Below are positions 1 to 64,000 of a stretch of 64,000 nt of DNA, in pieces (position 1 is the stretch's first letter; every line of letters begins with the position of its first letter). The DNA comes from an uncultured Spirochaetota bacterium. GTDB lineage: Bacteria; Spirochaetota; Spirochaetia; SZUA-6; Fen-1364. Both the position numbers and the translations under genes were made by a program. The stretch covers positions 1,536,001 through 1,600,000 of the forward strand of contig CAWGAA010000001.1 of the NCBI GenBank assembly GCA_963820525.1. Reading direction: 5' to 3'. The notes below the pieces were generated by a model that saw only the letters and a program-made list of their open reading frames with translations, ran no database searches and was not told the origin of the DNA.

Positions 1-134
1 CGCCTGGGGGCCAAAGGTTTGGCGATATTATCCCCTCTCGATTCTCTTTTTTCCGCTTGACATTTTACCGACAACCTTATATTGTCAGAGCCATGAGAAA
101 CGGTTCCAGGAGCGGGACCGGGAAGGGGGCTCTC

Positions 135-1112
135 ATGACGGGGATACTGATTGACCGGGCGAAGGCGGAGAGGGAGCAGCGGGTCAAGGTTGTGGTGGCG
201 AAGATCGCGCACGAGGTGCCCGAGCTGGCCGACCTGGACCCCGAAACTCTGGAGAAGGTCGCCCGGGTGGCGATGCTCGATGAAGTGAAAGGCAAGCTGA
301 GGAAGGCGGCCGAGCTGGAGCGTATCGACTACCAGGGAGAGCGGGAGCGGTTAATTGCCAGGGCGAGCCGCACGGGATCGAAGCGGACGCGGAAGCTGTA
401 CGCTGCGGCCCTCGACCGGCTGGAGGCGTGGTGCGATCGGCAGGGTATCTCCCCGCTGCAGCTGACCCCGGCCCGGGCTGACGACTGGATTGAGGCGGAG
501 AAGGCAGAAGGAAGGGCTCCGGCGACAGTGCGCCTGGCCGTGAGCGGTGCCTCCGCGTTCTGGACTTGGATGGAGAGGCGCCACTATGAGCTGCGCAATC
601 CGTTTCGAGGTACCAGGGCACGGCCGATGAGCAGGCCCGCGCGGAAGCTGGCGCTCCCCTCGGACGTGGAGATCCACGAGCTGGAGGCCTCGGCGAAGCC
701 AGAGCTACGGGCGGCCATCGTCATAATGTCGCAGGCGGGCCTACGTGTTGGAGGCCTCCCCGGTCTGTCGATCACCGGCTCACGCTGGACCACGACAAGC
801 AAGGGCAAAGAGCAGAGCGGCAAGGTTCCCGAGGAAGCACGGGCGGCGATCACAAGAGCGGGGCTGTCCCTGCGATTGCCGTTCAAGGCCTTCACGCCGG
901 AGCAGATAGCGCAGGCCTTCAAGTACCTGGCCGGGAAGCTGCACGCGGCCGGAAAGCTCCAGGCCCGCTACTCCGTCCACGACCTGCGCCACGCCTTCGC
1001 GGTGCGGCTTTATGAAGCAACGCACGATGTCTACCAGGTGGAGAAGGCCCTTGGGCATGCGAACGTGGCCGTCACCGAGGCTTACCTGCGGTCAATCGGC
1101 ATGGAGGGCTGA
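135..1112 (+). CDS. Tyrosine recombinase/integrase (resolvase-like)
   Basis: Catalytic motifs GLR, SKGK, HDLRH, LGH, TEAY; SAM-like N-terminal region; ATG135 after ggaagggg RBS. Confidence 0.9.
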   Translation: MTGILIDRAKAEREQRVKVVVAKIAHEVPELADLDPETLEKVARVAMLDEVKGKLRKAAELERIDYQGERERLIARASRTGSKRTRKLYAAALDRLEAWCDRQGISPLQLTPARADDWIEAEKAEGRAPATVRLAVSGASAFWTWMERRHYELRNPFRGTRARPMSRPARKLALPSDVEIHELEASAKPELRAAIVIMSQAGLRVGGLPGLSITGSRWTTTSKGKEQSGKVPEEARAAITRAGLSLRLPFKAFTPEQIAQAFKYLAGKLHAAGKLQARYSVHDLRHAFAVRLYEATHDVYQVEKALGHANVAVTEAYLRSIGMEG

Positions 1113-1745
1113 GGCCCAGCCCTCGCGCTGCTCATGAAGAAGAACAAGGTCCGACCGTTCGCTACTGCGCTGCACTCCATCATCCTCATGCTGTCGATGG
1201 AGAGCTGACACTCATCCTCACCACCACCACGCGCACCAACACTCCATCGACGCACAACTATCCGGTACCAGGAGCCAGCCGGTAGTAGCAGCACCATCAC
1301 TCCCTCATCAACTGTGAGCAGGAAGACAAGACGGCACACTCACCACCACCAGATTCCAGCCTCCAGGCCAGCCACCAGCCGCCGGCACAGCAGGGGACAG
1401 CCCCCCTCCCTCGCCCCCCAGGGAGCACGGGGACACCGGGAGGCGCCACCCCCCCTTGGGCCAAGACTGCCCCGGCGAAAATCACTTCATCACCTACACC
1501 ACACCGCGGACCGAAAATTCGGTGTGCAGCACTCAAATGTGCAGCATATTGGTATTGCACGCCCCAGACGCGCGTAGAGGGGTCTAGATTGCATTTTCCT
1601 CCGGGGGTGTGTCCCCATATTCGGCTACAGAGCTGAAGGCAGGGGCGCGCCGCATCCCCCGCGGCCTGCGGGCGGATTCGCCCTGGGGCTCGGCTTTCAC
1701 CGCGGGGCGAAAACACTTACGGCCAATCTGAACGTGGGACACAAT

Positions 1746-1791
1746 ACGGTCATGGAGATCCCGTCTGCGGTCCCTGGGGCTTGCAGGGTGA
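1746..1791 (+). pseudogene. Short decayed integrase 3' tail remnant
   Basis: gtcatggagatc(ccgt)ctgcggtccctggggcttgcagggtga reads VMEI-LRSLGLAG*, against VTEAYLRSIGMEG* at the end of 135..1112. Short match. Confidence 0.5.
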
Positions 1792-1843
1792 CGCCAAAAA
1801 TGAACACAATGAAACGGATTGAAGTAAAGGAGGACAGAAGAAT

Positions 1844-2128
1844 ATGAAAATGTCACTGACGATTGAACAGGGGAAAATACAGATAGAAGCCTTGCTGCGC
1901 AAAGTCGCTGAGGAGCAGGGAGTCAAGGTGGCGGGTGTTCGGTGGCGGCAGGAAACGAGTGACCCGCCGCTGTACTACCTAGAGGCCACCAGCGACACTG
2001 GTAGAACAGACGACATGAAGTTTTCGCCCAAGCATCTGGCTGGCTGCGAGTCGGACAACCAGATGAAGTCTCAAGTACGCATGAAGATTGAGGGCCTCGT
2101 GATAAGGCTGAAAAAGCCTATGCGCTGA
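1844..2128 (+). CDS. Hypothetical protein (94 aa), island cargo
   Basis: ORF with strong RBS aaaggagg; AT-richer codon usage. Confidence 0.75.
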   Translation: MKMSLTIEQGKIQIEALLRKVAEEQGVKVAGVRWRQETSDPPLYYLEATSDTGRTDDMKFSPKHLAGCESDNQMKSQVRMKIEGLVIRLKKPMR

Positions 2129-2192
2129 AACCGGGATGGCAAAACCATACGGCAAGCCCTCCGCGGATCGCACCACGACCCGCATCTAGCGT

Positions 2193-2369
2193 ATGGTACG
2201 CATTGTCGCAGGGCTGCGGGCGCGCTACTCTGTCCATGATCTGCGCCACGCCTTCGCAGTCAAGCTGTATCAGGAAGGCCGGGATATCTACGCCGTGAGC
2301 AAGGCGCTCGGCCATGCTGGGGTTGCCGTTACGGAGCGCTACTTGCGGTCTCTAAACTTGCTCGATTAG
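2193..2369 (+). pseudogene. Tyrosine recombinase C-terminal fragment (58 codons)
   Basis: MVRIVAGLRARYSVHDLRHAFAVKLYQEGRDIYAVSKALGHAGVAVTERYLRSLNLLD*, a clear paralogue of the 135..1112 tail; lacks the N-terminal and R/K regions. Confidence 0.9.
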
Positions 2370-2408
2370 AGGGGAACATGTATAGTCAGTCTGGAAAGGG
2401 GAAAAATC

Positions 2409-2645
2409 ATGAAAGTAAAGGAACTTATAGAACGGCTTCAGAAACTTGATCCAGAGTCAGAGGTGGTTTGCTATTCAGAAGATCCCGCCCTTTTGCCAGA
2501 CGGTTGCGGTTTCGTGCTCTTGGAGATTGAAGACGTGGACGAAAGAGAAGCGAAGCCGATAAGGATCAAAGATAATATCCCATACTTGGATTTTGAATAT
2601 GGCGCTCCTAAGCAGGCCTTAATCAGCGTCACGTCTGATTTTTAA
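2409..2645 (+). CDS. Hypothetical protein (78 aa), island cargo
   Basis: MKVKELIERLQKLDPESEV start typical of small phage/MGE proteins; RBS aaagggg; candidate promoter ttgctc-17-tatagt at 2358-2386. Confidence 0.75.
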   Translation: MKVKELIERLQKLDPESEVVCYSEDPALLPDGCGFVLLEIEDVDEREAKPIRIKDNIPYLDFEYGAPKQALISVTSDF

Positions 2646-2679
2646 GACAGCCTAAGACCTGTAACCGATTAGACACCCT

Positions 2680-2746
2680 TATCAGGAAAGGCCAAGATAA
2701 CGCGGCAGTCACCGAGCGCTATCTGCGGAGCCTGAGGCTGAAATAC
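2680..2746 (+). pseudogene. Internally deleted integrase 3' tail remnant
   Basis: tatcaggaaaggcc matches tatcaggaaggcc of the 2193 fragment; 2705-2734 then encodes AVTERYLRSL. Confidence 0.8.
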
Positions 2747-2808
2747 GCGGGCATCCTACGCTCTACCAGCAAAAAGCAGCGCGGCAGGTGGGGGTGTCGG
2801 ATTATTCA

Positions 2809-2837
2809 TTGACAGGTTATTCGACAAGGGCTATAAT
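2809..2837 (+). promoter_or_regulatory. Consensus sigma70 promoter for the 2882-4087 operon
   Basis: TTGACA-17 bp-TATAAT exact consensus, 44 bp before ATG2882. Confidence 0.85.
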
Positions 2838-2881
2838 TCAATCAGGAAAAAAGATAAATTGTTCACGAGGAGATCAAAGCT

Positions 2882-3190
2882 ATGGCAGAAAACCCTCCCC
2901 AGCCGTCGCAGGCAGCTCCTGTTCCCATGCCGGCTCAACGACTCTTCGAACAAGGCCCAGACGCTGTATCCTTCTACTCGGATCTGGTCCAGGTGCTCAA
3001 CACGGGGTCTGAGGTAGTGTTCCAGTTTTACGAAACCATACCGGGCCCACCGACGAGTCCTGCCGGGCAAATCACTCATGTTAGGACGCGATTACGAGCT
3101 ACCATACAGCTCAGCCCTGGACACGCGCTCAACATCGCCAATAACATCCTCGGACAAATGAGGGTGGCGGCAAACAAACCCGGAGCGTAG
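2882..3190 (+). CDS. DUF3467-like small protein
   Basis: FYSDLVQV..GSEVVFQF..RATIQLSPGHA pattern resembles DUF3467; RBS aggag. Confidence 0.6.
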   Translation: MAENPPQPSQAAPVPMPAQRLFEQGPDAVSFYSDLVQVLNTGSEVVFQFYETIPGPPTSPAGQITHVRTRLRATIQLSPGHALNIANNILGQMRVAANKPGA

Positions 3191-3192
3191 AG

Positions 3193-3663
3193 ATGAAGAT
3201 TACCTTGACGGAATCCTCGATGGCGACAAAATCGGTTATGCTGCAAAAGATTCTCAAGTCGGCTCTTACGAGCGCATCCTCTCCGGCGGAGGTCTTGAAG
3301 CAACTCAGTTCCTACGGCATTGAATGGTATCTGACAGAAAAGGGCACTCTTGCGATCAAATATTGGCAGATCGGTGCTGAGGATTTTGTACGACCAGAGC
3401 AAGTAGCGGCGCTACGTGAGGGTTCAAGCGAGCCGCCCGAAGCAGATGCTCTCGAATGGGTGAGCAAGAACCTTCCCGATCTTAGAAATCAGTATCCAGG
3501 GAAATGGGTAGCTGTCGTTGACAATTGGGTCGCCTGTTCCGCAGACGACCTTCCGTCACTTATGAGGCAACTCAGTGAAGAAGGGGTTGAACGACCCTTC
3601 ATCACGCAGATCCCGACTCACGAGATTGTCTGGACAACCACCTATGCCTACAAAGGACTTTGA
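3193..3663 (+). CDS. Protein with C-terminal DUF5678-like domain
   Basis: EWVSKNLPDLRNQYPGKWVAVVD...PFITQIP resembles DUF5678; starts 2 bp after the previous stop. Confidence 0.65.
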   Translation: MKITLTESSMATKSVMLQKILKSALTSASSPAEVLKQLSSYGIEWYLTEKGTLAIKYWQIGAEDFVRPEQVAALREGSSEPPEADALEWVSKNLPDLRNQYPGKWVAVVDNWVACSADDLPSLMRQLSEEGVERPFITQIPTHEIVWTTTYAYKGL

Positions 3664-4087
3664 ACGAACGGTTCAATTCTACTCATTCACTGATCCAAAT
3701 GGGAAAACCATTTCTTTCCCCCTCGTCGTAGTCAATCTGATTCAAACGGGGGGAACCAGGGTATCACTGTCTCTTCTGTTCGACACCGGCGCGAGCGTAA
3801 CTTCTCTTCGTCGGGACTTGTATCCGTTGCTTGGACTAACTTCGTGGGATGCTGGAGCGCTCCAGCAATCTCAGACTGCCGGATGCGATGCGCCAGTAGA
3901 TGGTTACCGGTATGAAGGAATTGCACTGGAAGTTTTCGGGAAAGTGATAACCTGTCCCGTTCACCTAATCAAAATGCCGCAGAATCCGTTATTTGTTGGT
4001 CTGCTTGGCAGAGACACTGTGTTTCAGGAGTTCGGCTTTGGCTTTTGGGAAGGGACCAGGGAACTGCATGTAACATGCACGCCATAA
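3644..4087 (+). CDS. Retropepsin-like (clan AA) aspartyl protease
   Basis: LLFDTGAS active-site motif and LLGRD motif; ATG3644 overlaps the upstream gene. Confidence 0.85.
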   Translation: MPTKDFERTVQFYSFTDPNGKTISFPLVVVNLIQTGGTRVSLSLLFDTGASVTSLRRDLYPLLGLTSWDAGALQQSQTAGCDAPVDGYRYEGIALEVFGKVITCPVHLIKMPQNPLFVGLLGRDTVFQEFGFGFWEGTRELHVTCTP

Positions 4088-4120
4088 ATGTGCCTGCGCT
4101 TGTTTCGTCGAACGTCTGAA

Positions 4121-4280
4121 TTACTCTCCCGAGCCTTCTGGAAGTCGATTTCCTTCCCCGCGTCGTAAAGGTCCGTCATTTTCGCAGTGCGATGGCCGGT
4201 GAAGCGCCGGAGAACCGCTTCGGGGGATAGAGCCCCGGGAGTTGAGTGTTATACTAGTAGCGAAGGCTGTGGAATATGAT
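4121..4280 (-). pseudogene. Degenerate tyrosine integrase C-terminal remnant
   Basis: Minus strand reads IIFHSLRY*YNTQL, then after frameshifts PEAVLRRFTGHRTAKMTDLYDAGKEIDFQKARE (HxxR, GH, Y motifs), with an in-frame stop. Confidence 0.8.
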
Positions 4281-4360
4281 AGCGCTTTAAATAGCCTATC
4301 AGGCTGATCTCCCCTGTTGTCCCGTAAACATTTAGCCTCTGTCCGTCGGCGAGAACGTCG

Positions 4361-5557
4361 TCACTGCGCCTTCTTGAACGGCAGTATCTTCGCCTGGACC
4401 TTCCGCAGCGCCGCGCGGTCTGCGTTCGTGACGTGCTGGTATCCTTCCGTCGTTTCAAGGTTCGTATGGCCGATGAAGTCCTTCAGGGCGGCTGCACTAA
4501 GTCCCGTCGAATGAGAAACGAGACTGTGGCGGAAACTGTGGAACGTCCGACCGCCTGGGAGCTTCGCCGCCTTCATCGCACGCTTGAACGCCTTTTCAAG
4601 CCCCGTCCGCCCGATAGGGATTGAAGGATCATCCGTGTTGAAGAATACGAAATCATCCGGGCGAGCTCCCCACCGGTGGATCGCCAACACTTCTCGGATC
4701 GCATCCGCCACAGTATCGGGGAGCTCGATCCCGAGCCGTTCGCTGCCCCACTTCGGCGGCTTTGATCCTTCCACGTCTTGCCAGCTTGTCACCACGTCGA
4801 GATAGCTTTTCTTCTTGGCAAGGTGGATGTTCTTGACAAGGAGCCCGCGGACTTCCCCCATCCTCATGCCGGTGGTAGCTGAGAGAAGGCAAGCGGTTTT
4901 ATAGCGGATATCCGGCCAGTCAACGGCCCAAAGCCTCGCGTATTCGTCGAGCTGGAATATCTGCCGCTTCTCTGGAGTCTCATGGACAGACTTCACTCCC
5001 TGCCCCGGATGGTACGGGAGAAGCCCCACGTCTACAGCATGTCGGAGCGGAACGAAAAGGGCTTGGCGCGCCATGTTCAAGGTCCGAGGGGAAATCTTTC
5101 CCGGAGTGACATAGGTTTCGTATGTCTCGACGCGCCAGGAGAGAAGGATCTTCCGGTTGAGATCCGCAAGCTGTACGATCCCGCGCGCCTTAAGCCAGGG
5201 GAGAACGTAGGTTTCAAGAAGCCGTAGGTTATTTGCGCAGTATGCCACAGAGATAGAACGACCTTCCTGGACCTTGCTTTTTATGTAGTCTGACTCTGCG
5301 GGATTCCAGAACGTGAGAAGATAGTCGCGGATCCCGCTCTTGCTGGCGAAGACTTCCCCCTTCTCGATCATCTGGTTGGCAACTTTACGCGCGAGCGCAA
5401 TATTCCCGGTGTCCGTCGAACGGACCGCCCGATAGCGGCGCCTCCCGTTTTTGCCTACCAAGTCAGAGAGAAACCCGACGTAGTAGATGGGCTTTCCTTT
5501 CTTGCTCTTGCGCTTGAGTAGGTGAAACTCTACGTCGCCGAAACTATAGTTTTGCAT
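4361..5557 (-). CDS. Tyrosine integrase (tRNA-associated)
   Basis: TGMRMGE, PKWG, FHSFRH, IGH, TEGY motifs; RBS aaggagag; adjacent to the tRNA 3' end. Confidence 0.93.
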   Translation of the reverse strand: MQNYSFGDVEFHLLKRKSKKGKPIYYVGFLSDLVGKNGRRRYRAVRSTDTGNIALARKVANQMIEKGEVFASKSGIRDYLLTFWNPAESDYIKSKVQEGRSISVAYCANNLRLLETYVLPWLKARGIVQLADLNRKILLSWRVETYETYVTPGKISPRTLNMARQALFVPLRHAVDVGLLPYHPGQGVKSVHETPEKRQIFQLDEYARLWAVDWPDIRYKTACLLSATTGMRMGEVRGLLVKNIHLAKKKSYLDVVTSWQDVEGSKPPKWGSERLGIELPDTVADAIREVLAIHRWGARPDDFVFFNTDDPSIPIGRTGLEKAFKRAMKAAKLPGGRTFHSFRHSLVSHSTGLSAAALKDFIGHTNLETTEGYQHVTNADRAALRKVQAKILPFKKAQ

Positions 5558-5581
5558 AGCTCTCTCCTTCCGGTGAAAGCG

Positions 5582-5657
5582 TGACGACTACCTGACGACT
5601 AAAAGCTATTTTGGCCTCTTCTGTAGGAAAGTCACTATATTTGCAAGTATTTGCAAA
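5582..5657. repeat. Candidate integrase arm-type sites and palindrome
   Basis: tgacgacta direct repeat at 5582-5590 and 5593-5601; tttgcaa-gtat-ttgcaaa palindrome at 5640-5657. Confidence 0.5.
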
Positions 5658-5674
5658 GAAAGGAAATAACCTTT

Positions 5675-5748
5675 TGCGTCCAGCCCGACTCGAACGGGCG
5701 ACCCACAGCTTAGAAGGCTGTTGCTCTATCCAGCTGAGCTATGGACGC
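5675..5748 (-). tRNA. tRNA-Arg(TCT)
   Basis: gcgtccatagctcagctggatagagc..acagc-cttctaa-gctgt..gttcgagtc..tggacgca cloverleaf; CCA not encoded. Confidence 0.97.
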
Positions 5749-5751
5749 ATG

Positions 5752-5824
5752 TCGGGATGAGTGGATTCGAACCACCGCTCTCCTGCTCCCAAAGCAGGCG
5801 CCTTAGCCGCTAGGCTACATCCCG
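5752..5824 (-). tRNA. tRNA-Pro(TGG)
   Basis: cgggatgtagcctagcgg..cctgc-tttggga-gcagg..ggttcgaatcc..catcccga cloverleaf. Confidence 0.97.
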
Positions 5825-6047
5825 AAGGCGAGCGCAAGCGATCGGCGGCGAAAGAGCCGCCCAAGGCCGCCGCTTTCCACGGACTCCAGCGCTTTCCCGA
5901 ACACGAAATGTACGGCTTTTGGGGGAGGCGGTCAATCGTCGGCGGCTCGGCGCGGCTGTCCTGCGGCTCGGCGCCGAGCCGTCGTGGGGCGGCGCTTCAG
6001 GGATTGGCATCGCGCCAGCACGAGCGAAACGCTGGGCGCTTTCCCCC

Positions 6048-6500
6048 TTACTCGTCGCCGGAGATGGCCCGCAGGAACCGGCCGCGATCGGCTCCTTCCT
6101 TGAGCACCACGAGCAGGGTATCGTCTCCGCCCACGGTCCCGATCACTTCGGGGATGTTCAAAAGATCGATTGCGTAGGCGATCCCGGGAGCGTGGCCCAT
6201 CTTTGTCTTCACGACGGCCAGATTCCCGGAAAAATGGATGCCCGTGATCTCCCTGTGCAGATCGTCGCGGATGAAGGGGTCCTGTGTCGGCTCTTTTGGA
6301 GGGTCAACGGTATAGAGGTACTCGCCGTTGGTGTCCGGCACCCGGGCGACGCTCAAGAACTTCAGATCCCGGGAGAGAGTCGCCTGCGTCACGTCGACTC
6401 CCTCCTGCTCCAGGCGCTTGAGCAGTTCCTCCTGGCTGTGGATCCGCTCCGCATGGAGGATGTTATGGATCAGACGCCGTCTCGATTCCTGGCTTTTCAG
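6048..6500 (-). CDS. argR: Arginine repressor ArgR (CTG start)
   Basis: SQEELL, VTQATLSRDL, GTVGGDDT motifs. The frame extends to CTG6500, 7 nt after a taaggagg RBS, with an in-frame TAA just upstream. Confidence 0.92.
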   Translation of the reverse strand: MKSQESRRRLIHNILHAERIHSQEELLKRLEQEGVDVTQATLSRDLKFLSVARVPDTNGEYLYTVDPPKEPTQDPFIRDDLHREITGIHFSGNLAVVKTKMGHAPGIAYAIDLLNIPEVIGTVGGDDTLLVVLKEGADRGRFLRAISGDE

Positions 6501-6531
6501 ATCCGTGCCTCCTTACCGGAAAATTAAGAAT

Positions 6532-6585
6532 AGGGAATAATTATAAGGGGAGGTCATAATTATGCAAGTGCCGGCTCTCTGTCAA
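6532..6585 (-). promoter_or_regulatory. argR promoter with candidate ARG boxes
   Basis: Minus-strand TTGACA (6580-6585) and cataat. Two AT-rich ataattat-centred sites (6537-6544, 6556-6563) resemble ARG boxes, but their 19-bp spacing is non-canonical. Confidence 0.5.
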
Positions 6586-6701
6586 GCACCCTGGCAGAGA
6601 TGGGCCGAGAGGCTCGGCCCCAGCGGCCTTCGGGCTTGAACCCTAAGTTTTGACAATTCACAGGGCGGGCATTAGACTACACTGGAACGGAGAAATCCAG
6701 A

Positions 6702-8435
6702 ATGGATAACAGCGAGATCGCCGCCATTCTCCATGAAATCTCGGTGTTCAGCGATCTTTCCGGAGAAAACCCCTTCAAGTCCCGCGCTTTCGACGCCGCG
6801 TCCCGCGCCATTGATCAACATCCCGAGCCCGTGTCCGAGCTTGCCGCCCAGGGGCGTCTTCGGGAAGTCAAGGGCATCGGAAAGAGCATCGAGGAGACCA
6901 TCCTCGACATCGTGGCCCACGGCAGCTCCAAGCTCCTCTTCGAGATGAAGAACAAGTTCCCCCCGCAGATCACGGATCTGCTCTCCCTCTCGGGCATGGG
7001 ACCCAAAAGGGTCAAGGCCGTCTACGAGAAGCTCGGCGTCTCCACCATCGGAGAGCTGGAATACGCATGCCGGGAGAACCGCCTGGCCGTCCTGGAAGGC
7101 TTTGGCGAGAAGTCCCAGGCAAACATCCTTCGCGCCATCGAGTTCCAAAAGACCACCCAGGAGAGCCGCCTTTTCTCGGAGGCGCTCGCCATCGGGGAAG
7201 AGCTTGCGCGCCTGGCCGCCGAGTCCTCGCTTTTCCAGAGCGTCGACATTGCCGGAAGCCTTCGCAGGGGAAAGGCGGTTTTCAAGGACATCGACCTCCT
7301 GCTCGTGCCGAAGAAGGGAAAGACGATCGAGCAGGTGCAGAAGCTCCTCCTCTCATTCGCGGACACCGAACCGGCGGGGTCCGGAGTGATCGGCGCCGGA
7401 GAGACGAAGGTCTCCATCAGGAGGCAGGGGCTCCAGGTCGATTTTCGCATCGTGCCCGCCGCCTCGTATCCCGCCGCGCTCCAGCACTTCACGGGCTCCA
7501 AGGAGCACAATACCCACCTCCGCTCCCGCGCCAAGCTCATGGGGATGAAGATGAGCGAGTGGGGGGTCTACAAGGGCGAGAAAGCTCTGGATGTGAAGGA
7601 CGAGCGCGCCGTATACGAGGCGGTGGGCCTTTCATGGATCCCCCCCGAGATCCGCGAGGCAGACGGCGAGATCGAGGCCGCGGAGAGCGGGAAGCTTCCC
7701 GTCCTCGTGGAGGCGAAGGACTTGCGGGGCATGATCCACGTCCATTCCCGCGCATCGGACGGGGTCCGCTCGATCGGGGAGCTGGCCTTGGAATGCAGAA
7801 AGCGGGGATACTCCTACCTCTGCCTCTCGGATCACTCGCGGACGGCGGCGTACGCCGGCGGACTTTCCATCGAGCGGCTTCGCGAGCAGATATCAGAGGT
7901 GAAGAAGCTCAACAAGGAGCTCTCGCCCTTCCGCATATTCTGCGGCATCGAGAGCGACATCCTCTCCGACGGGAGTCTCGACTACCCGGATGAGGTGCTC
8001 TCCCAGCTCGATTTCGTGATCGGCTCCATCCACTTCAAGCTCTCCATGGACAGGGAGACCGCCACCGAACGGCTTTTGGCGGCGATCGTAAACCCCCGCC
8101 TCACGATACTGGGGCATGTAAGCGGCAGGCTGCTTCTCTCGCGCGAGGGCTACCCCTACGACGAGGAGAAGCTCCTCGACGCGATGGCGGCCAAAGGTGT
8201 GGTTCTCGAGCACAACTCGAACCCGCACCGCCTCGATCCTGACTGGGGAATGCTGAAAAGGGCGGCGCGGAAGGGGGTTCGGATCTCGATAAACCCCGAC
8301 GCGCACGACCTGGATGGATTCGACGACATGAGCTACGGCATCATCATGGCCAGGAAAGCGTGGCTGACGAAGAAAGACGTCCTGAACTGCATGAGCGTGG
8401 AGGAGATCGATGAGTTCTTCCGGAAAAGACGATAA
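6702..8435 (+). CDS. polX: DNA polymerase X family with PHP domain
   Basis: HhH repeats, GSLRR..DID, HFTGS, PHP HVHS/SDHS/NPDAH. Confidence 0.95.
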   Translation: MDNSEIAAILHEISVFSDLSGENPFKSRAFDAASRAIDQHPEPVSELAAQGRLREVKGIGKSIEETILDIVAHGSSKLLFEMKNKFPPQITDLLSLSGMGPKRVKAVYEKLGVSTIGELEYACRENRLAVLEGFGEKSQANILRAIEFQKTTQESRLFSEALAIGEELARLAAESSLFQSVDIAGSLRRGKAVFKDIDLLLVPKKGKTIEQVQKLLLSFADTEPAGSGVIGAGETKVSIRRQGLQVDFRIVPAASYPAALQHFTGSKEHNTHLRSRAKLMGMKMSEWGVYKGEKALDVKDERAVYEAVGLSWIPPEIREADGEIEAAESGKLPVLVEAKDLRGMIHVHSRASDGVRSIGELALECRKRGYSYLCLSDHSRTAAYAGGLSIERLREQISEVKKLNKELSPFRIFCGIESDILSDGSLDYPDEVLSQLDFVIGSIHFKLSMDRETATERLLAAIVNPRLTILGHVSGRLLLSREGYPYDEEKLLDAMAAKGVVLEHNSNPHRLDPDWGMLKRAARKGVRISINPDAHDLDGFDDMSYGIIMARKAWLTKKDVLNCMSVEEIDEFFRKRR

Positions 8436-9192
8436 GAAAAAGATCCAGGCGGGCGGCCCACGGCGGCAGGGCAAGAAGGCTTCGGCGGCCCAAAAGCGCC
8501 CGGCAGCCTCCACGGCGGCCCCGGCGGGGTTTGCGGACATCCGGGAGGCGCCGGCGGAGCGCGCCAGGCGGGCGCGGGAGATCGCGCGGATTCTCGCCGC
8601 CCAGTATCCCGATGCCCGCTGCATGCTCGACTACCAGAACCCCTACCAGCTTCTCATCGCGACGATTCTCGCCGCGCAGTGCACCGATGAACGCGTCAAT
8701 ATGGTGACTCCAGCTCTGTTCCGGCGCTACCCCGACCCCGAAAAGATGGCCGGCGCTTCGATCGAGGAGCTGGAAGCCCTGGTGCGGTCGACGGGATTCT
8801 TCCACAGCAAGGCGAAGAGCATCCAGGGCGCATCCGAGGCCATTGCCCGGCGTTTCAAAGGGGAGCTGCCCCGCACCATGGAGGGGTTTCTCGAGCTTCC
8901 CGGCGTGGGAAGGAAGACGGCGAACGTCGTTCTGGGAAACTGCTACGGGGTTCCCTCGATTGTCGTGGACACCCACGTGCGCCGCGTCGTTCAGAGGCTG
9001 GGATTGGCAGACACCGACAACCCTGACGCGATCGAAGAGCAGCTTCAGCCCCTCATTCAGCGAGATGAGTGGACGGCGTTCTCGCATGCCGTCACCTTCC
9101 ACGGCAGACGATGCTGCATGGCGAAAAAGCCGAACTGCCCCGGCTGCCCAGTGGAACGCCTCTGCCCCTGGACGCTCAAGACGGTCCGGTGA
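8410..9192 (+). CDS. nth: Endonuclease III
   Basis: LLIATILAAQCTD, LPGVGRKTAN, VDTHV, C-X6-C-X2-C-X5-C cluster. Confidence 0.95.
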   Translation: MSSSGKDDKKKIQAGGPRRQGKKASAAQKRPAASTAAPAGFADIREAPAERARRAREIARILAAQYPDARCMLDYQNPYQLLIATILAAQCTDERVNMVTPALFRRYPDPEKMAGASIEELEALVRSTGFFHSKAKSIQGASEAIARRFKGELPRTMEGFLELPGVGRKTANVVLGNCYGVPSIVVDTHVRRVVQRLGLADTDNPDAIEEQLQPLIQRDEWTAFSHAVTFHGRRCCMAKKPNCPGCPVERLCPWTLKTVR

Positions 9193-9201
9193 GAGGGCCG
9201 G

Positions 9202-9507
9202 ATGCCGAATATTCTGATCCGCGGAAGCGGGGAAGTCATCGAGACGGGCCTTCTCACCTCGCTGCTCAATGCCCTGCTTTCAAAGGGCTTTCCCATAGAA
9301 ACCCTCTGCGGCGGGAAGGCCGAGTGCGGCAAGTGCTTGATCAGGGTCCATTCCGGGGCGGGGTTCTTGAGCCCTCTTCGTGACAGGGAGAAGCGGAGAC
9401 TGGAAACCCTGGGCGCGGGCGCCGACATGCGTCTGGCCTGCCAGTGTTATACGAGGGGCGACATCGAGATCGAGGTGATCAACCGCCGCAAACGGGCTGA
9501 AACATAG
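9202..9507 (+). CDS. 2Fe-2S ferredoxin-like protein
   Basis: CGGKAECGKC...RLACQ. Confidence 0.9.
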   Translation: MPNILIRGSGEVIETGLLTSLLNALLSKGFPIETLCGGKAECGKCLIRVHSGAGFLSPLRDREKRRLETLGAGADMRLACQCYTRGDIEIEVINRRKRAET

Positions 9508-9577
9508 GCCCGCGGAACGCCGCGGGGAGCCTTCCCATGCTTTGATTTCCCCCCCTCCTGTGATATACTTGGCTTGG

Positions 9578-11419
9578 ATGACTCGAAAGGTTGCCTGGGC
9601 CAGCGCCATAGGATTATTCATTATCCTCCTCTTCGCCTGCGGCAATGACTCGTTTCTCCTGCCGTTGAGCAAGGAGGCAACGGACCTCGAGATTCGAAGC
9701 CTCACCGACGGCCAGATCCTCTTCCCCGGAGACGGCGTGCCCGTGGAAATAGCGGCTGCCAACAACCAGAAGGCCAAGGATCTGGAGTTGGAAGCCGTGG
9801 TCTATTCTCCGGCCGGAGAAAAGGTGTGGTCCTCCGAGCGGCTTTCCGTCCCGACGCTCAATGAGCCCCTGACGCCGCTCCAGCTTCCGGATCTGGCAAC
9901 GGGCCAATACAAGCTGGAATTGACTCTCTTCTCCTCGGGAGACGAGGTCCAGAAGAAGACGGTCACTTTCTTCAATTCGAAGGCACGGCTGCGCATCGCG
10001 GGGATCAAATCGTTCCCTGCCGTCATAACAACGGCATCGCCGGTGCTCCTCAGGGCCGAGCTCGACGCCCCGGCAGACTCGGATCCCTATCTCCGCTGGT
10101 CCTGGAAGGGGAAGGCCATCGCCAATGGAACAGCCGGCAAGGGATACGGGGAAGTGCTCTGGACGGCTCCGGCGGAAGAGGGGGTCTATACCATCACCCT
10201 GGAGGTGTTCCCGGCGGCGCCGGCAGCGCAGGACAAGCCGTTGAGCTCTTCGCTCACCATGTCCACGGACATCTACGTATCCGCCGTGAAGAAGGCGGCC
10301 CCCACCGAGCTGGGCCCGGAGAGCTCGTACTTCGCCCTGTACCACTTTCAGGCGAACCTCAAGGATTCCGCCACCACGGGCGCCGGCGCGGACGCCACCC
10401 TCATTGGGACTCCGCACATCGTACCCACGGAAGACGGCTTCGGCTACTCGTTATCAGCCGGAGATGGAATCCTGATTCCGCGGCTCGTCCTGCCCGCCGA
10501 ATCGGGCACCCCGAAGCCGTTCACCGTGAACATGGTCATGCGCCTCGAATCGGCTCCCCCGCCGCAGTCGCGCCTCCTTTCGATAAGGTCCGGGGACGGG
10601 GGATTCGCGTTCGACATCTCCATTTCCGGAGACTCGCTCTCGCCGGAGCTCACCCTCTCCACGAAAGGCTCGCAGGATTTCAGGGTGCCCTCGAATGCCC
10701 ACATGCAGAAGGACCAGAGGCATCTTCTCTCCATCTCCCTGATACCGCGGGAGGGCGGCAGCTTCACCGTCCAATGGTTCCTCGATGGCGAGCAGACCAA
10801 TTCCGTCGAGTCCCCTTCTCCGCTCGCCACGCTCAGCCCGGGAAAAACGGTCATTGGCGGCGAGAACGGTTTCGCGGGCATCATCGACGAGTTCGGCGTC
10901 TTCTATCGCGACGAGAACGGGGCCCCCTCCACGGATCCCGGCCTCTTCAACCGCGCGGCCCTCGAGAAGTACAAGGACGCCCTGGTGCTCGCAGAAGGTT
11001 TCGACGGCCTTTCGCTTCCGTCGGGCTTCACGATGAGCGGGACGGGTTCCCTCGACCTGGGGCTGGTGAGCCTGCCCAAAGAGGCCGCTCTGAAGCTTCC
11101 GCCGATTCCTCTCGGGGATGAGGGCGTGGACACCCGTTTCGAGCTTACCCCGGGCTCCTCCCAGGCGGCGGTCTTGAGCCTGTCGTGGGAGGGGCAGGAG
11201 GCGCCATTCCTGAGCGCTGCCATCGCGGCGAAGGCCGGCGTATTGCAGTTTTCCCTCACGGGGGAGAAAGTCACCTTCGCCGGCCCCGACGGCCTGAAAA
11301 CGGCGAAGGCAGGCGCGCACGCCAAGGATGCGAAGCTGGCAGTCCTCATTTCGGCGCCCGCAGATGCCAGGTCTGCCGTGATCGTGGACAGCGTCCTGAT
11401 TATCCAGAAGAAAGAGTAG
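9578..11419 (+). CDS. Putative lipoprotein with LamG/ConA-like domain
   Basis: Signal peptide with LLFAC lipobox; beta-rich, FAGIIDEF LamG-like motif. Confidence 0.65.
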   Translation: MTRKVAWASAIGLFIILLFACGNDSFLLPLSKEATDLEIRSLTDGQILFPGDGVPVEIAAANNQKAKDLELEAVVYSPAGEKVWSSERLSVPTLNEPLTPLQLPDLATGQYKLELTLFSSGDEVQKKTVTFFNSKARLRIAGIKSFPAVITTASPVLLRAELDAPADSDPYLRWSWKGKAIANGTAGKGYGEVLWTAPAEEGVYTITLEVFPAAPAAQDKPLSSSLTMSTDIYVSAVKKAAPTELGPESSYFALYHFQANLKDSATTGAGADATLIGTPHIVPTEDGFGYSLSAGDGILIPRLVLPAESGTPKPFTVNMVMRLESAPPPQSRLLSIRSGDGGFAFDISISGDSLSPELTLSTKGSQDFRVPSNAHMQKDQRHLLSISLIPREGGSFTVQWFLDGEQTNSVESPSPLATLSPGKTVIGGENGFAGIIDEFGVFYRDENGAPSTDPGLFNRAALEKYKDALVLAEGFDGLSLPSGFTMSGTGSLDLGLVSLPKEAALKLPPIPLGDEGVDTRFELTPGSSQAAVLSLSWEGQEAPFLSAAIAAKAGVLQFSLTGEKVTFAGPDGLKTAKAGAHAKDAKLAVLISAPADARSAVIVDSVLIIQKKE

Positions 11420-11463
11420 CCTAAAAAGAAGCGGGCCCGAACGCCCGGTCCCCCCTGAAGCGA

Positions 11464-12339
11464 TCAGTGGATGAGCCTTCGAAGAAGGGCGTCCTTCTTG
11501 CGCCAGTCCTTGTCCACCTTTACACGGATATCCAGGCGCACGGTGTAGGGGAAAAGCTCCGCGAGCTCCGCCTCGGATTCCCGCACGATCCGCTTGATCT
11601 TCTCCCCCCCCTTGCCCACGAGGATGCCCTTCTGGGATTCCCGCTCAACCAGGATGAATCCCCGGGCCCAGAGGCTCCTGCCCTCGTCGCGCATCTCCAG
11701 GTCCTCCAGCTTCACGTAGAGGGCGTGAGGCACCTCGTCGCGGGTGAGGTTGATCGCCTTCTCCCGGATGATCTCCGAGATCCTGAAATCGGGGGGCTGG
11801 TCCGTGTAGTATTCCTCGGGATAGAGAAGCTCGCCTTCCGGCGCCAAGGAGAGGAGCTTCTCGATCAATGCCTCCACCCCGTCGCCCTTGAGGCCGGAGA
11901 TCTCCAGGAGCGCGGCGCCGGGCAGTCCCTTTTCCAGCATCCGCCGCTGCTCTTCCCAGGAAGCACCCGCGGAATCCTTCTTGTTGAGCGCGACGACGGC
12001 GGGCTTGGAAAGCGGAGCCAGCTTGTCGATCAGCGCCTGCTCCTCCTCCCCGAAGCTTCTCGTGCCGTCAACCACGGAAAGAAGGATGTCCGCTTCCGAG
12101 GCAGCGGAGGAGACGAGGTCCATGAGGTAGCGATTCAGCTTCTTTTCGGAGAGGTGGAAGCCGGGGGTATCGATGAAGACCAGCTGCCCGGCCGGCCGGG
12201 TCACTATGGCGCGCACGCGGTTGCGCGTTGTCTGGGGTGTGGCCGAGACGATGGACACCTTGGCGCCGCACATCGAGTTGAGGAGCGTCGACTTGCCGGA
12301 GGAAGGCCGCCCGAGAACGGCCACGGTGGCGACTTTCAT
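11464..12339 (-). CDS. era: GTPase Era
   Basis: GRPSSGKS, PQTTR, DTPG, NKKD, KH domain. Confidence 0.96.
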   Translation of the reverse strand: MKVATVAVLGRPSSGKSTLLNSMCGAKVSIVSATPQTTRNRVRAIVTRPAGQLVFIDTPGFHLSEKKLNRYLMDLVSSAASEADILLSVVDGTRSFGEEEQALIDKLAPLSKPAVVALNKKDSAGASWEEQRRMLEKGLPGAALLEISGLKGDGVEALIEKLLSLAPEGELLYPEEYYTDQPPDFRISEIIREKAINLTRDEVPHALYVKLEDLEMRDEGRSLWARGFILVERESQKGILVGKGGEKIKRIVRESEAELAELFPYTVRLDIRVKVDKDWRKKDALLRRLIH

Positions 12340-12341
12340 CG

Positions 12342-13892
12342 CTATCCGGGAAAGACCCTTCGAATCCCGTCGAACTCGTCGGCTACGGACTCGAAAATAT
12401 CGAGGAGAATGGGATCGAATTGCGCCGTTGAGTTGCGCAGGATCTCCTCCACCGCCTTCTCGTGCCCCCAGGCCTCTTTGTAGGGCCGCTTGGTCGTGAG
12501 GGCATCGTAGACGTCGGCGAGGGCGGAAATCCGCGCGCTCAGGGGAATCCTCTCACCCTCCAGCCCCGAGGGATACCCCGATCCGTCATAGCGCTCGTGA
12601 TGGGACAGGGCGATTGTCGATGCGAGCGTGAGAAACGATTGCTCTCCCAGCTCCTTGTCGGCCCGATGGAGGATGTCCCACCCCGCCGTGGTGTGCCGCT
12701 TCATGATCTCCCACTCCACCCCGTCGAGCCTTCCCGGCTTCAGGAGGATGCTGTCAGGGATGCTCACCTTGCCGATGTCGTGAAGCATGCTGGACAGTGA
12801 GATGTCCGTGGGATACGTGGCGGTCAGGTGGAAGGAGTAGGGCTTGTTCTCATAGACCTGCTGCGCGATGATCCGCGTATACTCGCACATCCTCTGCAGG
12901 TGGAAGCCCGTCTCCTGGTCGCGATATTCGGCAAGGCGGGCCAGCGCCCGGATGGAGGTGACCTGGGTCCGCTGGAGGGTCTGGGAAGCCGCGATGATCC
13001 TGTCGTTGAGGAGCTCCTGGATCTCCAGGGCGTCCTTCAGCTCCTTGTTTGCGGCGAGGAACCCCGTGACGTCGAAGAAGATCCCGAAAACGAATGCCCC
13101 CACCGTCACGGCGGAGTCCTGGATCTCCAGCCTCCGGCCGTTGCCCGAGCGCACGCCGAGGGCAAAGGAGCTCACCTTGCCGTGGATCTTCAGGAGGTTG
13201 AGCTCCGCGGCCCTGCTCTGAGGCTCCAGGAAGAAATCGGGCCTCAGGCGAAGCTCGTTCACCGAGCCGTACCCCACCAGGCGAAGGAATGCGGGACTGG
13301 CGTAGATGAGCGTGCCGCTGGAGTTGCTCATATAGAGGGGGAGATCGAGGCCTTCGGTGATCAGGTCGAAGCCGGGGTTCACGGCGCCGGTTCCCGAGCT
13401 GATCTTTCTGTCCACCAGGAGGCTGATGAAAGCCCGCTCCCGCTCCAACTGCTCCTGCAGGGATGATCTTTCAAGGATGCATCTGAGGAACATCGCCCCC
13501 AGAGAGATCTCCAGCTCATGGGAAGCCGCTGCCCCGGCCGCATCGTCCCCCCGGAGCAGCATTGCGCTGACGGGCATCCCCTTCTCGATCCAAACGGGAT
13601 GGAAATATGCATGCTCGGCCGCCCCGCCATCGGGCCGGGAAACGGTCAGGGAGGAGGGACAGGCGAGGGCCTGAGGCGGAGCATCGAGATGCACGAATCC
13701 GGCTTCAGCCAGGGCTGCGAATGTCCCAAACCCCGCGAGAACGCCGGGTTTCTCAGTGCCGGGTCTCAAATCGATGAACGCTGCGCCGTCGACGTTCAGG
13801 CGGGAGGCGATCCAGCGCAGCACGGAGGCAATCCTCGAGGGACGGTCTCCGTCACCATCAACGACTTTCACGAGTTGAATGAGTTCTTCCAA
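12342..13892 (-). CDS. PAS + HD-GYP phosphodiesterase
   Basis: HDIGK, HHERYDGSGYP, ADVYDAL..RPYK; TTG start. Confidence 0.9.
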   Translation of the reverse strand: MEELIQLVKVVDGDGDRPSRIASVLRWIASRLNVDGAAFIDLRPGTEKPGVLAGFGTFAALAEAGFVHLDAPPQALACPSSLTVSRPDGGAAEHAYFHPVWIEKGMPVSAMLLRGDDAAGAAASHELEISLGAMFLRCILERSSLQEQLERERAFISLLVDRKISSGTGAVNPGFDLITEGLDLPLYMSNSSGTLIYASPAFLRLVGYGSVNELRLRPDFFLEPQSRAAELNLLKIHGKVSSFALGVRSGNGRRLEIQDSAVTVGAFVFGIFFDVTGFLAANKELKDALEIQELLNDRIIAASQTLQRTQVTSIRALARLAEYRDQETGFHLQRMCEYTRIIAQQVYENKPYSFHLTATYPTDISLSSMLHDIGKVSIPDSILLKPGRLDGVEWEIMKRHTTAGWDILHRADKELGEQSFLTLASTIALSHHERYDGSGYPSGLEGERIPLSARISALADVYDALTTKRPYKEAWGHEKAVEEILRNSTAQFDPILLDIFESVADEFDGIRRVFPG

Positions 13893-13995
13893 CGGCCCCG
13901 CCTTTATCCCTTAATATGCCAGCAAAAAAGAGAAATTTCCAGCTTTGGAGAAAAAACCATTCGATAATACCATCCGATACAGGCTGGGCCGATGG

Positions 13996-14859
13996 TCAGG
14001 TCTTCCAATACTTGCCGTAGAATATAGCCAGCTTTCTTTTTAAATCGTAAGGAACATACGAGCTGTCCGTCATGAAAGCGTTTGCGGCCGCATGCCGGCA
14101 TCCGCAGTCGTCTCTGCCCTTCAAGGCCGAGACCAAGTCGGGGAGCAGCCTCTGGATTGCCGCCGTATTGCCGCGCATCGTCGCCATTATCATGTCCACG
14201 GAAACGCTCTCCTCGCTTTCCCTCCAGCAATCGTAGTCTGTGACCATGGCCACGGTGGCATAGCACATCTCGGCTTCCCTGGCAAGCTTCGCTTCGGGAA
14301 GCGCCGTCATGCCGATGAGCTGGGCATTCCATGCGCGGTGAAGCTCGGATTCAGCCCGAGTGGAAAAAAGCGGCCCCTCCATGCATACGTACGTTCCCGA
14401 GCCATGAAAAGGGTGCCTGTGGCGAGCGAAGACACCCCCCATTGCCTCCCGCATTCTCGAACAGAACGGCTCGGCAAACGGCACATGCCCCACGAGGCCG
14501 GAGCCGAAGAAGCTCATTGCCCGCCTGCACGTCCTGTCCACGAGTTGGTCGCAGAGCACGAAGTCCCCCGGCTTTATTTCCTCTGTGAGCGATCCGACGG
14601 CGCTCACCGAGATGATCTGCTCCACCCCCAACGACTTCAAGGCCCAGATGTTCGCGGCCGAGGGGACCTCGGCCGGGAGGTAGCGGTGCCCTTTGCCGTG
14701 TCGGGGCAGGAAAGCGACGCGCTCGCCCGAGATCTCGGCAACCGCGATCACGTCCGAGGTCAAGCCGAAGGGCGTGGGCACTTCGATTTCCTCCAGAATC
14801 CTCATTCCTTCGATGGCGTACAACCCGCTGCCGCCGATCACCGCGATCGGTGTCTTCAT
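13996..14859 (-). CDS. mtnP: S-methyl-5'-thioadenosine phosphorylase
   Basis: IGGSG, PRHG, MEGP.FSTRAES, GMT, VTDYD. Confidence 0.93.
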   Translation of the reverse strand: MKTPIAVIGGSGLYAIEGMRILEEIEVPTPFGLTSDVIAVAEISGERVAFLPRHGKGHRYLPAEVPSAANIWALKSLGVEQIISVSAVGSLTEEIKPGDFVLCDQLVDRTCRRAMSFFGSGLVGHVPFAEPFCSRMREAMGGVFARHRHPFHGSGTYVCMEGPLFSTRAESELHRAWNAQLIGMTALPEAKLAREAEMCYATVAMVTDYDCWRESEESVSVDMIMATMRGNTAAIQRLLPDLVSALKGRDDCGCRHAAANAFMTDSSYVPYDLKRKLAIFYGKYWKT

Positions 14860-15000
14860 CCGCGTCCTCCCCTGGCTCAAAAGGTCTCTCCATTGTTTCC
14901 CTTTTTCCCACCTCGCGCAAGTGAGCCGGAGGGACTATACAAGCGATCCCCCTTCCGCGGTTTTTTTTTCACTCCGGCGGCCGTGAAAAAGAGTTTTCCA

Positions 15001-15028
15001 TTGACAACAGGGGAAAGGGATGTATAAT
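15001..15028 (+). promoter_or_regulatory. sigma70 promoter
   Basis: TTGACA-16 bp-TATAAT. Confidence 0.8.
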
Positions 15029-15034
15029 CAACAA

Positions 15035-15129
15035 GCTTTTTGGGAGTCTTCCGCCCCACAACCTCCAGCACCAAATGGAGGACGGAAGGTTGACGGGTGG
15101 CCGGGGTAGAGATACCCCGGCCTTTTTTT
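15035..15129 (+). ncRNA. Candidate small RNA (~95 nt)
   Basis: Bounded by a consensus promoter and an intrinsic terminator; internal hairpin cttccg/cggaag and cctcca/tggagg. Confidence 0.6.
15099..15129 (+). terminator. Rho-independent terminator
   Basis: ggccggggta-gaga-taccccggcc followed by T7. Confidence 0.9.
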
Positions 15130-15188
15130 CCAGCGCCCCGCCGCACTCATTGCCAAGCGGCGTGAAATTCTTTACTGTAGTGACTAGT

Positions 15189-15782
15189 ATGAACATGCAG
15201 GAAAAGCCGGCCGAACAGGAAATGATCCCCAGGATGGATGAGAGCGTTTTCTTCCAGAGAATGCTCAAATCGCGCAACGTCCTGCTTTCGGGAGATATCA
15301 ACAAGCCCCTGGCTGAAAGGGTCATCCGTCAGCTCATCCTCCTGGAAGAGGAGAGCTCTGATCCCATCCGGGTATTCATCGACTCTCCCGGCGGGGACGC
15401 GGACGCGGGCTACGCAATCTTCGACATGATGCGCTTCGTCAAACCGCCCATCTCCGTCATCGGAATGGGGTTGGTGGCGAGCGCCGCCGCCATAATCCTC
15501 CTTGCGGCTCCCAAGGACAAGCGTGTCGGCCTTCCCAACTCCCACTACCTCATCCATCAGCCCATGAGCGGGACGCGGGGCGTAGCCACGGAGATCGAGA
15601 TCCACGCCAAGGAGCTTGAAAAGCTTCGCCAGAAGATCAATCACCTCATCGCAGACGAGACGGGACAACCCATCGAAAAGGTTGAAAAAGACACGGACAG
15701 GGACTACTGGATGAACGCGGAGGAAGCCGTTTCCTACGGCCTTCTGGCCAGAATCATAAAGAAGAGGGACGAGCTCAAATAG
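15189..15782 (+). CDS. clpP: ATP-dependent Clp protease proteolytic subunit
   Basis: DSPGG, VASAA (Ser), IHQP (His), DRD (Asp). Confidence 0.95.
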   Translation: MNMQEKPAEQEMIPRMDESVFFQRMLKSRNVLLSGDINKPLAERVIRQLILLEEESSDPIRVFIDSPGGDADAGYAIFDMMRFVKPPISVIGMGLVASAAAIILLAAPKDKRVGLPNSHYLIHQPMSGTRGVATEIEIHAKELEKLRQKINHLIADETGQPIEKVEKDTDRDYWMNAEEAVSYGLLARIIKKRDELK

Positions 15783-16759
15783 TGGACAAAGGAGAACTTT
15801 TCTCCCTTATCCCGAAGAGCCTTCGAGAGATCTCGATTCCCGCCGCGGGCGTTGGCCTCTATCGAGGAAAGGTCCGGGACGTCGTGGATCTGGGCGATGA
15901 GCTTCTCATCGTCACCACGGACAGGATATCGGCGTTCGACAGGGTCCTGACAACCGTCCCCTGCAAGGGCGAGGTCCTCAACACCATCTCTTTGTTCTGG
16001 TTCGACAAGACCGCGGACATCGCCGCCAATCATATAATCGAGCAGGTCTCCGCAAGGTCCGTGCGAGCGCGCAAATGCTCAGTGGTTCCCATAGAGGTGG
16101 TCGTCCGCGGCTATCTCACCGGCTCCGCCTGGCGCGACTACAAGAAGGGAGGCGAGGTCTCGGGGATCCGCCTTCCCGCGGGCATGAAGGCGAACCAGAG
16201 ATTCGACACCCCCCTTCTCACCCCCTCCACCAAGGAGGAGAAAGGCCTGCACGACAGGCCCATCTCCCGCTCCGAGATCCTTTCATCCGGCATCCTCCCC
16301 GCCGGGACGTGGCAGCGCATCGAAGAGGCCTCCCTTGCCCTGTTTCAACGCGGATCCGAGATCGCGATGGCCAACGGCTTGATCCTGGTGGACACGAAGT
16401 ACGAGTTCGGCGAGCGCGATGGGAAGCTGTATCTCGTGGACGAAGTCCATACCCCGGACTCCAGCAGGTACTGGTACGCGGACACCTACCAGGAGCTGTT
16501 TCGGCGCCAAGAGAAACAGAGGGAGCTGGACAAGGAGTACCTCCGCCAGTGGCTTCTTGCTCGGGACTGGAAGGGAGACGGCAAGGCCCCGGAGATTCCC
16601 GATGAGGTGCGGGTGGAGACGGCGTGGAAGTACATCACGGCCTGGCAGACCATCACGGGCCGGGTATTCTCGCCCCAGGCGCTCGGAGAGAGGGAGGAAT
16701 CCTCTCTGATAGAGAGAATCTTCGCCTCGCGCCGGGGGGGCGGGCAGCCGAAGCCCTGA
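15782..16759 (+). CDS. purC: SAICAR synthetase
   Basis: GKVRD, DRISAFD, EVVVRGYLTGS, DTKYEFG, DEVHTPDSSRYW. Confidence 0.96.
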   Translation: MDKGELFSLIPKSLREISIPAAGVGLYRGKVRDVVDLGDELLIVTTDRISAFDRVLTTVPCKGEVLNTISLFWFDKTADIAANHIIEQVSARSVRARKCSVVPIEVVVRGYLTGSAWRDYKKGGEVSGIRLPAGMKANQRFDTPLLTPSTKEEKGLHDRPISRSEILSSGILPAGTWQRIEEASLALFQRGSEIAMANGLILVDTKYEFGERDGKLYLVDEVHTPDSSRYWYADTYQELFRRQEKQRELDKEYLRQWLLARDWKGDGKAPEIPDEVRVETAWKYITAWQTITGRVFSPQALGEREESSLIERIFASRRGGGQPKP

Positions 16760-16767
16760 GCTGTCCC

Positions 16768-17814
16768 GTGCCTATCGCCAGGCGTCTCCTCCCCCTGATT
16801 TTCCTCCTTGTTTGCTCGCTCGCAGAAGCCGCCGGCGTCACTCTCATGGTCTACAACGTCGAAAATCTGTTCGACGACAAGCGCGATGGAAGCGAGTTCC
16901 CTGAATTCGATCCCGGCCGGGGCTCCTGGAACACGGAGTCCTATCGCCTTCGTCTGCGCACGATAGCGGAGGTCGTCAGAAGGGCGTTCGCCGGCGGGCC
17001 CGATATCCTCGTGCTCCAGGAAGTCGAGAACGAAAACGCCCTGCGCGCTCTCGCGGACAGCGGGCTCAAAGACATGGGCTACTCGCGGGCCGTCATGGTG
17101 CCCAAGAAAGGTCTCGCCACCAACATTGGGGTTCTCACCCGCCTGCCCGTATCGAGGGTGCACGCGTACCACGTGGGCCGCTGGAATCGCACTACGGTGC
17201 GCGACGTGGTCGAGGTGGAGATCGAGAAGGGCGGCCACACCCTCCATCTCTTCGACAACCACTGGAAATCGAAGACGGGAGGGGCAAGAGAGACGGAGAG
17301 CTCGCGCCTGGCCTCCGCTCGAATCGTGATCGGGAGGGTGCGGGAGATCCTGGCTGAAGACCCTGCGGCGGACATCGTCGTGGCGGGGGACATGAACGAG
17401 AACAGCGACGAGTTCATCCGCTCGGGCCGCCGCTACCAGACAGCGCTCATCCCCGCGGACGCCGGGGCTTCCCCCGCGTACTCGGCGGCCAGCATTTTTC
17501 TCACCGGCACCGGAAGCGAGGCGGGGATCCGGGCAGATCGTCTGGTGCTCTACGACCCCTGGTTCGAGCTTCCCGAAGGCGCGCGCGGCTCCTATCGCTA
17601 CGGAAGGACCTGGGAGACATTCGACCACATCCTGCTTTCCCCAGGGCTGTTCGACGGCAAGGGATTCTCCTACCGCCCGGGAAGCTTCAGCGTGCAGCGA
17701 GACTCTTTCCTCCTGACCGAAAAGGGAACTCCGCGAAAGTGGGAGGGCTTCAAGAGCCGGGGGGGATACTCGGACCATCTGCCCCTTCGCATGAAGCTCG
17801 ATTTCAGGAACTGA
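16768..17814 (+). CDS. Secreted endonuclease/exonuclease/phosphatase family protein
   Basis: Signal peptide, YNVENLFD, LQEVEN, NHWKSK, GDMN, SDHLP. Confidence 0.88.
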   Translation: MPIARRLLPLIFLLVCSLAEAAGVTLMVYNVENLFDDKRDGSEFPEFDPGRGSWNTESYRLRLRTIAEVVRRAFAGGPDILVLQEVENENALRALADSGLKDMGYSRAVMVPKKGLATNIGVLTRLPVSRVHAYHVGRWNRTTVRDVVEVEIEKGGHTLHLFDNHWKSKTGGARETESSRLASARIVIGRVREILAEDPAADIVVAGDMNENSDEFIRSGRRYQTALIPADAGASPAYSAASIFLTGTGSEAGIRADRLVLYDPWFELPEGARGSYRYGRTWETFDHILLSPGLFDGKGFSYRPGSFSVQRDSFLLTEKGTPRKWEGFKSRGGYSDHLPLRMKLDFRN

Positions 17815-17887
17815 AAGCAGCACGGCTGCTTTCCTGACCGGGCAGTCTCTCTTGCATCCCCCCGCGCCTTGAGTTTATAAGGAAGCA

Positions 17888-19169
17888 ATGGAATCGTTTC
17901 ACTCGGAATCGGAATACATCAAGGTCCTGGAAGCCCGCTCGGCGCTCCCCGAAGGCTTCCGCGCCTCCACGGTGGGCCTGAGATTCTTCCCGGAGGAGCG
18001 GAGCGTCGGAGAGCCTCTCCCGATGAACCTCTCCCTCATCGAATTGTCCGAGGAGACTCGCGACTTCGCGGCTTTATTCACGAAAAACCGCTTCCCCGGC
18101 GCCCCCGTGCTCATCGGCAGGGAAAGGCTCGCCCGGCCGGCTGTCAGGGGAGTCCTGATCAACAACAAGATCTCCAACGTCTGCGCTCCGGGGGGAAGGG
18201 AAGACGCCGAGAGGCTCCTCTCTACCCTGGGCGGGCTTCTGGGCGCCTCCGGGCAGGATTTCTTCACGGCATCCACGGGAATCATCGGCTGGAGGCTCCC
18301 CATCGGCGAGATGGAGGAGTGTCTCCCCGGCCTCGTGAGGAATCTCGACTCCGGCTCCATCCTTCCCGTTGCGCGCGGCATCATGACCACGGACTCCTTC
18401 CCCAAGGTGCGCAGGGCGGCGGTCGGGCGGGGAAGCATCGTGGCGATCGCCAAGGGCGCCGGGATGATCGAGCCGAACATGGCAACCCTCCTCTGCTTCA
18501 TCTGCACGGATGTCGCCGTGGATCGCGACAGGCTGCGCGAGGACACTCGCATTCTGCGTGGAGAGGAGCCTCAACCGCATATCGATCGACTCGGACCAGA
18601 GCACCAGCGACATGACCCTTCTCTTCGCTTCCGGCAGGAAGGGGAAGGCGGATCCCCAGGAGTTCCGCCAGTCACTGCTCTCCGTTCTCTCGGCACTGGC
18701 CGAGGATATCGTGCGAAATGCCGAGGGCGGCGCTCACGTGATCAGCGTGGAGGTTTCGGGGGCCAGGGACTCCCGGACCGCCGTTGGAGCGGGAAAGGCC
18801 ATCGTCAACTCCCCCCTGGTGAAGACCGCCATCTTCGGAAACGATCCCAATGTCGGAAGGATCGTCTCGGCCCTGGGAGACTACCTGGGCAGCGAGGGCA
18901 TCCCGGCGGATACCGGGAAAGTCACGGTCAGGATGGGAGGGATGGAGATATTCTCCGGCGGCGCGTTCCGCCTGGACGGCTCCAAGGAAGAGAAGCTCTC
19001 GGCATACCTGAAGCGCGCCGGTTTCGACCCGAAGATCAAGGGCTTTCCCCAGCATGATAGGAGGGTGGAAATCGAAGTACTGATGGAAGGATCGGCGCCG
19101 CCGGAGCGGGTGCTGGGCACGGACCTGTCATACGAGTATGTCCGTGAGAACGCCGACTACAGATCGTAG
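17888..19169 (+). CDS. argJ: Ornithine acetyltransferase ArgJ, split by a +1 frameshift near 18541
   Basis: First frame: STGIIG, IMTTD, KGAGMIEPNMAT. Second frame: NRISIDSDQSTSD, SPLVKTAIFGNDPNVGR, DLSYEYVRENADYRS. Confidence 0.9.
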
Positions 19170-19180
19170 TTGGGAAGTGC

Positions 19181-19399
19181 TTATTTCTCTCTATAGATGA
19201 TTCTCCCCCGGGTAAGGTCGTAGGGGGAGAGCGCGACCTTCACCTTGTCGCCGGGCACGATGCGGATGTAGTGCTTCCGCATCTTGCCGGACAGGTGCGC
19301 GAGAATAAGGTGTCCGTTTTCAAGCTCCACGCGGAACATTGTGTTGGGAAGGGATTCCTTGACCCTTCCGTCGACTTCAATCGCCTCTTCTTTCGCCAA
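19181..19399 (-). CDS. infA: Translation initiation factor IF-1
   Basis: [36 protein letters not shown]. Confidence 0.98.
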
Positions 19400-19590
19400 T
19401 CAGGCCTCCTTGACAGCAAAATGTAGCCTCTGCCGGTCTTCGTGTCAATGACCGGACCGCCTGCTTTTTCACTAAACGGCAAAACGGCGGGTCGGAACCC
19501 CGGAATTCACGCAAAGATCGAGCTTGACAAGAGCGTATCTTTATGTGCATATTCCTTTGCCTAAAGCAAACCAAGACAAGGATACCGAAC

Positions 19591-19947
19591 ATGGATGAAG
19601 CTTTCCTTCGTAGGATGAGAACCTCTCTCGTGGAGCTGAAGAAGGAGATCCTCAGGAACCTTGCGGCAGAAAGCGAAGATTTCCGGACCATCATCGAAGA
19701 CATGGACCCGAAGGACCTTGCCGACATTGCGGCTGACGATATCGATAGGAAAACTCTCGAAGCGCTCGGAACCCAGGACCTGAACAGGCTCCAGCTCATC
19801 GAATCGGCCCTTTCGCGCATCGAGAACAAGAAGTACGGCGTCTGCATGCGCTGCTCCAAGAAGATTCCCAAGGAGCGGTTGGAAGCAATCCCCTATGCTC
19901 TTCTGTGCATAGACTGCAAGGCTTCCGAGGAGCGAAGAAACAGATAG
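19591..19947 (+). CDS. TraR/DksA C4 zinc-finger protein
   Basis: DLADIA coiled-coil tip; YGVCMRC..ERLEAIP..CIDC. Confidence 0.9.
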   Translation: MDEAFLRRMRTSLVELKKEILRNLAAESEDFRTIIEDMDPKDLADIAADDIDRKTLEALGTQDLNRLQLIESALSRIENKKYGVCMRCSKKIPKERLEAIPYALLCIDCKASEERRNR

Positions 19948-20049
19948 CCGGGCGGGGGCCGGATTCGGCCACCGCATGCGCAACTCACCATCATCAGAGC
20001 TTACCCCGGGATCGAAAATGGCCGAAACTCTCTAGTGAGGAGATTGGTC

Positions 20050-20424
20050 ATGGTCGAGGCGATTTCTCCCTATCCGTCCATCGGGATCCCGACGCTCATG
20101 ATCTCCTCGCTTCCCCGCGTGGGAAGCGGGAAGGTGACGATGCCGGTCCGTCCGGCATATACCTATCTGGCCACCTTCAAGCACATTCAGGTCGTGCCGG
20201 ATCGCAACGGCATCCCCCTGTACAAGCTCAACGCGCTGGACGCCCTCATCGAAAGGCTGACCCGCGCCGGTTCCCCCTCCGTCGAGAAACTCCGGCGCCT
20301 CGATTCCAGCACGATAGACGACGCGGTGAAGGGACTGTCGCTGGAGCTCGCTTCCCGGGCAGCCGGCCGCTTCACGGGCGGCAACCAGATCGAGACGGGG
20401 CTCGTGGTGGACCTGGCGGCCTGA
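20050..20424 (+). CDS. Hypothetical protein
   Basis: Plausible ORF in an intergenic gap, ends GLVVDLAA; start uncertain (20035 or 20050). Confidence 0.65.
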   Translation: MVEAISPYPSIGIPTLMISSLPRVGSGKVTMPVRPAYTYLATFKHIQVVPDRNGIPLYKLNALDALIERLTRAGSPSVEKLRRLDSSTIDDAVKGLSLELASRAAGRFTGGNQIETGLVVDLAA

Positions 20425-20429
20425 CGCCC

Positions 20430-21089
20430 TCATTCCCTGAAATACGGATTTCCCTTCTTCTCCCTCTCTATCGTTGTGAATGGGCCATGCCCGGGGAAAA
20501 CACGCGTTTCCGGCGGCAGGATCATGATCTTTTTCTGGATGCTCTCCCGAAGCTTCTTTTCATTGCCTCCGTGAAGGTCCGTTCTCCCCACTCCTTCGAA
20601 AAACAGCGTATCTCCGGAGAAAAGGATTCCTTCCCTCTCGCTGTAGAAGCAGACGCTCCCGGAAGTGTGCCCCGGAGTCTCGATCACGACGAGGTCCGTG
20701 TCCAGGACGCTCTCGCCGTCCTTCAGCTTCACGTCGGGCTTGGGCAGCTGAGGGAAGTCTCCAAAGAGGGACCCTTCGCCTTCCTCGAGGTACTCCTCGT
20801 GGGCCTCTTCCGCCTTGGGGCCCAGGAATTTCCTGTCCGACGTGTGGACCGCCACCCGAAAGTCGTACCCCCTCTGCTTGTACAGGCCCTTGAGCCTGCC
20901 GAGCGCCGCGACATGGTCGAGATGGCCGTGCGTGAGAGCGACTCCCGCGGGGACCATGTTGAGCACGTCCACGCGCGTTGAGATCTCGCACTCGTCCCAA
21001 CCCGGGTCGATGATAATGCACTCTTTCTTGCTGCTGGAGTAGATGTAACAATTGGTCTTTACGGGACCTACGACAACTCTTTCTATCAT
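20430..21089 (-). CDS. MBL-fold metallo-hydrolase (glyoxalase II-like)
   Basis: THGHLDH, TPGHT, SGDTLF, PGHG. Confidence 0.92.
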   Translation of the reverse strand: MIERVVVGPVKTNCYIYSSSKKECIIIDPGWDECEISTRVDVLNMVPAGVALTHGHLDHVAALGRLKGLYKQRGYDFRVAVHTSDRKFLGPKAEEAHEEYLEEGEGSLFGDFPQLPKPDVKLKDGESVLDTDLVVIETPGHTSGSVCFYSEREGILFSGDTLFFEGVGRTDLHGGNEKKLRESIQKKIMILPPETRVFPGHGPFTTIEREKKGNPYFRE

Positions 21090-21137
21090 GGTATAATGGA
21101 GACTAAAGAATTCGACAACCTTGTTCAAGAGAACGGC

Positions 21138-22373
21138 ATGCTCTGGTACCTGGCTCTGATCCTCGCCATCGCGATCCTCTTCTACCTTGCCATTCCCGGC
21201 ATCGGGGCCTTCCTCGTGCGCGAGCAGTGGAGGCTCTTCAGAAAACGGATCACCGAGGTCTCGCGATACCCCATGCTCAACCCGCGCGCCCCCGGGAGGG
21301 AGAGGAACGCCTTCATCGGGTACTTCCGCTTTTTCGGCACCCTGGAGGCGATCCAGGGCGATGACCGCATCTGGATAACCAACGGAGCCTTCTCCGTGGC
21401 CGCTGACCTCCACCATGGAAGCCTCACCATGCTCCCCGCCGCCTCCCCCGGCCAGAGCGACGAGGATTCCGAGCTGCGGGTTGTGCCATGGAGCAGGGTC
21501 TTCTCCCTCCCCGAGGGCACCCCCATCCTCGTGGGCGGGGCGCTTTTCAGCGAGGACGGCAGGGGGGTATTCGGCTCGCGGGGAAAGGTGAAGCCCCTGG
21601 TCGTGATCCACGATTGCAAGCGCGAGCATATTGTGCAGCGCGCCATCTGGAGCGGCCGGCAGAGAAACGAGTACTGGAACCAGTTCACGATCCCCTCCAT
21701 CATCGCCGGCTCGTTCATCCTCTTCCTCCTGGCGTACAGCTCCCTGGTCAACCCGGACCTCCGGGTTCCTGCTATCGTGGCGCTCGCCATGTGCCTTGCC
21801 CCCGTGTCTCCCTTCCTCCCGCCGGCCTTTCCCCTCTACTTCCTCTACCGCAGCTTCTGGAAGAAGGCGCGCCTCATGCGGGCCCAGCGTGACGTGGTGA
21901 TGCTCCCCATGCGCTACTTCCCTCCCGCGCGGCCGCGGGACGCCCCCCCGCGGGAGCGTCGCGAGCAGCGGGCGACGCTGCTGCCGGACCTGGAGCCGTA
22001 CGTCATGCTGCGGGGCCGCGAGCAGGAGGGAGATCCGGGCGCCATCGTCTGCGCGGGGGAGACGGTGCAGCTGCCAGCGGAAACCAGGCGGATCGCCCTC
22101 ACGCTGCCCCGTGCCGGCGCGAGGAGAATGCGCGGGGGAGGTGAATCATTCGCGTTCGGAGCCTACAGCGATGAGGGGGACGGGATCCTGCTCCGGCGCC
22201 CCGAGGACCCGATGGCGGAGCTCATCGTGGTGCCCGGAGACCCGGAGGATATCTCGGAGGGATGCGGGAGGGCGGCGCGGCTCTACGAGATCGTGTCGGC
22301 GGTATTCATCGGGCTCAATGTTGCGCTGAACATGGCGGGGATACTCATCCTTCTCACGCTGCTCATTGGATGA
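21138..22373 (+). CDS. Hypothetical membrane protein
   Basis: Several hydrophobic segments; host-like codon usage. Confidence 0.75.
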   Translation: MLWYLALILAIAILFYLAIPGIGAFLVREQWRLFRKRITEVSRYPMLNPRAPGRERNAFIGYFRFFGTLEAIQGDDRIWITNGAFSVAADLHHGSLTMLPAASPGQSDEDSELRVVPWSRVFSLPEGTPILVGGALFSEDGRGVFGSRGKVKPLVVIHDCKREHIVQRAIWSGRQRNEYWNQFTIPSIIAGSFILFLLAYSSLVNPDLRVPAIVALAMCLAPVSPFLPPAFPLYFLYRSFWKKARLMRAQRDVVMLPMRYFPPARPRDAPPRERREQRATLLPDLEPYVMLRGREQEGDPGAIVCAGETVQLPAETRRIALTLPRAGARRMRGGGESFAFGAYSDEGDGILLRRPEDPMAELIVVPGDPEDISEGCGRAARLYEIVSAVFIGLNVALNMAGILILLTLLIG

Positions 22374-22941
22374 AGGCGCCCCCCGGAGTCTCCCCTGTCT
22401 TGACGGCCGTGATGAGATGGATCGCCCTGCCGGCATCGGCGAGCTTCCTGCTGTAGATCGAGATGAAGGCCTCCTCCGGGTGGGGATCCTCGGCGAGGGT
22501 GAACCCTCCGCCGAGGAGAAGCAGAACCTTCGTCTGAACGTAATAGTCGAGAAAATCGGTGCTGAAGAAGAGCCGGCCCCCGCACTTCAGGCAGGAGGCG
22601 AGCACCCCCAGGTTCTCCCGGGAGAGGAAGCGGCGCTTCCTGTGACGCGTCTTCGGCCATGGATCGGGGAAGTAGATATGGAATGCGTCCACCGAGGAGG
22701 CGGGGATGTCCCGGATGAAGCCTTCGGCGCCGGCCTTCACGATCGCCACATTGACCAGGCCGCGCTTTCGGGCCTTCTCCTCCGCCCTGGCACAGCGTCT
22801 GCTCTTCAGCTCCAGCCCGATGAGAAAGATTTCCGGGTTTCGCTCGGCGTAGTCGGCGAGGAAGTGCCCGTTTCCGCAGCCGATCTCGATCTCAACGGCC
22901 TTGAAAACCCGGAAACGGTCGCGGAGCTCAAGGAAGGTCAC
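22363..22941 (-). CDS. trmB: tRNA (guanine-N7)-methyltransferase
   Basis: EIGCGNG, FPDPWPK.RH.KRR, STD. Confidence 0.92.
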   Translation of the reverse strand: MTFLELRDRFRVFKAVEIEIGCGNGHFLADYAERNPEIFLIGLELKSRRCARAEEKARKRGLVNVAIVKAGAEGFIRDIPASSVDAFHIYFPDPWPKTRHRKRRFLSRENLGVLASCLKCGGRLFFSTDFLDYYVQTKVLLLLGGGFTLAEDPHPEEAFISIYSRKLADAGRAIHLITAVKTGETPGGAFIQ

Positions 22942-24581
22942 GAGCTCTCTTTCTCTTCCTTCTTCTTGGCGAAGTTGACCGTGATGGTCTTGCCCTTGAA
23001 ATCGCTTCCGGAGAGACGGGAAATCGCCTCCTCGGCGCGCGCCCGCGCAATCTCGACGAACGAGTACTTGTCGAAGACCCGGACGCTGCCGATTTCATCT
23101 GCGCGGAGCTTGAGTTTTTCCAGGAAGAGCCCGCTCAAGTCGCGGGGGAACACGCGCCGATTCCTGCCGATGCTCACGAAGAGCTGGATCAGCTTTCCCT
23201 CTCCTGCGCCGCCCTTGTCGGCCGCGCCGCGATCCGCCCCCCGCCCCGCGGCCCGCTCAGCCGCCCTTTCGGGCTTCTGTCTGCCCCTGGGCTCCGCCCT
23301 CTGCCTCTCCTTCTGCTCCGGAGGGGCGGCCGCCGCCTCGGCCCCCATGCGCGGAAGCTGCGACTTCAACAGGTAGGCCGTGACATAGGACCGCATGAGC
23401 AGGGGGACCTGCTTGCGGATGAGGGAGCGAAGCCTCGCCAGATCCTCGAGGTTCTCTTCTTCCCTGATCCTGCGCATGATCCTCTCGAGGGAGCCGCGAA
23501 TCGTTTCAGCGCCGCCGGGTAGGCTTTCGTTTCTCATGATGACTCCGTGTATTTCCTGGATTTTGGCGAGCTCCCGCGCCTGACTGCGATCCACCATCGC
23601 CATGATGCTGCCATGAAAACCGGGCAGTCGCGGCGCGGCCGGAGCCGTCCCGCGGAGTGGAAGATCGTAGTACAGGATGCAGCGCGCCCGAAGGATTTCG
23701 CTTTCCACGGGCAGGGGGTGCGGCAGGCATAGGACTTCAAGCTCCCCACGGGCGAAGGATGTGAAGAGCTTCTTGCGCCCCGTCGCGCCCGCGCCGTGAT
23801 CGGGGGCGGCCGCCGGGATCAGGCATTCGTTCAAGCGGCGGGCAAGGTCTCCGCCGCGGGTCCGCGGGGAGTGGAGCACGACCGCGGAGGAGACCCGCCG
23901 CGCAAGAAAAATCCTTGCGAGAAGCTCGGGTTTCTCGGCATCCCCCACCTCGAAGGAGAGATGCTCCACGGGACCGGCGGGCTCGCCGGAAGACAGGACC
24001 GCGGGACGGCGCAGGAGAGGCAGCAGGCCCTCCTCCTCGGAGGGCGCGATGGGACCGGGGGTGAAGAGCACGGTCTGGCGCCGGGAGGGCAGCTTGGCGA
24101 ATATGAACTGGACGTCCTTGACGAAATCCTCGGCAAGATCGCCTTCGGGCTGCTGGACGACCACGACGGAAAGCTTGTCGAGCTGGAGAGTACCGCGGCG
24201 GATATGGTCTATCACGCGGCCCGCGGTAGCCGCGATGAGGGAGGGGGCCCTCTCCAGGCGGCGCTCTTCCCGCCGGGTGTCATCCGTGTCCCCGAGGGTG
24301 AGAAGCGGCGGCGGGTCTCTCATGAGACGGGAAAAACGCAGGTGCTCCTGGGCGATCCTCCGCACGCGATCCGCGTCCGCCGCGATGATGGCGGTCCGGA
24401 CGCCCGGCTCGCTTCGGCTTTCCATCATCAAGGGCAGGAGAAAGGCCGCGGTTTTTCCCGCTCCGGGCTCGGCTTGGACCACGACGTCTCTTCCCGAGAT
24501 GATGAGAGGAATCAGCTTTTTCTGCAAAGGCGTAAGGACGGCATAGCCGGCCGTTCGAAACAGCCGGAGTACCTCGCTCAT
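22938..24581 (-). CDS. Degenerate DEAD-box-like protein with DbpA RNA-binding domain
   Basis: Q motif TPLQ, GAGKT, AGRVIDH present; DEAD replaced by QQPE; C-terminal LFVSIGRNRRV..FDKYSFVE. Confidence 0.8.
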   Translation of the reverse strand: MSEVLRLFRTAGYAVLTPLQKKLIPLIISGRDVVVQAEPGAGKTAAFLLPLMMESRSEPGVRTAIIAADADRVRRIAQEHLRFSRLMRDPPPLLTLGDTDDTRREERRLERAPSLIAATAGRVIDHIRRGTLQLDKLSVVVVQQPEGDLAEDFVKDVQFIFAKLPSRRQTVLFTPGPIAPSEEEGLLPLLRRPAVLSSGEPAGPVEHLSFEVGDAEKPELLARIFLARRVSSAVVLHSPRTRGGDLARRLNECLIPAAAPDHGAGATGRKKLFTSFARGELEVLCLPHPLPVESEILRARCILYYDLPLRGTAPAAPRLPGFHGSIMAMVDRSQARELAKIQEIHGVIMRNESLPGGAETIRGSLERIMRRIREEENLEDLARLRSLIRKQVPLLMRSYVTAYLLKSQLPRMGAEAAAAPPEQKERQRAEPRGRQKPERAAERAAGRGADRGAADKGGAGEGKLIQLFVSIGRNRRVFPRDLSGLFLEKLKLRADEIGSVRVFDKYSFVEIARARAEEAISRLSGSDFKGKTITVNFAKKKEEKESS

Positions 24582-24726
24582 AGATGGTCTTCTTTGCGAG
24601 CGCATCGATTTTTCTCGAGGATAGTGGAATGAGGCGGAGGTGTCAAGGAATCCTGATCGGATTCGTTATACCGCCGCCGCCGAAAAAGTGCTACACTTTC
24701 AAATGCGGCGTGTTGAAAGGGGTCAT

Positions 24727-25935
24727 ATGCTCGGCAGGTTGCTCATCATCGCTCTCACGCTTGGCTTGAGCGCGGCGCCTTCGTTTTCGGAGATCTTCCG
24801 TTTCGCGTACACCAAAGGGGAGATGTACAGGCTCCTCTCCACGGTGAACGAGACGGTCACGGTCAACGGCCGATTCAACAGCAGAAACGATATCCTCAAT
24901 AAAATAGCCGTCGAGGTGACGGATACCAAAGGGGATTCGGGATACCACGTGGCGACGTTCCAATCTTCGACGCGCCTGCAGGGCTCCGTCGGCAGCTATG
25001 CCCTGAGCGAGGACTACGAATCCGAGTTCTGGCGTGATGGACGCGGCGCCTACACCATCGACGACAAATACTTCATGCCCGTTGTGCGCGACGTACCCCT
25101 CTTCCCCGAGGGCGATATCCAAATCGGTCAGACGTGGACGGCAAAGGGCAGCGAGGTGCACGATTTCCGCCAGGATTTCGGCGTGGAGAATCCTTTCCAC
25201 TTCCCCATCACGGCAAGCTATGCGTACCTTCGAAACGAAAAGCGCGACGGCATCGATTGCGCCGTGATCTCCGCTGCGTACACGATCTTTTACAAAATAA
25301 CCACTCCTCCCACCACTACGAACACCTATCCCGTGCGGATCACGGGCACCTCCCAGCAGACCTTCTGGTGGGATCTCAAGCTGAAGAGGTATCACTACGC
25401 CGAGGAGCAGTTCGACTTCATCTTCACTCTCGAGGACGGGCGCGAGGTTGAGTTCGCCGGCACGGACCATGGCGAGCTCATCGAGACCCGGCCTCTCGAC
25501 CGGGCCAAGGTGACCCAGGACATCCAGAACGACATAAAGAAGGGCGCGATACCCGATGCCTCGGTGCGCTCCGACGACAAGGGCGTCACCATCACCATCG
25601 AGAACGTGAACTTCCCTCCCAACTCCGACACCCTCCTGCCCGCGGAGCAGGACAAGGTGCGGCGGATCGCGCAGATCCTCAAGAAGTACCCTGACCGCGA
25701 CATTATGATCACCGGCCACACGGCGGGGGTTGGCGGATACACGGCGGAGGAGCACCAGCAGTTGTCTGAACAGCGGGCCGCGGCGGTGGGCAACTTCCTT
25801 CTTTCCCTGGGAGCCAGGGCGGCGACGCAGATGACCTTCCGAGGCATGGGCGCCCGGGTTCCCATCGGCGATAACGCCACCGAAGAGGGCAGGAAGAAGA
25901 ACAGGCGCGTGGAGATCACGATCCTGGAGAACTAG
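24727..25935 (+). CDS. OmpA-family domain protein
   Basis: Signal peptide; C-terminal ITGHTA..LSEQRA..NRRVEI. Confidence 0.9.
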   Translation: MLGRLLIIALTLGLSAAPSFSEIFRFAYTKGEMYRLLSTVNETVTVNGRFNSRNDILNKIAVEVTDTKGDSGYHVATFQSSTRLQGSVGSYALSEDYESEFWRDGRGAYTIDDKYFMPVVRDVPLFPEGDIQIGQTWTAKGSEVHDFRQDFGVENPFHFPITASYAYLRNEKRDGIDCAVISAAYTIFYKITTPPTTTNTYPVRITGTSQQTFWWDLKLKRYHYAEEQFDFIFTLEDGREVEFAGTDHGELIETRPLDRAKVTQDIQNDIKKGAIPDASVRSDDKGVTITIENVNFPPNSDTLLPAEQDKVRRIAQILKKYPDRDIMITGHTAGVGGYTAEEHQQLSEQRAAAVGNFLLSLGARAATQMTFRGMGARVPIGDNATEEGRKKNRRVEITILEN

Positions 25936-26006
25936 TCCTTGAGAACTTGGCGGCCGCCGCCCAGTTCCCGATCCGCCAGGACGCGATTTCTGCGGCAGCG
26001 CCGCCG

Positions 26007-26882
26007 TCAGGCCACGATGTCCCAGAACGCCTTCACAACGGGGGAGGCGAGCCTCCGACGGTGGGCGCACAGGCCGATTGTATAAGGCTCCAGGGGCGGC
26101 GCCACATCCAGCATCCGCACCTCCCCTTTCTGGGAGAACCTCTCCACGACTATGCGGGGGACCACCCCGACGCCGCAGCCCAGCCGGACCATGGAGACGA
26201 TGGCCTCGTGGCCGGAAACCTCCGCGTAGACGTTCGGCCGTATTCGCGAGGCGCGGAACCACGCGTCTGCCCGCTTTCGCGAAAGGCCGGCCTCGGAGAG
26301 CACCATGGGAACCCGGCCCCAGGGGATCGGAGGCTTCGACGTGAGGGCCTGCGCCTCGCAGCGGATCGCCGGAGCGATGAACTCGAGAGGTGTCACCGTC
26401 ACGGCCTTGAAAACGAGGCTCCGGGCAAGAGAGTCGGGACGCGCAGCCACCGTGATGTCCGCGGCGCCGCTTTGCACCCGTTCGATGGCGTTGGCCGGAT
26501 CTCCGGTCTCCAGCCGGATATGGATTGCCGGGTGCTTGACGCGGAAGATGGGCAGGAGCGCCGAGAGCACGGTATAGGAGGCGGCCACGGAGGAGTACAG
26601 GACGATCTCTCCCGTGAGCTCCTCCTGCCCGCTTGCAAGCGAGTTCTTGAGCTTCTTCCAGCCGTCGAGCGCCTCCAGGGCGTAGCTCCGGAAGCGGAGG
26701 CCCGCCGGCGTAAGCTCAACGCTCCGGTTGTCGCGGACGAAGAGTCTCTGGCCCAGCTCCTCCTCCAGCCGCAGGATGGTGCGGCTGAGGGCGGATGGGC
26801 TCAAGTTGCACTCGCGGCTGGCCCTGCCGAAGTGGAGGGTGGCGGCGAGGCTGAGGAACACGGTAAGGGAATTGAAGTCCAT
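26007..26882 (-). CDS. ilvY: LysR regulator IlvY
   Basis: LHFGRAS, RDNRSV, SVAASY, YAEVSGHEAIVSMV.LGCGVG; divergent from ilvC. Confidence 0.9.
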   Translation of the reverse strand: MDFNSLTVFLSLAATLHFGRASRECNLSPSALSRTILRLEEELGQRLFVRDNRSVELTPAGLRFRSYALEALDGWKKLKNSLASGQEELTGEIVLYSSVAASYTVLSALLPIFRVKHPAIHIRLETGDPANAIERVQSGAADITVAARPDSLARSLVFKAVTVTPLEFIAPAIRCEAQALTSKPPIPWGRVPMVLSEAGLSRKRADAWFRASRIRPNVYAEVSGHEAIVSMVRLGCGVGVVPRIVVERFSQKGEVRMLDVAPPLEPYTIGLCAHRRRLASPVVKAFWDIVA

Positions 26883-26892
26883 GGCCTCCCCT

Positions 26893-26942
26893 TGTTGCGT
26901 AAATCGCAACATTATATGGTAAAAATATCACTTTCATCAATA
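26893..26942. promoter_or_regulatory. IlvY operators O1/O2
   Basis: tgttgcg-taaat-cgcaaca palindrome (26893-26911) plus atatcactttcatcaata (26925-26942), like the E. coli ilvY-ilvC intergenic operators. Confidence 0.75.
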
Positions 26943-26985
26943 TTCGGAATCGTGCATAATTGCGGCAAACGGAAGGAGAAAAACT

Positions 26986-28053
26986 GTGGCAAAGATCAAT
27001 TTCGGCGGCGTCTGGGAAGAGGTGGTCACGCGGGACGAGTTTCCGCTGAAGAAGGCCAAGGAAGCCCTCAAGAACGAGACGATCGCCGTCATCGGCTACG
27101 GCGTGCAGGGGCCGGCGCAGTCGCTGAACATGCGGGACAACGGCTTCAAGGTCATCATCGGCCAGGCCCCCCAGTTCAAGCGGGAATGGGACAAGGCGAT
27201 CAAGGACGGCTGGGTCCCGGGAAAGACGCTGTTCCCCATCGAGGAGGCGGCAAAGAAGGCCACCGTGATCCAGTACCTGGTGTCCGACGCGGGCCAGAAG
27301 GTCGTGTGGCCCGCCCTCAAGGAATGCCTGAAGCCGGGAGATGCGTTATATTTTTCACACGGGTTTTCCATCGTGTACAAGGAACAGACCGGCGTCATCC
27401 CGCCCAAGGACGTCGACGTCATTCTCGTGGCACCCAAGGGGTCGGGAGCGAGCGTGCGGGCCAACTTCCTGGCCAAGAGCGGCATCAACTCCAGCTACGC
27501 AGTCTTTCAGGATGCCACGGGCCGCGCCACCGAGCGGACCCTCGCCCTCGGCATCGCAATCGGCTCGGGCTACCTCTTCCCCACCACCTTCGAGAACGAG
27601 GTGTACAGCGATCTCACCGGAGAGCGCGGCGTGCTGATGGGCGCCCTGGCCGGGATCATGGAGGCGCAGTACGACGTGCTGCGCGTGCACGGGCACTCCC
27701 CCAGCGAGGCGTTCAACGAGACAGTGGAGGAGCTCACCCAGAGCCTCATCCGGCTGGTGGCGGAAAATGGGATGGACTGGATGTACTCGAACTGCAGCAC
27801 CACGGCCCAGCGGGGAGCCCTGGATTGGAAGCCCCGTTTCAAGGCCGCCGTGGCGCCGGTGTTCAAGCAGCTCTACGATTCGGTGAAGACGGGCAAGGAG
27901 ACCGAGATCGTGATCCGGGTGAACAGCGCGCCCGACTACCGCGAGAAGCTGGAAGCGGAGCTCAAGCTGATCCACGACTCGGAGATGTGGCAGGCGGGAG
28001 CCGCGGTTCGCTCGCTGCGCCCCGAGAACTGGCACTCAAAGAAAGGGAAGTGA
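26986..28053 (+). CDS. ilvC: Ketol-acid reductoisomerase
   Basis: IGYGVQG, FSHGF, VAPKG, EVYSDLTGERG, CSTTAQRG. Confidence 0.97.
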   Translation: MAKINFGGVWEEVVTRDEFPLKKAKEALKNETIAVIGYGVQGPAQSLNMRDNGFKVIIGQAPQFKREWDKAIKDGWVPGKTLFPIEEAAKKATVIQYLVSDAGQKVVWPALKECLKPGDALYFSHGFSIVYKEQTGVIPPKDVDVILVAPKGSGASVRANFLAKSGINSSYAVFQDATGRATERTLALGIAIGSGYLFPTTFENEVYSDLTGERGVLMGALAGIMEAQYDVLRVHGHSPSEAFNETVEELTQSLIRLVAENGMDWMYSNCSTTAQRGALDWKPRFKAAVAPVFKQLYDSVKTGKETEIVIRVNSAPDYREKLEAELKLIHDSEMWQAGAAVRSLRPENWHSKKGK

Positions 28054-28128
28054 TCTCGCGGCCACATCTCTTGCAGCATGCGGGAGCGGCAGCGCGGGCT
28101 TCACGATGGAAGCCGTAAGGAGATTTCA

Positions 28129-29958
28129 ATGGCGATACCCTTGAGAAGCGCGACGACACTCGTCGGGCGGCGGATGGCGGGGGCGAGGAGCCTCTGGCGG
28201 GCAACCGGCATGCGGGACGAGCACATGGGCAGGCCCGTCATCGCAGTGGTCAATTCATTCACGCAGTTCGTTCCGGGACACACCCACCTGCACGAGATCG
28301 GGCAGCGCGTGAAGGCCCTGATCGAGGCCCAGGGGTGCTTTGCCGCGGAGTTCGACACCATCGCCATCGATGACGGAATCGCGATGGGCCACAATGGGAT
28401 GCTCTACTCCCTGCCCTCCCGCGAGCTGATCGCAGACAGCGTCGAGTACATGGTCAATGCCCATACGGCGGACGCCATGGTGTGCATTTCAAACTGCGAC
28501 AAGATAACGCCGGGGATGCTCATGGCCGCAATGAGGCTGAACATCCCCACCATCTTCGTCTCCGGCGGGCCCATGGAGGCCGGGGTCCGGGGAAACAAGC
28601 GCTACGACCTGGTGGATGCCATGGTGCAGTCCGCTGACCCATCGGTCTCGGACGAAGAGGTGGCGGCCATCGAGAACATCGCCTGCCCTACGTGTGGAAG
28701 CTGCTCCGGGATGTTCACGGCAAACTCGATGAACTGCCTCAACGAGGCACTGGGAATGGCCCTTGCGGGAAACGGCACGGTTGTGGCCACTCATGCAAAC
28801 CGCCTGCGCCTCTTCGAGAAGGCTGCCAAGAGGATCGTCGAGATGGCGGACGCCTGGTATTTCAACGAAGACGCCTCCGTGCTCCCCCGCTCGATCGCCA
28901 CCAAGGCCGCATTCAAGAACGCGATGGCCCTGGACATTGCAATGGGCGGCTCCACCAACACGGTTCTGCACCTCCTGGCGATCGCCCGGGAAGCCGGGGT
29001 CGACTTCACCATGACGGACATCGACGCTCTCTCCCGCAAGATCCCCTGCCTCTGCAAGGTCGCGCCCAGCTCCTCCTACCACGTGGAAGACGTCAACAGG
29101 GCCGGCGGGATCCTCGGCATCCTGGCAGAGCTCGACCGGGGAGGCCTGCTGGACACCTCGGTCCCGCGCGCGGACGGGCTGATCTTGAAGAAGGCCCTCC
29201 AGAGCTGCGACGTTCGCTCTTCTTCTGTCACCAAGGAGGCGATAGAGACGTACAGGAGCGCCCCGGGGGGAAGGCGCAGCCTCACGATGGGCTCCCAGTC
29301 GGTGGCCTTCGCAGAGCTTGATACGGATCGCGAGAAGGGCTGCATTCGCGATATCGCCCACTGCTACTACCCCGATGGCGGCCTGGCCGTTCTGTACGGC
29401 AATATCGCCGAGCGTGGATCCATCGTGAAGACGGCCGGTGTCGATCCCTCGATCTTCACCTTCAAGGGACCGGCCCGCGTGTTCTCCTCCCAGGAAGAGG
29501 CCAGCGATGGAATCCTCGGCGGACGGGTGAAGGCGGGAGACGTGGTCGTGATCCGTTACGAAGGCCCCAAGGGAGGGCCCGGCATGCAGGAGATGCTCTA
29601 CCCCACATCCTACATCAAGGCCATGCACCTGGGAGACAAGTGCGCCCTAGTCACGGACGGAAGGTTCTCAGGAGGAACATCGGGATTGTCGATCGGCCAT
29701 GTCTCTCCCGAGGCGGCCGAGGGCGGCGCGCTCGCGCTTCTGCGCGACGACGACGTCATAGCGATCGACATCGCGAAGCGCTCCATCAACGTGGAGCTTT
29801 CAAAGAAGGATCTCGAGCACAGGCGCGCCGAAGAGAAAGCGCTGGGCAAGGACGCCTTCACTCCGCGCGGCCGCGAGCGCGAGGTCTCCCTTGCGCTCAA
29901 GGTGTACGCCCTGCTCGCCTCATCGGCGGACACCGGCGCGGTGAGGAAGCTGCCCTAG
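28129..29958 (+). CDS. ilvD: Dihydroxy-acid dehydratase
   Basis: [37 protein letters not shown]. Confidence 0.97.
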
Positions 29959-30140
29959 CCCCGCGGCGGTATTCCGCCGCGCAGAGGGCGGAGGTCGGCC
30001 GAGGCATGGATGCCGGAAGGCCGACCCCTAGCCCCGCGGCGGTATTCCGCCGCGCTGAGGGCGGGGGGGCGCGAAGCCAGAGAAGGCGGCAGCGCCCCCT
30101 AGCCCCGCGGCGGTATTCCGCCGCGCAGAGGGCGGAGGTC
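29953..30140. repeat. Three-copy REP/BIME-like palindromic repeat
   Basis: ccctagccccgcggcggtattccgccgcgc(a/t)gagggcgg starts at 29953, 30026 and 30097; linkers are themselves palindromic; lies between convergent genes. Confidence 0.9.
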
Positions 30141-30150
30141 CGCTCCGACT

Positions 30151-30813
30151 TCACGTATCAGCCGCCGGCCGGTCCGCCCAGAACCCTTTCTTCACGGAGA
30201 GCTTCTCGCCGTCCCATTGAACGGTTCCCTCCTCGCGCAGCTTCACAAGGAGGCGTGAAAGGGTCTCGGGAAGCGCGTCGATGGCCGCGGCCACGTCGCG
30301 CTTGGAAAGATCGATCTCGTACTCCTCCCGCTCCCCGTAGTGGTCCTGCAGGAAGTGAAAGAAACGCTGCTCGACATCGAAGGCCGAGAGGCGGAAGATC
30401 TGGTCGGCAAGGTAACGCTGCTTGGTCAGGAGCATGGAGATGAAATCGCTGCGGAAGCCCTCATCCTCCAGCAGGCAGTGGAATTGCCGGCGGGGAAGCG
30501 CGAATGATTCGGCGGGGGTGAGGGTGCACGCGCTCACGGGATAGTCCTCCCGCTCGAAGAGAATCGCTTCCCCAAAGATCTCCCCGGGCTTGATGAGCTT
30601 GATGACCACTTCCTTTCCGTCCCGGGAGGTCTTGAAGAGCTGCACCGTGCCCTGCGCCTGCAGGTACATCGAGTGGCCTCTCTCGCCTTCCAGAAAGAGC
30701 ATCTCGCGCTTCTTGAAAACCATGGGGATGCAGATCGCGGCCACCGCTTTCCTGTTGCCCGCGGAAATACTCTTGAAAAAATCCGATCTCTCGAGGAGCC
30801 TGTTGATGTCCAT
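30151..30813 (-). CDS. Crp/Fnr-family regulator (HcpR/Dnr-like)
   Basis: cNMP-type domain PGEIFGE; HTH PETLSR. Confidence 0.9.
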   Translation of the reverse strand: MDINRLLERSDFFKSISAGNRKAVAAICIPMVFKKREMLFLEGERGHSMYLQAQGTVQLFKTSRDGKEVVIKLIKPGEIFGEAILFEREDYPVSACTLTPAESFALPRRQFHCLLEDEGFRSDFISMLLTKQRYLADQIFRLSAFDVEQRFFHFLQDHYGEREEYEIDLSKRDVAAAIDALPETLSRLLVKLREEGTVQWDGEKLSVKKGFWADRPAADT

Positions 30814-30931
30814 AGCGCGGGTACCACCTCAAGTATACCAAAGCCAGGCACGACGCGAAAACTCACGGCGCGACCGCGGCTTGTTTCGCTCCCGATGCTG
30901 CGCCCGGCCCCGGCAGGGATTCTCGTCCGCC

Positions 30932-30945
30932 TTGACTCAGATCAA
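30932..30945. promoter_or_regulatory. Fnr/HcpR-type binding site
   Basis: TTGActcagaTCAA between the divergent regulator and Fe-S gene. Confidence 0.7.
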
Positions 30946-31008
30946 GGCACCCGTGATCTCGATCCGCTATTCTCTTCAATGGATTTCAAAGATACGGGAG
31001 GCTGGATC

Positions 31009-31965
31009 GTGAGCGTAAGGAAAATCATCATAATCGACGAGGAAAAATGCAATGGCTGCGGCCTGTGCATCCCCAACTGCCCCGAGGGAGCGCTGCAGGT
31101 TATCGATGGAAAAGGCCGCCTTGCGAGCGATCTTTTCTGCGACGGCCTGGGCGCATGCATCGGCTACTGCCCGGAAGGGGCCATCGCGATCGAGGATCGG
31201 GAGGCGGAGCCGTACGACGAGAGGAAGGTGATGGTCAACATCTCGTCGCAAGGCGCCAACACCATCCGGGCGCATTTGGAACATCTCAGGTCCCACGGAG
31301 AAGGGAAACTTCTCGCCGAGGCCCTTCGCTACCTGGCGGATGAGGGCATCGAGCTTCCGGCCGGCTTCAGCGCAAAAGAGGAGCCCGAACATCATTCCGG
31401 GTGTCCCGGCGCCCGGGCCATGGAGATTGCACACGCGGGGACGGAAGACCCTGCGCCCCACGCAGGCTCCGAGCTCTCCAATTGGCCCGTGCAGCTCCAC
31501 CTCATCCCGCCGACTTCTCCTCTTTTCGCGGGCAAGGACGTCATTGTGGCTGCGGACTGCGTTGCCTACGCCTGCGGCTCCTTCCATCAGAGCTGGCTTC
31601 GGGGAAAGACCCTTGCGATCGCCTGCCCGAAGCTCGACGATGGAATGGACGTGTACCGGGAAAAGATCACCGCATTGATCGACCATGCAAAGATCAACAC
31701 CCTCACCGTCATGATGATGGAGGTCCCCTGCTGCCGAGGCCTCTTCGCCATCGCGGAGCAAGCGCTGCAAAAGGCTCACAGGAAAATCCCGCTCAAGGCG
31801 GTTGTCATCGGCATAAAAGGGGGAGAGGTCCTCTCCGAGAGGTGGGTGAGATACGGCCCGGCGCGGCGGCCCACCCGCTATTCAGTATCCTCGGCGCCTG
31901 ACGCTGGTGCGGCGGCGTCAGAGTGCGGCGGCGCACTTGACGGATCCGTGATGGGAAGCTCATAA
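31009..31965 (+). CDS. 4Fe-4S ferredoxin-domain protein
   Basis: CNGCGLCIPNCP, CDGLGACIGYCP, NWPVQL, ACPKLD, MEVPCC; GTG start after gggagg. Confidence 0.88.
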   Translation: MSVRKIIIIDEEKCNGCGLCIPNCPEGALQVIDGKGRLASDLFCDGLGACIGYCPEGAIAIEDREAEPYDERKVMVNISSQGANTIRAHLEHLRSHGEGKLLAEALRYLADEGIELPAGFSAKEEPEHHSGCPGARAMEIAHAGTEDPAPHAGSELSNWPVQLHLIPPTSPLFAGKDVIVAADCVAYACGSFHQSWLRGKTLAIACPKLDDGMDVYREKITALIDHAKINTLTVMMMEVPCCRGLFAIAEQALQKAHRKIPLKAVVIGIKGGEVLSERWVRYGPARRPTRYSVSSAPDAGAAASECGGALDGSVMGSS

Positions 31966-32054
31966 TGCGCCTGCGCGCCTTCTGGGCGCGCCGCCGAGGA
32001 GCAATCGCGAGGCGCTCCGCTGAAAGCGGCAGGAATGCAAAAAGTGAGGCGGCC

Positions 32055-33428
32055 ATGAAACCCATTATCGACGTCCACGAGCATATCTTCCGGGGCAGGG
32101 ACATTCCCCTGAGGGGATACCTGTACGCGCGCACGCTGCAGTGGCACATCAAGCCTCTTGCCTGGTTTGTCTCCCGCACCCTGGCACGGTGCGTCAGGAG
32201 GCATGAGGAGGCGAAAAGGCATGGCATCATCTGCCACATCCTGTTCGCCCTTGTGAGGATCTTTCTTGGCAAGGGATACCTGAAGTGGGCTGAAATCCTC
32301 TCCCTGCGGGAGATTGCGGACGTAGCCGACCGCCTTGTTTCCACCTTCAGCAAAGACGGAGTCGAGCTGTACGTCCCGCTCGTCGTCGACTATGAATACT
32401 GGTTCAAGAACACGCGGGACGCCCAGATCAAGGACCAGATCGACGCGATTTCCCGCGAGATCGTGATCCCGCGCAAGGGAGCGATTCATCCCTTTGTTCC
32501 CTTCGACCCCGCGAGGGAGCTTGCGCACAGGGCCGGGTTTCCCATGCCGGACGAGCGCCAAGGAGTCAGGCAGACCGAATACGGCTCGCTCGCGCTCGTG
32601 AAGGAAGCGATCAGGAAGAAGGGCTTCATCGGCGTGAAGCTCTACAATGCCCTGGGATACAGGCCCATTGGAAACCGGGAAGTGAACGACAAGCAGAAGC
32701 GGATCTTCCGGGACAACGGGATGGAACGATACGCCGTATTCTCGGGCGATGACTTCGACGCCGTGCTCTTCGAGCTTTACCAGTTCTGCGCTCAGGAGCA
32801 GGTCCCCATCACGACGCACTGCGCATGTCAAAGCATCGAGGCCTATGACGGGGCGAGCTTCGATTTCGGCGATCCGTGCTCCTGGAGGGGAGTCCTCGAC
32901 ATGCTTCCCGAGCTCCACCTGAACCTCGCGCATTTCGGGTGGACCGAAAACCAACGCTACCTGGACGCGGGCTCCCGATCACTCCAGCGGCGGGGGGGCG
33001 AGAAGACCTGGGTGACGCGGATCTGCGAAATGCTGCGCGACTATCCCAACCTCTATGTTGACGTATCGCACCACGAGCTCATGGCGCGCCATGCCGTCTC
33101 GCGCTTCGCCTCGGATTACCGGGCGATGTTCCAGGATTTCCCCAGGCTCCTCCAGAAAAGGCTCCTCTACGGCGTCGATTGGCACGTGATAACGCGGGCG
33201 GGGCGTTTCGAAAACTTCATGGACCTCAACCTTCGGGTCCTGAGGGAAGCCGGCTTCACTTCCGAGGAGATCGAGGATTTCCTCGGCGGCAATGCTCTGC
33301 GCTTCCTCGGCCTTCTCCCTTTGGGCACGCCGCCTTCAGATGGATGGTCGGAAAACAGGCGGAGACTGAAAGACTTCTACGCGGCGAACGCCATCGCGCC
33401 GCAGGCGTGGTTTACCTCGACCGGCTGA
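32055..33428 (+). CDS. Amidohydrolase_2 family protein
   Basis: IDVHEH, GFIGVKLY, NLAHFG, LYVDVS, LYGVDW. Confidence 0.85.
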   Translation: MKPIIDVHEHIFRGRDIPLRGYLYARTLQWHIKPLAWFVSRTLARCVRRHEEAKRHGIICHILFALVRIFLGKGYLKWAEILSLREIADVADRLVSTFSKDGVELYVPLVVDYEYWFKNTRDAQIKDQIDAISREIVIPRKGAIHPFVPFDPARELAHRAGFPMPDERQGVRQTEYGSLALVKEAIRKKGFIGVKLYNALGYRPIGNREVNDKQKRIFRDNGMERYAVFSGDDFDAVLFELYQFCAQEQVPITTHCACQSIEAYDGASFDFGDPCSWRGVLDMLPELHLNLAHFGWTENQRYLDAGSRSLQRRGGEKTWVTRICEMLRDYPNLYVDVSHHELMARHAVSRFASDYRAMFQDFPRLLQKRLLYGVDWHVITRAGRFENFMDLNLRVLREAGFTSEEIEDFLGGNALRFLGLLPLGTPPSDGWSENRRRLKDFYAANAIAPQAWFTSTG

Positions 33429-33518
33429 GGAGTCTCGCGTAGCCGCTCGATGGAGCGCGCCGGCCGCCGGCATGGTTTCGGGCGCGGCAGCGAAATGCGC
33501 CCGCTCCGCGTCCCCGCC

Positions 33519-35234
33519 TCACTCCCTGCCGCTGAAGGCGGCCACCACGAACACGACGGGCGCGTTATAGTAAATGGCGATCTCGTTCGTCGAATACGAC
33601 GCCGCGTCATCCGTGTAACACCGCGCCGGCGGCTGATCCTGCAGGCTGGATCTCGCGAAGGGGTCCTGGAGGAAGCGATTGGGCCCGCCGGAAACCAGGC
33701 CCGGAACGGGGGGATCGACGTAGTCGCCGAGGGACGGCCTGTTGTGCGGGTGCATGACCGGTTTCCCGCCAAGGGCCGTCACGTAGCATTGGCTCAAGGC
33801 ATTGCGCCCGAAGAGGTAGTGCAGATCGTCCAGCGCCGCGCCGAGCAGCTCCTTGTCGGGGTTGAGCCTGTCCGTGACGATGAAGAGCATTGCCTGGTTC
33901 ATCAGGTTCATGTTGCTTCCCCAGATGTAGTCCTGCTGGCGAAGCGATACCCGATAGCCGTCGTTCTTTCTGACCGCGAGATTCGCCTTGCTGGGGGATA
34001 TGACGGCATCCTTGAGAAGCGATCGGACAATGGCTTTATCCGTCTTATTCTCCTCCGTGAGACAATATGCCAGGGTGCCGAACCCTCCAACCCGCTGCCA
34101 TCCAAAGCCCGTTTTTTTCAGGTCCTTGTCCGTCAGCGCGGCCGCAATATATTGGTTGTAGGGATTCTCCCCCGTGGTCCTGAAGAGCTCCGCGGCGGCC
34201 CAGAATCTTTCGTCCCTGTCGTTGTCGTCACCATACTCTCCGCTTGTGACTCCGGGGGGGTTCCTGAAGCCCGGGACGGAGGGATTCCCGGTGAGCCAGT
34301 TCCACGCGCTCTCCGACGCCGCGAGGCAGCGGACGGCAAACGCATCGTCGAGGGGCTGATACACGCGCGCGGCCATCGCCATCACCGCCGCGAAGTCGGC
34401 CGTGGCCGCGGCCGAGATGGGATAGAATACAAGGCTCGACATGTCCTCGTCGGGCATGGTGGTCAGCTCGGGAAAACCCGCCGAGCTCAGCTTGTGATAC
34501 ACGCCTCCCGAATCGGGATCCTGCATCTTCAGGAGCCACTCCAGCTCATAGCGCGCTTCGTCCAGGACGTCGGCAACCCCGTTTCCGCTCTCCGGTATGC
34601 CGGCGGCGTCAGAGAAGGCCGAGGGAAACAGATCGTAGGCCAGAAGCAGGTCGGCGGCCGCCACCGCGCCCGGGGCGGTATACCTTCCATAGTCTCCGGC
34701 ATCGTGCCAGCCGCCCGTGCCGTCTCTTTTCACATCGGTACCGAATATCGTGCCATCCTTCAGGTGGCACGCCCCATGTTTCCACACCCCCGCGAACTTC
34801 TCTTTCAGCGCAATTCCGCACCTCTGGAAATACAGGCCCTTTTCCACAATATCTTTCGCCCGCGCGTACACGTTCGCCGAAATGGAGAAATCGTAGGATT
34901 TCCCCAGGCCTGCCACCGAGACGTAGTATGTGCCGGGTATCGCCAGGCTGGAAAAGTCTCCGGTATAGACCATATCCCCGCTGGAATCGTCCTCGACGGG
35001 CTCCACAGCCTGTCCTGAATAAACGCGCCTGCCGCTCGCTTGATCCCGTATCTCGAAGGGACCGCCCCTGCCCGCGACGAGCACCTGCTTCGCGTCGCTC
35101 GTGCGGTAGCCGATCTGGTCGATGTGGATCGAGGGGCTGACCTCGACGGCCTCTGTCTCGCCCGAACAGATGCCCTGCGCGATGGGGAAAAGGGCCGCAA
35201 TCATGGCGATGGTGATCCGTAGTGCCGTCTTCAT
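33519..35234 (-). CDS. Glycoside hydrolase family 9 with N-terminal Ig-like domain
   Basis: Signal peptide, DQIGY, GGWHDAGDYG, HPHNR, YTDD..YSTNEIAIYYNA. Confidence 0.93.
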   Translation of the reverse strand: MKTALRITIAMIAALFPIAQGICSGETEAVEVSPSIHIDQIGYRTSDAKQVLVAGRGGPFEIRDQASGRRVYSGQAVEPVEDDSSGDMVYTGDFSSLAIPGTYYVSVAGLGKSYDFSISANVYARAKDIVEKGLYFQRCGIALKEKFAGVWKHGACHLKDGTIFGTDVKRDGTGGWHDAGDYGRYTAPGAVAAADLLLAYDLFPSAFSDAAGIPESGNGVADVLDEARYELEWLLKMQDPDSGGVYHKLSSAGFPELTTMPDEDMSSLVFYPISAAATADFAAVMAMAARVYQPLDDAFAVRCLAASESAWNWLTGNPSVPGFRNPPGVTSGEYGDDNDRDERFWAAAELFRTTGENPYNQYIAAALTDKDLKKTGFGWQRVGGFGTLAYCLTEENKTDKAIVRSLLKDAVISPSKANLAVRKNDGYRVSLRQQDYIWGSNMNLMNQAMLFIVTDRLNPDKELLGAALDDLHYLFGRNALSQCYVTALGGKPVMHPHNRPSLGDYVDPPVPGLVSGGPNRFLQDPFARSSLQDQPPARCYTDDAASYSTNEIAIYYNAPVVFVVAAFSGRE

Positions 35235-35357
35235 CTCCGCTCTCCTCGCGTCGTTTCGGGCGTGCCCAGCTCATCGCGCTCCTTGAGTTTTGCACCCGAT
35301 CATGGGGGGCTCGGGCCCGGTTGTCAAGGCGTTCGATTTCACTCTATCCTTTGGCGC

Positions 35358-36596
35358 ATGATCGACGAAGAGCGCCTCCTGGAGCGCTTCTGCCGCTATG
35401 CCCGCCGGGAAACGACCTCAAACAGGCACGCGGGGACCATCCCCTCCACGGAAGCCCAGCGGGAGTTCGCCCAGGCCCTCGCCGAGGAGCTGCGGGGGCT
35501 CTCTCCCCGTTCCGTCGAGATCGACGAACACGCGTTCGTCATTGCCCGATTCGAGGCCGCTCCCCCGTACATCGGGCTCATGGCCCACATGGACACGAGC
35601 GCCGATGCCCCGGGGGCCGGCGTGCGTCCCATTGTCCACCGCGGCTACGACGGAGCCGCCATACGCCTTTCCGGGGGGCTCACGCTGGACCCGGCCGAGT
35701 ACCCCGAGCTCGCCGGGCGGGTCGGGGACACGATCGTCACCTCGGACGGCACAACCCTTCTGGGAGCGGACGACAAGGCAGGCATCGCGGCCGTCATCAC
35801 CGCCTTGGAGCACATCACGGCTCACCCCGAGATACCCCGCTGTTCGCTTGAGGTCATCTTCACCCCCGACGAGGAAACGGGACTGGGAATGTCGCTCTTC
35901 CCGCTCTCGCGCCTGAAAAGCCGCGTATGCTATACGGTGGATGGAGGGGAAGAGGGAACCATCGAGGCAGAATGCTTCGAGGCGTACAGGGTGAAGGTTG
36001 TTTTCGTGGGGAAGAGCATCCACCTGGGAACCGCGCGAGGAAAGCTCGTAAACGCGGTTGAAATGGCGGGAAGCTTCCTCGCCCTCCTTCCCCGCTCCGA
36101 GAGCCCCGAGGCGGTCGACGGACGCTACGGCTACTACTGCCCCCTCGAGATCAGGGGCGCGCTGGAAGAGGCGGAGCTGGAAGTCTTCATCCGGGACTTC
36201 GAGGAGCATGAGTGCCGCCGGCGCATCGAGGCGCTCCGCGCCATGGCCGCGGCGGTCCAAGAGGCCTATCCCGGCGGGACGGTCCGCATCGAGCCGGAGA
36301 AGCAGTACTCGAACATGAAGCGCCGTCTCGACGAGCACCCCCGAGTGCTGGAGCTCCTCAGGAAGGCGATCTCCCTCTCGGGGCTCACGCCGGTCGAGAA
36401 GGCCATCCGCGGCGGGACCGACGGATCCCGCCTCACGGAGATGGGGGTTCCGACCCCCAACCTCTTCACGGGAGCCCACAACTTTCATTCCCGCCTGGAA
36501 TGGGTGTCGCTCTCGGGGATGGTCAGGGCCGCCGAGACAATCGTGCACCTGGCGGGGTTGTGGGCATCGGCGGGAAGCGAAGGAGAGACCCGATGA
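35358..36596 (+). CDS. pepT: Peptidase T
   Basis: AHMDT, LLGADDKAG, TPDEE, IRGGTDG, HNFHS. Confidence 0.95.
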   Translation: MIDEERLLERFCRYARRETTSNRHAGTIPSTEAQREFAQALAEELRGLSPRSVEIDEHAFVIARFEAAPPYIGLMAHMDTSADAPGAGVRPIVHRGYDGAAIRLSGGLTLDPAEYPELAGRVGDTIVTSDGTTLLGADDKAGIAAVITALEHITAHPEIPRCSLEVIFTPDEETGLGMSLFPLSRLKSRVCYTVDGGEEGTIEAECFEAYRVKVVFVGKSIHLGTARGKLVNAVEMAGSFLALLPRSESPEAVDGRYGYYCPLEIRGALEEAELEVFIRDFEEHECRRRIEALRAMAAAVQEAYPGGTVRIEPEKQYSNMKRRLDEHPRVLELLRKAISLSGLTPVEKAIRGGTDGSRLTEMGVPTPNLFTGAHNFHSRLEWVSLSGMVRAAETIVHLAGLWASAGSEGETR

Positions 36597-37723
36597 GCAG
36601 CCTGGTGTGGGTGGAGCTGGATGGGAAGGCCCCAGAAAGCAACCTCGGGGAGCTCCGCAGGGGCTCCGCCCCCGGAGTGAAGTTCTGTGCGGTGGTGAAG
36701 GCCAATGCCTATGGACACGGTGTTTCAGAAATGGTGGGGCTTCTCCCTTCGGCGGACTGGTTCGGGGTGAACTCCCTGGATGAAGGCTTGAAGCTCCGCA
36801 GCCTGGGGGTTTCCCGGCCAATCGTGCTCCTGGGCCACGTCCCTCTAGATCGCCTGGCCGAGGCGGTTGAAGGGGACTTGAGCATCACCGTCTTCAACAG
36901 GGAGACCATCGAGAAGCTCTCCACCCTCCCCCGCTCGATGCGGCAGGCCAAGGTCCACCTCAAGGTGGAGACGGGCACGGGCCGTCAGGGCATTCTTCCC
37001 TGCGACCTGGAAGGCTTCCTCGAATCGCTCGCCGCCGCGGCAAACGTGCGCCTCGAGGGCCTTTCGACTCACTTCGCCAACATCGAGGATACCCTGAATC
37101 ACGCCTACGCCGACATGCAGCTGGAGGTCTTCACCCAGGCCCTCGCCACCGTTGAGAAGCTCGCCGGCAGGCCGCCCATCGTGCATACGGCGAGCACGGC
37201 CGCCACCATCCTCTTTCCCAAGACCCATTTCACGATGCTGCGGGTCGGCATCGGGCTGTACGGGCTGTGGCCGTCGCGGGAGACCTATCTTTCCGCGCGG
37301 CAGGACAGGCAGCCGGTGCCGCGCCTTGTACCCGTGCTTGCCTGGAAGACGAGAATAGTTCAGGTGAAGAAGCTCCCCGAGGGAAGCTACGTGGGCTACG
37401 GGTGCAGCTACAGGACCACGCGTGAGACCGTTGTGGGCGTCCTTCCCATGGGATACTCGGATGGATACGACAGGGCCCTGGGCAACAGGGCATACGTGCT
37501 GGTGCGCGGAAAGCGGGCGCCGGTCATCGGCAGAATCTGCATGAACCTCACCATGGTGGACCTCACCGATATTCCCGGGGCGCGCCTGGAAGAGGAGGTC
37601 GTCCTGCTCGGCGCCTCGGGAGAAGAGCGGATCAGCGTGGAGACGATGGCAGAATGGGCCGGGACGATAAACTATGAGATCGTTGCGAGGATCAGCACTC
37701 TCATTCCCCGAGTTGTCGTCTAG
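36593..37723 (+). CDS. alr: Alanine racemase
   Basis: AVVKANAYGHG, HLKVETG, VGYG, GRICMN, TINYE. Confidence 0.95.
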   Translation: MSSLVWVELDGKAPESNLGELRRGSAPGVKFCAVVKANAYGHGVSEMVGLLPSADWFGVNSLDEGLKLRSLGVSRPIVLLGHVPLDRLAEAVEGDLSITVFNRETIEKLSTLPRSMRQAKVHLKVETGTGRQGILPCDLEGFLESLAAAANVRLEGLSTHFANIEDTLNHAYADMQLEVFTQALATVEKLAGRPPIVHTASTAATILFPKTHFTMLRVGIGLYGLWPSRETYLSARQDRQPVPRLVPVLAWKTRIVQVKKLPEGSYVGYGCSYRTTRETVVGVLPMGYSDGYDRALGNRAYVLVRGKRAPVIGRICMNLTMVDLTDIPGARLEEEVVLLGASGEERISVETMAEWAGTINYEIVARISTLIPRVVV

Positions 37724-37729
37724 CGGGCG

Positions 37730-37894
37730 CTAATCGGAGAAGAACTCCCCGTAGAGCTTTTTAGCGCACTCGGAGCAGATTCCGTGGCTGACGAGGGCTA
37801 CGCTGGGATCCCGCACCGTGCCGACGAGCTTGATGATCTTGTTGCACTCGGCGCAAATGCAGACCAGTCCTTCCCTCTTGCCTACTTTCTCCAT
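37730..37894 (-). CDS. 54-aa CxxC/SHGICxxC zinc-binding small protein (absent from ORF track)
   Basis: MEKVGKREGLVCICAECNKIIKLVGTVRDPSVALVSHGICSECAKKLYGEFFSD*; RBS gggagggg. Confidence 0.8.
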   Translation of the reverse strand: MEKVGKREGLVCICAECNKIIKLVGTVRDPSVALVSHGICSECAKKLYGEFFSD

Positions 37895-38234
37895 CTTCCC
37901 CTCCCAATATCGCCATTATTGCCAAAAAAACGGCTATTGTCAAATAGATTATCTTTCATCGCTTTTTCACCACTGCGACCGCCAAACATACCCGCAGACG
38001 CCGCATTCGTACCACACGACGGAGAGTCCGCGGCTGAGCTCCCTCACCTTGTAACCAGTGCACCGTGGGCATTTCACCGCCCTGAAGCGCGGTGGCGCGC
38101 CCGAAGAATCATCGCAGCAACCAGACATGGCTCACCGCCTCTCTCCCCGATTATCGGCAGACCGGGGCCCGGCAAGTACTCGCGTGACCATGATTTCAGG
38201 CGGAAAGTACCTTTATGCCCAAGAGGAGAACGAA

Positions 38235-38765
38235 ATGGCTCTCGTGACATTCAAAGGCACTACAGCCCGCACCCGGGGACAGCTTCCCCGCCTTGGCTCC
38301 CGCGCTCCTGATTTCGTCCTCACGAAGGACGCCCTGAGCGACGTGAGCCTCGCGGATTTCAAGGGGAAACGAAAGATCCTGAACATCGTCGTAAGCCTCG
38401 ATACGGGGGTATGCGCCGCCTCGGCGCGGGCATTCAACACGGCGGCGTCAGAGCTCCCCGATACCGTGATTCTCACCATCAGCAACGACCTGCCCTTCGC
38501 CCAGAAGCGTTTCTGCGAAACGGAGAAAATCGAGAAGGTTGTTCCACTCTCTCAGCTTCGAAACAGGGATTTCGGAAAGAGCTACGGAGCCGAGATGATC
38601 GAGGGTCCCCTGACGGGTCTTCTCTCCCGCGCGATCGTCGTGCTCGACGAGAACGACAAGGTAGTCTATACCGAGCAGGTTCCCGAGATAACACAGGAAC
38701 CCGACTACGCGAAAGCGCTCGACGCGGTCCGATCGGCGGGGCAGACGGGCCGAAAATCGGCCTGA
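38235..38765 (+). CDS. tpx: Thiol peroxidase
   Basis: SLDTGVCA, SNDLPFAQKRFC, EQVPEITQEPDY. Confidence 0.95.
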   Translation: MALVTFKGTTARTRGQLPRLGSRAPDFVLTKDALSDVSLADFKGKRKILNIVVSLDTGVCAASARAFNTAASELPDTVILTISNDLPFAQKRFCETEKIEKVVPLSQLRNRDFGKSYGAEMIEGPLTGLLSRAIVVLDENDKVVYTEQVPEITQEPDYAKALDAVRSAGQTGRKSA

Positions 38766-38814
38766 GGGCGGCGTTACCGCTATCGGGGCCCTGGGCCCAC
38801 AGCGGGAGCGCCCA

Positions 38815-40125
38815 TCAGGGGGCCGAGTCCTTGAATATCTTGTTCGCCTGCGCCTCCAGGTCGGAAAGCGTTGCATCCGGGTCCGCGCCTTCGAGGATCC
38901 TGCTGTACGCTGCGCTGATTGCATCGCGCACCAGGTCGTATCCCGCGTAGGGCGGCTCGGACTTGAGGTCCACGCTCTTGAGGAGGTTCCAGGCCGTGGC
39001 GAACCGAGGGTCCGAGTCGAAAAGACCCTTGATCAGGGGCTCGGCCGACTTTCGAACGGGGAAATAGCGGGAAACCATCGTCCACGCGGCCTGCTGCTTG
39101 GGCTCCGAGAACCACTTGATGAAGAGCCAGGCGGCCAGCTGCTTCCGGGGGTCAGTCTTGGGGACGCTGACGCTCGCCCCGTACAGGTCGATGGCCGGGG
39201 GGCGCGACGTTGAAGTTTGCGGCACCGGGGCCACGTTCCACGGGAACGGCCCGCTCTTGCCCGCCTTGACCGCGGCGTCGTAGAAGGGCAGGCCCGAGGT
39301 CGACGATACGGTGAACAGGCACTTTCCGTTTCCGAACTCGTTCTGATCGTCGTACTGCTTGGCCACTTTGCGGGCGTAGCCCTGGCGGTAGAGATCCCGC
39401 ATGAAAACCATGGCATCCTTCACTTGCGGAGTGTTCAGCGTGTATCCCCTGCCGTCCGCGCGGGCAATGGAGCCGCCGCGCGAGATGACGAAGCCGAATA
39501 CATGCGACGCGTCGATGTTGTCCAGCGCGTAGCCGTATGTGTCTTTCGCCTTGTCCGTGGCCTTCCTGCAGTCGGAGGCGAACTCGTCCCACGTCCTTGG
39601 GGGAGCGCTCACTCCGAGGCTCTTCAGCCAGATCTGGTTGTAGTACAGAACCTCGATGGACCTGTTGGGCGGGAAGCCCAGCCTCTTTCCGCCGAACATG
39701 GCATTCACGTCCTGGTTGATGAACCCCTGGATGAAGTCGGAAAGCTCCGCCTTCATGCCCCACTTCGGGTCGTTCACGTACGGGTTCAAGTCCATCAGGC
39801 TGTCGTTCACTTCATAGGTGGCGGCCTGGTTCTGGTATGCCACGACGAGCCCCGGGGGATTGCCGGCGGCGAGCGCGGCGATCATCTTGTTGTAGATCTG
39901 GTTATAATTGCCTTCGTAGCTTCCGTTCACCGTGATCTTCCACGGGTTTGTCGAGTTGAACTCGTCGATCAGCTTCTTCATGGCCGTGTCGCGGTCCTGG
40001 GAATGCTGGTACCAGAAGCTCACCGTCTGTCTGCTGGGGTCCACGCCGGCCAGGGCCGAGCTCTGGCCGAAGAGGACCAGCGGGATCGCGAGCAAAAAGG
40101 CGAGACACAGAATGGATTTCTTCAT
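38815..40125 (-). CDS. ABC transporter substrate-binding protein (CUT1/UgpB-like)
   Basis: Signal peptide; LYYN, PRTWDE motifs; next to two permeases. Confidence 0.9.
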   Translation of the reverse strand: MKKSILCLAFLLAIPLVLFGQSSALAGVDPSRQTVSFWYQHSQDRDTAMKKLIDEFNSTNPWKITVNGSYEGNYNQIYNKMIAALAAGNPPGLVVAYQNQAATYEVNDSLMDLNPYVNDPKWGMKAELSDFIQGFINQDVNAMFGGKRLGFPPNRSIEVLYYNQIWLKSLGVSAPPRTWDEFASDCRKATDKAKDTYGYALDNIDASHVFGFVISRGGSIARADGRGYTLNTPQVKDAMVFMRDLYRQGYARKVAKQYDDQNEFGNGKCLFTVSSTSGLPFYDAAVKAGKSGPFPWNVAPVPQTSTSRPPAIDLYGASVSVPKTDPRKQLAAWLFIKWFSEPKQQAAWTMVSRYFPVRKSAEPLIKGLFDSDPRFATAWNLLKSVDLKSEPPYAGYDLVRDAISAAYSRILEGADPDATLSDLEAQANKIFKDSAP

Positions 40126-40204
40126 ACGGCCTCCTCAAAGAATCTCTCCCCGGAGCGGCGGGGCGAAGGGAGCCCCGGCCTCCGCGCCGGCAAGCGCTGG
40201 TGAC

Positions 40205-41083
40205 CTATCCTTTTATCCCACTGCGGGAGATAGCCTCCGTAAACTGCCTCTGCGCGACAAAATAGAGAAGGAGAACGGGCACGACGGCAATGACTGCGCC
40301 GGCCATGCTGAGCTGGGCCTGCGGACCCGCTTCGGAGAGAAAGGTTGTGAGCCCCACGGTGATCGGCCGCCACCTTGGAGAGCCCGTGACGACCAGGGGC
40401 CACTGCAGCGCGTTCCACGAGCCCAAGAAGGCGAGGAACGCAACCGTGGCGAGGGGCGCCCGGGATAGCGGCAGGACGATGGAGAAAAGGGAGCGGCCGT
40501 GACCGGCGCCGTCGATTCGCGCCGCCTCCAGGAGCTCGTTGGGAAGCTGGGCGAAGAACTGCCGCAGCAGGAAGATGGAGAAGGCGCTGGCCATGAAGGG
40601 AACGGTCAAGCCGGAAAGCGTATCGTACCATCCGAGGCGCACCACGATGAGGAAATTCGGCACCAGGTACACGCTCTCGGGGATGATGAGCGTGGCCAGG
40701 AACACCGCAAAAACCGCCTCCTTTGCGGCGAAGCGGATCTTGGCGAAGGCGTACGCCGCAGGCGTCGAGGTGACGAGCACTCCGAGAACCGTCAGGGCGG
40801 CGATCAGCACGCTGTTCTTGAAATAGAGGCTGAAGCTTGCCGCATTCCACGCCGTCGCGTAGTTGTTCCACTGGGGGGCGCGCGGCCAGAAGTCGGCCGC
40901 AAAGGGGATCGGGCTCACGCGCGTGATCGTCTCCGCGAGGGTCTTGAGCGAGGTGCTGACCATGGAGAGGAACGGGAGAAGCGCGGCCAGGGCGCCGACG
41001 AGCAGGACGGCGAAAATAGCCGCCTTGCCCCAGGGGAAGGGGGGCTTCACCCGGCGGCCCGGCGCAGCGGCGTCAGTCCCCAT
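40205..41083 (-). CDS. Carbohydrate ABC transporter permease
   Basis: EAARIDGA loop; FLLRQFF. Confidence 0.93.
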   Translation of the reverse strand: MGTDAAAPGRRVKPPFPWGKAAIFAVLLVGALAALLPFLSMVSTSLKTLAETITRVSPIPFAADFWPRAPQWNNYATAWNAASFSLYFKNSVLIAALTVLGVLVTSTPAAYAFAKIRFAAKEAVFAVFLATLIIPESVYLVPNFLIVVRLGWYDTLSGLTVPFMASAFSIFLLRQFFAQLPNELLEAARIDGAGHGRSLFSIVLPLSRAPLATVAFLAFLGSWNALQWPLVVTGSPRWRPITVGLTTFLSEAGPQAQLSMAGAVIAVVPVLLLYFVAQRQFTEAISRSGIKG

Positions 41084-42287
41084 ACGCCACTCCCCTCCGC
41101 AGAGCTCGGCTCTGCAGGATCGTGAGGCCGGCCACGATGACGAAGAGGAACAGGGACTGCGCCGAGGCGTAGCCCAGGTTTGCCTTCCTGAAAAACGTGA
41201 AGAAGATCTCGACGCTTATCGGGTCGGTGGTCCCCAGGGCCGCCGGGGTGCGCAGGACGAAGAGGTGGGTGAATGCCTTGAACGTGCCGATCACCCCGAG
41301 GAGCGTGAGGAAATAGGTTGTGGGAGAGAGCAGCGGGACCGTAATGGAGAAGAACCTCCGCACGGGGCCCGCCCCGTCGACCTCGGCCGCCTCGTAGAGC
41401 TGACGGGGGATGTTGGCCAGGCCGTTGATGTAGATCAGGGCGTAGTAGCCGGCGAAGACCCACCAGCTGTACGCCATGACGGCCGCCAGGGCCAGGCTCG
41501 GCCCCTGTCCCCACTGCATCCAGTATGCGGCAACGACGCCGCTCGATGCTCCCGCCTGGGGGAAAGCGCCCAGGATGAGGGAAAAGATCCCGCGGGGCTC
41601 CTGGAGCCACTGCAGGGGCGCTCCGCCGAAGATCCGCAAGATCTGGTTTGCCAAGGAATCGGGCCGCAGGGAGAAGAGCAGCTCGAACACCGCCGCCGTC
41701 GCCACGGTTGGCGCGATATAGGGCAGCAGATACGCCACCCGGAAGGCCTGTTTTCCCCAGACCTTTCGCATGAGAAACGAGGCGAGAAGGAGGCCCGCCG
41801 CAAGCTGGATGGGAACCGTGCCAAGGCAGTACCAGACAGTGACGCGAAGCGAGTCGTACACCTCCGTATCTCCCCGGGATGCGAGAGAGGGGAGAAAGAG
41901 GATGAGCCCCGCGAGGGAGGCCGCCATCAGCAGAAGCCCGCAGGCCAGGAACAGAGGCCCCCCACGGCGGTTGCGCCTGCGCAGGCACATTGCCGACAAG
42001 ACGAACCCCGCAATGGAGGCCGCCACGAGGAGCAAGCACTGGGCCGTATTGCCGAAGAGGGTCGCATAGTTGCCCCATCCGATGAAATCGCCTTTTCGAA
42101 GGCGCCAGCGGAAGAGGCTCACGTAGAGAGTGAAAAAAGCGGGGAAAATCCCGAAGACGCCGATGAGGACAGCCGCTGGAGCGATGAAGATATAGCCGGC
42201 CGCCGCGTCTCGCATGGCGCGGACCGACCGGCTTCGCCGCGTGAGACCGCCCGCCGCGAAACGCTCCTGTCGGGGAGGCTCCCTCAA
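41073..42287 (-). CDS. Carbohydrate ABC transporter permease
   Basis: LYEAAEVDGA, ITVPLLSP, GYASA; start may be 42215. Confidence 0.9.
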   Translation of the reverse strand: MREPPRQERFAAGGLTRRSRSVRAMRDAAAGYIFIAPAAVLIGVFGIFPAFFTLYVSLFRWRLRKGDFIGWGNYATLFGNTAQCLLLVAASIAGFVLSAMCLRRRNRRGGPLFLACGLLLMAASLAGLILFLPSLASRGDTEVYDSLRVTVWYCLGTVPIQLAAGLLLASFLMRKVWGKQAFRVAYLLPYIAPTVATAAVFELLFSLRPDSLANQILRIFGGAPLQWLQEPRGIFSLILGAFPQAGASSGVVAAYWMQWGQGPSLALAAVMAYSWWVFAGYYALIYINGLANIPRQLYEAAEVDGAGPVRRFFSITVPLLSPTTYFLTLLGVIGTFKAFTHLFVLRTPAALGTTDPISVEIFFTFFRKANLGYASAQSLFLFVIVAGLTILQSRALRRGVAYGD

Positions 42288-43189
42288 CCCTGCTTCCTCT
42301 TCTTTTTCACGCCCTTGCCGCTCTTCGCGGATTTCACCCGCGCGGGGCGGGAACCGTCCCGCTTCTCCTTCTCAAGCTGTTCGATCTGGTTCTGGAGGCG
42401 CAGGGTCTGCCTGCTGAAGGAGCTCAGGAGGCGTTTCACCTCGGCGCTGTCGGGCTCCGCCCGCTTGCCGTTTCGCTCTTCCAACAGGTAGTGGGAGTAC
42501 GTGCCGAAATCGTAGTCCTCCGTGTTGTACGCCTTGCCCGTGAAGAGATAGAGAAACCCGCTCTTCACCTGCTTTCGAACGAGGTTGGAGACCCCTTCGG
42601 CCTTGTAGCGTCGCACGGAGTGGTAGACGTAGACGTTCGTGTAGACGCGGAAGCGGCCGATGAAGGACGCCCGGTTGATGTAGTCGAAGTCCTCGGACAC
42701 CCTCTGTTTCTCGGAGAATCCGCCGATCCTCTGGTGAAGCCTCCTGGTGACGAGGATGCAGAGGCCCAGCCCCTGCGGCTGGATGGATTCCATCAGCTTG
42801 AAGAAGGTGTTGCTGAACTGGAAGATCGTGGAGTAGATCGGTTTCGTCCCGTCGATGGGCTTGATCCACGGGATGCAGATATCGACGAAGTCCTTACCGA
42901 AGCGGGCGAGGATCTTCGAGATGAATCCCTCGGGGAGCAGCGTGTCGGCGTCGAGAAACAGGATGATATCTCCGCGGGCCACCTCGGCTCCCCGGTTTCG
43001 TCCCGCGCCGGGAATCCCCCCCGTGACCACCCGCGCCCCGTGCTGCCGGGCGATCGCGGCCGTTCTATCGACGGAGTTGTTGTCCGCCACGATGATTTCG
43101 CAGTCCGTGTAGTCCTGCGCCTTGATGCTGGCGAGGAGGCGCGGCAGGAACGCCTCCTCATTGAATGCCGGGATGACGATGCTCAACAT
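42284..43189 (-). CDS. Glycosyltransferase family 2
   Basis: SIVIPAFNEE, DNNS.D, FLDAD, SED. Confidence 0.92.
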   Translation of the reverse strand: MLSIVIPAFNEEAFLPRLLASIKAQDYTDCEIIVADNNSVDRTAAIARQHGARVVTGGIPGAGRNRGAEVARGDIILFLDADTLLPEGFISKILARFGKDFVDICIPWIKPIDGTKPIYSTIFQFSNTFFKLMESIQPQGLGLCILVTRRLHQRIGGFSEKQRVSEDFDYINRASFIGRFRVYTNVYVYHSVRRYKAEGVSNLVRKQVKSGFLYLFTGKAYNTEDYDFGTYSHYLLEERNGKRAEPDSAEVKRLLSSFSRQTLRLQNQIEQLEKEKRDGSRPARVKSAKSGKGVKKKRKQG

Positions 43190-43241
43190 GATCTCTGGAC
43201 AAATCCTTTCATTTTCTGTAGATTCACGTCAAATATAGCTA

Positions 43242-43313
43242 GGCGCCGTACCCAAGGGGTAAGGGAGAGGTCTGCAAAACCTTTATGCATCGGTTCGAAT
43301 CCGATCGGCGCCT
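43242..43313 (+). tRNA. tRNA-Cys(GCA)
   Basis: ggcgccgtacccaag..gaggt-ctgcaaa-acctt..ggttcgaatcc..ggcgcct. Confidence 0.96.
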
Positions 43314-44314
43314 CTGTGGCGGACCTTCACGATCCGCCAGAGAAAAATGTTGAGAATTCCCAAAAGCACCATCGTCATCTGACCAATGCGCAGGATGATC
43401 GTATAGACAAGGCTCCGCGTTGAGCCGATGCCCAGGACATTGAAGATGAAAAGGTGCGTTCCCTCCATCCCCCCGAGGTTTCCCGGGAGCAGCCCGATGA
43501 GCCCCTGGATGACCACCGTGGAAAAGATGACAAAGGAACGGGCCAGGTCGAAGTAGCCGAGAACGGAGAGGATGTAGTAGGTCTGGAAAACCTCCACGAC
43601 GGCGACGGCGGTTCCGATGAGCATGGCGAAATAGAAGATCTTTTTCCTGTCGATGAGGGCGTGCAGATCGAGGGCGAACTCGCGCAGAGACCGGAGGATC
43701 CGGATGGCCAGCCGCGGATTGACGCGCGCCAGGGGACGGAGCAGCCCCTTGAAGAACCGCACGATGAACATGCCGCCGCTGAACAGCTTCGCGATGAGGA
43801 AGAGGAAAAGCCCGATGAAGCCGAGGAGGAGCGCGCCGGCCACCACGATCAATGTCGTGCTGGGGTGGGCCAGGAAGACGAGGTAGGAGAAGCCGATGAT
43901 GATGCACGGGAGCTTGGAGGCGATCTCGATGTACTTGTCCAGCGCGATGGAGGCGTAGACCTTCTGATAGCTCATCCGCTCGTCCTTGTAAAGGCTCGCC
44001 CGCACCGGCTCTCCCCCGAAGTACATGGAGGGAGTGAGGTAGGTGAGGGCAAAACCGCTCGTTCGCGCCCAGAAGATCCGCCAAGGTCCTCGCGAGATGC
44101 CGGCCTCGCGCAGGATCAGGTTCCACTGGAAGGTCTGAAGCACCAGGATGCCGAGCTGGAAGACGAGGATCCCCAGCACCACCCGGACGGTTATGAGGGT
44201 GATGTATTCACGAAGGCGGGCGAAGTCGAGCACCTTGATGAAAAGAAAGACCAGGAGGCCGAGAAGGATGAGCTCGATTGCGATTTTCAGCGGCCGTGAG
44301 ACCTTCACTTTCAT
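43283..44314 (-). CDS. Lysylphosphatidylglycerol synthase TM-domain (UPF0104) membrane protein
   Basis: YLTPSMYFGGEPVR, LPGNLGGMEG; many TM segments; next to GT2. Confidence 0.85.
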   Translation of the reverse strand: MKVKVSRPLKIAIELILLGLLVFLFIKVLDFARLREYITLITVRVVLGILVFQLGILVLQTFQWNLILREAGISRGPWRIFWARTSGFALTYLTPSMYFGGEPVRASLYKDERMSYQKVYASIALDKYIEIASKLPCIIIGFSYLVFLAHPSTTLIVVAGALLLGFIGLFLFLIAKLFSGGMFIVRFFKGLLRPLARVNPRLAIRILRSLREFALDLHALIDRKKIFYFAMLIGTAVAVVEVFQTYYILSVLGYFDLARSFVIFSTVVIQGLIGLLPGNLGGMEGTHLFIFNVLGIGSTRSLVYTIILRIGQMTMVLLGILNIFLWRIVKVRHRGADRIRTDA

Positions 44315-44320
44315 ACGGCT

Positions 44321-44896
44321 TCAGCCTTTATGGAGAGTATACCAAAGCAGGCCCACCATGACGAGGGAATTGACGTATTCGCCGGTGCCCAGCGAGCGGG
44401 AGAGCTCGCCGGCCGGCACCTCCAGAACGTCGAGGACCTCCAGGTGGTCGAGGCTCTTCCTGCCGGTGGCCGAGAGCTCCTCGGCGAGGAAGGTATAGCA
44501 CCAGTTGTCCATGAAAGCGGGATTGGGGCTCACCTTTCCCAGAAGGGTCATCCTCCCCGCCTTCATCCCCGTCTCCTCCTCGAGCTCACGTTCGGCGGCG
44601 GCCAGAGGGGTCTCTCCCGGGTTGACGAGGCCGGCGGGAAACTCGGTTGTCACCGCCTTGGCGCCATGCCGGTACTGGCGAACCATGAGGAAACGGTCCT
44701 CCCCGCCGTCGCCGCGCACGACGGCCAGCACATTGACCCAATCGGGGGCGCTCAAGAGGTAGAAATCCCCGCTCCTGCCGTCCGCGGCCGTGCCGTGGGA
44801 GAGGAGCAGATCGAAGATGGTGCATGAGAAGAGCTTGCGACGGTACCGCTCGACCCAGCGCAGGTGATCGGAATCCCGGTGCATACGGACAGGCAC
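44321..44896 (-). CDS. NUDIX hydrolase (ADP-ribose pyrophosphatase-like)
   Basis: QYRHG, EFPAGLV..AAERELEEETG. Confidence 0.92.
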   Translation of the reverse strand: MPVRMHRDSDHLRWVERYRRKLFSCTIFDLLLSHGTAADGRSGDFYLLSAPDWVNVLAVVRGDGGEDRFLMVRQYRHGAKAVTTEFPAGLVNPGETPLAAAERELEEETGMKAGRMTLLGKVSPNPAFMDNWCYTFLAEELSATGRKSLDHLEVLDVLEVPAGELSRSLGTGEYVNSLVMVGLLWYTLHKG

Positions 44897-44955
44897 TATA
44901 GCAGAGTCGGCATGCTCTGCCTACAGTGTTCGTTTTCGCTTCGGTGAGCTTCACA

Positions 44956-44984
44956 TTGACAACAGCAAAACCGATCCATATACT
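44956..44984 (+). promoter_or_regulatory. sigma70 promoter
   Basis: TTGACA-17 bp-TATACT upstream of 45049. Confidence 0.7.
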
Positions 44985-45048
44985 GGGGCTATGGTAAACC
45001 CCCCCGCCGGGGTTCCATGCCCCTATACCACGATGCCTGGTAAAAGGA

Positions 45049-46281
45049 ATGGCTAACCCGCTCCAATTGTCGATCGTCAACTTCAACAAGAACTCCTACA
45101 TCATCGTGGAGGGAAAACAGAAGGCGGACTATTTCTTTATCCTGCGAAGCGGAAAGGTCAGGATCAGCAAGGAAGTGGAGGTTGTCGAGGAGGAGGGGGG
45201 AAACATCCTGGCCCCCGGCGATTTCTTCGGCGTCATCTCCACCATGTCGTCGCACAGCCACATCGAGACGGCGCTCGCCCTCACCGACGTTTCGCTGATC
45301 TCCGTCCACCGCGAGCAGTACGGCCTCTTGATAGAGAAAAACGCACCGGTGGCCATGAAGATAATCCAGAGCTTCTCGCGCAAGATGCGCTTTCTCGACG
45401 AGGCGCTCACCCGCCTTACGTTCAAGAACACGGCGAGCGGAGATCCGTCCCACCTGTTCAAGGTGGCCGAGTACTACGCCCGCCAGAGCCAGTACAACCA
45501 GGCCTACTACGCCTATTCCAAGTTCCTCCAGTTCTGCCCCAACGATTCCAACGCGGACAAGGCGAGGGAGAGGATGGCCAAGATCCACCCCTACGCCAAG
45601 GCGGTGTACCTGGACAAGATCCCCGACGATTTCACACGCTCCTACCCCAAGAACACCATGGTCTTCAGCGAAAACGAGCCCGGCACGGAGCTGTACATCA
45701 TCCAGAGGGGAGTCGTCAAGATCACGAAGATCGTGGAGGACAACGAAGTGCTCCTGGCCATGCTCAAGCCCGGGGACATCTTCGGGGAGATGGCGCTTCT
45801 GGAAAACAAGCCGCGCTCGGCTTCAGCCATAGCCAATGAGGACTGCACCCTCATGGCGGTGAACAAGGCGAACTTCGAGCGGATGGTCCAGACCCAGCCC
45901 CAGCTCATCACCAAGCTCACCATCCTGCTGGCGGAGCGGATCTGGTTCATCTACAAGCAGCTGGCCAACACCCTGATCGCTGATCCGCTGGGCAGGCTCT
46001 ACGATGCCCTCCATCTCCAGCTGGAGAAGAGCCGGGTCCCGGTGGTATCCGGAGGAAAATACACCTTCCAGTTCGGTCCCAAGGAGCTTCTCAACATGGT
46101 CGGGCTGTCGAGCGAGAAGGGGAACCCCTTCATCAGAAAGATGTTCGAGAACAAGAAGATGAGCCTCACGGACAACAAGATCGCAACGCTGGACGTGGAA
46201 GAGATCCAGAAGCAGTCCGAATATTACAAAAAAATGGAGAAGATCGAGCGAGCCCGCCGCAAGGCGGCCGCCATGCACTAG
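45049..46281 (+). CDS. Tandem cNMP-binding domain protein with central TPR-like segment
   Basis: PGDFFG and PGDIFGEMALLENKPRSASA; TPR-like linker. Confidence 0.9.
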   Translation: MANPLQLSIVNFNKNSYIIVEGKQKADYFFILRSGKVRISKEVEVVEEEGGNILAPGDFFGVISTMSSHSHIETALALTDVSLISVHREQYGLLIEKNAPVAMKIIQSFSRKMRFLDEALTRLTFKNTASGDPSHLFKVAEYYARQSQYNQAYYAYSKFLQFCPNDSNADKARERMAKIHPYAKAVYLDKIPDDFTRSYPKNTMVFSENEPGTELYIIQRGVVKITKIVEDNEVLLAMLKPGDIFGEMALLENKPRSASAIANEDCTLMAVNKANFERMVQTQPQLITKLTILLAERIWFIYKQLANTLIADPLGRLYDALHLQLEKSRVPVVSGGKYTFQFGPKELLNMVGLSSEKGNPFIRKMFENKKMSLTDNKIATLDVEEIQKQSEYYKKMEKIERARRKAAAMH

Positions 46282-46302
46282 CGGGCTCGGCCCCGCAATC
46301 CG

Positions 46303-48018
46303 CTAATACGTGCCCGGTACTTCGGTGAGATCCTCGAACGCGGCCTTGTAATCGGCAATCCCTCCCGTCGCCTCTTCATCTATGGAGAGCAGGTAGGGGA
46401 GGCTCCTGTTGCGCTTCGGTTTGGAATCCGGGTTCATCTGGTTGACCGTCTCCAACCCCTTTGAAAAGGTAATGTGGGAATTATCGAGGCCCCCGAAATA
46501 GAAGGATTTCGGGTCGAGGTTTGAGTCGGCGGGCAGCGGGGAGAGAGTTTTTGACGCGGCGAGAAGGGGATCCACCGGGATCCATCCCAGGGTATCGATA
46601 TAAAACTCGCCCCAGAAGTGCCTGGCCGGGGTCTGGTCGGAGCGCACGAGGTATCCGGAGACCATGCGCGCCGGAATGCCGGCTGCCCGAAGGAGGGTGC
46701 ACGTGACCGCGGCAAACCCGAACGCATCGCCGCGCTTCGATTTGATGACGGCCACCGGGTCGGCGTCCGAGGAAGCGGAATAGGCGAGCTGGGAGACGAC
46801 GAAGTCGTAGATGCGTTTCGCCTTCAGGTAAGGATTCTTCTCGCCCTGGAGAATCGTCGACACGGTCTTTTTGATCTCGGAGCTGTCTGAGGGAATGTCG
46901 GAGTCCGGCTGGGTGAAGTGCGCATAGAGCTCCGACGCGGTATCGTAGGCAAGCGGCACCTTGCCGGGATTCACCTGGGTCTCCACGGCATAGCGGTCGA
47001 AGGAATAGCTCAAACCGATCGTGTACTTTCCGCCCTTCTGAATGTTGGACAGCGCGAAGAGGGCCGCTCCGTTGTGGTCCTCCAGGAGGGGCTCCGGCTC
47101 CTGGGAAACGAGCTGCACCTTCCGCTGCTCCGAGGTCAGAATGACCCGGGGCATCCACAGGTACAGGCAGTTGCCCCCCGAGGCGCCCACATCCTTCACC
47201 GACAGGCCGTAGCGCACCGTGTACTTGCGCGGATTGGAGAAGTTCTTCATGCCCGCCCCGCCCAGCACCTCGAAGTAGGCGGAGTTGCTCCTGCCTTTGT
47301 CGGAGGTGACCATGATGTTGCCCGAGGCGGCGCCGTCCGGCACCTTGACGACGATCTCGATATCGGACCACGACAGGTAATCGAAATTGTAGTCCCTGGC
47401 CGGCACGAGGTTGGCGGGATCGAAGGTTCCGCCGGCGTCCGGTTGGGCGCTGCCCCCCCAGGTGAAGTACACCTCGGAGCTTCCCTTCTCCAGCCCGAAG
47501 TTCTTCCCCTTGATGGTTATCGTCTCTCCGACGTGCGCCGCCATGGGCTGGATCACGTCGATGGCGGGCTCTCCCGGCCTGGAGGGACCGGTCGCGGGCA
47601 CGGGGATCTGCGCGCTGTTGGTAAAAAGGATCCCCTTGCTTCTGCCGTTCTTGGTGATGACGTAGACGAGCCCGGAGCCCGCCTCATCGGGAATGACCAC
47701 GCTGATCGTCGTATCGGTCCACTCGATGTACTCCCCCGAGGTGGGGGAGATTCCCGAGATGCGCACTCCCCCGCCCCGCTCCCGCCCGAAGTACCTGCCC
47801 GTGATGATCATCACGTCTCCGGGCTTCCCGATCCGCGGGGTGATCTCGTCGATCTGGGGCGGCCGGCCGGCCAGCCGGGAGCTCAGGAGGACCAGAAAGA
47901 TGAGGCCGGCCACAACGATGGTGGGAATGAAGCCCTTGCTGTGGAGAATCCTCTGGTAGCGTTTCTGCGGCTTCTCGCCTTCGGAGCCGGCGTCCCGCAG
48001 CGTATCTTCCTGCGCCAT
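46303..48018 (-). CDS. Membrane-anchored IPT/TIG + transglutaminase-like protein
   Basis: TM helix, two IPT repeats (ITGRYFG, IKGKNFG), RAAGIPAR..HFW.E..W..VDP. Confidence 0.85.
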   Translation of the reverse strand: MAQEDTLRDAGSEGEKPQKRYQRILHSKGFIPTIVVAGLIFLVLLSSRLAGRPPQIDEITPRIGKPGDVMIITGRYFGRERGGGVRISGISPTSGEYIEWTDTTISVVIPDEAGSGLVYVITKNGRSKGILFTNSAQIPVPATGPSRPGEPAIDVIQPMAAHVGETITIKGKNFGLEKGSSEVYFTWGGSAQPDAGGTFDPANLVPARDYNFDYLSWSDIEIVVKVPDGAASGNIMVTSDKGRSNSAYFEVLGGAGMKNFSNPRKYTVRYGLSVKDVGASGGNCLYLWMPRVILTSEQRKVQLVSQEPEPLLEDHNGAALFALSNIQKGGKYTIGLSYSFDRYAVETQVNPGKVPLAYDTASELYAHFTQPDSDIPSDSSEIKKTVSTILQGEKNPYLKAKRIYDFVVSQLAYSASSDADPVAVIKSKRGDAFGFAAVTCTLLRAAGIPARMVSGYLVRSDQTPARHFWGEFYIDTLGWIPVDPLLAASKTLSPLPADSNLDPKSFYFGGLDNSHITFSKGLETVNQMNPDSKPKRNRSLPYLLSIDEEATGGIADYKAAFEDLTEVPGTY

Positions 48019-48023
48019 CGCCT

Positions 48024-48527
48024 CTACTGTTTTTCCTTGTCCTTGTACGGGACGATCTGGATCTCCATCTCGATGTTGAAGAAGTCCTTCTGGCCGGCCA
48101 CGTCAGGCTGACCCAGGGGGAAGAACAGGACCTTTTCCCCGAAAGACACCGGGATGCTGTAGAAGGTGGAGAAGTACTTCACCTCCTTCTCGGGCGGCTC
48201 CGAGAACCAGACCTGGCCTTGAGCGACGAGCAGGATATCGCCGTTGTCCTGAACATAGGGAGTGCAGATGAGGTAGATACGGACATTGTCCCCATCCAGC
48301 CGGACTCTCACCGCCCTTCCGGGAATAGTGAGCTTGGAGCTCTCCACGTTCCACACGGGCTCGCGATCCGCGGGAAGCAGGCGGGCCGAGATGTTGATCT
48401 GCAGGGCATTGGAGAGCAGCTCCTGGAGAGCATCCTTGAGGTTCATCTCCTGGGTCTGAGCGTTGGCTTGAGCCAGGGACAGGGCAATGAGAGAAAGAGC
48501 GAAAAGAGATTTCTTCGGTGCTACCAT
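48024..48527 (-). CDS. Hypothetical exported protein
   Basis: Signal peptide; overlaps the anti-sigma stop, in the rpoE operon. Confidence 0.75.
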   Translation of the reverse strand: MVAPKKSLFALSLIALSLAQANAQTQEMNLKDALQELLSNALQINISARLLPADREPVWNVESSKLTIPGRAVRVRLDGDNVRIYLICTPYVQDNGDILLVAQGQVWFSEPPEKEVKYFSTFYSIPVSFGEKVLFFPLGQPDVAGQKDFFNIEMEIQIVPYKDKEKQ

Positions 48528-49078
48528 GTCTTCTTCCTGAGAAACTCGGCTTCCTTTCCCATGAGGGGCTCGCCGACGGGCATGAGATGGAATTTCTTGG
48601 GCAACGTGATCACGTCGTACTCGCTGGAACTTTGGGTATCTATGGACTTCAGGAGCGTTTCCAGGTTTCCCACGGGCGCGGCGATCTGGATTTCCGTGCC
48701 GCCCGCGGGCGCCTTCGTGATCCTCACCAGGCCAATGTTGGAGCGCAGGAGCGCAACGGTGAGGGAAACGGCCAGCAGGAGAACGAGAGTGGCGACGATG
48801 GCGGCGAGGGGAAGCGGCACCGAGAGGCTCCTCTTCCAGAAGGGGATCGCGAAGCGGTGTCGGCCGCTTTGAGCGAGGAGCCGCATGTGCACCCGTTCCA
48901 TGGGGGCGCGCCAATTCGGCGGATCCTCGGACAGGAGGATTCGGCGTCCCTCCTCCATCCTGCCCAGCGCGCGTCGGCAGTCTTCGCATCCCTCCATGTG
49001 CCGCTCGACGACGGCTGCCCAGGGAGCCTGGACCTCCCCGTCCAGGTAGGCGGAAAGAATCTGACGGTCAGGACACAT
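48521..49078 (-). CDS. Zinc-binding anti-sigma factor (zf-HC2)
   Basis: CP..LSAYLDGE..HMEGCEDC plus TM helix. Confidence 0.88.
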   Translation of the reverse strand: MCPDRQILSAYLDGEVQAPWAAVVERHMEGCEDCRRALGRMEEGRRILLSEDPPNWRAPMERVHMRLLAQSGRHRFAIPFWKRSLSVPLPLAAIVATLVLLLAVSLTVALLRSNIGLVRITKAPAGGTEIQIAAPVGNLETLLKSIDTQSSSEYDVITLPKKFHLMPVGEPLMGKEAEFLRKKTW

Positions 49079-49607
49079 ACTGGTTACCCTCGGAAAACAG
49101 CTTCTCGAGCCTTTCTCTGGCCCGGAAGATACGCACCTTGACATTGCTTTCGCTGATGCCCAGAATCGCGCCGATCTCCTTGTAGCTGAGACCGGCGTAC
49201 TCGCGGAAAACCAGCGCAGCCCGCAGGTTGTAGGGCAGCGCGTCGAGGGCGCTCTGCACGCTGGAGCGGACTTCCTCGTCGATGAGCTTCTTCTCCCCGG
49301 ATTCGCTCACGCCCGTGGATAACTGCTTCAGCTTCGAATACGCCGCCTTCTCGCGCTTCTTCTTTTTCTCATAATTGAGAGAGAGGTTCTTCACCACACG
49401 AATCAGCCAATACTTCGATTGCTCCATGTCGGGGAGAGTGCTCGTCCGCTCCATCAGCTTGATAAACGCCTCATGGCACAGGTCTTCCGCGACTTCCTTT
49501 TCTCCGATTATCCGCAAAGAGACGCGGTATACAATAGGGAAGAGGTTCTGATAGACATCATCGAAGGAAGGCGAACGCGCATACTCCGTGCTACCCATCA
49601 TTAACAA
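49068..49607 (-). CDS. ECF RNA polymerase sigma factor
   Basis: AEDLCHEAF region 2; LSYKEIG..VKVRIFRAR region 4. Confidence 0.92.
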   Translation of the reverse strand: MLMMGSTEYARSPSFDDVYQNLFPIVYRVSLRIIGEKEVAEDLCHEAFIKLMERTSTLPDMEQSKYWLIRVVKNLSLNYEKKKKREKAAYSKLKQLSTGVSESGEKKLIDEEVRSSVQSALDALPYNLRAALVFREYAGLSYKEIGAILGISESNVKVRIFRARERLEKLFSEGNQYVS

Positions 49608-51049
49608 CTATTCCCTTGCGATGTTACAGTTTTTTCTCCTCTTTTGCCAGCGGCAATCCGTATCCTGGTCCCCGTTGCCTCGTCCTGCAGGATTATCCCC
49701 CGCGCGGACAGGAGGCCCCTGATCTCATCCGCGCGCGCCCAGTCCCTTCGCTTTCGAGCTTCCTCCCTCTCCTCGACGAGCCGGCGCGACTCCTCGTCCA
49801 GCTCAACGGGCGATTCTTCGGCCCGGACCAGGTCGAGGCCGAGAATCCTGTCCATGGCCAGAAGCGCCCCGAGCTTCGGCCCCGCCGCAACGGAAGAGTC
49901 CCGAACGAGGGTCCAGAGATCCGCCAGGCATTTTGGCATGTTCAGGTCCTCGGCGGCATGCGCCTCGAAGGCGTCGAGATATTCCCGGGCTTTGCTCGTA
50001 GGCTGGGCCGGCCCTCCACCCGCCTTCTTGAGCTGGGTCACCCGTTCCACCAGCCCCCGGCGGGCCGAGCGGGCGGCATCGAGGGCATCCAGGCTGAAGG
50101 CGAGCTGCGTCCTGTAATGGGCGCCCAGGCAGAAGTAGCGGTAATCGAGGGGATCGTAGCCCTCCTCCATGAGGGAGGAGAGCGTGATGAAGTTCCCGGC
50201 GGACTTGGCCATCTTCGCCTTGTCCATGAGGAGGAACTCGCCATGCAGCCAGCAGGTGACCCACTTCCTGCCCGTGGCCGCTTCGGACTGGGCGATCTCA
50301 TTGGTGTGATGCACGGGGATGTGGTCGATGCCGCCGCAGTGGATGTCGAAGCTCTCGCCCAGGTACTTCATGGACATGGCGCTGCACTCGATGTGCCACC
50401 CCGGGTAGCCCCTGCCCCAGGGGGAGTCCCAGAGCATGGCCTGGTGCTCGAACTTGGAGCGTGTAAACCAGAGGGCGAAATCTGCCGGGTTTTTCTTTCC
50501 GCTGTCCACGGCGATCCGGGCTCCCGCTCGCAGGGTTTGCTGGTCCAGCAGGGCGAGCTTCCCGTAGGCGGGGAAACGGCTGATATCGAAGTAGAGGTTG
50601 CCCTCAGAAAAGTATGTGTACCCGTTTGCTTCGATCCTCTTGATCAGCTCGATCATTTGCGGAATATGGTCCGTGGCCTTGGGCACGACGGTGGGCATGG
50701 CGCAGCCCAGGAGCGCGAAGTCCCGGAAGAACGCCTTGGTGTAGAACTCCGCAATCTCCCAGACGCTCTTGCCTTTCTCCCGGGCGCTCTTGAGGATCTT
50801 GTCCTCCCCCTCGTCGGCGTCATCGGTGAGGTGGCCCACGTCGGTCACGTTCATCACGTGCCTGACCCGATAGCCGAAATACTCGAGGGTTTTTCTCAGG
50901 AGGTCTTCGAAAACGTAGGTGCGGAGGTTTCCGATGTGGGCGTAGTTGTAGACGGTGGGGCCGCAGGTGTAAAGGCCGACGTTCCCCTGCTGGATGGGAA
51001 CGAAGGATTGAAGCTCCCTGCCCATTGTGTTGAAGAACTCAAGCTCCAC
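49601..51049 (-). CDS. cysS: Cysteinyl-tRNA synthetase
   Basis: [25 protein letters not shown]. Confidence 0.97.
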
Positions 51050-51136
51050 GATTCATCCTCCCCCTGGGCGGTTCTTCGTGAGGGTTTTACGCCCGGCCCG
51101 CGCGTGTAGACCTTTTGGCGGCCGGTTTGTACAATT

Positions 51137-52054
51137 TTGCTCGTGGGAAATGTACGGGAATTGGCGGGGAAAATCAAGATCGCGGGTCTTCTCACGGCCG
51201 ACGAGCCGCTGAGCGGGCACACCAGCTTCCGCATCGGCGGTCCCGCCGACCTATACGCGGCCCCCCGCTCGCGGGCCGAGCTCATCGAGCTGTACGGGCT
51301 GTGCCTGCGGGAGGAAGTGCCGTTTTTCATCCTGGGAGGGGGCTCCAACATTCTCGTCTCCGACCGCGGCATCCGCGGCCTGGCGATCGACCTCTCGCTG
51401 GTTCGCGGCATCGAGCGCGCGGAAGACAGTGTGAGCGCTCTGTGCGGCACGCCGATGAGCGACGTCTCGCAGTTTGCCCTTGCCCAGGGACTTTCCGGTC
51501 TCGAGTTCTGCTTCTCGCTTCCGGGAAGCGTCGGCGGCGCGGTATGGATGAACGCCCGCTGCTACGAGAGATCGATAAGCGATGTCCTGGCAAGCGCCGA
51601 GCACCTCTCGGAGGATCTCGCCGTCGCCAGGCGCCCGATGGCCTCCGGCGAATGGGGGTACAAGCTCTCTCCCTTTCAAAGGCTCAATGGAGTGATCCTC
51701 ACGGCATGCTTCCGGCTCACGGAGGGGGAGCCCGCCGCGATGGAGGAGGAAATGAGCCGCTTCCGGGCCGACCGCGAGAAGAAGGGGCATTTCCTTCACC
51801 CGTGTGCGGGAAGCATCTTCAAGAACAATCACGCGTTCGGCGCGCCCACGGGCAAGCTCATCGATTCCCTCGGTCTGAAGGGACTGCGCGCGGGGGGCGC
51901 CGAGATCGCGCCGTACCACGGTAATATCATCATCAACCTGGGGGGCGCCACGGCACGCGACGTTCTCACCCTCATCGAGACGGCGGAAAGCGAGGCTCTC
52001 GCGAGGCTCGGCCTCAGGCTGGAGAGGGAAATCGTCCTTGCTGGCGAATGGTGA
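51137..52054 (+). CDS. murB: UDP-N-acetylenolpyruvoylglucosamine reductase
   Basis: HTSFRIGGPA, GGGSN, PGSVGGAVWMNA, AGSIFKN. Confidence 0.95.
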   Translation: MLVGNVRELAGKIKIAGLLTADEPLSGHTSFRIGGPADLYAAPRSRAELIELYGLCLREEVPFFILGGGSNILVSDRGIRGLAIDLSLVRGIERAEDSVSALCGTPMSDVSQFALAQGLSGLEFCFSLPGSVGGAVWMNARCYERSISDVLASAEHLSEDLAVARRPMASGEWGYKLSPFQRLNGVILTACFRLTEGEPAAMEEEMSRFRADREKKGHFLHPCAGSIFKNNHAFGAPTGKLIDSLGLKGLRAGGAEIAPYHGNIIINLGGATARDVLTLIETAESEALARLGLRLEREIVLAGEW

Positions 52055-52060
52055 ACGCGG

Positions 52061-53038
52061 ATGATCCTCATCGTCGGACAGAACACGGCATGGCAGAAGG
52101 TCTGCTTCCTCCCCCGCCTCGCGCGGGGAGAGGTCAACCGCGTGCGGGAAGTCCACGCGTTTCCCAGCAGCAAGGGCCCCAATGTCGCCAGGGCCCTGGC
52201 CGGCGTCGGCCTTCAGGGCCTGGCGCTCGGCTATGTCGGCGGGGCCACGGGGAAGCTCTTCAGCGAAGGGCTCCGGCAGGAAGGGCTCGCCACCCATTTC
52301 ACGCCCATCCAGGGCGAAACGCGGATCTGCACCACCTACGCGGAGCACGACGGCCCTTCGACAGAAGTGATCGAGCCGTCCCCCGAGATATCGAGCGGCG
52401 AGCGGGAGCTGTTCCGCTCGATCTTCCAACAGCACATCGGGGAGGCGCAGCTTCTTTTCATCTGCGGCACGGTGGTGCACGGAGAGTCCGAGGATTGCTA
52501 CGCGGTGATGACGGCCGAGGCGCACAAGAGGGGAATCCCCGTGCTCCTGGACTCCTCCAGCCTCGAGGCCCGGCGCGCCCTGGCCCAGTCTCCCGAGATC
52601 CTCAAGGTGAACATGAAGGAGCTTGCCGAGGTGGCTGAAGGCGGCGTTGAAGAGCTGGGGGCCAGGGTGGAGGCGTACCGCCGCCTCGCTTCCGCCCACG
52701 GGATCCGGTGGTTCTTCACCACGCGCGGGCCGGAGGGGATGGAAGCATTCGATGGGAAGACCCTCCTCCAGGCCGCGCCTCCCCGGATCGTCGTGGTAAA
52801 CACCATCGGAAGTGGAGACGCGGCCTCCGCCGGCATCGGATGGGTCATTCTGGAGTGGACGTCGAAAGGAAGCGGCGAGGAGATCTTCTCCTCGCGGTCG
52901 TGCCTCGAGCAAGCCCTTGTCACGGCTACGGCAATGGGCACGGCGAACTGTCTCAACGTGATCAACGGCAGGGTCGAGATGGCGGATTTCAAGCTCATGA
53001 GGGAAAAAGTCGCCGTGCGCGAGGTCCCGCTTCCCTAG
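52061..53038 (+). CDS. PfkB-family (1-phosphofructokinase-like) sugar kinase
   Basis: KGPNVAR, KVNMKE, NTIGSGDA. Confidence 0.88.
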   Translation: MILIVGQNTAWQKVCFLPRLARGEVNRVREVHAFPSSKGPNVARALAGVGLQGLALGYVGGATGKLFSEGLRQEGLATHFTPIQGETRICTTYAEHDGPSTEVIEPSPEISSGERELFRSIFQQHIGEAQLLFICGTVVHGESEDCYAVMTAEAHKRGIPVLLDSSSLEARRALAQSPEILKVNMKELAEVAEGGVEELGARVEAYRRLASAHGIRWFFTTRGPEGMEAFDGKTLLQAAPPRIVVVNTIGSGDAASAGIGWVILEWTSKGSGEEIFSSRSCLEQALVTATAMGTANCLNVINGRVEMADFKLMREKVAVREVPLP

Positions 53039-53101
53039 TGGGGCTCGCCGGCAGGACTCTCGGCCACTATGACAATCCAGCCTTCATCAACGACGCGATT
53101 C

Positions 53102-54424
53102 TCACCTTTCTTGCCGCAGAACCATCCGGGTCCGCCACTCCAGCTTGAGCAAAAGCCGTGACAGGGGATCCTCGAGACCGCCGCCGAGAGGCATCCCCTG
53201 GATTCCGGCGCTCACGCTCGAAATGCCTTCTTTTCCCTCCGCCCGAAGGCTGAAGAGGGCGGTTGCCGCGCCGCCGCTTCTCGAGCCAATGGAGCCTTCC
53301 GCGGTGCAGAATATGCCCCTCCCCCCAAAGCCGATATCCCATGAGAGCTTTACACCCTCCCGCGCCACGGCAACGTCGATTGAGGACGGCTCTCCCTTCC
53401 GCGACCACGCCACGGCCAAGCGGCAATCGGCATTCTCCGTGGCACGGCCTTCGTGATCGAAGTCCGTTTCACTCTGCCCCCCGATCTGAAGCGCCAATCC
53501 ATCCCGAAGGCTTCCCCAAAGGACAGTCTCGAACGTGAAGCCCCTTTCCTGCCTGCTCTCCAGAAACGGGTGCCATGCGTACTCGGGGTGACCTATACCG
53601 AGCAGATACCGGAAAACAGCCGAGCCATCCTGACCCTTGATGCGAAGCCTCGCCCCACCGACGAGCCCTTCCCGGCTTCCCGTCCCGCGCATGGTCACGT
53701 ACTGCGGGGAAGCGGTCCCGAAAATGAGATCCGCTGCCAGCGATTCTCCTCCGAGGGCAAGCTGGGAGTCGAAAAGCACGCCTGCAGGCGCCCACTGGCA
53801 CTCCGACAGGCAGGCGGAGACCGAGAGGACAAGCGAAGGCGCCCGCCACGTCGCTCGCCCAGCAAGATGGAGGATTTCTCCGCCGGGAAAGGGGGGGACC
53901 CCGGCGAACCATTCCTCTCCCCAGCGCCGAGCAGGCGGCCGAGACAGCTCCACCAGCGCCTCGGCGCTCAGGCATGGGCCGGCTTGGAGGACCGCAAGGC
54001 CGCCGATCTGCGGCGACTCGCTCTGCCGGGAGAAGAGGGCGAGGCTGCCCGGCAAAGGGGCAAGAAACAAAGAGAGCCTGCGGCCCGGAGGAAGCGATCC
54101 ATCGACCGTCAGCTCTGTCTTCTCATCACTAACGCCGCTTCCCGGCCCATATCCAAGTGGATTCTCCGTTTCCCGCAGGAGACCCGCCGGTGAGAGCGGG
54201 CCGAAGCGCACCCAAGGGGAGGAGAAACCGAAGGCCAGCGACTCCGGGGACCGGAAGGCGCTCTGGTAGAGGAGGATGAGGCGGGAGGATCCCCCGGTGA
54301 AGCTGAGCCGCAGCGCCCCCTCCCCGTCCATCCCCGCGGTGGAATCCACGCCCAGCGCGAGGGGAGAAGCGGCCGCGCGGACCCCCCAGAAGACGAGGAA
54401 TATGAACGCAGCCCGCGTTGGCAC
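53102..54424 (-). CDS. Hypothetical exported/outer-membrane protein
   Basis: Long ORF filling the gap; putative GTG start with signal peptide; start uncertain. Confidence 0.55.
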   Translation of the reverse strand: MPTRAAFIFLVFWGVRAAASPLALGVDSTAGMDGEGALRLSFTGGSSRLILLYQSAFRSPESLAFGFSSPWVRFGPLSPAGLLRETENPLGYGPGSGVSDEKTELTVDGSLPPGRRLSLFLAPLPGSLALFSRQSESPQIGGLAVLQAGPCLSAEALVELSRPPARRWGEEWFAGVPPFPGGEILHLAGRATWRAPSLVLSVSACLSECQWAPAGVLFDSQLALGGESLAADLIFGTASPQYVTMRGTGSREGLVGGARLRIKGQDGSAVFRYLLGIGHPEYAWHPFLESRQERGFTFETVLWGSLRDGLALQIGGQSETDFDHEGRATENADCRLAVAWSRKGEPSSIDVAVAREGVKLSWDIGFGGRGIFCTAEGSIGSRSGGAATALFSLRAEGKEGISSVSAGIQGMPLGGGLEDPLSRLLLKLEWRTRMVLRQER

Positions 54425-54614
54425 GCTACAATCAACGGCTGCGCAATCCCCCGCGCTTGCGACATGGCGGCTTGTGACCCGCCCGCCTGCGGCCCCCGCG
54501 CTTGCGACTTGACCACTCGCGTGATTCTCGATACTACTCAAATCGCGCTCCCGGCGATCCCCAGCGGCCTGCTGTCGGCATCCACGCCATCGAGCGCAGT
54601 CAAGGAGACGAGGG

Positions 54615-55955
54615 ATGGATATCCTTACCCTCAACTGCGGCAGCTCTTCGCTGAAATACCAGCTCTACCGCTGGGAAAGCAGGGAAGTCCTGGCCCGCGG
54701 TATCGTAGAGAGGGTCACTGTCGGCGGTTCCTACATCAACCACTACTCGGCCAAGGCCGGGAAGAGCATCCGGGAAGACCACGATTGCCCCAACCACAAG
54801 GTGGCCATCGAGCTCATCACCGAGACTCTCCTCAATCCCGAATATGGCGCCATCAAGAGCCTCTCCGATATCAAGGCGGTGGGCCACCGGGTCGTCCACG
54901 GAGGGGACAGGTTCGCGAAGTCGGTGATCATCGATGAGGCCGCTCTCTCCGCCTTCCGGGAGCTCTCGGACCTGGCGCCCCTGCACAATCCTCCCAACAT
55001 CACGGGAATCGAGGCGGCCCAGGAGGTCCTCCCCGACGTTCCCCACTGCGCCATCATGGACACGGCATGGCACCAGACCATGCCGGAGCGCTCTTTTGTC
55101 TACGCCCTCCCCTATTCCTGGTACGAGAACTACAGGGTGCGCAGGTATGGATTCCACGGCACCTCGTTTCTCTACGTGTCCAAGCGCGCCGCGGTCCTCC
55201 TGGGCAAGGACCCATTCGCCACAAACCTCATCTGTTTCCATATCGGAAACGGAGTCAGCGCCAACGCCGTGAAAAACGGGGTCTCCATCGACACCTCGAT
55301 GGGCTTCACCCCCCTGGAGGGGCTGGTGATGGGCACGCGCGCGGGGGATCACGACGCGGCCATCGGCTACTTCATCATGCGCAAGGAAGGGCTTCGCCCC
55401 GAGGCGATGGAGAGCATCCTCAACAGGAAGTGCGGGGTGCTGGGGATCACGGAGAAGTACACGGACCGCCGCGACATCGAGATCGCCGCCTCCAAGGGCG
55501 ACGAGCGGTGCCGCCTGGCGATCGAGATCGAAGGCTACCGCCTGAAGAAATACCTCGGCTCCTATTACGCCGCCCTGGGCAAGGTGGACGCCATCGTCTT
55601 CACGGCAGGCGTGGGAGAGAGGGGCCCGATCATCCGGGAGAAATGCCTCGAGGGCCTGGAAGAGATGGGGATCGTCCTGGACCGGAAGAAGAACGATATC
55701 TCCCTCACGAGGAACGCCGAAACCGAGATCACCGGGAAAGGCTCGCGCACGCGCATCTTCGTCATCCCCACCGACGAGGAGCTCGTGATGACCGAGGATA
55801 CCCACGCCCTTCTCACGGGGAGCTACGATATCCACACCCATTTCACCTATTCCTTCCAGTCCAGGGGCTATACGAACAAATCGCGGGATGAGGGCTTTAA
55901 AGAGGAGCTGAAGGAGAAAAAGGAGCTGGCGGAGATCATCGCCAGGGCTCCGTGA
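54615..55955 (+). CDS. ackA: Acetate kinase
   Basis: NCGSSSLK, GHRVVHGG, APLHN, YGFHGTS, MGFTPLEG, IPTDEE. Confidence 0.97.
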   Translation: MDILTLNCGSSSLKYQLYRWESREVLARGIVERVTVGGSYINHYSAKAGKSIREDHDCPNHKVAIELITETLLNPEYGAIKSLSDIKAVGHRVVHGGDRFAKSVIIDEAALSAFRELSDLAPLHNPPNITGIEAAQEVLPDVPHCAIMDTAWHQTMPERSFVYALPYSWYENYRVRRYGFHGTSFLYVSKRAAVLLGKDPFATNLICFHIGNGVSANAVKNGVSIDTSMGFTPLEGLVMGTRAGDHDAAIGYFIMRKEGLRPEAMESILNRKCGVLGITEKYTDRRDIEIAASKGDERCRLAIEIEGYRLKKYLGSYYAALGKVDAIVFTAGVGERGPIIREKCLEGLEEMGIVLDRKKNDISLTRNAETEITGKGSRTRIFVIPTDEELVMTEDTHALLTGSYDIHTHFTYSFQSRGYTNKSRDEGFKEELKEKKELAEIIARAP

Positions 55956-55971
55956 TGGACGCCGGAGAGCC

Positions 55972-57066
55972 ATGCACGAATACTTCACGCTGAAAAAGCC
56001 GCTTATCGCCAAGGAGCTCGCCGGAGTGCTCGCAGAGCTGGAGCCGGATCTCGCCCGCGTCAACCGCTGGGCGGAGGATGCCACCGACCGCCTGCTCGCC
56101 TTCGCCGTCCAGGGCAAGATGGTCCGGGGAGGCCTGCTCATCCTCTCCTACGAGATGTTCAATGGAAGCGAATCGCCCGATGGTCGTCCCCGCGCATCCC
56201 GGAAGGCGCCCCGCCCCGTGCTCAGGGCCGCCGCGGCGCTGGAGATCATCCACTCGGCTCTGCTCATCCACGACGACATCATGGACAACGACCGCCTGCG
56301 GCGCGGCTTCCGAACGATCTTCGCCCAGTATGAAAGCATCGGAGCGCGCTCCCGCGCCTGCGACCCCGAGCGCTTCGGGCGGAGCATGGGGATCTGCGCC
56401 GGAGACATCGGGTTCTTCATCGCCTCCGACATCCTGGCGCGGCTCGCCGTGGATCCGGAACGCAGGGTCGCGCTCCAGGGGCTCCTGGCGCGGGAGCTGG
56501 CCTACGTGGGCCTGGCGCAGATGCAGGACGTTTCCTTCGGAGCGTTCGCGCGCACGCCTCCCGTGCACGATGTCTACACCCTCTATCTTTACAAGACCGC
56601 CCGCTACACCATCTCCCTTCCCCTGATGTCGGGCGCTCTCCTGGCCGGAAAGTCGGGAAAGACCCTGGCCCGCCTCGCCGAGCTCGGTGAATACCTCGGA
56701 GTCGCCTTCCAGGCGCGCGACGACGAGATCGGCGTCTTCGGCACGGAGAGGGAGACGGGCAAGCCCGTAGGGTCCGACATCCGGGAGGGCAAGAAGACCC
56801 TTCTCTACCTGGAGCTTCTCCGCCGCTCGCGCGGGGCGGAGAGACGCCGCCTGGAGGAGATCTTCGGCAAACCCACCCTGGAGCCTTCCGATGTCGCCCT
56901 CGTTCGCGCCGCGATCGAGCGCTCCGGCGCGCGCCAGCGCCTGCAGGAGATGATGGAGGAGCTCTCCGCCCGGGCGGAGAAGCTCATCGATTCGCTTCGC
57001 ATTTCTCAAAACTTCAGGAGGATACTGAAGGAAATCTGCGCCGTCGGCATCCGGCGCAGCAGGTGA
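55972..57066 (+). CDS. Polyprenyl diphosphate synthase (GGPPS-like)
   Basis: GKMVR, IHDDIMD..RRG, KTARY, FQARDD. Confidence 0.92.
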   Translation: MHEYFTLKKPLIAKELAGVLAELEPDLARVNRWAEDATDRLLAFAVQGKMVRGGLLILSYEMFNGSESPDGRPRASRKAPRPVLRAAAALEIIHSALLIHDDIMDNDRLRRGFRTIFAQYESIGARSRACDPERFGRSMGICAGDIGFFIASDILARLAVDPERRVALQGLLARELAYVGLAQMQDVSFGAFARTPPVHDVYTLYLYKTARYTISLPLMSGALLAGKSGKTLARLAELGEYLGVAFQARDDEIGVFGTERETGKPVGSDIREGKKTLLYLELLRRSRGAERRRLEEIFGKPTLEPSDVALVRAAIERSGARQRLQEMMEELSARAEKLIDSLRISQNFRRILKEICAVGIRRSR

Positions 57067-57186
57067 CTTCCGCCGCCGTCGGGTGCGCCCTGCGCCTCGC
57101 GTCATCGGAGCGTTCAACGCAGTCCTCTCCTTGCCAGGTTTGACACCGCCGGAACGCGGGACTACAATTTTCCCCAGAGGCCGATT

Positions 57187-58482
57187 TTGGCGGATTCCAG
57201 GAAAAAGCTCTTCAAGGCGGGAGCGCTCATCTACATCGAGACCGATGAAGACAGCGACGATGTCTTCATCCTCGAGGAGGGCGAGGTGGAGCTCGGCGGC
57301 GCGGCAGGGATCAAGCATTTCCGGCCGATGCTGAAACCCGGCGACATCTTCGGCTCCACCTCGTGCCTCTGCCGGCGGCCCCGCATGGAAAGCGCGAGGG
57401 CCACATCAGACTCCACCGTGGTGGTCCTGGAAAGAGAGACCTTCCTCGGGCTGGTCCAGTCCAAGCCGGAGCTCGCATCCAGGATCATCTCCTATTTCGC
57501 GGAGGAGCTTCGCGCCTACGACGAGATGATCGTGGGCCCCTCCACAGCGGACTTGAGCGGCGAGGAGGCGCGGCTCTTCGAGCTGGGGGGGCTCTTCCTG
57601 CGGCGTGAGATGACCTCCTACGCCTGGCACGCCTTCTCGGCGTACGCCCGCTGCTTCCCCACCGGCCTCTACGCCGAGGAAGCCCGCAAGCAGCTGGCCG
57701 CGCTCAATCAAAGGGGGGTGGCGGCTCCCGCTCCTGTGCAGAGGGGATTGTGCCGTGTCTTCGGGGACCGGCAGATGGTCTTCTGCGAGCACGAGCCGGG
57801 AGAGGAGCTGTACATCATCAAGGCGGGCAAGGTGGAGATCCGAAAGACCACCCCTTCCGAGGAAATCCTTTTGTCCATCCTTCGCGAGGGTGACATATTC
57901 GGCGAGCTTTCCATCGTCTCGCACAAGCCGCGAAGCGCTTCGGCGGTGGCTACGGGAGAGGCGACGATCCTTCCCATCACGGGGCAGTCCCTCTCCGTCG
58001 TGTTCGAGCGGTCCCCCGCAATCATCGCGCGGATCCTCATCGCGATAAGCCAGAGGATCTGGTTCACTTTCATCCGTCTGCAATCGCGGCTCTTCGAGAA
58101 TCCGCTCACGCGGACCTACGTGCTCCTGGAAAACAAGCTGCTGGAGGAACGGGTCTCTCTGGTCAGCACCAAACCCGTCAACCTCCCATTGAGCCTCGAG
58201 GAGATCCTGGCAATGTCGGGCGTGCCCCTCGGACAGCGGGAAGGCCTCAAGTCGGCGCTCACGGACGACCCCAACTTCAGCTTCCACTTCCGCCAGCTCA
58301 CCGTGGAGAGCCCCAGCGTTCTTGCAACCAGGGCCCGCTACTATCGCACGCGGGACCACCTGGAGATTCCCGAGCTTGATCTGGCGGCAAAGACCCAGAA
58401 AAGGCGGCCGGCCGCGCCCCGGACCATCGGGCTCGATCCTCATGAGCTTCGGGTCCCGCCCGAATCGATTCCTGAAAAGTAG
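57187..58482 (+). CDS. Tandem cNMP-binding domain protein (paralogue of 45049..46281)
   Basis: PGDIFG, EPGEELYII, GDIFGELS..KPRSASA, QRIWF; TTG start. Confidence 0.87.
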   Translation: MADSRKKLFKAGALIYIETDEDSDDVFILEEGEVELGGAAGIKHFRPMLKPGDIFGSTSCLCRRPRMESARATSDSTVVVLERETFLGLVQSKPELASRIISYFAEELRAYDEMIVGPSTADLSGEEARLFELGGLFLRREMTSYAWHAFSAYARCFPTGLYAEEARKQLAALNQRGVAAPAPVQRGLCRVFGDRQMVFCEHEPGEELYIIKAGKVEIRKTTPSEEILLSILREGDIFGELSIVSHKPRSASAVATGEATILPITGQSLSVVFERSPAIIARILIAISQRIWFTFIRLQSRLFENPLTRTYVLLENKLLEERVSLVSTKPVNLPLSLEEILAMSGVPLGQREGLKSALTDDPNFSFHFRQLTVESPSVLATRARYYRTRDHLEIPELDLAAKTQKRRPAAPRTIGLDPHELRVPPESIPEK

Positions 58483-58487
58483 GGGAG

Positions 58488-59333
58488 TCAGCCGGCTTCG
58501 CGTCCCGCTGCGCGCAGCGCTTCTTCCACCTCCTGGATCACGGCATCGGGGGTGGAGGCGCCTGCAGATATTCCAACAATGGGGTAGCTAGAGACTTCAG
58601 CGGGGATCTCCGCCGCCCCTTCGATGTGCCAGGAAGGCCTGCCGGTCAGGAGCGCGGTCTGCAAAAGCCAGCAGGTGTTGGCGCTGTGTCTTCCCCCCAC
58701 CACGAGGATGGCGTCCACCTCCTTGGCCAGCGCAAGAAGGCTCTCCTGGCGCGTCTCCGTGGCCGCGCAGCTCGTATCGAAGACGACGATGTCGGGCTTC
58801 CTCAGCTTCAGGATGTGGCAGATCCTCTCGTACTCCGCCTTCTTGAAGGTTGTCTGGCCCACGACGATGCATCGCGGGGGAAGCTCGACGGTCCGGGCTT
58901 CCGCGATGGATGCGATCACGGAGGATCCTCCGGCGTACCCTCGAATCCCCTTCACCTCTCCATGGTCGGCGTCTCCGACGATGATGGCGTTGAAACCTCG
59001 CGCGGCATGCTGGCGCACTATCTCATGCACCTTCAGCACGTGGGGACAGGTCGCGTCAATGAGGCGCAGGCCCGCCCTTTCGCACTCCTCTCTCTGGCGG
59101 GGGCCGATCCCGTGCGCCCTGATGACGACGATGCCCCTCCGCACTCCCGATACATCCTCGATGGGAACCACCCCGCGCCTGCGAAACTCCTCCACCACGC
59201 GCGTGTTGTGGATGAGGGGGCCGAGGGTGTAGATGGGAACGCCGGGGTTCTCCGCGAGAGCCCGCTCCACGATGGCCAGAGCCCGGCGGACTCCCATGCA
59301 TACCCCGAGGGTATCGGCCCTCTTGACGATCAT
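58488..59333 (-). CDS. ispH: 4-hydroxy-3-methylbut-2-enyl diphosphate reductase
   Basis: GVCMGV, IHN, DATCP, QTT, SCAAT, SANT, AGASTP. Confidence 0.95.
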   Translation of the reverse strand: MIVKRADTLGVCMGVRRALAIVERALAENPGVPIYTLGPLIHNTRVVEEFRRRGVVPIEDVSGVRRGIVVIRAHGIGPRQREECERAGLRLIDATCPHVLKVHEIVRQHAARGFNAIIVGDADHGEVKGIRGYAGGSSVIASIAEARTVELPPRCIVVGQTTFKKAEYERICHILKLRKPDIVVFDTSCAATETRQESLLALAKEVDAILVVGGRHSANTCWLLQTALLTGRPSWHIEGAAEIPAEVSSYPIVGISAGASTPDAVIQEVEEALRAAGREAG

Positions 59334-59467
59334 GCTGGGAAATCTACATCCGAGGGGCGCCGATAATCAACGCCGCCGGCAGGGCGCGTCCCGCGCGGTT
59401 TGACTTTTGGCAAATACGTTCCTATCCTTTTCGTAGAACGTTCTCCAGAACAGAAAGGAGCATCACG

Positions 59468-60482
59468 ATGGCAGACCTCGGCATCACGTACATGGGAATA
59501 CCTCTCGCCAACCCCGTTATCGCGGGAGCGAGCGACCTGACCGCGAACATGGACGCTATCAAGCGGATGGAGCAGGCGGGAGCCGGAGCCCTCGTGCTGA
59601 AATCTCTTTTCGAAGAGCAGATCCAGCTGGAGAGATTCAAGCTCGAGGAGGATCAGCATCGGGGGGAAGCCGTGTACGCCGAGATGGCGAGCATCTTCCC
59701 CAAGTTCGAGCACGCGGGTCCCCGCGAGCACCTCATGTGGGTGGCCAAGAGCAAGGCAGCCGTGAAGATCCCGGTCTTCGCCAGCCTCAACGCCGTGAAC
59801 AAGGCTACCTGGGTCGAATACGCGAAGGCCCTGGCGGACCAGGGGGTCGACGGCCTGGAGCTGAACTTTTTCGCAACTCCGCGCGACGGCGAGATATCGG
59901 GCGCCAGCATCGAGGAGGAGCAGCTTGAAACCGTGGGGGAGATCATCTCCGCCGTGAAGATACCCGTGGCTGTGAAGCTCAGCCCCTTCTACTCCAACCC
60001 CCTCAACTTCATCGTGCGAATGGACCGGGCGGGCGTCAAAGGGCTGGTGCTCTTCAACCGCCTTTTCCATCCCGACATCGACGTGGAATCCCAATCCATC
60101 ATCCAGCCCTTCAACTTCTCCACCCATTCAGACAACCGCCTGCCCCTCCGCTACTCCGGCCTTCTCTACGGCAAGGTGAAATCCGATATAATCGCCAGCA
60201 CGGGAGTCATGACGGCGGCGGACGCGGTCAAGATGCTGCTCGCGGGAGCCACGGCAGTCCAGGTTGTGACGACCCTCTACAGGCATGGGATCGCCATCAT
60301 CGAGAGAATCGGACAGGAGCTTCTCCCGCTGGATGCAGAAGAAGGAGTACTCTTCTGTCGCGGAGTTCCGGGGCAGGCTCAGCCAGAAGAACATCAAGGA
60401 CCCATGGACATACACCAGGGCGCAATACGCGAAGATGCTCCTCGATCCCAAGGAGTTCATGGAGCCGGTGAAGCCGTATTGA
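59468..60482 (+). CDS. Dihydroorotate dehydrogenase-like flavoprotein, +1 frameshift near 60323
   Basis: KSLFEEQI, VKLSP, FNR, LLAGA.AVQV; the expected C-terminus (SRWMQKKEYSSVAEFRG..YTRAQY) is in another frame ending at TGA60482. Confidence 0.85.
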
Positions 60483-62287
60483 CAACCGCGCTCGTCCAGC
60501 TCCCCGCACCCGATTGCCAACCTCAGGCTTCAGCCGCAAATGTGCCCCTCGCCTCCGGGTACCTGAAGGCGTACGCCGTCGCGCGCGGCAGAGCCGGCGA
60601 AAGCGACATCAGGATCGCCCCTTCCCGCCTGACGCGTCACGGGGGTGACGAGGCGGTCCTCCAGTGGATCGCGGAGGCGGGGGCGTCCCTCATCGGATTC
60701 AGCGTCTCCCTGTGGAACCTCCAGAGAAGCCTCTTCCTCGCCCGCCGCATCAGAAAGCTCCTCCCTTCGGCCAGGGTCATCATCGGAGGACCCGAGGTTG
60801 CGGATGGCCAACCGGTGCTCGAAGACCCATCCGTGGATGCCTGCGTGATCGGGGAGGGAGAGCAGGCCTTCGCCCTGGCGCTGCACGACCTGCGGGAGGG
60901 GCGGCCTCTCCGCCGCCTGTACAAAGAGGAGCCCCTTGCCGAGCTTTCCGCTGTGCCGAACCCCTACCTCAGCGGAGCCATGGAGCGCGAGATCGACGAG
61001 CCCCTCTACCTTGAAACCATGCGGGGCTGCCCCTACCGCTGCGCCTACTGCTGCTACGGAAAGGCGTATCCGCGAGTCCGGACCTTCCCGCGGCCGCGAA
61101 TCGCCGAAATCTTCGCGTTGGCCCTGCGGACGAAAGCGCCCGAGATCTACTTCATGGACCCCTGCTTCAATTTCACGCCGGGGTGGGAGCGGACCCTCCA
61201 GACCATCGCGTCGCTCAACACCTCGGGGATTCCCCTGCACACGGAGATCAGGCTGGAGTCCATCACGGCGGAGAGGGCGGCGTTGTTCGCTGCCGCGGGC
61301 TTCAGGTCCGTGGAGGTCGGGCTTCAATCGGTCAACGAGCGCGCCCTGCGCGCGGTCGGCCGCTCCTGGGAGAGGGCCAAATTCACGGCCGGGGCAAGGC
61401 TTCTCAAGGAAGCGGGAGTCACGGTCAAGACCGGGGTCATCCTCGGCCTGCCGGAGGACACTCCCGAGGAATTCCAGGAGACGATGGAATTCCTGGAGGA
61501 ACACGATCTGGCCGAGGACATGGAGATCTATCCCCTGTGCGTGCTTCCCGGCACGCGCCTGCGGGATGAGGCGAAGAGCCTTGGAATCTCCTTCATGGAC
61601 GGCCCTCCCTATTGGGTGCTCTCCACTCCCACGATGAGCCAGTCCGACCTGATCCAGGCAATCCGCGGGGTCGAAGAGTCGAGGGGGATCGAGTTCTTCC
61701 CTCCCATCGTGCCGAACTTTTCCGAGCGGCGGGGAGAGTATCTCGGTTTCCTGGACCTGCGGCGGCAGGGAAGCGTCCGGCGGGCGGCTGGTTCAGCTGA
61801 AGTACTGGCGAACGAGCTGACGCTCTTGATCGACGCCGCCCAGCTCAGCGACCCTTCCCCTCTCGAGGATCTGGGGCGCCGCCTGCGCCAGCGAAACCCG
61901 TTCTGCCTCTATCACCTCGTCGTGGCAGGCGACGAACCCCTCGATGAGCGGGTCATGGAGGGCCTGGCCGAGGCGTTCTTTTTCCCCGGCCATTACTTCA
62001 ACATGGTCCACTCCTTCAGCGAGGACCCGCAGGGCAGGTTCTCCGTCCGCCTCTACAGGCTCGCTTCACGGCTCGACTCCGCCGAACGCGCCATGGCCGA
62101 GGAGCCGTGGGAAACGATCCTGCGCTGGTCCGCCGGGCTCCTTCCCGGAGGAAGGCGCCTCTTGGAACAGAAGCCTCTCCTTCTCATCGACGGAGAGCCT
62201 GGCGCTGCGGAGGAAGAGGAGCTCGCCACGACATACCGCGGCTTCGAGGGGCTCCTCCTCCGTGCGGGACGCCGGATACTCGATTGA
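60479..62287 (+). CDS. B12-binding radical SAM protein
   Basis: IIGGPEV, GEGE, RGCPYRCAYC, GLQS, ILGLP; TTG start overlaps the upstream TGA (ttga). Confidence 0.88.
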   Translation: MTTALVQLPAPDCQPQASAANVPLASGYLKAYAVARGRAGESDIRIAPSRLTRHGGDEAVLQWIAEAGASLIGFSVSLWNLQRSLFLARRIRKLLPSARVIIGGPEVADGQPVLEDPSVDACVIGEGEQAFALALHDLREGRPLRRLYKEEPLAELSAVPNPYLSGAMEREIDEPLYLETMRGCPYRCAYCCYGKAYPRVRTFPRPRIAEIFALALRTKAPEIYFMDPCFNFTPGWERTLQTIASLNTSGIPLHTEIRLESITAERAALFAAAGFRSVEVGLQSVNERALRAVGRSWERAKFTAGARLLKEAGVTVKTGVILGLPEDTPEEFQETMEFLEEHDLAEDMEIYPLCVLPGTRLRDEAKSLGISFMDGPPYWVLSTPTMSQSDLIQAIRGVEESRGIEFFPPIVPNFSERRGEYLGFLDLRRQGSVRRAAGSAEVLANELTLLIDAAQLSDPSPLEDLGRRLRQRNPFCLYHLVVAGDEPLDERVMEGLAEAFFFPGHYFNMVHSFSEDPQGRFSVRLYRLASRLDSAERAMAEEPWETILRWSAGLLPGGRRLLEQKPLLLIDGEPGAAEEEELATTYRGFEGLLLRAGRRILD

Positions 62288-62328
62288 CGCGGTAGACCAG
62301 CATTCCCCCGTCATCTATAGTCAGCGTG

Positions 62329-63057
62329 ATGAACGGTGGGCTTTCCATCCTCTTCGAGGATGAGCATCTCATCGCCGTGGACAAGCCCGAGGGAATGCAC
62401 ACTGCCCCCCTCCGAGAGGCGGAGAAAGGCACGCTCCTCGGCCTGATCATCCGGCGCTGCCCCGAGGTTGCGCATGTTGCGGGGCTGAAAGCGGTGGAAC
62501 CCGGGCTTCTCCACCGCCTGGATCGGGACACGTCGGGCATCGTCGTTGCAGCGCGCACCCGGGAAGCCTTCGAAGCCCTCCACGGGCAGTTCAACGGCGG
62601 CGATGTTCGAAAGCAATACATCGCGCTCTGCATGCCAGGCTCCCATGAGGAGCCGGCGCCGGGAGCGCGCCTTCACATTGAGAGCCGCTTCGCACCCTTT
62701 GGGCCCGGGAGAAAGAGAGTCCGCGCCATCTTCGCAGCCGATGAGGCCGCGGCGGGCAAGGGCGAGGCGACCAGAGAGAGCTACGCAACCGACGTTGAGG
62801 TGGGCGAGCGGCGAGGGGGAATCATCCTGGTCCGGGCAACAATCGTGAAGGGCTTCCGGCACCAGGTACGGGTCCACCTGGCCGCCCTCGGCCTCCCCAT
62901 ACTCGGGGACGCTCTCTACGGCGCGCCGGTTCCCGAGGGCGCGCATCGGCGCATGTACCTGCACGCCGCGGTTGTCGCGCTCAGACACCCGGCAAGCGGC
63001 GAGCCTCTGGAGATTCGATCCCCCCTGCCTGCGAGCTTCGAAGCAATCCTTTCCTAA
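62329..63057 (+). CDS. RluA-family pseudouridine synthase
   Basis: DKPEG, HRLDRDTSG, HQVRVH, GDALYG, LHA. Confidence 0.92.
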   Translation: MNGGLSILFEDEHLIAVDKPEGMHTAPLREAEKGTLLGLIIRRCPEVAHVAGLKAVEPGLLHRLDRDTSGIVVAARTREAFEALHGQFNGGDVRKQYIALCMPGSHEEPAPGARLHIESRFAPFGPGRKRVRAIFAADEAAAGKGEATRESYATDVEVGERRGGIILVRATIVKGFRHQVRVHLAALGLPILGDALYGAPVPEGAHRRMYLHAAVVALRHPASGEPLEIRSPLPASFEAILS

Positions 63058-63083
63058 TTCGCCAGTCTTCCTGATGACATTTT

Positions 63084-63097
63084 ATCACATTTGTGAT
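63084..63097. promoter_or_regulatory. Candidate operator palindrome upstream of MarR gene
   Basis: atcaca-tt-tgtgat in an AT-rich intergenic stretch. Confidence 0.45.
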
Positions 63098-63216
63098 TAT
63101 ATCAATTGTGACAGTTGGCGCGGAAAGAAGCCGGCCATGAGTCGGGCCCGTGGGCCGGCCGGTTGGCGCAGGCGGGAATCGATGCGGGAACGCGCGCCCC
63201 GGGAAGGAGACGGAAG

Positions 63217-63669
63217 GTGATATTCGACAAGGAGCCGGTGACGAGGCTCTTCGGCCTGGCCGCAGGCCTCCACATCAAGAGCCAGCGCATCGCGGAGAGG
63301 GAGCTGAAGGCGGTGGGCCTCACGTACGCCCAGTTCGGGGTGCTTGCCGCGATCGCGGAAAAGGACGGCAGGACCCAACGGGAGCTTGCCGACCGGATCG
63401 AGACCGACGCGAACACCCTCATGGTTGTCTGCGATTCCCTCGAGCGCAAAGGCCTGGCCAGGCGCTGCCCCGACCCCGCGGACCGCCGCATCAGGCGCAT
63501 CGCCCTGACTCCTTCGGGAGCGAAGACCTTCGCGAAGGCCCTGGCCATCGTGGAGGGGCTCTATCGCCCGCTCTCCCGGATCGTCTCCGAGCGGGAGCTC
63601 ACGGGCGCCCTGCCTCTCCTGGAAAAGATCTACACCCACCTGAAGGACCGGGAAGGAACCCGAGGATAG
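63217..63669 (+). CDS. MarR-family regulator
   Basis: GLTYAQF, TQRELA, LERKGL..DPADRR..LT; GTG start. Confidence 0.9.
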   Translation: MIFDKEPVTRLFGLAAGLHIKSQRIAERELKAVGLTYAQFGVLAAIAEKDGRTQRELADRIETDANTLMVVCDSLERKGLARRCPDPADRRIRRIALTPSGAKTFAKALAIVEGLYRPLSRIVSERELTGALPLLEKIYTHLKDREGTRG

Positions 63670-63678
63670 GAGGAACCC

Positions 63679-63786
63679 GTGCATCCCGTGACAATCACAG
63701 CAATCATCATGGGCTCGGCCGTGGGCGTCTTCATCGGGGGAGCGGTCGTCTTCCTCCTCGTGATGCTTCCCTTGACCGCCCTGTGA
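63679..63786 (+). CDS. 35-aa hydrophobic peptide, or N-terminus of a broken gene
   Basis: Strong RBS aggagg, GTG start, single TM-like stretch. Confidence 0.45.
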   Translation: MHPVTITAIIMGSAVGVFIGGAVVFLLVMLPLTAL

Positions 63787-64000
63787 AGCTGATTTACGAC
63801 CGCCTTGCAATAGAGTCGCGCCCCGTTCAAACGCTGCGGGCCGTCTTCCCGCCGTCCGTCGTGCATGGCGTGGAAGAGCCCCAGGGCGTGTCCGGCCACA
63901 TGTGGCTTCGCGTGCGCATGGACGGGAAGGAGTACGATGTGTGCCCGGGAAGGGTCTCCAACCGTCCGGGAGTGATTCACTTCCAGCTCCTCGGCCCCGT
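63783..64000 (+). CDS. Hypothetical protein, runs off the window end
   Basis: Open frame VKLIYDRLA..GHMWLRV..YDVCPGR; gtga overlap with the previous ORF. Confidence 0.45.
   Translation, partial: MKLIYDRLAIESRPVQTLRAVFPPSVVHGVEEPQGVSGHMWLRVRMDGKEYDVCPGRVSNRPGVIHFQLLGP

Follow-up and report, generated by a model that had tools for sequence, protein, structure and literature searches.

Genes and features of the locus

The window, i.e. the whole stretch of 64,000 nt that was analysed, comes from a spirochaete of soil or sediment and carried an intact tyrosine recombinase gene (rec), an array of small genes interspersed with rec-type 3' ends (referred to below as tails) and a tRNA-Arg gene with an intact integrase gene beside it. 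The following features were recognized (window coordinates, strand):

57–85, +, promoter-like site of rec (TTGACA-17-TATTGT), from a promoter search
135–1112, +, rec, intact tyrosine recombinase of 325 aa
1101–1123, no strand, 8-nt inverted repeat GAGGGCTG N5 CAGCCCTC, overlapping the rec stop codon
1113–1745, no strand, X0, C/A-rich stretch without a supported gene (ORF, composition and Pfam checks)
1746–1791, +, candidate tail 1, frameshifted, ending LRSLGLAG before a stop, without statistical support
1844–2128, +, orf94, no family found (Pfam, NCBIfam, PHROG and PADLOC searches)
2141–2198, +, S site ('piece A'), conserved motif of about 55 nt found with a profile, candidate recombination site
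2193–2369, +, tail 2, rec-type 3' remnant (about codons 272–325), open frame of 58 aa
2409–2645, +, orf78
2685–2746, +, tail 3, short rec-type 3' remnant (about codons 303–324), normal stop codon lost
2809–2837, +, sigma-70-type promoter (perfect 12/12 match) upstream of the three-gene operon
2882–4087, +, three-gene operon (ORFs and Pfam)
2882–3190, +, operon gene 1, weakly DUF3467-like
3193–3663, +, operon gene 2, DUF5678
3575–4087, +, open frame of operon gene 3 (in-frame ATG at 3644), retropepsin-like aspartyl protease
4130–4280, −, intB, remnant of the C-terminal end of an integrase from a third family
4361–5557, −, intA, intact island integrase of 398 aa beside the tRNA gene
5674–5749, −, tRNA-Arg(TCT), attachment gene of the island (tRNA search)

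As the first-pass annotation had stated, rec was intact and its product ended in AVTEAYLRSIGMEG directly before the stop codon. All six catalytic residues (R204, K223, H282, R285, H308 and Y317), which form invariant alignment columns, were retained. The protein was a generic PHROG integrase. Its assignment to XerC or XerD was rejected on NCBIfam scores of 64 bits (cut-off 335) and 53 bits (cut-off 330), respectively, and that to the integron integrases (IntI) on 29.2 bits (cut-off 265) and 19.1 bits (cut-off 435; TIGR02249 and NF011946). The XerC and XerD scores also disagree with a Xer/dif (pdif) module. Homologues were present in all 25 family genomes, and the fetched loci held 128 distinct copies. 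The full-length copies, 61 in number, were located in chromosomal contigs, with the similarity breaking 3' of the stop codon. The closest relatives (L048, L109 and L110) showed 81% nucleotide similarity from window position 56 to 1087.

Recombinase remnants in the array

Three tails had been claimed in the first-pass annotation, two of which withstood statistical evaluation. Tail 2 matched rec with a tblastn E-value of 2e-18 and 71% aa identity (window 2214–2360), and the corresponding nucleotide repeat (956–1093 in rec, 2213–2350 in tail 2) was also 71% identical. It matched the Pfam Phage_integrase family (6e-11) and, with a DNA tail profile built from the last 108 nt of 82 rec copies from other loci only, reached E 8e-17 in a search of the entire 5.05-Mb genome. 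Tail 3 (matched from 2690 or 2700 to 2744) was the third-best match of this profile in the genome (E 1.8e-4) and reached 18.9 bits on the 36-aa tail profile. Tail 1 obtained 5.2 bits (E 52 genome-wide), a score that over 100 genomic positions equalled or exceeded. On the protein profile, only its LRSLGLA scored (5.5 bits); by our own arithmetic, about 0.04 such matches would be expected by chance on the same strand of the 3.2-kb array. The resemblance of tail 1 to the rec 3' end, for which a frameshift is required, is suggestive only.

All tails were direct repeats on the + strand, with 52, 39 and about 136 nt between the stop or end of a tail and the next start codon, in agreement with the earlier description of tails 40–140 bp before each cargo unit. 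Invertible C-terminal segments of the shufflon type were rejected on this orientation, since inverted gene ends would be expected. The 5' limits of the three tails differed (about codons 272, 303–307 and 311). Tails 2 and 3 lacked the first catalytic Arg and Lys, and no other integrase was found in 1113–4129. No N-terminal fragment of rec besides the intact gene was found between −8000 and 6000.

Tails 2 and 3 were identical over the 10 residues AVTERYLRSL, with codons differing at synonymous positions. Over 51 codons, rec and tail 2 showed a pS of 0.62, which is near saturation, a pN of 0.235 and an omega of about 0.2. Because of this near-saturation of synonymous sites, the tails are seen to derive from different, diverged recombinase genes, as had been proposed earlier in preference to a recent duplication.

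Cargo genes and the tRNA-Arg island

X0 contained a 139-aa minus-strand ORF without a Pfam match, and the other loci contained no nucleotide match to X0. A homologue of orf94 was found in genome G024 (locus L093; 91% nt and 87% aa identity), where an S site precedes the gene, so that S lies on opposite sides of orf94 in the two loci. The orf78 product had a 54% identical homologue in G014 (L098) and was not found in 400 other genomes sampled across the phylum. The linkage of cargo homologues to integrase 3' ends, a part of the initial proposal, was not borne out, as these sole detectable homologues of orf94 and orf78 do not lie beside a recombinase gene. The three-gene operon had no PADLOC or NCBIfam match, and the 24 other family genomes held no DNA match to it and none to its DUF5678 protein. 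The GC content was 0.49–0.57 over 1801–4200 as against 0.59–0.69 over 1–2000, which supports the view that the tails accompany low-GC DNA of foreign origin.

The 3' 44 nt and 23 nt of tRNA-Arg were repeated 12.2 and 13.7 kb leftward (window −6552 and −7981), delimiting a 12.2-kb island and a 1.4-kb remnant. The island contained intA, an HTH gene, a D5_N primase gene, a Dcm-REase-Vsr set and rec. In relatives, intB was of full length (403–410 aa) and adjoined tRNA-Leu. Above the Rfam gathering scores, window 1–6000 contained two tRNAs only. The tRNA-Arg island, the S site at 2141–2198, the promoter at 2809–2837 and the minus-strand remnant at 4130–4280 were absent from the first-pass annotation.

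Truncated copies and arrays in related genomes

Among the rows typed as tails, 19 rec copies were judged to be truly truncated after other rows had been dropped. With window tail 3 and the entries L136 3685 and L141 1844, 22 copies were available, and the 5' limits of 8 of them fell within codons 263–277 (binomial P 8e-6 against a uniform spread); these limits scatter across some 25 nt, and alignments to the profile are prone to start at the conserved box II, located immediately downstream. The breakpoint which the tails had been expected to share was thus recognizable as a cluster in the family, but the tails of the window itself start at three points. Tails from about codon 272 also lay behind three unrelated integrase genes, in L040 (13-nt overlap), L152 (24 nt) and L171 (525 nt). 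In L041, an internal deletion of rec ended at codon 270, and in L036/L062, a head fragment ended at codon 278. A search of the 25 genomes with the full-length query revealed both N-terminal and C-terminal fragments in the family.

Six other contigs carried multiple tails on the same strand (L152, L141, L142, L160, L034 and L136), which agrees with the expectation that such arrays recur in other genomes; a tail behind an intact gene was nevertheless rare. For 49 distinct copies of full length, 2 kb or more of downstream sequence was available. Four of them had a same-strand tail-profile match of at least 10 bits within 5 kb, and two of these four matches, in the window and L136, were true tails. 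The match in L061 was a second near-complete rec copy, and the weak score of the L060 match was the sole reason for assigning it to another integrase. Tandem same-strand rec copies, which are possible precursor states, occurred in L061, L169 and L030. Out of 60 weak tail-profile matches, 16 lay on the same strand up to 5 kb downstream of a strong match. By comparison, 6 were found 1–6 kb upstream on the same strand, and the opposite strand had 8 at distances of up to 5 kb.

S sites and the junction behind rec

The first-pass annotation had seen no attC or dif sites, but one candidate att site was detected: the S site between orf94 and tail 2, 16 nt from the start of the tail 2 profile match. 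It was the only S in the array, tails 1 and 3 having none adjacent. The S profile gave 49 matches in 34 sequences, and only 2 matches in the whole 5.05-Mb G000 genome. In L104, L120, L145 and L148, S was located 20–47 nt past the end of the rec match. The order in L148 was rec-S-ORF70-S, with 58-nt direct repeats of 76% identity, and in L104 rec-S-ankyrin-S-..-S-ankyrin. The site overlapped the tail in L141, and in L160 a weak tail-like match (10.2 bits) followed it within 5 nt. Both orientations of S relative to rec were found. No consensus base pairs or fold were seen in 18 aligned S sites, and the best S-like pseudo-site in 29 rec genes reached 6.8 bits, compared with up to 5.6 bits in codon-shuffled controls.

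In the Brachyspira loci, similarity ended +1 to +60 nt past the rec stop codon, with indels of 0.3–1.3 kb. Two rec copies of G016 were 98.7% identical up to 58–61 nt beyond the stop and divergent after it. The sequence GTTGCGATAAT was present shortly past the stop in 9 of the 16 rec 3' ends compared, 4 of which had the perfect inverted repeat GTTGCGATAA-N6-TTATCGCAAC. By these comparisons, the position directly after the rec gene is a hot spot of junctions. The crossover, earlier placed at the catalytic-Tyr end of the gene, would according to the Brachyspira and G016 breakpoints and the positions of S more likely lie 3' of the stop codon, and we infer S to be a candidate crossover site of this recombinase.

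Origin of the array

The region 1113–4360 most likely belongs to a recombinase module inside the 12.2-kb tRNA-Arg island, as its accessory end. Judged from its sequence, it combines at least three presumably imported pieces of lower GC into a mosaic. Each of two pieces, perhaps three, retains the final 20–55 codons of another, diverged member of the recombinase family. The favoured explanation, of moderate confidence, is that recombinase-bearing modules were stacked at S-type sites and that backbones and gene heads were then deleted. Modules carrying rec would have stacked at an S-type site just 3' of rec, which would also bound small gene units. Deletions, either enzyme-mediated or accidental, would then have stripped each incomer of its backbone and of at least the 5' two-thirds of its rec gene, leaving blocks of a tail and the neighbouring gene that would be immobile on their own. 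Since neither an intact second rec nor a backbone remnant remains between the tails, three separate clean deletions would be needed, and the clustering of 5' limits is not predicted by random deletion. The single S of the array, the two orientations of S relative to rec and the differing side of orf94 on which S lies also count against this history.

This looks like a variant of tandem accretion and resembles known island stacking and decay. In the ICESt1/ICESt3-type process (Pavlovic 2004, Bellanger 2011), as outlined in PMC5704250, elements integrate site-specifically and repeatedly at a single att site, the incomers lose their integration genes, and decay to an integrase-less CIME is followed by further accretion. 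Compared with that outline, integrase-less blocks are likewise stacked beside a functional integrase, and tRNA-Arg 3' ends are repeated at the level of the island. The units with tails 2 and 3 lack integration genes, as do CIMEs. Of the direct att repeats by which such stacked units are bounded, the 44- and 23-nt tRNA-Arg copies were seen for the island and the adjoining 1.4-kb segment, and the array itself had only one S. The differences from the same outline are that what recurs as a scar is not att but the 3' end of the recombinase genes brought by the incomers, with one candidate att (S) surviving, and that the blocks are very small, with one to three genes.

A true cassette system, close to the initial proposal, is a less probable explanation, which we regard as unlikely. 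Small circles of a tail and cargo, with or without S, would be excised between S and a point in rec near codons 263–277 and would enter an S site or the 3' end of another rec module, the tail being included in the mobile unit. The clustered 5' limits, with the L160 tail-like match and the end of the L041 deletion, favour such a system, as does the closeness of S to tail 2, to the L141 tail and to the weak match in L160. The codon-272 tails behind three unrelated integrases suggest that a defined unit was inserted in different places. However, no S-like pseudo-site could be demonstrated in the rec genes, the 5' limits do not coincide at a single nucleotide, the three tails of the window itself are of unequal length, a tail follows just 2 of the 49 intact genes and no homologous unit was found at two places.

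Phage 21 and e14 integrate at the 3' end of icd and supply a replacement end. In the same manner, the rec 3' end might be the target of other integrative elements which pushed the old tail downstream and then decayed; this seems quite improbable. As at icd, an intact gene is followed downstream by a displaced 3' fragment with diverged synonymous sites, and in L040 and L171 small integrases (40% identical to each other) are located just upstream of a tail and face it. Unlike at icd, the target would itself be a recombinase gene, the fragments differ in length instead of sharing one crossover point, and no integrase or remnant of another family lies between the window tails. The blocks measure merely 0.4–1.5 kb. 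In L152, the upstream integrase directly adjoins tRNA-Pro and is thus part of a tRNA island rather than an element inserted in rec.

There is also little probability that unrelated decay events left these tails by chance, without a common mechanism, in an island that is rich in integrase fragments. The opposite-strand remnant of a different integrase in the same 4-kb stretch, the occurrence of both N- and C-terminal rec fragments in the family and the cargo homologues unlinked to rec would fit such debris. Nevertheless, the two supported tails are located on one strand, within 0.9 kb and directly behind the intact copy, the family has multi-tail strands in six other contigs, weak matches are concentrated downstream on the same strand and the 5' limits cluster.

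A 'suicidal' integrase of the SSV type, with att inside the rec frame near codon 272 and integration splitting head from tail, would explain the clustered limits and the single head fragment ending at codon 278, but it is highly improbable, as the last 300 nt of 119 rec 3' ends gave only 10–15-nt matches to the 47 tRNA/tmRNA genes of G000 (ARAGORN), rec is of full length in 61 copies from chromosomal contigs, the end points of N-terminal fragments varied widely in the full-length-query search of the 25 genomes and no head fragment was found in the 14 kb around the array. Type I integrases of this kind are described in PMC7253208 as restricted so far to archaea. With that description the array shares detached end-pieces beside captured genes and the possibility of hybrid genes between relatives; it differs in that no att is demonstrable in the rec frame, no tRNA match was found, intact chromosomal copies are common and matching heads are missing.

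For stacking at S-type sites, the platform itself can be compared with integrons. According to PMC3607928, integrons were known from no spirochaete clade but Treponema as of 2013, and in these atypical integrons intI is transcribed toward attI and the cassettes. By that account, the likenesses are the host phylum (Spirochaetota) and the order of a recombinase, a site and then one-gene units in the same direction bounded by related repeats, an order seen in L148 and L104, the window having only one S. In contrast to integrons, rec is not an IntI (29 bits against the 265-bit cut-off), S is conserved in sequence without the common hairpin and conserved fold of attC-type sites, and S-bounded arrays are short and rare, with cassettes having their own promoters. 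A non-IntI recombinase may run an integron-like platform of S-bounded cassettes, and the S site is a lead to a site at which this recombinase family may capture genes.

Results

Recombinase remnants and the island around them

The intact recombinase gene (rec) is followed by three candidate remnants of rec 3' ends (tails 1-3) interspersed with cargo, i.e., orf94, orf78 and a three-gene operon. A conserved motif, designated S, and the promoter of the operon had been missed in the first-pass annotation.

Features of the array and its island (window positions; negative ones lie to the left of the window and come from locus L008)
-7981 to -6509 (L008 4019-5491): remnant island between the 23-nt and 44-nt tRNA-Arg repeats
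-3170 to -192 (L008 8830-11808): apparently complete type II restriction-modification set of Dcm methylase, EcoO109I-like endonuclease and Vsr, immediately upstream of rec
135-1112, +: rec, intact tyrosine recombinase, all six catalytic residues present
1746-1791: tail 1, doubtful
2141-2198: S, conserved motif of about 55 nt, candidate recombination site, between orf94 and tail 2
2214-2360: tail 2
2700-2744: tail 3
upstream of the three-gene operon (2882-4087): perfect sigma-70-type promoter
4130-4280, -: intB C-terminal remnant (..PEAVLRRFTGHRTAKMTDLYDAGKEIDFQKARE..), 150 nt, third integrase family, directly downstream of intA on the same strand
4361-5557, -: intA integrase
5674-5749, -: tRNA-Arg(TCT), island attachment gene, source of the tRNA 3' repeats

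Tail 2 was recovered by tblastn (E 2e-18) and, genome-wide, by a DNA profile built from other loci only (E 8e-17), and it is real beyond doubt. Tail 3 was the third-best match of the profile in the genome (E 1.8e-4) and shares with tail 2 ten identical residues, the codons of which differ at synonymous positions. Of the three tails originally proposed, these two are solid and tail 1 is doubtful, as it scored 5.2 bits with the DNA profile, a value equalled or exceeded by more than 100 matches genome-wide, and is unsupported alone. The comparison of rec with tail 2 revealed synonymous sites near saturation (pS 0.62) and an omega of about 0.2, and the GC content was 0.59-0.69 over 1-2000 versus 0.49-0.57 over 1801-4200. 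The near-saturated synonymous sites and the fall in GC indicate that the tails arrived with foreign DNA of diverged relatives, in agreement with the earlier suggestion that they derive from diverged integrases. The 630 nt directly after the intact rec (1113-1745) are C/A-rich and contain no supported gene; CACCAGC-rich DNA of like composition, with no alignable similarity, was noticed behind rec in five other loci (L138, L041, L114, L141 and L165).

The 3' 44 nt of tRNA-Arg are repeated at window position -6552 and its 3' 23 nt at -7981, which places the array within a 12.2-kb island of the host genome (5.05 Mb in four contigs). Starting from the tRNA, the island carries intA, the intB remnant, the array, rec, Vsr, the EcoO109I-like endonuclease, the Dcm methylase, a D5_N primase and an HTH gene. 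Beyond it lies the older remnant island of 1.4 kb, encoding a HicA toxin and a neighbouring 86-aa ORF without a Pfam match, which may be the antitoxin partner. The full-length form of intB (403-410 aa) adjoins tRNA-Leu in relatives (L094 and L096); a C-terminal intB fragment was also detected at about 15.5-15.9 kb of contig C2 of the host genome, and another match, 93 nt long, near 40.3 kb. Contigs from two public runs (X1 and X2) tiled the region with identical sequence, including across 1490-1780, 2099-2500 and 2525-2762, with neither joints nor skipped forms being listed, at a low depth (2-7) and from runs that are possibly the source sample itself; these contigs are neither an independent confirmation of the assembly nor an exclusion of circles.

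The recombinase family and the sequence behind its stop codon

Homologues of rec were identified in all 25 genomes of the spirochaete family, as well as in Treponema, Brachyspira, one Acidobacteria MAG and one Planctomycetota MAG, and none were found in plasmid and phage collections at E 1e-10. The rec protein falls short of the curated score thresholds of both XerC/D and integron integrases. A total of 144 loci were fetched, some places twice, and 128 distinct rec copies were typed as full length (61), 'tail' (41), cut by a contig end (20), head (1), middle (2) or middle pieces at an end (3).

In pairwise comparisons, the similarity between loci was often limited to the rec gene itself, extending from near the start codon to between 1 and 60 nt past the stop. 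The Brachyspira loci sharing the gene and the distant flank differed by indels of 0.3-1.3 kb directly past the stop. The sequence GTTGCGATAAT was located soon after the stop in 9 of 16 Brachyspira 3' ends, and in four of those nine it formed part of a perfect 10-6-10 inverted repeat, GTTGCGATAA-N6-TTATCGCAAC, the right arm being degenerate in the rest; the repeat or its left arm alone lies just 3' of the stop in loci L068-L088. Judged by its sequence, this arrangement has the shape of a putative tyrosine-recombinase core site with recombinant junctions. In six of the 16 loci, a small ORF begins on the stop codon instead. Two contigs of genome G016 (L029 8457-11033, and L030) carry related elements encoding ParA/HTH_36, with a common 2.6-kb segment that is 98.7% identical. 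This segment stops 58-61 nt past the rec stop, with complete divergence beyond.

In GC-rich lineages, S occupies the place of the Brachyspira repeat after rec. In L104, L120, L145 and L148 it follows the end of the rec match at a distance of 20-47 nt, and in several other loci at 0.2-0.8 kb. Small units are also flanked by S: locus L148 has the order rec-S-(70-aa ORF)-S, its direct repeats of 58 nt being 76% identical, and L104 has rec-S-ankyrin-S-..-S-ankyrin. Across the loci, S occurs in both orientations relative to rec. No common fold was detected among S sites, their conservation being one of sequence, and the gathering scores of Rfam were reached in window 1-6000 by two tRNAs only. The whole host genome contains two S matches: the one in the window, which ends 16 nt before the start of the tail 2 profile match, and a second near the C-terminal intB fragment on contig C2. 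Positions 427-441 of the window, in rec, are complementary at 14 of 15 nt to the S core (2163-2177), 1.7 kb away, and this inverted match is the only other one in the genome with at most one mismatch. It is peculiar to the window's rec gene (of 34 full-length rec genes, one contains the 8-mer GTGCGATC) and, going by these sequences, is probably a matter of chance, the other possibility being a lineage-specific feature.

Genes of two kinds were repeatedly encountered near rec. Small integrases of 277-305 aa, ending ..DEELF(A/D)GV, adjoin rec genes or tails in three contexts, which hints at paired recombinases. Ankyrin-repeat genes were the commonest cargo beside rec genes, tails and S sites in the spirochaete family, one ORF cluster being present in six loci.

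Neighbouring genes in fetched loci
L040 4110-4943; L171 650-1567; L120 3096-3781: small ..DEELF(A/D)GV integrases
L104 1631-3862; L028 13010-13992; L042 3941-4935; L046 1-750; L141 483-944; L098 513-1145: ankyrin-repeat genes

Cargo genes elsewhere

The first-pass annotation had asked whether homologues of the cargo sit beside integrase 3' ends in other genomes; this was the case for neither of the two cargo genes with homologues, both of which occur in S-associated contexts elsewhere. The 91% nucleotide-level homologue of orf94 in genome G024 (L093) has a strong S site (E 4e-14) in front of it and no tail, and its contig contains no rec match. The 54% amino acid-level homologue of orf78 in genome G014 (L098) lies behind an ankyrin gene with an S match upstream (E 0.002), also on a contig with no rec; the S-like stretch after this ankyrin gene was weak (E 0.44). 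The peptide LDVTERFRSAV* upstream of the orf78 homologue was considered as a tail and rejected (the protein profile scored it at 0.1 bits, and the DNA profile did not match it). A sample of 400 other genomes of the phylum contained no orf78, and the other 24 genomes of the family gave neither a DNA match to the operon nor a protein match to its DUF5678 product. Searches of PADLOC, NCBIfam and PHROGs assigned no function to the five cargo proteins, orf78 showing short N-terminal PHROG matches of unknown function. Within the operon, the frame encoding the DUF5678 protein overlaps that of the retropepsin-like aspartyl protease (3193-4087); this pair was likewise unmatched in those 24 genomes and carries no annotation as a known defence system.

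Regularity of arrays and limits of truncated copies

A tail array is not a regular feature behind rec. Downstream sequence of 2 kb or more was available for 49 distinct full-length copies. Four of these had a same-strand tail-profile match of at least 10 bits within 5 kb, namely those of the window, L136, L061 (where the match is a second near-complete copy) and L060 (where it scores 12.8 bits and was taken for another integrase). Several same-strand tails recur, mostly with no intact gene in view, in L152, L141, L142, L160, L034 and L136, with L152 having the order tRNA-Pro, integrase, tail, 166-aa ORF, tail, and L141 containing three tails. Same-strand tandem rec copies were observed in L061, L169 and L030.

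Twenty-two of the 41 'tail' rows were dropped and 19 truly truncated copies kept. Nine Brachyspira rows and L085 (an uncultured Spirochaetes MAG), with profile starts of 34-39, had a shorter N-terminus only; L034, L042 (1152), L061 and L104 were full-length or frameshifted diverged genes; L040 4263, L120 3615, L171a and L176a were other integrases by Pfam or pairwise comparison; L057, L053, L060 and L080 were removed for weak scores alone and L176b as a near-duplicate of L171b. The 5' limits of the 19 copies corresponded to profile positions 98, 149, 162, 203, 214, 216, 248, 249, 263, 270, 271, 272, 274, 274, 275, 277, 295, 303 and 308. With window tail 3, L136 3685 and L141 1844 added, 8 of 22 limits fell within the 15-position stretch 263-277 (binomial P 8e-6 against a uniform spread), a pile-up to be read with the caveats that the limits are scattered over about 25 nt at the nucleotide level and that profile alignments are prone to start from the conserved HxxR box, which lies a short way downstream.

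Discussion

The evidence most likely fits rec-bearing modules that stacked at S-type sites and then decayed. The modules would stack at candidate S-type sites, and deletions would then strip their backbones and gene heads, immobilising the cargo. The same accretion-and-decay route is described for streptococcal elements in the available part of PMC5704250 (citing Pavlovic 2004 and Bellanger 2011). The accretion of foreign units put forward in the first-pass annotation is thus retained, whereas its regular, tail-based integron-like system is not, given that a true tail follows only 2 of the 49 intact copies with at least 2 kb downstream.

Stacking and deletion explain three observations poorly: the clustering of limits around codon 270, the S site that stops just short of a tail or overlaps it (window and L141), and the tails that start from about codon 272 and directly follow three integrase genes unrelated to one another (L040, L152 and L171). 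They keep alive a true cassette mechanism, whereby each 'tail + cargo' unit would be cut at a favoured position within rec. Against such cutting, the search for an S-like pseudo-site within rec genes was negative, the best score being 6.8 bits versus at most 5.6 in shuffles and the matches numbering 35 versus 11-25, which was not significant.

It is also possible, although we regard it as rather unlikely, that this Spirochaetota-centred family of tyrosine recombinases, which is neither IntI nor Xer, runs its own integron-like capture platform. The main site of the platform would be situated between a few and about 60 nt past the stop, as the 10-6-10 palindrome in Brachyspira and as an S of about 55-80 nt in GC-rich soil/sediment lineages, and one-gene cassettes between further S sites would pile up behind it. 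Whole rec-bearing units, once captured, would be cut back at a favoured position around codon 270, yielding the 'tail + cargo' blocks of the window with the cargo fixed in place. In atypical Treponema integrons, according to the available part of PMC3607928, intI points toward attI, and the layout described here is similar; the label of integron itself fails on the integrase and on the site structure. An SSV-type integrase with its att inside rec, a model described in the available part of PMC7253208, is disfavoured, since the search for a tRNA-like att in rec gave chance-level matches only.

If stacking followed by decay is true, small foreign genes were fixed in the island by breakage of the integrase that delivered them, and recombinase end-pieces would be usable as markers of old insertions in metagenome-assembled genomes. 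If the capture platform were true, spirochaetes, including the animal-gut genus Brachyspira, would possess a second, independently evolved gene-cassette system that relies on another recombinase and on a site defined by its sequence, which would broaden the range of known bacterial gene-collecting routes.
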